DNA from: a virus
Taxonomy: Duplodnaviria; Heunggongvirae; Uroviricota; Caudoviricetes
Strand: one strand, 5' to 3'
Virus record (IMG/VR): IMGVR_UViG_3300029079_000072
Coordinates: 1-12,923 of that record
Length of the DNA stretch: 12,923 nucleotides
In this document: piece by piece, positions 1-12,923 of the stretch
Layout: every line of letters starts with the position of its first letter
How positions within the stretch are numbered: the stretch's first letter is position 1
Notes under the pieces: model-generated
Seen by the model: only the letters and a program-made list of their open reading frames with translations
The model's database searches: none
What the model was told of the DNA's origin: nothing
Translations under genes and position numbers: made by a program

Positions 1-267
1 TTACTCTGCAGGTGAAGTCGGCCACTCAATATCAGGTGCAGTTGATGTATCAACACGATTCAACAATACCCGATATTTATTCCATGCCTCCAGCAACGAT
101 CTTTCTTCCGCCGTTGCGATTTCCAGATCTACAGCATCCTGCAGTGGCGCAATATACTCACTGAATTCCTGGATGTGGAACTGTGTGGTGACGGTCTTCC
201 AGTCATTCGGCTCCTGCTGTATCGAAGCATACCAGGCTATTTCAATATCGCTATGCTGCGGCAGCAT
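1..267 (-). CDS. Short tail fiber assembly-like protein (88 aa, Tfa C-terminal domain only)
   Basis: The C-terminal ~50 aa ([46 protein letters not shown]) is near-identical to the C-terminus of the Tfa at 1047..1631 and to lambda Tfa as I recall it. ATG at 265..267 is preceded by AAGGGG; stop TAA at 1..3. Resembles the short tfaX-type gene of DLP12-like prophages (from memory). Confidence 0.7.
20..163. repeat. Direct repeat copy A (tfa 3' region), about 144 bp, paired with 1069..1212
   Basis: Aligned by eye against 1069..1212: about 16 mismatches in 144 positions, same orientation. Similarity ends abruptly at 163/1212. Confidence 0.75.
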
Positions 268-323
268 TTAACCCCTTGTAATTCATCGCCATAATTGATT
301 TAATTCACAAATAAAACTATAAC

Positions 324-992
324 ATGGTGAAATCAATGAAAAAAAACACAGATGATGGGGCTAAAATTTACACACCACTTACCCTAAAGCTTTATGACTG
401 GTGGGTTTTGGGAGTATCAAATCGGCTTGCATGGGGATGTCCTACAAAGGAACACCTTCTTCCACACTTTCTGGAACATGTAGGTAACAACCATCTGGAT
501 ATTGGTGTTGGAACTGGGTTTTACCTTACTCACGTACCTGAGAGTAGTCTGATATCTTTAATGGATTTGAACGAAGCTAGCCTGAACGCGGCATCTACAA
601 GGGCTGGGGAATCAAAAATTAAACATAAAATTAGCCATGATGTTTTTGAACCTTATCCCGCGGCGTTACATGGTCAATTTGATTCCATTTCCATGTTTTA
701 CCTTCTTCACTGCCTGCCTGGAAATATATCTACAAAAAGCTGTGTAATACGCAATGCGGCGCAGGCCTTAACTGACGATGGAACTCTATACGGAGCCACA
801 ATTCTTGGCGATGGAGTTGTGCACAATAGCTTCGGTCAAAAACTGATGCGCATTTACAATCAGAAAGGCATCTTTTCAAACACAAAAGATTCCGAAGAAG
901 GCTTAACACATATACTCTCAGAGCATTTCGAGAATGTTAAAACCAAGGTTCAAGGTACTGTAGTAATGTTTTCCGCTTCAGGGAAAAAATAG
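324..992 (+). CDS. Class I SAM-dependent methyltransferase (possibly YbcY-like)
   Basis: 222-aa ORF with a glycine-rich SAM-binding motif I (LDIGVGTGFY) and downstream acidic/hydrophobic motifs typical of Rossmann-fold methyltransferases. Alternative start at ATG 336 is preceded by GGTGA. The gene looks clearly more AT-rich than the flanking phage DNA (by eye, not computed). It lies on the opposite strand between two tfa-type genes, as ybcY does in DLP12 (from memory). Confidence 0.75.
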   Translation: MVKSMKKNTDDGAKIYTPLTLKLYDWWVLGVSNRLAWGCPTKEHLLPHFLEHVGNNHLDIGVGTGFYLTHVPESSLISLMDLNEASLNAASTRAGESKIKHKISHDVFEPYPAALHGQFDSISMFYLLHCLPGNISTKSCVIRNAAQALTDDGTLYGATILGDGVVHNSFGQKLMRIYNQKGIFSNTKDSEEGLTHILSEHFENVKTKVQGTVVMFSASGKK

Positions 993-999
993 CATCCAA

Positions 1000-1032
1000 C
1001 CGCAGCACGTTCTTGCTTAAGACGTGCTGCGG
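1000..1032. terminator. Hairpin between convergent methyltransferase and tfa genes (possible bidirectional terminator)
   Basis: Perfect 11-bp inverted repeat CCGCAGCACGT / ACGTGCTGCGG with an 11-nt loop. On the minus strand a T-run follows a few nt after the stem (plus-strand A-run at 984..989). Confidence 0.45.
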
Positions 1033-1046
1033 CATAATCCCAATGA

Positions 1047-1631
1047 TTACTCCCTGACAGGGTTCGTAGGCCACTCAATATCAGGTGCAGTTGATGTATC
1101 AACACGGTTCAGCAACACCCGATACTTCTTCCAGGCTTCCAGCAATGAGGTTTCTTCCTCCGTTGCAATTTCCAGATCTGCAGCATCCTGAAGCGGCGCA
1201 ATATGCTCACTGGCTACCTGCATCAGGTTGTTTTTTGTTTCTTCCGCCTCCCGGATCCGGAACAGTTTTTCTGCTTCCGTATCCTTCACCCAGGCTGTGC
1301 CGTTCCACTTCTGAAACTCCCCTTCCGGCGATAACCAGGTAACATTTTCCGGTAACGGACCGAGTTCAGAAATAAATAACGCGTCGCCGGAAGCCACGTC
1401 ATAAACCGTTTTACCCCGATGATCTTCAACGAGATGCCACGATGACTCATCACTGTTGAAAACAGCCACGAAGCCAGCCGGAATATCTGGCGGTGCAATA
1501 TCGGTACTGTTTGCTGGCAGACCTGTATGAGGCGGAATATATGCATCACCTTCACCAATAAATTCATTAGTTCCGGACAACAGATTATAAATTTTTATGG
1601 TCCGTGGTTGTTCACTCATTCTGAATGCCAT
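1047..1631 (-). CDS. tfa: Tail fiber assembly protein Tfa (lambda-type, 194 aa)
   Basis: Translation [18 protein letters not shown]...[46 protein letters not shown] matches lambda Tfa almost residue for residue from memory. The ATG overlaps the stf stop (TAATG). Confidence 0.9.
1069..1212. repeat. Direct repeat copy B (tfa 3' region), paired with 20..163
   Basis: See copy A; same orientation, roughly 89% identical by eye. Confidence 0.75.
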
Positions 1632-4600
1632 TATGCAAGCCTCACAATATAGTTAAATGCGATGTTTTTGACGGTGTTTTCCGCGTTACCAGCAGCGTTA
1701 ACGGTGATGGTGTGTCCATGTGAACCAATCGCAACGGAGTGCGTATGAGCACCAATACCGACAGTATGTGCATGTGCACCAGCATTTGCTGCAGTACCAG
1801 ACAGCGAGTGGGTATGAGCACCTGCTGACTGTGTCTGAATACGTTGATAATACGATCTACTGGAAGAAGTCTCCGGGCTTACTTGATACTGTGAATCCTT
1901 GACATAAGTGAACCCACCGCCATCATAAAATGCTAACGCAGAACCGCCGCCTCCCGGCCAACGAATACCATTACCATGAGTATGAGCACCGGCAGACCCC
2001 GTAGAGCCACTCAGACTGTGCGTATGCGACCCGGTGTTATTCGTGGATTTAGTGCCGTAATCAAACGACGATGTGGTTTTCGTCCCCAAATCCGTACTGG
2101 ATGCGCTGGCGCTGTGGGTGTGCGATTTTATGCCGTCCCGTTCCTGAGACAATACGGCCCGGCCACTGGCGGGTTTGCCCTTGATTGTCCAGCCGCGCAT
2201 ATCTGGAATAACACCTGAAGGATAGGCAATAGCCAGTTTCGGATATGCTGCCTTATCAAACGTCTGCCCCTGCATGATTGCATAACCTGCAGGTGGTGTA
2301 TCTGATGGCCACGGCAGCGGAACACCTGGCGGAAACGCTTCAATATTTGCCGAGCCGTCAAATTTTACGCCGTTAATTGTCCTTGCAGTTTGCAATTTGG
2401 TTGCTGTGCTTGCATTACCCGATAAAGATCCAGTGATACCACCACTCGCGTTTAATTTAGTTGCAATTGTAACATTGCCAGTATGGTTACTAATTATAAA
2501 CGGCCTTAAGCTATTGTGCGTACCAAGACTGTTACCCGAATCTGTCAACATAAAATATGTGTTTGATCCATCATTTCGGATAAAGAATCCATAGTTGCCA
2601 TAGGCAATACGCAGACCATTTGCTGACCTTGAAATAACCTCACCAGCAGCAGTTAAACCACCTGAAAGAGTCCCTCCAGTTAATGCCAATGCCCCAATAT
2701 TTGAAGGGGTCAATGTGATATTTGCACTACCATCAAATGACACACCGTTAATCGTTCTGGCTGCCTGAAGTTTCGTGGCGGTCGCAGCATTACCTGTAGT
2801 GTTTTGATTACCGGTAGCGTTGACTCCAGGCAAGTTGATATCTGCCGATCCATCAAATGCCACGCCCCCAATCTTACGTGCTGTCTTGATCTTGGTCGCA
2901 GTATCTGCGTTTCCGGTCAAATTACCAGTAACACTACCACCAACTTTTAGTCCATTACCGATGGACACCAACCCTGATCTTAAGTTTATAGAGAATGGTC
3001 TTAATGAACCGATGTCTCCATTTTCCCCCTCCCCTTCATTAGTCGGAATAAGATGAAGATAATCTTCGGAACGCCTAAAAATAAGGCCAAAGGCTTGGTT
3101 GAATATTCGAAGAGCATTTATCGTGCTGATTTTTAACTGCCCTCCCATTGTGTCGCCAGTTTTTTGAACTGAACTATCTTTAACAGTTTTAACTGCCTTT
3201 GGCGTTGCCGCCAGCTTTTCACTGGTGCTGTTTGTTGCACTGCTGAGCTGTACTATCCCCTTTTTCGTCGTGCTCGCATCCTCAAGCCCCACGGCGGATG
3301 CAATATCCTCTGCCCGTTTTGCCGCTGTTTCGGCACGCGTTGCCGCGGATTCAGCAGCAACTTTGCTCTGAGATGCCGCCGTCGCACTGCCTGCCGCCTC
3401 TGATGCTTTCGTTGTTGCTGTCGTGGCACTACCTTTCGCTGCTGACGCTTGTCTGGTCGCCTCATCTTTTGAAGCAGACGCAGATGATGCCGATGACGCC
3501 GCTGAACTGGCTGACGATGCGGCTGCCGCCTTAGAGGAAGCAGCATTGTCTGCTGAAGTCTTTGCATTTGTTTCAGAGGTTTTTGCTGCAGAAGCAGACC
3601 TCGCTGCTGCAGTGGCTTGCTCAGTGGCTTTGCCAGCCTTCGTTGTGGCTGTTGAAGCGGATGATGCGGCGCTTTCTGCCGATTTTCCGGCGGCGGTGGC
3701 ACTGGCTGAGGCCTGCCCGGCACTTGTTGACGCGGCACTGGCAGATAATGCAGCCGCTGTTTTTGAACCTGCCGCAGCTGAGGCGCTCTGTCCCGCTGCT
3801 GTTTCAGAAGACTTAGCGTTCGTCTCGGACGTTTTTGCCGCCTTCGCGGAATTTCCTGCCGCCGTTGCCGAGGAAGCTGCACTACTGGCACTTGATGATG
3901 CATTCGTTTCTGAAGATTTCGCTGCCTCTTTTGAGGCCGCCGCACCCCGTGCCGAGGTGGCAGCTTCTGACGCTTTCGTGGTCGCTGTGGATGCAGAAGT
4001 GGCTGCCGATTTTTGTGATGCTGCGGCATTCGTTTCTGACGTTTTCGCGGCACTGGCGCTGGTAGCTGCCGCGCTTTTTGATGACTCTGCAGCAGCAGCA
4101 CTTTTTGCTGCTTCACGGGCCTTTGTCGATGCCGTTCCTGCGCTGGAAGACGCTGACTGAGCCGACGACGCGGCCTGTCCGGCTGACGTGCTGGCGGCAC
4201 GTGCTGAGGCTGCAGCATCGGTTGCATGAGTTGCCGCCTCGCTGGCTGATGCACTGGCATCGCTGGCTGATTTTTTCGCGGCTGCCGTATTCTGTGCAAC
4301 CGCGGAGGCGTTACGTGACACCTCTTCCACCATCTGCTCAAAGCGGCGCAGTGCCTCCGGCATGACATCATCTTCCGTCATGGCACCGAGAAAATCATTC
4401 AGCGTACCTGGTCTGGAACCTTCATAGACGGTAATGGTCCCGGCATGTGAAGGCGGAAAACCTTCAACCAGCAGGGTGACGCTGTACTGGCCATGCTCAA
4501 CATCCATGCTGTAACGTCCGGCTTCATCCGGATTTTCAGAGGCCACCGTGTTCACCACCACCGTGCTGCTGGTTCGTCTGGCCTTCAGCACAATGGTGCA

Positions 4601-4657
4601 GTTCTGTACTGGTTTTCCTGTGCCATCTTTAAGCACGCCAGAAATTTTTACTGTCAT
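1631..4657 (-). CDS. stf: Side tail fiber protein Stf (1008 aa)
   Basis: N-terminus [28 protein letters not shown] and C-terminus ...[42 protein letters not shown] match lambdoid Stf proteins such as Rac StfR as recalled. A long Ala/Ser/Thr-rich low-complexity stretch is followed by repeated tail-fibre repeat units ([23 protein letters not shown]) and a His-rich HxH C-terminal region. Confidence 0.9.
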
Positions 4658-4671
4658 ACTTTTCCACCAAT

Positions 4672-4705
4672 AAAAAAAGCCCGCAGCAGTGACGCCACGG
4701 GCTTC
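4672..4705 (-). terminator. Putative intrinsic terminator (minus strand) between lom and stf
   Basis: Minus-strand sequence has a GC-rich hairpin (AGCCCG...CGGGCT) followed by TTTTTTTATTGG. It lies about 15 nt upstream of the stf ribosome-binding site. Confidence 0.5.
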
Positions 4706-4808
4706 AGGACAGTGTAACTTTACGTTTCCTCAAACGCAGTTCACCCCATAAGGTGGATGAACCTGCGTATCATAACAATATTTACAGAAGATAAATCGGC
4801 GTCTGTTG

Positions 4809-5408
4809 TCAGAAACGGTATCCGATACCAACAATAAATGCATCCGTTCGCCAGTCGCCACTACCGGAACCTTCATAAGCAAGGTCAATGGTTACGGATT
4901 CGGTCGGGTTAAACTGCACGCCAGCCCCCCACGCCAGAGACGTGTTGCTGTGGCGACCGTCATCACTTCCGGTCAGCACATCGTGCGTTTTCCCCTTGTT
5001 GTCAGTTACGCGGAGATAATCCCCGGAGAAAGTCGACACACGGCTGTAAGCCACACCCACCATCGCATACGCGCTGAACCATTCATTCACGCGTACAGAC
5101 GGCCCCGCCATCACGCTGAACCAGCGGTTACGCACGGAATCTTCATGCCAGCGGGTATCGCTGTAGTGCGTTTTTTGCTCATCCTCAGCATTGGCATAAC
5201 TGAAGGACGTAATCAGCCCCAGCGCGTCCGTAAACTCATAACGGTATTTCACGTTAATCCCGTTCAGATTATCGCTGCCGGGAGCGTTCGTACGGGCATG
5301 AAGATACCCCGCGCTCAGTGTGGACTGATGTTCAGACGCCCATGCAGGCGCACCGGATACGGACAGACAGATGGCTGCGGACAAAATGGCTGCACAAACT
5401 TTACGCAT
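4809..5408 (-). CDS. lom: Lom outer-membrane protein (Ail/Lom family, 199 aa)
   Basis: Translation MRKVCAAILSAAICLSVSGAPAWASEHQSTLSAGYLHA...FIVGIGYRF is nearly identical to lambda Lom as recalled. Signal peptide is present; ATG at 5406..5408 is preceded by GAGAGG. Confidence 0.9.
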   Translation of the reverse strand: MRKVCAAILSAAICLSVSGAPAWASEHQSTLSAGYLHARTNAPGSDNLNGINVKYRYEFTDALGLITSFSYANAEDEQKTHYSDTRWHEDSVRNRWFSVMAGPSVRVNEWFSAYAMVGVAYSRVSTFSGDYLRVTDNKGKTHDVLTGSDDGRHSNTSLAWGAGVQFNPTESVTIDLAYEGSGSGDWRTDAFIVGIGYRF

Positions 5409-5430
5409 AATTACCTCTCGCTTTTCTGCA

Positions 5431-5456
5431 ATAAAAAAGGCGCCATTTCTGGCGCC
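5431..5456 (-). terminator. Intrinsic terminator (minus strand) between J and lom
   Basis: Minus-strand GGCGCC-AGAAAT-GGCGCC hairpin (6-bp stem, 6-nt loop) immediately followed by TTTTTTATT. Confidence 0.6.
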
Positions 5457-5475
5457 CGTATTGGGGTTATAAAAT

Positions 5476-7857
5476 TCAGCTAATCGTGATGCCTGCAGTG
5501 GCTTTCTTCATCACAACAACCAGCAAATCGCTGATACTTGCTGTGGGATACCAGCCATTTACCCACCATGCTGATACAGAAAACTCCAGCGTCATGTGGC
5601 CGCGACCAGCAGGCATATCAATAACACCACTGTAAACCAGCGTATTATCCAGCGCGGTACGGTTATAAATTTCAGCACCGTTTTTCCGTACTATCAGGCG
5701 GCATGACGAATAAATATCGTTATTCTCCCGCTCATGTCTGGCACCGCTGAATGCCACCGCCGGAATAACAATTTGCCGGTCAAACGGCTGATCGTCATAA
5801 ACCCTGACGGTAATGGTCCCTGATGGCCACCTCTCCGGTGCACGGGAGTCACGGGGGAAAGCCTTACCCACTGTTTTAACGAGATCGCCTTCAATCTGGT
5901 TTGCAGACAGTTTCCCTCTGATGACACAGTTCTCGTTAATGGTGACATTATTGAGCGTGCCGGTATTCGCCGTGATGGCTCCACTGATATCCGCATTGCG
6001 GGCTGTCAGCCTGCCATCCGGCGTCAGGGAAAACGTAGGAGGATTGCCGGATGACGTGATGCTCACCGCAAACAGTCGCTTCAGGAACACGTCGTTCATG
6101 AACAGCTGATTCCCCTGCGCCACAAACAGCGGCGTGGTGTTGCCATTCTCCGGGGTAATCATCGCGATACGGTCCGCCTGCAGCAGAATACTGCTCAGCG
6201 TCTGACCATCAACATCCTCAATCCCCGCACCAATCCCGGCCACATAGGGAATACCGTTTTTTGTTTTCTGCACCTTCAGCATATACATGGCATTCAGCTC
6301 ATTGCGCGTGTCTGACTGAACCCGCTGGATTTGCTGTATGGTCACGGCCTGGTCACCCAGTTTTTTATCCGTGGTCGAGGTAATTTCACTCCCTTTTTTA
6401 TCCACGTACTGGCGGACCTGTGCTATCTGTCGGGCATTTTCTGACTGCCCCTGGCTGACAGTCTGTGAGATTTCACTGCTCACCCGGTCCACTTTCTGGC
6501 TCACCTGCGCGATGGCCAGTGTCTGGTCCTCATTCTTTTTCGCAACCAGCTGCGTGAGGCTGTTTTCCGCCTCCCCGATTTTCCGGGTCACTTCTGCGAT
6601 ATCCGTGTCCATCCGCTGACGGATGTCTTCTTCCAGTTGCGTGACCTCCGTACGCAGCGCTGAAGCATCAATGCGCTCTTTCAGTGCCTGGCCCAGAAGC
6701 GTCTCATCTATCAGCCCCCGGAAAATTTCCAGATACCCTTCACCATCATTGCTGGGCTGCCCGCTGGCTTCCACAAAAGCAGATTTTCCCACCAGGTTGA
6801 CGCTTCGCACGTAAAACCAGAAATCCGTCCCCGGCTTAATCCGGCTCCCCTGGACAGTCCACTGACTGCCGGTCCCCAGATAACGGGCAGATTTTTCCAC
6901 CTGTGCCGTGTTCGTGATGCGTTTTTCTGAGAACCAGAATTCAAACTGTACCGTCGGGTCATACACCGCAAGACGCGGGACCGCCGTTATCTGAAAATAC
7001 CCCGGCGTCAGCTCAATGGTGGCGGGTTTTGCAGGCGCGTTAATCCGGAAGGTGGTGGTCGCAGGTTCGCCCTGCTGGCCGTAGCTGTTAATGGCCCGCA
7101 CCGTCAGGGTGTATTCCCCCAGTGGCAGGCCGCTGAAACGGTGCTCCGTGTCTGCGGTGATGGCGGTGGTCACCAGTCTGGCATCCGTTCCCTTACCACT
7201 GGTCAGGCGCAGACTGAAGCGCACGCCCTTCACCACCCGCGGCGTGTCCCATTTAGCCTGCGCCAGATACTGGCCGTCAGCTGCGCTCACCTCCACCGTC
7301 AGGTGCTGCACTGCCGGTGGGATAACGCTGTTCAGGGTGCCTGACTGCGGCTCAAAGCGGGCCCCGTTATCCACGATGGCTTCTTTTTCAGGTACGTGCT
7401 GCACCGCCGTGATGGCAAAGGTGCCGTCCGTGTTTTCCCGGATGGAGACACAGCGGAACAGGCGACGACGCAGTGACGGCAGGGAGAGTCCCCACACACC
7501 GTATGTCTCCACACCATCCGGCAGGGTGCTGACCTGTATCCGGTCAGGCGCGGGGTGTGCGGTGATGGCCACGCTCGCCGGCTTACCGCTGCCGTTAATC
7601 AGATTAACAGTGGCCGTGCCGGTCTCCGGCAGTGTCACCTCCCGGTCCAGCGTCAGGGTACGGCTGGCGGCATCGATGGACAGGACACGTCCGCCGGTCA
7701 TGGTCCCGGCATAGTCGTTATCACAGATTTCAATGATGTCACCGGGTGTGTGACGCAGCCCCTGTGACCCGAGCGTGAAATCCACCGTCTGCGTTTCCAG
7801 CAGTTCGGTCTTTATCACCCACAGCCCGGCACGGTGGGCCTGACCGCGGCTGGTACA
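5476..7857 (-). pseudogene. J: Tail tip / host specificity protein J, N-terminally truncated remnant (C-terminal ~790 codons)
   Basis: Translation from the in-frame stretch [27 protein letters not shown]...[11 protein letters not shown]... parallels the lambda J region starting around [25 protein letters not shown] (from memory). The frame is closed by TGA at 7858..7860 exactly where J homology should continue upstream. There is no ATG start; the track's start is a GTG that is an internal Val codon. Confidence 0.85.
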
Positions 7858-7924
7858 TCAGGGGCTGTAATGCTGTTGTGACAGCACTCATCATATTATT
7901 CAGTTGTTGCTCTGATATATTCAT
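7856..7924 (-). pseudogene. Terminase large subunit (gpA-like) 5' fragment, about 23 codons
   Basis: ATG at 7922..7924 overlaps the 3' end of the Nu1 gene and encodes MNISEQQLNNMM..., resembling the lambda gpA start MNISNSQVNRL. The frame then runs out of frame into J sequence, so only the first ~20-25 codons look native. Confidence 0.5.
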
Positions 7925-8405
7925 CGAGTAAATCCGGTAATTTATCCCCCGCCCGCGCACACTGATTTGCCCCCTTCGCAATAAGGGTTTTCAGATGGTC
8001 AAGATGGCGCGGTGTTAAATCAGGAAACTGTCGCTGCATGGATAAAGGGATGGAATCAAGCGTACTGGATAACGCCATTGCCAGCTTGCTGAGGGCAAAA
8101 ATACAGAACCCGGTATCAATAAGTTTTCCTTTTGACACCTCATTTTTTAACTGCTGTGTAACAGCCTGTTCTGCTGTCAGTTCCCATCTGGCAATAAGCA
8201 ATTTCTCCTCATAGTCGTCTTCGCTATCGCCATCAGGCACATCGTTTTTACTTCTTCTCAGATACGATATGTAAAAATCGCGCCAGGCATCCAGATCCAG
8301 TTGCCCTCGCTTATTCGATATCGGGGCACCCGGCAATTTCTGCAATCTGCGAAGCTGGCGATCGGTCAGACTTAAATGCCTGGCAACTTCAGTCTGCGTA
8401 GCCAC
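7896..8405 (-). CDS. nu1: Terminase small subunit (Nu1-like, 169 aa)
   Basis: The C-terminal half (...GFCIFALSKLAMALSSTLDSIPLSMQRQFPDLTPRHLDHLKTLIAKGAN...LPDLLDEYI) parallels lambda Nu1 (...AFCTFVLSRIAGEIASILDGLPLSVQRRFPELENRHVDFLKRDII...LLSEYI) from memory. It lies directly beside the cos site. Start is GTG at 8403..8405 preceded by AGGTGAGGA, with an in-frame stop just upstream. Confidence 0.85.
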   Translation of the reverse strand: MATQTEVARHLSLTDRQLRRLQKLPGAPISNKRGQLDLDAWRDFYISYLRRSKNDVPDGDSEDDYEEKLLIARWELTAEQAVTQQLKNEVSKGKLIDTGFCIFALSKLAMALSSTLDSIPLSMQRQFPDLTPRHLDHLKTLIAKGANQCARAGDKLPDLLDEYIRATTE

Positions 8406-8442
8406 TCCTCACCTCGCAAAAACTCTCACTTCACAATCACAA

Positions 8443-8640
8443 CAAAACCGGTCATGTCCGGCTTACATGTCTATTTTTTGTGCATGTCCGGTTCACAGAA
8501 GACCTCTTTTTTTATTTTTCATATAGTTAACTTGAAGAGAAACCGGACATGGTTCCCGGAAAATTTTCATAAATAGCGAAAACCCGCGAGGTCGCCGCCC
8601 CGTAACCTGTTGGATCGACGGAAAGGACCCGAAAACGAGA
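8443..8640. other. cos site (cosQ-cosN-cosB) of a lambda-type phage
   Basis: The reverse complement of 8561..8602 reads GGGGCGGCGACCTCGCGGGTTTTCGCTATTTATGAAAATTTT, matching the lambda left end, and the adjacent sequence GGGTCCTTTCCG...ACAGGTTACG resembles the lambda right-end/cosQ region (from memory). Between cosN and Nu1 are three copies of the 9-mer CATGTCCGG (8453..8461, 8483..8491, and inverted at 8543..8551) separated by an AT-rich tract, consistent with R1/R2/R3 TerS-binding sites flanking a bend site. Confidence 0.8.
8589..8600 (-). other. cosN cohesive-end sequence (12 nt, GGGCGGCGACCT on the minus strand)
   Basis: Exact match to the lambda 12-nt 5' cohesive end as recalled; plus strand reads AGGTCGCCGCCC. 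Confidence 0.8.
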
Positions 8641-8748
8641 ATAATTATCACTTACAGCAAGAATCGAATCTGATCTATTATGGTGCTTGCTATTATGTGC
8701 CGGCACAAGTGCGTCGTTTACCGTCATTTCACACAGAGGCATCATCAA

Positions 8749-9000
8749 ATGAAAATCAGAAATATTCTCGCTATCTCCCTTGCAACATCATCCTTCAGTT
8801 GCCTGGCATTTAAATCCTCGCCCAATGTGCTACCAGGACCAACGAATCAACTAACTGCGGTAGAAAGTAAAATTATCGGACATTTTTATGCCCCACACAG
8901 TGCATTACCCGGAACAACCATCACAGGGACATGTGACGCCTCCCCCGTCCCGGGATGCACCTGTCCGTTTTGTACTATGCTGCGTAGCCAAAACCGATAA
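8749..9000 (+). CDS. Small secreted protein (83 aa) with signal peptide and C-terminal Cys motif; function unknown
   Basis: ATG at 8749 is preceded by AGAGG at a 9-nt spacing. The N-terminus MKIRNILAISLATSSFSCLA is signal-peptide-like and the C-terminus carries C-x8-C-x-C-x2-C (CDASPVPGCTCPFC). It is transcribed opposite to the late operon, like lambda bor. Confidence 0.5.
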   Translation: MKIRNILAISLATSSFSCLAFKSSPNVLPGPTNQLTAVESKIIGHFYAPHSALPGTTITGTCDASPVPGCTCPFCTMLRSQNR

Positions 9001-9061
9001 CATCCGCATTTACCTGGTATTACATGATGAGTTCACGCAGCGACTGATAGAGGAAGGAAAG

Positions 9062-12923: not shown

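What the first reader, a model, noticed from the sequence alone, without database searches (positions are those of the whole stretch)
1..1631. AT-rich methyltransferase cassette bracketed by direct repeats of tfa 3' ends
A plus-strand SAM-dependent methyltransferase gene, visibly more AT-rich than its surroundings, is inserted between a full Tfa and a short Tfa-like gene. Both tfa genes are on the minus strand and share a roughly 144-bp, ~89% identical 3' segment in direct orientation. This differs from invertible tail-fibre switches, which use inverted repeats; direct repeats instead allow deletion or duplication of the cassette by homologous recombination. The methyltransferase substrate is unknown.
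Basis: seen in the sequence. Interest (0 to 1): 0.5.

Follow-up and report, generated by a model that had tools for sequence, protein, structure and literature searches.

The report
Prophage methyltransferase moron beside tfa relic
This is the intact version of the E. coli K-12 tfaD-ybcY-tfaX locus: a small AT-rich methyltransferase gene carried as prophage cargo next to a leftover end of an old tail-fibre chaperone gene, common in E. coli and ordinary.

Summary
A 222-codon class I SAM methyltransferase ORF (324-992, +; GC 41% against 51% for the window) lies between a full tfa (1047-1631, -) and an 88-codon ORF (1-267, -). Only the last 57 codons of that ORF are Tfa-like. The two tfa 3' ends are direct repeats (17-174 and 1066-1223; 137/158 identical).

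It is not a new cassette. The segment is collinear (96.7%) with tfaD-ybcY-tfaX of the K-12 cryptic prophage DLP12. The methyltransferase plus relic is found in 3,425 of 5,426 complete E. coli genomes.

The unit conserved across contexts is 238-1032: promoter region, ORF and terminator hairpin, a classic moron. It also occurs without the flanking repeats.

The short tfa is a relic. The conserved tfa 3' end acts as a homologous-recombination linker. The window's relic is chimeric, with the switch inside a 38-nt perfect block. Forty-four genomes carry an empty site at the same potB junction. The closest of the two examined, TUM9757, matches the predicted repeat recombinant at 98.9%. No tandem duplication was seen.

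The enzyme resembles small-molecule and lipid methyltransferases, not DNA methyltransferases. Its substrate remains unknown. Interest is low.

The parts
1..174 (-). 3' relic of a tail-fibre assembly gene (last 57 codons plus stop). Direct-repeat copy 1 is 17-174. The relic is chimeric: 1-19 and the flank beyond are of the potB-site phage type, and 58-174 are of the tfaX type.
   Evidence: Pfam Caudo_TAP positions 75-131 only. PGAP pseudogene 'missing N-terminus'. Alignment A3. Repeat family D1.
1..267 (-). 88-codon ORF (phrog_2341) that runs from non-Tfa sequence into the tfa relic. Probably not a functional chaperone.
   Evidence: The same ATG is used in K-12 TfaX (61 aa) and ev243 (101 aa), but the C-termini differ.
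20..57 (.). 38-nt block perfectly identical to 1069-1106. This is the inferred crossover interval.
175..237. Filler of unclear origin between the relic and the moron. PGAP (+) a frameshifted DinI-family fragment in another strain.
   Evidence: PGAP. No Pfam hit. 181-297 is 90% identical to DNA downstream of the stf gene of phage Ayreon.
268..323 (+). AT-rich (26.8% GC) promoter region of the methyltransferase. Candidate sigma-70 sites are TTAACC-16-CATAAT (268-295) and TTGATT-17-TATAAC (295-323).
   Evidence: Consensus scan, not above shuffle expectation. Sequence read directly. The second motif is the one listed for K-12 ybcY, with an H-NS mark, in genomic SELEX (PMC3946193).
324..992 (+). 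YbcY-family class I SAM-dependent methyltransferase (phrog_2132), intact. The likely true start is ATG 336.
1000..1032 (.). Strong hairpin (11-bp perfect GC-rich stem) between the convergent methyltransferase and tfa genes. Likely terminator, and the right edge of the conserved moron unit.
   Evidence: dG -23.9 kcal/mol, z -5.6 on the + strand, z -4.0 on the - strand. Kati and L009 homology ends at 1032. The simple terminator scan missed it because no T-run follows directly.
1047..1631 (-). Full-length tail-fibre assembly gene tfa (194 aa). Direct-repeat copy 2 is 1066-1223. Its start overlaps the stf stop.
   Evidence: Caudo_TAP E 2e-44. phrog_105..
1631..4657 (-). Side tail fibre gene stf (1008 aa), upstream partner of tfa in the late operon.
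   Evidence: PHROG tail fibre families. PGAP.

Best explanation
The region is the right end of a defective lambdoid prophage inserted just after potB. It is the intact counterpart of the K-12 DLP12 locus tfaD-ybcY-tfaX.

The methyltransferase is a moron. It is a self-contained AT-rich transcription unit running antisense to the late operon: promoter region 268-323, ORF 336/324-992, terminator hairpin 1000-1032. It was captured from an enterobacterial family of stand-alone chromosomal genes. It encodes a small-molecule or lipid-type class I SAM methyltransferase of unknown substrate.

The short 'tfa' is the 3' relic of an older tfa gene. The last ~55 codons of tfa genes are conserved at the DNA level. 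They therefore serve as homologous-recombination linkers through which fibre modules and downstream cargo are exchanged between lambdoid phages.

In this lineage a DLP12-type block (tfa end, hairpin, ybcY, filler, tfaX part) was joined to a potB-site phage by a crossover within the 38-nt identical block. This left two tfa 3' ends in direct orientation. The same repeats can delete the block again.

Shown: the anatomy, the homologies, the chimeric relic, the empty alleles, and the class of the methyltransferase fold.

Inferred: the order of events (gain first, deletions possible later), promoter and terminator activity, and expression in the lysogen.
For: Identity with the K-12 locus:
- K-12 DLP12 is collinear with window 21-1485 at 96.7% and is annotated tfaD, ybcY (pseudogene) and tfaX.

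Frequency:
- Window 1-1046 is covered at 80% or more in 3,425 of 5,426 genomes. Window 1-1700 is covered in 1,499.

Conserved core 238-1032 in different surroundings:
- ev243 keeps 43-1167 next to a non-Tfa fibre module, so its right-hand tfa is also reduced to a relic.
- Kati and L009 have stf-tfa-pin-ydfK, then the methyltransferase, then the relic.
- F11 has ompT directly next to the methyltransferase.

Repeated crossovers in the tfa 3' end:
- The relics of the window, K-12 and ev243 share the tfaX-type sequence. They switch to different terminal sequences and flanks at three different points, about window positions 58, 95 and 43.

Empty site:
- Forty-four genomes have the potB flank followed by an intact tfa in one BLAST piece.
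- TUM9757 is 98.9% identical to the predicted recombinant, with the switch between diagnostic sites 19 and 58.

Moron features:
- Composition and hairpin.
- An RpoD promoter and H-NS mark in the K-12 ybcY/tfaX spacer (PMC3946193).

Origin and fold:
- Homologues at 56-68% identity in Enterobacter and Salmonella are stand-alone chromosomal genes in unrelated, non-phage contexts.
- The AF2 model has pLDDT 88. The best PDB fold matches are PE N-methyltransferase, JHAMT, NodS, PfPMT, Coq5 and natural-product methyltransferases.
- Profile search against PDB sequences gives JHAMT.
Against: - The direction of the event at the potB site is not resolved by sequence. The empty alleles fit equally well as ancestral or as repeat-mediated deletions.
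- The argument for 'gain first' is logical rather than phylogenetic. It rests on positions 1-19 plus the flank belonging to an intact tfa in the empty alleles.
- Only two empty alleles were examined base by base. E2348/69 shows a mixed pattern.
- The consensus promoter scan is not above shuffle expectation. The hairpin lacks a canonical T-tract on the + strand.
- No expression or activity data exist for the intact gene.
- phrog_2341 shows that the 88-aa ORF recurs at full length in phages, so a function for it cannot be excluded.
Confidence: 0.8

Rival explanations
1. One reading: the methyltransferase is a cassette whose flanking direct repeats make it an unstable element, prone to deletion or amplification. 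Its presence varies through ongoing intrachromosomal homologous recombination.
For: The direct repeats are real, with a 38-nt perfect block. Empty alleles with breakpoints inside the repeat exist.
Against: - The repeats are 87% identical, and outside the 38-nt block the perfect runs are 12 nt or shorter. By general knowledge of RecA substrates, recombination should be inefficient.
- Roughly 320 genomes have the filled allele at potB, against 44 empty.
- No empty allele is identical to the predicted product of this window. The best has 10 differences in 885 nt.
- No duplication junction was found among the top hits.
- The conserved methyltransferase unit exists without the repeats.
Confidence: 0.25
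2. The 88-aa ORF is a functional short Tfa-like protein. It could be a C-terminal-domain-only chaperone or a regulator of fibre assembly, kept together with the methyltransferase as a two-gene module.
For: The ORF is open and matches phrog_2341 over its full 88 residues. The relic and the methyltransferase co-occur in most contexts. SELEX lists a tfaX-side promoter in K-12.
Against: - Only 57 residues are Tfa-like, and the N-terminal 30 have no family hit.
- The C-termini differ between alleles (61, 88 and 101 aa), precisely in the part that is most conserved in real Tfa proteins.
- PGAP calls it a pseudogene.
- F11-type loci keep the methyltransferase without it.
- All copies are near-identical, so recurrence of the ORF is not evidence of selection.
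Confidence: 0.07
3. The methyltransferase is a phage DNA methyltransferase. It would act as an orphan or anti-restriction enzyme that protects phage DNA or alters the host methylome.
For: Phages often carry orphan DNA methyltransferases (general knowledge).
Against: - There is no hit to any DNA-methyltransferase Pfam family. Only Methyltransf_11/12/23/25/31 and MTS match.
- PDB sequence and fold neighbours are small-molecule and lipid enzymes.
- There is no significant PADLOC hit.
- Related prophages carry a separate, annotated DNA methyltransferase near the Q gene.
- Homologues are isolated chromosomal genes.
Confidence: 0.03

Closest known systems
E. coli K-12 cryptic prophage DLP12 locus tfaD (b0561) - ybcY (b0562, pseudogene) - tfaX (b0563)
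   Same: Same genes, order and strands. Collinear with window 21-1485 at 96.7% identity, including the direct tfa 3' repeats and the hairpin.
   Different: Here ybcY is intact (222 aa), whereas K-12 has a pseudogene. The terminal ~95 nt of the relic and the downstream flank differ (potB junction here, appY in K-12). tfa here is full length with stf upstream, whereas K-12 tfaD is fused to nohD/aaaD remnants.
Morons of lambdoid phages (Juhala et al. 2000; from general knowledge): extra transcription units with their own promoter and terminator and atypical composition, inserted between conserved phage genes. Cargo regions downstream of tail-fibre genes, such as the exchangeable effector loci of O157 prophages, are a related example.
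   Same: AT-rich unit with a promoter-like spacer and a terminator hairpin. It runs antisense to the late operon, sits at the tail-fibre end of the prophage, and is absent from otherwise similar prophages at the same site.
   Different: The product is an uncharacterised methyltransferase, not a known conversion or virulence factor. Promoter and terminator activity were not measured for this allele.
Mosaic evolution of tail-fibre and tfa genes by recombination at conserved segments (Haggard-Ljungquist 1992 and Sandmeier 1992/1994; from general knowledge), and the modular 'linker' model of lambdoid phage evolution
   Same: The conserved tfa 3' end is the site of crossovers that join different fibre modules and different downstream regions. 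Three different junction points are seen in three contexts.
   Different: Here the exchange leaves stacked tfa 3' relics in direct orientation around a cargo gene.
Invertible tail-fibre switches (Mu Gin, P1 Cin, e14 Pin)
   Same: They involve stf/tfa genes and a second tfa copy. Relatives (Kati, 2011C-4251) do have a Pin-family recombinase between tfa and the methyltransferase.
   Different: The repeats here are direct, not inverted. There is no recombinase in the window, no alternative stf C-terminal segment, and no flanking inverted repeat.
Small-molecule and lipid class I SAM methyltransferases (bacterial PmtA phosphatidylethanolamine N-methyltransferase, JHAMT, UbiG/Coq5, NodS)
   Same: Rossmann fold with GxGxG motif I. 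Best Foldseek matches have E about 1e-11 to 1e-9 and TM 0.53-0.66. Weak sequence hits occur.
   Different: Identity is only 12-21%. All NCBIfam scores are far below their cut-offs. No substrate can be assigned.

Membership tests
YbcY / phrog_2132 class I SAM-dependent methyltransferase | Full-length match to the family profile and orthology with K-12 ybcY | tested here: met
   phrog_2132 E 4e-157, residues 5-222 on profile positions 1-218. DNA is collinear with K-12 ybcY at 96.7%. Identical to WP_000240999.1.
YbcY / phrog_2132 class I SAM-dependent methyltransferase | Class I Rossmann fold with SAM-binding motif I (GxGxG) and an acidic residue after strand 2 | tested here: met
   Invariant D59-G61-G63-T64-G65 and D81 in 27 homologues. 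AF2 model pLDDT 88 with alternating strand/helix core. Fold matches to SAM methyltransferases.
Moron (lambdoid phage accessory transcription unit) | Present in some and absent from other otherwise similar phages at the same position | tested here: met
   Forty-four genomes have the potB flank followed directly by tfa with no methyltransferase.
Moron (lambdoid phage accessory transcription unit) | Base composition different from the flanking phage genes | tested here: met
   GC 41.1% and GC3 35.9%, against 48-55% in neighbouring genes. It lies in the lowest ~1% of windows.
Moron (lambdoid phage accessory transcription unit) | Own promoter upstream and terminator downstream | tested here: inconclusive
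   Two sigma-70-like sites in the 27% GC spacer. SELEX supports a promoter in the K-12 ybcY/tfaX spacer. The hairpin has z -5.6 but no T-tract on the + strand. No transcript data exist for this allele.
Moron (lambdoid phage accessory transcription unit) | Expressed from the repressed prophage | not testable with these tools
   Needs RNA-seq or TSS mapping of a lysogen.
DNA methyltransferase (orphan or restriction-modification) | Match to a DNA methyltransferase family (N6_Mtase, N6_N4_Mtase, MethyltransfD12, DNA_methylase) with a target-recognition domain | tested here: not met
   Only generic small-molecule methyltransferase families match. Fold neighbours are small-molecule and lipid enzymes.
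Caudo_TAP tail-fibre assembly protein (lambda Tfa family), applied to the 88-aa ORF | Coverage of the whole Caudo_TAP domain | tested here: not met
   Only profile positions 75-131 of 131 are matched, by residues 31-87. PGAP marks it as partial, 'missing N-terminus'. The 194-aa protein covers positions 1-130.
Invertible tail-fibre switch (Gin/Cin/Pin type) | Inverted repeats flanking the segment, an adjacent serine invertase, and an oppositely oriented alternative stf-C/tfa pair | tested here: not met
   The repeats are direct. The only inverted repeat is 24 nt at 79% and unrelated. No recombinase ORF is present in the window.
Transposable or site-specific mobile cassette | Transposase or integrase, terminal inverted repeats or att sites, and short target-site duplications | tested here: not met
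   There is no such gene between the repeats. The 158-nt repeats are homologous gene ends. The conserved unit 238-1032 excludes them.

The most novel reading that the evidence does not exclude
The YbcY-family enzyme could be a lysogenic-conversion methyltransferase acting on a host membrane lipid or small metabolite. A PmtA-like N-methylation of phosphatidylethanolamine, or detoxifying methylation of a small molecule, are examples. Its carriage by prophages in about two thirds of E. coli genomes would then reflect a selected host phenotype. The tfa 3' linker would be the vehicle that spreads it between lambdoid phages.
Probability: 0.12. Interest if true: 0.55.

Novelty: already known. Interest (0 to 1): 0.18.

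Why it matters
It matters little beyond annotation. The analysis shows that the apparent cassette is the intact allele of the K-12 pseudogene ybcY. It sits in a very common prophage cargo position, and the short 'tfa' genes (tfaX-like) are recombination scars.

Two points are modestly useful. First, this is a clean example of the conserved tfa 3' end acting as a crossover linker. Filled and empty alleles occur at one chromosomal site, and the crossover maps to a 38-nt block. Second, an uncharacterised small-molecule-type methyltransferase family (phrog_2132) is carried by prophages in 63% or more of complete E. coli genomes and still has no known substrate.

Tried and rejected
- **Chance repeat:** rejected. 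Both copies are Caudo_TAP C-termini.
- **DNA methyltransferase or defence system:** no DNA-methyltransferase family hit. PADLOC gives only mad2 at E 0.009 with no matched stretch.
- **DinI fragment in 169-248:** PGAP annotates one in strain 167. Pfam finds nothing for that translation or for the N-terminus of the ORF, even at E up to 10. Left unresolved.
- **Origin of 175-297:** the only extra hit is phage Ayreon, 90% identity, downstream of its stf gene. It was not informative.
- **Tandem duplication:** a synthetic junction query (700-1106 joined to 58-540) returned only two-piece matches to the normal single-copy layout among the best 15 hits. This is a limited test, because the tool joins pieces and lists few rows.
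- **First deletion-junction query (882 nt):** uninformative, because the tool joined the two pieces of undeleted loci. It was redesigned at 601 nt.
- **Literature:** searches for ybcY and tfaX gave only SELEX and promoter listings and ompT-context remarks. There are no functional data.
- **Substrate assignment:** NCBIfam hits (CpaM, RquA, PmtA) score 16-18 bits against cut-offs of 175-390. Foldseek TM is 0.66 or less. No substrate can be assigned.
- **Gene-neighbourhood inference:** Enterobacter and Salmonella homologues share no conserved neighbours.
Full report
**Observation.**
The window carries three ORFs in the region of the finding. They are an 88-codon ORF on the minus strand (1-267), a 222-codon ORF on the plus strand (324-992), and a 194-codon tfa on the minus strand (1047-1631). 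The tfa start overlaps the stop of a 1008-codon side tail fibre gene (1631-4657).

Pfam gives a full Caudo_TAP match for the 194-aa protein. For the 88-aa ORF it matches only profile positions 75-131, using residues 31-87. The 222-aa protein hits the generic families Methyltransf_12/23/25/11.

The two tfa 3' ends are direct repeats: 17-174 against 1066-1223, 137/158 identical. BLAST reports 147 nt at 88.4%. The longest perfect run is 38 nt (20-57 / 1069-1106).

The methyltransferase has 41.1% GC and 35.9% GC3. The figures are 48.2% for tfa, 51.9% for stf and 51.2% for the window. The upstream spacer 268-323 is 26.8% GC. About 1% of equal-sized windows are as AT-rich.

**Where it sits.**
Window 1-1700 is 100% identical to many complete E. 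coli chromosomes. In these genomes it is the end of a lambdoid prophage (J-lom-stf-tfa on the minus strand) lying 231 bp after potB.

In the window itself the J gene is cut at 7857 and fused to the terminase-small-subunit and lysis region. A lysozyme gene is followed directly by a DUF968 fragment. The prophage is therefore defective.

**It is the K-12 ybcY locus.**
The DLP12 cryptic prophage of MG1655 is annotated tfaD, then ybcY (a pseudogene on the opposite strand), then tfaX, then appY and ompT. It aligns collinearly with window 21-1485 at 96.7%.

Window 1-1046 (relic plus methyltransferase) is covered at 80% or more in 3,425 of 5,426 complete genomes. The whole of 1-1700 is covered in 1,499. 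Fourteen sequenced temperate coliphages carry the gene at full length, and one short record holds a fragment. It belongs to phrog_2132, annotated 'unknown function'.

**What the conserved unit is.**
I compared several contexts.
- Phage ev243 matches window 43-1167. It keeps the left relic, the methyltransferase and only the last ~40 codons of the right-hand tfa, next to a fibre module with no Tfa.
- Phage Kati and strain 2011C-4251 match 21/43-1032. They then have YnaM/ydfK and a Pin-family recombinase before tfa resumes at 1069.
- UPEC F11 matches from 238 onward, with ompT directly to the left.

The common core is thus 238-1032: the AT-rich spacer, the ORF, and a hairpin at 1000-1032. The hairpin has dG -23.9 kcal/mol and z -5.6, and also folds on the minus strand.

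The spacer contains TTAACC-16-CATAAT at 268-295 and TTGATT-17-TATAAC at 295-323. The second motif is the one listed for K-12 ybcY, together with an H-NS mark, in the genomic SELEX catalogue of constitutive RpoD promoters (PMC3946193).

Homologues and the PHROG profile start at residue 5. ATG 336, preceded by GGTGA, is therefore the likely start. Composition, an independent promoter and terminator, and variable presence together fit the classic description of a moron.

**The repeats are recombination scars and linkers.**
Alignment A3 shows that the relics of the window, K-12 (tfaX) and ev243 share one 'tfaX-type' sequence in their upstream part. Each switches to a different terminal sequence and a different downstream flank. 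The switch points are about window positions 58, 95 and 43 respectively. These are three independent crossovers inside the conserved tfa 3' end.

A 601-nt query was designed so that undeleted loci could not be joined by the search tool. It found 44 genomes in which the potB-side flank is followed directly by an intact tfa with no methyltransferase. They include E2348/69 and O104:H4 strains.

In TUM9757 the stop-proximal 19 nt and the flank are of the window's short-copy type. From diagnostic site 58 on, 19 of 20 sites carry the full-copy base, and site 79 matches neither copy. The allele is 98.9% identical over 885 nt to the product predicted for a crossover within the 38-nt block.

Positions 1-19 plus the flank are part of an intact gene in the empty alleles. 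I therefore infer that 'intact tfa + flank' was the ancestral state at this site. On this view the DLP12-type block was brought in by homologous recombination, and later repeat-mediated deletions remain possible. This ordering is an inference, and sequence alone does not settle it.

Roughly 320 genomes are filled at this site against 44 empty. A query for a tandem-duplication junction gave only rearranged two-piece matches among the 15 best-ranked hits.

**The short 'gene'.**
Only 57 of its 88 codons are Tfa-like. The N-terminal 30 have no family hit. PGAP annotates 1-174 as a partial pseudogene. In one strain PGAP annotates 169-248 (+) as a DinI-family fragment, which I could not confirm.

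The same ATG opens ORFs of 61 aa (K-12), 88 aa (here, phrog_2341) and 101 aa (ev243). These have different C-termini. I regard it as a relic. A function is unlikely but not excluded.

**The enzyme.**
There is no DNA-methyltransferase family hit. Sequence matches to solved structures are weak, to JHAMT and UbiG.

An AF2 model built on 27 homologues has pLDDT 88. Its best PDB fold matches are bacterial phosphatidylethanolamine N-methyltransferase, JHAMT, NodS, phosphoethanolamine methyltransferase, Coq5 and natural-product methyltransferases. TM-scores are 0.53-0.66 and identities 12-21%. NCBIfam scores are far below their cut-offs, and there is no meaningful PADLOC hit.

Homologues at 56-68% identity occur across Enterobacterales, Aeromonas and Shewanella. 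In Enterobacter and Salmonella they are stand-alone chromosomal genes with unrelated neighbours. The Enterobacter gene is also AT-rich, at 39% against 50.5% for its locus.

The enzyme is therefore most likely a small-molecule or lipid methyltransferase of unknown substrate, captured by phages. The literature held no functional data.

**Verdict.**

The element is not a novel cassette. It is the already annotated, very common ybcY moron with a tfa relic. It is a textbook product of modular exchange at the tail-fibre end of lambdoid prophages. Interest is low. The only open question of note is the substrate of this widespread prophage-borne methyltransferase.

Noticed in passing
window 5476-7857 and 7858-8405: The tail-tip gene J is truncated. 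Only its C-terminal 794 codons remain, fused at 7857/7858 to a terminase small-subunit (Nu1) region. All head and most tail genes are deleted, so the prophage is defective, much like DLP12.
   Followed up: partly
window 10957-12269: A phage lysozyme gene is followed directly by an ORF whose residues 160-207 match the start of DUF968. In strain DP051 these two genes are about 6 kb apart, separated by holin, tRNAs, a DNA methyltransferase, Q and RusA. This suggests a second internal deletion. Window identity to DP051 ends at about 11654.
   Followed up: partly
window 1631-4657 (stf), especially 3200-4300 and 1700-2000: The middle of the side tail fibre is a long Ala/Ser-rich low-complexity stretch with GC up to 62%. 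It creates long spurious ORFs in other frames, for example 3253-4371 (-) and 3423-4160 (+). The C-terminus carries repeated HxH motifs (GAHTHS), seen as DNA repeats at 1737-1753, 1806-1822 and 1974-1990.
   Followed up: no
window 937-1074 (-): PGAP annotates a 45-aa 'hypothetical protein' (WP_001309429.1). It overlaps the methyltransferase 3' end, spans the terminator hairpin and runs into the tfa 3' end. It is probably a spurious call.
   Followed up: no
window 181-297; L015 (phage Ayreon) 3001-3117: The filler and promoter region upstream of the methyltransferase is 90% identical to DNA just downstream of the side tail fibre gene of phage Ayreon, which lacks the methyltransferase. This hints that the segment predates the methyltransferase at this position.
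   Followed up: partly
L003 (phage ev243) 6724-6844: In ev243 the right-hand tfa is also reduced to a 3' relic of about 40 codons next to an unrelated fibre module. The methyltransferase there is flanked by two tfa relics. This suggests that successive fibre-module replacements stack tfa 3' ends.
   Followed up: partly
L016 (strain DP051) 15409-16458, outside the window: The related, less deleted prophage carries a separate annotated DNA methyltransferase next to tRNA genes and the Q antiterminator. It is distinct from the YbcY-type enzyme.
   Followed up: no
L010 6001-6657 (Enterobacter), L013 6001-6663 (Salmonella): Chromosomal homologues of the methyltransferase sit alone in unrelated neighbourhoods: after a liv-type ABC transporter and DUF4156 in Enterobacter, and between a PMT_2 glycosyltransferase and cytochrome b561 near hrpA in Salmonella. 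The Enterobacter copy is also AT-rich, suggesting repeated horizontal acquisition of this family.
   Followed up: partly

What the first reader, a model, noticed from the sequence alone, without database searches (positions are those of the whole stretch)
7856..7925. Deletion scar: Nu1 and the first ~23 codons of terminase large subunit joined to the middle of tail gene J
The J reading frame is open only from 7857 and is closed by TGA at the point where homology to lambda J should continue upstream. The gpA-like start (MNISEQQ...) is in a different frame and decays after about 23 codons. By comparison with lambda's gene order, roughly the interval from gene A through the first third of J (on the order of 13 kb in lambda) is missing, so the prophage cannot build particles on its own. 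The breakpoint is resolvable to within a few base pairs.
Basis: partly seen in the sequence, partly recalled or inferred. Interest (0 to 1): 0.5.

Follow-up and report, generated by a model that had tools for sequence, protein, structure and literature searches.

The report
Deletion scar in a defective lambdoid prophage
A lambda-like prophage of E. coli has lost a 16.5-kb block holding nearly all its head and tail genes, leaving the start of the terminase gene fused out of frame to the middle of tail gene J; this is ordinary prophage decay of a well-known kind.

Summary
Genes run on the minus strand: cosN (8600-8589), an intact Nu1 gene (8405-7896), then 22 codons plus 2 nt of the terminase large-subunit gene A (7924-7856). 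These are joined directly to codon 438 of tail-tip gene J (7857-5476), followed by lom, stf and tfa. Homology to intact prophages switches from A to J at one ambiguous T (7857). The J frame is closed just upstream by TGA (7860-7858), and A' runs out of frame into J. The closest intact relative is E. coli O15:H18 strain ST69, same site next to potB, with flanks 100% and 99.97% identical. It carries 16,517 bp between the two points: A, W, B, C, D, E, FI, FII, Z, U, V, G, T, H, M, L, K, I and the first 437 codons of J. The scar is real: it also occurs in the complete genome of strain DP051, where RefSeq annotates two pseudogenes, and in one metagenome contig. It is rare (1 of 5,426 complete E. 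coli genomes) and absent from phage collections. There is no IS, no filler and no microhomology beyond chance. K-12 cryptic prophages DLP12 and Qin have analogous scars. Low interest.

The parts
8589..8600 (-). cosN cohesive-end sequence GGGCGGCGACCT, with lambda-like flanks. The packaging site is retained.
   Evidence: Exact 12-nt match. The sequence context was read. That the flanking bases are those of the lambda left end rests on my own knowledge of the lambda sequence.
7896..8405 (-). Intact terminase small-subunit gene Nu1 (169 aa)
   Evidence: Pfam PF07471 Phage_Nu1, E=1e-18. The protein is WP_000235436.1, the same accession as in the intact prophages of ATCC 25922 and strain ST69.
7856..7924 (-). 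A': the first 22 codons plus 2 nt of the terminase large-subunit gene. Codon 23 is ATA in intact copies and ATG here.
   Evidence: Identical to intact A up to window 7857. PGAP annotates it as a pseudogene, 'missing C-terminus', at the same coordinates in DP051.
7857..7857 (-). Breakpoint: one T that could derive from either parent sequence (1-nt microhomology)
   Evidence: 44% of random junction pairs in the intact prophage share at least 1 nt.
7739..7924 (-). Out-of-frame fusion ORF: A' followed by 39 nonsense codons read from the wrong frame of J (61 aa plus stop)
   Evidence: Translation (ORF 7739..7981). Frame arithmetic.
7858..7860 (-). TGA that closes the J reading frame immediately upstream of the junction. 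It is made of A-derived bases.
   Evidence: Sequence read. Alignment.
5476..7857 (-). J': the 3' two-thirds of the tail-tip attachment gene J (793 codons, equivalent to lambda J residues 438-1132). It lacks its own start.
   Evidence: BLASTP to lambda J starts at residue 438. Pfam finds Ig_J, Ig_J_second, Phage_Tail_Tip and Ig_GpJ_C, but only positions 105-162 of Phage-tail_3 and no FNIII-A_GpJ. PGAP annotates it as a pseudogene, 'missing N-terminus'.
4809..5408 (-). Intact lom (Ail/Lom outer-membrane protein) downstream of J'
   Evidence: Pfam PF06316, E=6e-126. Same accession, WP_001233154.1, as in the intact prophages.
1631..4657 (-). Intact side tail fibre gene stf (1008 aa)
   Evidence: Pfam phage_tail_N, Gp34_trimer and Collar. 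Same accession as in strain ST69.
1047..1631 (-). Intact tail fibre assembly gene tfa (194 aa)
   Evidence: Pfam Caudo_TAP, E=2e-44.
11653..11654 (-). Second, independent deletion junction in the same prophage. 6,017 bp present in DP051 are missing here, running from the 3' end of the DUF968 gene through rusA, Q, a DNA methyltransferase, three tRNAs and the holin gene. The junction has a 2-nt overlap (CC).
   Evidence: Gene content from the DP051 annotation. The junction is shared by metagenome contig OGQY01001628.1.

Best explanation
This is the scar of a single internal deletion of about 16.5 kb in a lambdoid prophage integrated next to potB.

The deletion removed everything from codon 23 of terminase large-subunit gene A to codon 437 of tail-tip gene J. 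Lost genes are A, W, portal B, protease/scaffold C, D, major capsid E, FI, FII, Z, U, V, G, T, tape measure H, M, L, K, I and the 5' 35% of J. The ends were joined directly, out of frame.

The joint has one ambiguous base, no inserted DNA and no IS element. The event was therefore most likely illegitimate, homology-independent recombination, such as repair of a break or a replication or topoisomerase error. This step is inferred.

The consequence follows from gene content. The element keeps cos, Nu1, the receptor-binding part of J, lom, stf and tfa. It has no terminase ATPase/nuclease, portal, capsid, tail tube or tail tip, so it cannot package DNA or build particles by itself.

In the window's own lineage a second, 6-kb deletion also removed the late antiterminator Q and the holin. 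Late-gene expression and lysis are therefore disabled as well. The remaining pieces probably matter only in two ways (inferred): as retained cargo (lom, a TonB-family gene, a methyltransferase) and as homologous DNA that infecting lambdoid phages can recombine with.
For: - The homology switch occurs at one base.
- Strain ST69 (NZ_CP102488.1) has the undeleted prophage at the same site. Window 1-7857 matches it at 99.975% and window 7857-11654 at 100%, with 16,517 bp in between carrying 18 complete morphogenesis genes plus the missing 3' part of A and the first 437 codons of J. ATCC 25922 gives 16,518 bp.
- J' aligns from lambda J residue 438, and the Phage-tail_3 domain is cut mid-profile.
- The intact A homologue has the GpA_ATPase and GpA_nuclease domains, which the 23-codon remnant lacks.
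- The junction appears in three independent sequences: the window, the complete DP051 genome (where PGAP annotates both fragments as pseudogenes) and metagenome contig OGQY01001628.1.
- Microhomology is 1 nt, and 44% of random junction pairs reach that. The longest shared direct word within +/-100 nt is 6 nt, no longer than any of 200 shuffles gave (they ranged 6-10 nt).
- Recombination of lambda and phi80 with K-12 defective prophages at Nu1/A and stf/tfa homologies has been shown experimentally (PMC3945230, read).
Against: - The molecular mechanism of the deletion cannot be read from a 1-nt joint. 'Illegitimate recombination' is a default, not a demonstrated pathway.
- Nothing here shows expression of Nu1, of the 61-aa fusion peptide or of a J C-terminal fragment. 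A GTG at 7818 could in principle start a 780-aa product.
- The early regions of the DP051 and ST69 prophages are mosaic (88-98% identity). ST69 is therefore a close relative of the ancestor, not the ancestor itself.
Confidence: 0.95

Rival explanations
1. Assembly artefact: the contig was mis-joined or collapsed between two prophage regions, and the real genome has the full A-to-J block.
For: J and Nu1/A sequences are multi-copy in E. coli (median 2 and up to 14-17 places per genome). Draft assemblies often break inside J, as shown by contig-edge J fragments.
Against: The identical 91-nt junction occurs in a closed, complete chromosome (DP051) and in an independent metagenome contig that differs from the window at 6 other positions. 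DP051 has only one place matching the junction query.
Confidence: 0.01
2. Native arrangement: a functional small element, such as a cos-bearing phage satellite or a fusion gene, that never had the morphogenesis block.
For: cos, Nu1, int and xis are retained. K-12 DLP12 and Qin show a similar Nu1-next-to-tail-fibre layout, so the pattern recurs.
Against: - Both flanks are 99.97-100% identical to a full-length prophage at the same site.
- A' and J' are out of frame, and a Pfam domain is cut mid-profile.
- The junction query was fully covered in no phage record and an exact junction 38-mer found nothing in IMG/VR or GTDB representatives.
- Only 1 of 5,426 complete genomes has the junction.
Confidence: 0.02
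3. Recombination between two different lambdoid prophages or with an incoming phage, rather than a simple intra-prophage deletion. The A side and the J side would come from different elements.
For: Lambdoid prophages are mosaic. The early region of this prophage differs from ST69's. Phages do recombine with defective prophages (PMC3945230).
Against: - A and J share no homology at the joint (1 nt), so homologous exchange cannot have made it.
- Both sides match one and the same prophage in ST69, FCI48 and others at 99.9% identity or more, with the same chromosomal flanks.
Confidence: 0.02
4. The deletion was made by a specific mechanism: slippage mediated by microhomology or direct repeats, or IS-mediated adjacent deletion.
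For: There is a 1-nt overlap at the joint and a 2-nt overlap at the second joint.
Against: Overlaps of 1 nt or more occur in 44% of random junction pairs, and of 2 nt or more in about 16%. There is no repeat above the shuffle expectation within +/-100 nt. There is no IS sequence or filler at the joint.
Confidence: 0.05

Closest known systems
Cryptic prophage DLP12 of E. coli K-12: the nohD - aaaD' - tfaD junction
   Same: An intact Nu1 homologue (NohD) is followed by a 5' fragment of terminase gene A (pseudogene aaaD), fused directly to a late tail gene. All head and tail-shaft genes are missing. Lysis genes and cos lie upstream. DLP12 also has the same tfa - methyltransferase (opposite strand) - tfa-fragment cassette at the right end.
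   Different: DLP12 keeps about 130 codons of A and joins them to tfa at about residue 50, so J, lom and stf are also gone. Here 22 codons of A are joined to J codon 438, and lom, stf and tfa are intact. The Nu1 allele also differs: DLP12's is 98% identical to lambda Nu1, while this one is about 43% identical to it over the region that aligns.
Cryptic prophage Qin of E. coli K-12: the nohA - stfQ' junction
   Same: A Nu1 homologue abuts a truncated tail-fibre gene, with the whole morphogenesis block deleted.
   Different: In Qin the breakpoint lies inside Nu1 (residues 1-176 of 181 are retained) and inside stf (from about residue 70 of lambda orf-314). No A or J remnant is left.
Defective lambdoid prophages of E. 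coli O157 Sakai (Sp series)
   Same: These are lambdoid prophages that carry deletions, frameshifts or IS insertions in morphogenesis and packaging genes but keep int, xis and cargo genes. Some are still excised and transferred with help from co-resident prophages (PMC2669165).
   Different: The Sakai defects are mostly smaller lesions or IS insertions, for example nu1 disrupted by an IS in Sp4. Here one clean 16.5-kb deletion removes the whole block, and no mobility data exist.
Intact prophage at the potB site in E. coli O15:H18 ST69, FCI48 and ATCC 25922, and the inducible PhiR12 phages
   Same: Nu1, lysis, lom, stf, tfa, int and xis proteins are identical. DNA flanks are 99.4-100% identical. 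The PhiR12 phages share the Nu1-A joint region at 99.7%.
   Different: They contain the 16.5 kb from A to J that this element lacks.

Membership tests
Lambda-type terminase small subunit (Nu1) | Full-length match to Pfam Phage_Nu1 and an intact ORF located just downstream of cos | tested here: met
   PF07471 at 67.9 bits against a cut-off of 30. The 169-aa ORF is identical in accession to that of intact prophages. cosN lies 184 nt upstream.
Lambda-type terminase large subunit (gpA) | GpA_ATPase (PF05876) and GpA_nuclease (PF20454) domains in one ORF of about 640 aa | tested here: not met
   Only 22 codons plus 2 nt of A remain (7924-7856). The intact homologue has both domains, at residues 48-293 and 323-601.
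Tip attachment protein J | N-terminal FNIII-A_GpJ domain and a complete Phage-tail_3 domain, the parts that build the tail tip | tested here: not met
   FNIII-A_GpJ is absent. Phage-tail_3 is matched only from profile position 105 of 164. Alignment to lambda J begins at residue 438.
Tip attachment protein J | C-terminal Ig_J, Ig_J_second, Phage_Tail_Tip and receptor-binding Ig_GpJ_C domains | tested here: met
   All four are found above their cut-offs in the 793-codon J' frame.
Internal deletion in a prophage (defective or cryptic prophage) | Both flanks are collinear with one intact relative at the same chromosomal site, with extra DNA between them in the relative | tested here: met
   In ST69, flanks are 99.975% and 100% identical and 16,517 bp lie between them. 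The potA-potB flank is the same and int and xis are identical.
Internal deletion in a prophage (defective or cryptic prophage) | The junction is reproducible in independent assemblies | tested here: met
   The 91-nt junction is identical in the DP051 complete genome and in metagenome contig OGQY01001628.1.
Short-homology-dependent (microhomology-mediated) deletion | Several bases of identity shared by both parental sequences at the joint, more than chance gives | tested here: not met
   1 nt is shared. 44% of 100,000 random junction pairs reach 1 nt or more.
IS-mediated adjacent deletion | An IS element or its end at the junction | tested here: not met
   A-derived and J-derived bases abut directly with no extra DNA. 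No transposase is annotated nearby in DP051.
cos-type phage satellite (PICI-like) | An autonomous small element with its own replication and interference genes that is packaged by a helper phage | not tested
   Only cos, Nu1, int and xis retention was seen. Near-identity to a full prophage argues for a derived remnant. Mobilisation cannot be tested with these tools.

The most novel reading that the evidence does not exclude
The layout 'cos - Nu1 - stub of A fused to a distal tail or host-range gene' has now arisen independently at least three times in E. coli: DLP12, Qin and this element. This could reflect selection rather than chance. One possibility is selection for remnants that can no longer kill the host but keep cos and Nu1 for helper-phage packaging. 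Another is retention of host-range modules (J C-terminus, stf, tfa) as a recombination reservoir. A third is a deletion-prone zone at the Nu1/A boundary.
Probability: 0.08. Interest if true: 0.4.

Novelty: new member of a known kind. Interest (0 to 1): 0.1.

Why it matters
It matters little beyond annotation. The region should be labelled as a defective prophage with two pseudogenes (A' and J'), not as a terminase or tail gene. The strain cannot release this phage without help.

It is a clean, base-resolved and evidently recent example of stepwise prophage decay. First came a 16.5-kb loss of morphogenesis genes, seen alone in DP051. Then came a 6-kb loss of Q, the tRNAs and the holin, seen together with the first loss in the window and in one metagenome contig. 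The undeleted ancestor-like form is still circulating.

The retained cos/Nu1 and J-C-terminus/stf/tfa segments are the kind of homology through which infecting lambdoid phages have been shown to pick up DNA from defective prophages (PMC3945230).

Tried and rejected
- I looked up exact-protein matches for products unique to the scar: the 780-aa GTG-started J', the 61-aa A'-J fusion peptide and a 741-aa ATG-started J'. The aim was to count scar-bearing assemblies. The first two are not on record. The third only found short draft contigs that end inside J before reaching the junction, so they say nothing about the scar.
- I scanned GTDB species representatives and IMG/VR for the junction 38-mer and found nothing.
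- I searched for direct or inverted repeats around both parental breakpoints. Nothing exceeded the shuffle expectation. An 8-nt inverted word, AGCCCCTG, is within the chance range.
- I considered that the window is strain DP051 itself. This is rejected because the window lacks 6,017 bp that DP051 has.
- The Rfam scan gave only an IS009 hit inside tfa, unrelated to the junction.
DNA-level comparison answered the question.
Full report
**What is in the sequence.** The genes around the finding run on the minus strand. In gene direction the order is:
- an exact lambda cosN 12-mer, GGGCGGCGACCT, at 8600-8589 (context);
- an intact 169-aa Nu1 gene at 8405-7896 (Pfam Phage_Nu1, E=1e-18);
- an ATG at 7924, overlapping the end of Nu1, that opens MNISEQQLNNMMSAVTTALQPL;
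- a long open frame from 7857 down to 5476 that carries the C-terminal domains of tip attachment protein J (Ig_J, Ig_J_second, Phage_Tail_Tip, Ig_GpJ_C);
- intact lom (5408-4809), stf (4657-1631) and tfa (1631-1047).

The A-like ATG is at 7924, not 7925.

**Where homology switches.** I ran megablast of window 8150-7600 against 5,426 complete E. coli genomes and 50,697 phage records. The hits fall into two classes that meet at one base. 'Terminase small subunit | terminase large subunit' hits cover window 8150-7857. 'Tail tip protein J' hits cover 7857-7600.

Base-by-base comparison with two intact prophages shows A-side identity ending at ...CAGCCCCTGAT. Intact copies continue AAGGGC. J-side identity begins at TGTACCAGCCGCGG, which in intact copies is preceded by ...TTCGGC. 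The T at 7857 is the only base that could come from either parent.

The A' frame is offset by one base. It reads through 39 nonsense codons to a stop at 7741-7739.

**What is missing.** E. coli O15:H18 strain ST69 (NZ_CP102488.1) carries the same prophage next to potA-potB. Its integrase, excisionase, Nu1, Lom, Stf, Tfa and methyltransferase proteins are identical to those annotated in DP051.
- Window 1-7857 matches it at 99.975%. The only difference is a one-base indel plus an adjacent mismatch at a C-run in J, which RefSeq flags as a frameshift in ST69.
- Window 7857-11654 matches it at 100%.
- Between the two matches ST69 has 16,517 bp. ATCC 25922 has 16,518 bp.

That block encodes the rest of A, then W, portal B, the S49 protease C, D, major capsid protein E, FI, FII, Z, U, V, G, T, tape measure H, M, L, K, I and the first 437 codons of a 1,230-codon J.

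The first J' residue aligns with Cys438 of lambda J. The intact A homologue is 66% identical to lambda gpA. In lambda coordinates the equivalent interval is about 779-16815, roughly 16.0 kb. 'The first third of J' is fair, at 35.5%.

Pfam shows the cut directly. Intact J matches Phage-tail_3 over profile positions 2-162 and has an FNIII-A_GpJ domain. J' matches Phage-tail_3 only from position 105 and lacks FNIII-A_GpJ.

**Is it real, and how common?**
- Only one complete genome spans the junction: strain DP051 (NZ_CP156034.1, human faeces, Netherlands). There PGAP already annotates a 69-nt pseudogene 'missing C-terminus' and a 2,382-nt 'phage tail tip protein, missing N-terminus' at the same coordinates.
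- The window is not DP051. It lacks 6,017 bp that DP051 has.
- An exact-match scan of metagenome contigs found the junction once, in OGQY01001628.1. That contig differs from the window at six positions, extends into potB-potA, and shares the window's second deletion.
- Three independent sequences therefore carry the joint, so it is not an assembly artefact.
- No phage record covers the junction query, and an exact junction 38-mer is absent from IMG/VR contigs and GTDB species representatives.
- Undeleted versions are common. 398 records match the Nu1 side at 99% or more, and 91 match the J-lom side at 99% or more. Inducible PhiR12 phages share the Nu1-A joint region at 99.7%.

**Mechanism of the deletion.** The joint has no filler DNA and no IS. 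Shared identity is 1 nt. In 100,000 random pairs of positions in the intact prophage, 44% share at least 1 nt. The longest direct word shared within +/-100 nt of the two breakpoints is 6 nt, no longer than any of 200 shuffles gave (they ranged 6-10 nt). An 8-nt inverted word is within the chance range.

The sequence therefore gives no support for a homology- or microhomology-driven event or an IS-mediated one. Homology-independent illegitimate recombination is the default inference, not a demonstrated pathway.

**Consequences.** It follows from gene content that the element has no terminase catalytic subunit, portal, capsid, tail tube, tape measure or tail-tip base. It cannot package DNA or build virions by itself.

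In DP051 the rest of the prophage (int, xis, regulators, replication genes, Q, lysis genes) is still annotated. The window's lineage has a second scar at 11653/11654 with a 2-nt overlap (CC). It removes the 3' end of the DUF968 gene, rusA, antiterminator Q, a DNA methyltransferase, three tRNA genes and the holin gene. DP051 has only the first scar, while the window and the metagenome contig have both. The simplest order is the A-to-J deletion first and the Q-holin deletion second (inference).

What remains is cargo (lom, a TonB-family gene, a SAM methyltransferase) and segments homologous to live lambdoid phages. Lambda and phi80 have been shown to recombine with K-12 defective prophages at exactly such Nu1/A and stf/tfa homologies (PMC3945230). 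Defective lambdoid prophages of O157 Sakai can be excised and transferred with help from co-resident prophages (PMC2669165). Neither activity was tested for this element.

**Comparison with what is known.** I checked the K-12 annotation and aligned lambda proteins to it.
- DLP12 has NohD (lambda Nu1 residues 1-181), then the aaaD pseudogene (lambda A residues 1 to about 132), fused to tfaD (lambda Tfa from residue 50).
- Qin has NohA (Nu1 residues 1-176) fused to stfQ (lambda orf-314 from about residue 70).

These are the same kind of scar with different endpoints. The present case is a new instance of a textbook phenomenon, not a new kind of thing.

The recurrence of 'cos-Nu1 joined to a distal tail gene' in three independent elements is mildly suggestive of selection or a hotspot. 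However, the endpoints differ in all three, and the morphogenesis block is simply the largest dispensable target. I give that reading a low probability.

**Verdict.** The finding is ordinary prophage decay, already visible in RefSeq annotation of a sister strain. Interest is low.

Noticed in passing
window 11653-11654: A second deletion junction in the same prophage. Relative to strain DP051, 6,017 bp are missing: the 3' end of the DUF968 gene, rusA, Q, a DNA methyltransferase, 3 tRNAs and the holin gene. The joint has a 2-nt overlap (CC). The truncated DUF968 frame now reads into sequence upstream of the lysozyme gene (ORF 11550-12269, minus strand). Metagenome contig OGQY01001628.1 shares this junction; DP051 does not.
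   Followed up: yes
window 8589-8600 (minus strand), with 8405-8590: An exact lambda cosN 12-mer with lambda-like flanking bases. Between it and Nu1 lie several CCGGACAT / ATGTCCGG words that look like cosB R-sites for this Nu1 type. The packaging site is retained although the terminase large subunit is gone.
   Followed up: partly
window 17-163 and 1066-1212; gene at 324-992 (+): Two 147-nt copies of the 3' end of tfa, 88% identical, flank an oppositely oriented class I SAM-dependent methyltransferase gene. K-12 DLP12 has the same tfa - methyltransferase - tfa-fragment cassette (tfaD - ybcY' - tfaX).
   Followed up: partly
window 1090-1288 (minus strand): Rfam IS009 (RF02111), 225 bits against a gathering score of 117, full length, lying inside the tfa coding sequence.
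   Followed up: no
window 9364-9690 (minus strand): A TonB-family protein gene (WP_000830178.1 in DP051) sits between the lysis genes and cos. Lambda-like phages often carry cargo genes such as bor at this position.
   Followed up: no
window about 3300-4300 (minus strand; stf residues about 120-470): The side tail fibre has a region of about 350 residues that is extremely rich in Ala, Ser and Thr and looks repetitive (ASSA.., KTSETNA.. motifs).
   Followed up: no
L003 9242-9300 (strain ST69), corresponding to window 6841-6900: The only difference between the window and ST69 across 7.8 kb is a one-base indel plus an adjacent mismatch at a C-run in J. It makes ST69's otherwise full-length J 'frameshifted' in RefSeq. 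It could be a homopolymer sequencing error or a real inactivating mutation in the 'intact' relative.
   Followed up: no
L001 1-15000 versus L002 and L003: The early regions (immunity, replication, nin-like) of the DP051, ATCC 25922 and ST69 prophages are mosaic, with 88-98% identity in patches and different replication genes. The late region from the holin to tfa is 98.7-100% identical.
   Followed up: partly

What the first reader, a model, noticed from the sequence alone, without database searches (positions are those of the whole stretch)
8406..8640. Apparently intact cos site and TerS retained in a prophage that has lost terminase large subunit, head and most tail genes
The 12-nt cohesive end and flanking cosQ/cosB-like sequence look intact, and three CATGTCCGG repeats lie in an R3-bend-R2-R1-like arrangement. 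Nu1 next to it appears full length. An element keeping cos and TerS without its own TerL or capsid could in principle be packaged by a co-resident lambda-like helper whose terminase recognises this cos, i.e. satellite-like mobilisation or cosmid-like transduction of adjacent DNA. It may equally be chance preservation.
Basis: partly seen in the sequence, partly recalled or inferred. Interest (0 to 1): 0.55.

Follow-up and report, generated by a model that had tools for sequence, protein, structure and literature searches.

The report
Leftover cos site after recent deletion
The DNA-packaging start site and small terminase gene of a lambda-like prophage are intact here, but only because a 16.5-kb deletion seen in a single E. 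coli strain removed the neighbouring head and tail genes very recently, so this is an ordinary broken prophage and not a new kind of hitch-hiking element.

Summary
On the minus strand the window carries a complete lambda-type cos: cosQ at 8630..8624, cosN GGGCGGCGACCT at 8600..8589, the I2 spacer, and three CATGTCCGG R cores at 8551..8543, 8491..8483 and 8461..8453. A full-length 169-aa TerS follows at 8405..7896. TerL is cut after codon 23 and joined out of frame to J at 7857.

The window is E. coli DP051, from a 28.7-kb prophage between potB and potC. Strain FCI48 has the undeleted prophage at the same site. The flanks show no substitution over 11.3 kb, the deletion is 16,513 bp with 1 nt of microhomology, and the junction occurs in 1 of 5,426 complete genomes. 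Preservation therefore reflects recency, not selection.

The cos/TerS type equals that of O157 Sakai prophage Sp14, with an identical TerS protein and the same R cores. Packaging in trans of the terminase-defective Sp4 was already reported for this cos class. K-12 DLP12 and Qin show the same layout, with cos and the Nu1 homologue kept and TerL lost.

DP051 has no matching TerL. Its only other lambda-type cos is 412 kb away and convergent. At 28.7 kb the element misses the 38-52 kb packaging window as a monomer and as a dimer. Verdict: real but ordinary.

The parts
8624..8630 (-). cosQ (GGGTCCT), the packaging-termination subsite, at bp -30..-24 relative to cosN
   Evidence: Read directly. It is identical in lambda, phage 21, DLP12, Qin and PhiR12_1. 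Phage 21's annotated 'R4' box covers the same bases.
8589..8600 (-). cosN, the 12-nt cohesive-end sequence GGGCGGCGACCT
   Evidence: It is identical to lambda bp 1-12.
8557..8571 (-). I2 segment (TATGAAAATTTTCCG) inside the cosN-cosB spacer; the whole of bp 13-45 is identical to lambda
   Evidence: It aligns with the annotated I2 of phage 21. I2 is needed for packaging termination according to PMC4669245.
8536..8551 (-). R3 (CATGTCCGGTTTCTCT; core CATGTCCGG at 8551..8543), at bp 50-65, the position of lambda and phage 21 R3
   Evidence: The core and offset are the same in PhiR12_1 and Sakai Sp14. The R3 position in lambda is taken from PMC9026076.
8515..8529 (-). I1-like IHF site (TAACTATATGAAAAA) in a 51-bp, 75% A+T spacer between R3 and R2
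   Evidence: It has two mismatches to WATCAANNNNTTR, at the same offset and strand as I1 of lambda (two mismatches) and phage 21 (one mismatch). The motif alone does not exceed chance in the window.
8483..8491 (+). R2 core (CATGTCCGG on the plus strand, so inverted relative to R3), at bp 110-118
   Evidence: Conserved in PhiR12_1 and Sp14.
8448..8461 (+). R1: exact core CATGTCCGG at 8453-8461 (inverted like R2), within the quasi-palindrome CCGGTCATGTCCGG, which also gives CATGACCGG (8/9) in the R3 orientation at 8456..8448
7896..8405 (-). terS (Nu1-type small terminase subunit, 169 aa, GTG start, WP_000235436.1), full length
   Evidence: Pfam Phage_Nu1 matches at E=1e-18 and PHROG 57 matches over the full length at E=1.7e-55. 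The protein is identical to TerS of intact prophages, Sakai Sp14 and PhiR12_1.
7856..7924 (-). terL remnant: the first 23 codons only
   Evidence: RefSeq annotates it as a partial CDS. Alignment to the intact terL of strains 7/2 and FCI48 confirms this.
7857..7857 (.). Deletion junction (terL codon 23 joined to J codon ~438, out of frame), with 1 nt (T) of microhomology; 16,513 bp are missing relative to strain FCI48
   Evidence: The junction is found in 1 of 5,426 genomes.
5476..7857 (-). J (tail tip) C-terminal fragment, ~793 codons, with no start codon of its own
   Evidence: Pfam Ig_J, Phage_Tail_Tip and Ig_GpJ_C domains match. RefSeq marks it as a pseudogene.
1047..5408 (-). Retained right arm of the prophage: lom (4809-5408), side tail fibre (1631-4657) and tail fibre assembly (1047-1631). 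An initiation at this cos would package this DNA first.
   Evidence: The region is 100% identical to strain FCI48.

Best explanation
This is the packaging-initiation module of a lambda-like prophage: cosQ, cosN, I2 and cosB (R3, I1, R2, R1), followed by terS. The prophage has the Sp14/PhiR12 packaging specificity and sits between potB and potC in E. coli DP051. A single, very recent, illegitimate deletion of 16.5 kb removed everything from terL codon 24 to J residue ~437, and its left end happened to fall 39 nt past the terS stop codon. cos and TerS are intact because there has been no time for decay, not because they are maintained.

The following is inferred, not shown. The site should still be a competent substrate. 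TerS dimers would bind R3 and R2 across an IHF bend at I1 and position a TerL supplied in trans to nick cosN. Packaging would then run towards terS, J', lom, stf, tfa, potB, potA and pepT.

In DP051 this cannot produce useful particles. No TerL of the lambda family appears to be present. There is no second cos in the same orientation within reach to terminate packaging. The excised element (28.7 kb) is too small as a monomer and too large as a dimer for a 38-52 kb head. Its realistic roles are as a passive substrate or recombination partner for incoming relatives, as documented for DLP12 and for the Sakai prophages.
For: Identity and context. The window is 100% DP051. The prophage is bounded by potB and by int, xis and potC, and spans about 28.7 kb.

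The parent form exists. Strain FCI48 has the same prophage next to potB with terS, terL, all head and tail genes and full-length J. Window 7857-1 matches it with 0 mismatches in 7,857 nt. Window 11343-7857 matches with 0 mismatches and one 1-nt gap in 3,487 nt. The missing block is 16,513 bp, with 1 nt of microhomology.

Uniqueness. The junction is covered in 1 of 5,426 genomes, whereas cos+terS+terL of this class is contiguous in 1,263 genomes.

The cos subsites and TerS are identical or equivalent to those of presumably functional relatives.

No helper in DP051. The cos/terS-5' sequence occurs at only two places in the genome. The second is a Qin-like remnant with lambda-type cosB, nohA and only a 183-nt terL fragment.

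Constraints from the literature.
- Initiation needs matching cosB/TerS specificity, while termination needs only a downstream cosQ-cosN-I2 (PMC4669245).
- The lambda head holds 38-52 kb, and smaller cos DNAs are packaged only as multimers that fit this range (PMC9764419).
Against: No experiment shows that this cos is cleaved.

The absence of a TerL in DP051 is inferred from the absence of further lambda-type cos cores at megablast sensitivity. It does not rest on a whole-genome protein search.

Some phages of this specificity are larger than lambda (PhiR12_1 is 54.4 kb), so a 57.4-kb dimer might be borderline packageable in their heads.

The layout 'cos and TerS kept, TerL lost' recurs in DLP12, in Qin and in DP051's own Qin-like remnant. 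A purely random-endpoint model does not obviously predict this.
Confidence: 0.85

Rival explanations
1. Satellite-like or cosmid-like mobilisation. The truncated prophage would be a functional hitch-hiker. A lambda-like helper of Sp14/PhiR12 specificity, or a helper TerL recruited by the resident TerS, would cut this cos and package the excised element or the adjacent chromosome at a biologically meaningful rate.
For: - All cos subsites and TerS are intact.
- int, xis, Q and the lysis genes are still annotated.
- There is a precedent in the same cos class: Sakai Sp4, with a disrupted nu1, was found in DNase-resistant particles, attributed to Sp14 terminase (PMC2669165). Sp14 TerS and R cores are identical to those of the window.
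- The Feiss laboratory uses helper packaging of passive prophages as a routine assay (PMC4669245).
- A TerL of the matching family is present in 1,903 of 5,426 E. coli genomes, so helpers are common in the species.
Against: - The junction is unique to one genome and the flanks are undiverged, so there is no sign of persistence or spread as an element.
- DP051 has no helper.
- Any helper that reads this cosB brings an identical TerS, so the resident TerS adds nothing.
- At 28.7 kb the monomer is below 38 kb and the dimer, at 57.4 kb, is above 52 kb.
- Initiation in situ has no same-orientation cos downstream. The only other cos is 412 kb away and convergent.
- The element has no capsid-size or packaging-redirection genes and none of the PICI hallmarks.
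Confidence: 0.07
2. Assembly or culture artefact. The prophage is really intact in DP051, and the 16.5-kb gap comes from misassembly or from a deletion variant that took over the sequenced culture.
For: The junction is seen in a single assembly only. The flanks are otherwise identical to an intact prophage.
Against: The two breakpoints share only 1 nt, so no repeat exists that could collapse an assembly. The record is a closed circular chromosome. A clean illegitimate deletion is a common real event in prophages.
Confidence: 0.04
3. Selected retention. cos and TerS, with or without a short TerL N-terminal stub, are kept in defective lambdoid prophages because they benefit the host or the element. 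The benefit could be interference with the terminase of superinfecting phages, or a role as a hot recombination and rescue module.
For: The same architecture occurs in K-12 DLP12 (nohD, then the 309-nt pseudogene aaaD that overlaps the nohD 3' end where terL would start, then tfaD) and in K-12 Qin (nohA directly followed by stfQ). It also occurs in DP051's Qin-like remnant (nohA, a 183-nt terL stub, then the capsid gene) and in this window (a 69-nt stub). In the window and the Qin-like remnant RefSeq annotates the stub as a terminase fragment; that aaaD is also a terL fragment is my reading, not an annotation. DLP12 nu1 and cos are functional when recombined into lambda, and cos breaks stimulate recombination (PMC3945230).
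Against: There is ascertainment bias, because I looked only at loci that still have cos/terS. DP051's DLP12 remnant has lost both. In a spread sample of 30 of 4,703 records for this terS class, none was truncated just after terS. This particular deletion is too recent to have been shaped by selection.
Confidence: 0.04

Closest known systems
E. coli O157:H7 Sakai prophages Sp14 and Sp4 (Asadulghani et al. 2009, PMC2669165)
   Same: The cos/TerS class is the same. The Sp14 TerS protein (ECs_2736) is 100% identical to the window's TerS. The R3, R2 and R1 cores CATGTCCGG lie at the same offsets (+49, +109, +139), and cosQ and cosN are identical. Sp4 is a terminase-defective prophage with this cos. 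Its DNA was nevertheless found packaged, and the authors attribute this to Sp14 terminase.
   Different: Sp4 lost TerS function through an IS insertion and keeps terL and much of the head and tail region. Here TerS is intact and terL through J is deleted. Sakai carries co-resident helpers and DP051 does not.
E. coli K-12 cryptic prophages DLP12 (cos-nohD) and Qin (cos-nohA)
   Same: Each is a defective lambdoid prophage with intact cosQ, cosN and cosB and a Nu1-homologue gene. Next comes at most a short remnant at the terL position, joined directly to tail-fibre genes. DLP12 nu1 and cos work when recombined into lambda (PMC3945230).
   Different: DLP12 and Qin have lambda-type cosB and Nu1, whereas the window has the CATGTCCGG R sites and a TerS whose N-terminal ~60 residues do not align with lambda or phage 21 at BLAST level. 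DLP12 and Qin are old remnants with further decay. This deletion is unique to one strain, with undiverged flanks.
cos of phages lambda and 21 (complex cosB: R3-I1-R2-R1)
   Same: cosN and bp 13-45 are identical to lambda, and the cosQ side is identical to phage 21. R3 begins at bp 50. An I1-like site lies at the same offset and orientation, R2 is inverted, and terS starts ~195 bp from cosN.
   Different: The R-site sequence differs. The core is CATGTCCGG, against CGTGTCGG/CATGTCGG in phage 21 and CGTTTCC in lambda. The core is shifted by ~3 bp relative to phage 21 R3. The R2-R1 spacing is 30 bp, against 43 bp in phage 21. The exact R1 core has the R2 orientation. Lambda and phage 21 terminases discriminate more than 1000-fold on cosB (PMC4669245), so neither is expected to initiate here.
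cos-type phage-inducible chromosomal islands of E. coli (PICI with rpp; Fillol-Salom et al., reviewed in PMC9026076)
   Same: Each is a chromosomal element with lambda-like cosQ and cosN, next to a gene for a winged-HTH protein, and lacking TerL and capsid genes. Each depends on a lambda-like helper for packaging.
   Different: PICI cos has no R repeats. The adjacent gene is rpp, which hijacks the helper TerS, not a bona fide terS. PICIs lack phage lysis and tail genes. The window element has R repeats, a true Nu1-family TerS, Q, holin, lysozyme, Rz, lom, stf and tfa, and is a one-off deletion derivative.

Membership tests
Lambda-like cos site with complex cosB | 12-nt cohesive-end sequence at cosN matching the lambda group | tested here: met
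   GGGCGGCGACCT at 8600..8589 is identical to lambda, phage 21, DLP12, Qin and Sp14.
Lambda-like cos site with complex cosB | Conserved 7-bp cosQ upstream of cosN, and the I2 spacer between cosN and cosB | tested here: met
   GGGTCCT lies at 8630..8624 and bp 13-45 are identical to lambda. The roles of cosQ and I2 are taken from PMC4669245.
Lambda-like cos site with complex cosB | Three R repeats in the order R3-I1-R2-R1, with R3 at about bp 50-65 and R2 opposite to R3 and R1 | tested here: met
   Three exact CATGTCCGG cores lie at bp 50-58, 110-118 and 140-148, and R2 is inverted relative to R3. One departure: the exact R1 core is also inverted, with only an 8/9 match in the R3 orientation. 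The defining layout is taken from PMC9026076.
Lambda-like cos site with complex cosB | IHF binding site (I1) between R3 and R2 | tested here: inconclusive
   TAACTATATGAAA has two mismatches to the consensus, at the same offset and strand as I1 in lambda and phage 21, within a 75% A+T spacer. A consensus scan of the window is not above chance.
Lambda-like cos site with complex cosB | Cleavage by a cognate terminase to give 12-nt 5' overhangs | not testable with these tools
   This needs virion DNA end mapping or an in vitro cos cleavage assay.
Nu1-type terminase small subunit (TerS) | Sequence membership in the Nu1 family over the oligomerisation and TerL-binding part | tested here: met
   Pfam PF07471 Phage_Nu1 matches residues 49-150 at E=1e-18, above its cutoff. 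PHROG 57 matches residues 1-169 at E=1.7e-55.
Nu1-type terminase small subunit (TerS) | N-terminal winged helix-turn-helix DNA-binding domain | tested here: inconclusive
   A single-sequence AlphaFold model gives H4-10, H15-22, a loop at 23-36 and H38-54, with pLDDT 74-81. This matches the lambda Nu1 layout of recognition helix 17-24 and wing 31-39. Foldseek against the PDB gave no significant hit; the best were MerR-type wHTH proteins at E about 1. phmmer against the PDB found nothing.
Nu1-type terminase small subunit (TerS) | Full length relative to functional homologues | tested here: met
   The 169-aa protein is identical to TerS in intact prophages (strains 7/2 and FCI48), in Sakai Sp14 and in phage PhiR12_1.
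Nu1-type terminase small subunit (TerS) | Partner terL immediately downstream | tested here: not met
   Only 23 codons of terL remain. This is a defect of the locus and does not bear on the protein's family.
Phage satellite / cos-type PICI | No phage lysis or structural genes; a compact island with its own regulation and replication module | tested here: not met
   The 28.7-kb element carries Q, holin, lysozyme, Rz, a J fragment, lom, stf and tfa.
Phage satellite / cos-type PICI | Packaging redirection (rpp next to a cos without R repeats) or capsid-size redirection | tested here: not met
   The gene next to cos is a true Nu1-family terS, and cosB has R repeats. The PICI features are taken from PMC9026076.
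Phage satellite / cos-type PICI | Persistence as a distinct element across lineages | tested here: not met
   The junction is present in 1 of 5,426 genomes.
Defective (cryptic) lambdoid prophage retaining cos-terS (DLP12/Qin/Sp4 kind) | Integrated lambdoid prophage with int and att flanks that has lost essential morphogenesis or packaging genes but keeps cos and the Nu1 homologue | tested here: met
   int and xis lie next to potC, the right arm ends at potB, terL through J is deleted, and cos and terS are intact. The layout matches DLP12 and Qin.

The most novel reading that the evidence does not exclude
cos-terS modules might not be random leftovers. In four separately examined loci the deletion that removed the morphogenesis genes starts within about the first 310 nt of terL and leaves cos and a full TerS. 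These loci are K-12 DLP12, K-12 Qin, DP051's Qin-like remnant and this window; the two Qin loci share an insertion site and may share history. This could reflect selection for a cos+TerS remnant. Such a remnant might exploit incoming helpers for packaging or for cos-stimulated recombination, or it might interfere with their terminase as a form of defence. A lesser point is that the CATGTCCGG cosB with this TerS DNA-binding domain would be a lambda-like packaging specificity not yet characterised genetically alongside lambda, 21 and N15.
Probability: 0.06. Interest if true: 0.55.

Novelty: new member of a known kind. Interest (0 to 1): 0.14.

Why it matters
It matters little on its own. It is one more defective lambdoid prophage, and its cos/TerS module is sequence-identical to modules already present in hundreds of genomes and discussed for O157 Sakai Sp14 and Sp4.

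It is useful mainly as a clean natural example. A known parent form (strain FCI48), an exact 16,513-bp deletion and undiverged flanks show how a prophage turns into a DLP12/Qin-like remnant in a single step.

Such remnants can still supply cos, TerS specificity and tail-fibre genes to incoming phages by recombination or by packaging in trans. The recurrent 'TerS kept, TerL lost' layout may deserve a proper census.

Tried and rejected
- Phage 21 or lambda specificity. I first expected a phage 21-type cosB. The alignment shows that only the cosQ side matches phage 21 and only bp 1-45 match lambda, while cosB is of a different type.
- Co-resident helper. I looked for DP051's second cos-bearing place by comparing place counts and walking candidate sites. 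The DLP12 remnant has no cos. The first Qin guess missed. The Qin-like remnant has lambda-type cos and nohA but no terL.
- TerS structure. phmmer against the PDB gave nothing relevant. Foldseek with a single-sequence model gave no significant hit. Pfam on the N-terminal 64 aa gave only a sub-threshold sigma-70 region 3 HTH hit.
- IHF consensus scan. It is not enriched over shuffles and finds no site with one mismatch or fewer in cosB. Positional conservation is the only support for I1.
- Promoter and terminator scan of 7800-9400. It was uninformative, and its 'terminators' are the R3 and R1 palindromic cores.
- Literature. A search for the motif CATGTCCGG returned only p53 and unrelated papers. 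I did not find the source paper of the PhiR12 phages. The Listeria TerI preprint is unrelated. PMC4856287 had nothing on length limits.
- Excess of terS-only loci in this class. None was seen in the counts or in a spread sample.
- Failed calls with no result: 22, 42, 43, 68, 69.

Full report
**What is there**

The cos site lies on the minus strand. Read in the lambda orientation, from window 8700 down to 8380, the sequence contains the following:
- cosQ GGGTCCT at 8630..8624
- cosN GGGCGGCGACCT at 8600..8589
- a spacer identical to lambda bp 13-45, including I2 at 8571..8557
- a cosB region that differs from lambda

The cosQ side is identical to phage 21, and the cosN and I2 part is identical to lambda.

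Three exact copies of CATGTCCGG lie at 8543-8551 (minus strand), 8483-8491 and 8453-8461 (plus strand). No other exact copy exists in the window. I expect about 0.1 exact 9-mers in 12.9 kb on both strands (my arithmetic), so the cluster is not chance. The tool's shuffle test at one mismatch or fewer is not significant on its own (8 matches against 3.45 expected). [quoted passage not shown]

In lambda, R3 spans bp 50-65. TerS contacts bp 55-63, and the order is R3-I1-R2-R1 with R2 inverted (PMC9026076; PMC4669245). Here R3 sits at the canonical position and R2 is inverted. A 51-bp, 75% A+T spacer between them carries TAACTATATGAAA. This is an IHF-like site at the same offset and strand as I1 of lambda and phage 21. 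The motif alone does not exceed chance.

One departure from the canonical layout is that the exact R1 core has the R2 orientation. It sits in a quasi-palindrome that also gives an 8/9 match in the R3 orientation.

**TerS**

The ORF at 8405..7896 (169 aa, GTG start) matches Pfam Phage_Nu1 (residues 49-150, E=1e-18). It matches PHROG 57 'terminase small subunit' over its whole length (E=1.7e-55). Its protein is identical to the TerS of the following:
- apparently intact prophages in strains 7/2 and FCI48
- phage PhiR12_1
- O157 Sakai prophage Sp14

The N-terminal ~60 residues do not align with lambda Nu1 or phage 21 gp1 at BLAST level. A MAFFT alignment keeps the R-x-[IL]-x-x-[WL]-Q-x-x-G-x-P pattern around the lambda recognition helix. 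A single-sequence AlphaFold model gives helix, helix, loop, helix with pLDDT 74-81. That arrangement is what a winged HTH would show, but structure searches gave no significant match. I therefore treat the fold of the DNA-binding domain as likely but unproven.

**Where the window comes from and what was lost**

The window is 100% identical to the chromosome of E. coli DP051, NZ_CP156034.1. The prophage lies between potB on one side and int, xis and potC on the other, and is about 28.7 kb long.

RefSeq annotates a 23-codon terL stub (window 7924..7856). It is followed, out of frame, by a J gene that lacks its N-terminus (7857..5476), then lom, a side tail fibre gene, tfa and a methyltransferase.

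Strain FCI48 carries the same prophage at the same site with the full set of genes from terS to J. Two stretches of the window match it:
- Window 7857-1 matches with 0 mismatches in 7,857 nt.
- Window 11343-7857 matches with 0 mismatches and one single-base gap in 3,487 nt.

The block missing from DP051 is 16,513 bp, and the two breakpoints share a single T. A 401-nt query across the junction is covered in only 1 of 5,426 complete E. coli genomes. The contiguous cos-terS-terL of this class occurs in 1,263 genomes. The deletion is therefore illegitimate, specific to this strain and very recent.

**Is the cos likely functional, and of what type?**

The cos region and terS are 100% identical to those of intact prophages.

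Sakai Sp14 has the same TerS protein and the same three R cores at the same offsets. It shows 22 substitutions in 745 nt, and none falls in cosN, cosQ or the R cores. PhiR12_1 shows the same conservation. This defines a packaging-specificity class distinct from lambda, 21, N15 and phi80. TerS matches to N15, phi80 and the other lambda-family phages listed cover only the C-terminal part of the protein, from about residue 49 to residue 73 onward depending on the phage.

Lambda and phage 21 terminases, which share cosQ and cosN, discriminate more than 1000-fold on cosB (PMC4669245). Only a helper of the Sp14/PhiR12 class should therefore initiate here. [quoted passage not shown]

**Testing the mobilisation idea**

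Four points speak for it.
- The concept is sound and already published.
- The Feiss laboratory packages 'passive prophages' with helpers.
- In O157 Sakai the terminase-defective Sp4 was found in DNase-resistant particles. Its cos is identical to that of Sp14, and the authors attribute the packaging to Sp14 terminase (PMC2669165). One search shows this is the same cos class as the window.
- The TerL family that partners this TerS is present in 1,903 of 5,426 genomes.

Five points speak against it for this locus.
1. **No helper in DP051.** The cos/terS-5' sequence occurs at only two places in the genome. The second is a Qin-like remnant with lambda-type cosB, nohA and a 183-nt terL stub. The DLP12 remnant of DP051 has no cos.
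2. **TerS is redundant.** Any helper able to read this cosB encodes the same TerS.
3. **The size is wrong.** Lambda heads take 38-52 kb, and small cos DNAs are packaged as multimers that fit this range (PMC9764419). A 28.7-kb unit is too short once and too long twice (57.4 kb). It is borderline only for the largest relatives, such as PhiR12_1 at 54.4 kb.
4. **There is no termination site.** Initiation in situ would run from cosN through terS, J', lom, stf and tfa into potB, potA and pepT. The only other cosN is 412 kb away and convergent.
5. **No satellite features.** The element keeps Q, lysis and tail-fibre genes, has a true terS and not an rpp, and has R repeats that PICI cos sites lack.

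**Comparison with known cases**

K-12 DLP12 and Qin both have intact lambda-type cosQ, cosN and cosB followed by a Nu1 homologue (nohD, nohA). Next comes at most a short remnant at the terL position, and then tail-fibre genes. DLP12 nu1 and cos work when crossed into lambda, and cos breaks stimulate recombination there (PMC3945230).

The window is a new member of this known kind, a defective lambdoid prophage that keeps cos-terS. It is of the Sp14/PhiR12 specificity and was caught immediately after the deletion.

**What remains open**

The repeated 'TerS kept, TerL lost just inside its 5' end' layout is striking. It occurs in DLP12, in Qin, in DP051's Qin-like remnant and in this window. My sampling was conditioned on the presence of cos/terS, and a spread sample for this class showed no other truncation just after terS. 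I therefore give selected retention a low probability and list the census that would settle it.

**Verdict**

Interest is low at 0.14.

Noticed in passing
Locus L012 25339-28209 (DP051 record 2,365,339-2,368,209): DP051 carries a second defective lambdoid prophage, Qin-like and next to rspB/ydfJ. It also keeps a lambda-type cos and nohA (TerS homologue) plus a 183-nt terL stub, and then jumps to the major capsid gene, FI, FII and fragments of tail and lom genes. One genome thus holds two cos-TerS remnants of different cosB specificity, and neither has a TerL.
   Followed up: partly
Loci L008 6646-7663 (K-12 DLP12) and L009 5799-6557 (K-12 Qin), compared with window 7856-8600: The layout recurs: an intact cos and a full Nu1 homologue are followed by 0-310 nt at the terL position and then late tail genes. 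The deletion left ends cluster just inside terL in four loci. This may be ascertainment bias, because I searched with cos/terS, or it may be a real bias in how lambdoid prophages decay.
   Followed up: partly
window 8749-9000 (+): An unannotated 83-codon ORF lies on the strand opposite the late operon, just upstream of cos. It has a signal-peptide-like N-terminus (MKIRNILAISLATSSFSCLA) and a Cys-rich C-terminus. It gives no Pfam hit. Its position recalls the lambda bor moron.
   Followed up: no
window 8553-8680 (cosQ-cosN-I2 core): This ~100-126-bp core is found at 90% identity or more in about 4,630-4,680 of 5,426 complete E. coli genomes, with a median of two places per genome. A lambda-type cosN is therefore nearly universal in the species, mostly in remnants.
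   Followed up: partly
Locus L006 20620-23305, compared with window 7857-8680: The terL family is more widespread (1,903 genomes) than the combination with this terS/cosB (about 1,150-1,260 genomes). Some records match terL but not terS/cosB. This suggests a mosaic boundary at the terS-terL junction, with one TerL lineage paired with several TerS/cosB specificities.
   Followed up: partly
window 20-163 and 1069-1212: An 88.9%-identical 144-bp direct duplication of the tfa 3' end flanks a class I SAM-dependent methyltransferase gene on the opposite strand (324-992). It looks like a moron inserted between a tfa gene and a tfa fragment at the prophage right end.
   Followed up: no
window 9364-9744 (-): A TonB C-terminal-domain protein gene lies between the Rz-like lysis gene and cos in the late operon. 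RefSeq annotates it as a 327-nt 'TonB family protein'. It is a cargo gene conserved in the intact relatives.
   Followed up: no
Locus L001 6943-7192 (DP051 prophage, outside the window): The prophage carries a tRNA-Ile, tRNA-Arg, tRNA-Arg cluster downstream of Q. The same three tRNA genes lie downstream of Q in Sakai Sp14 (locus L014). No toxin gene is annotated next to them in either prophage.
   Followed up: no
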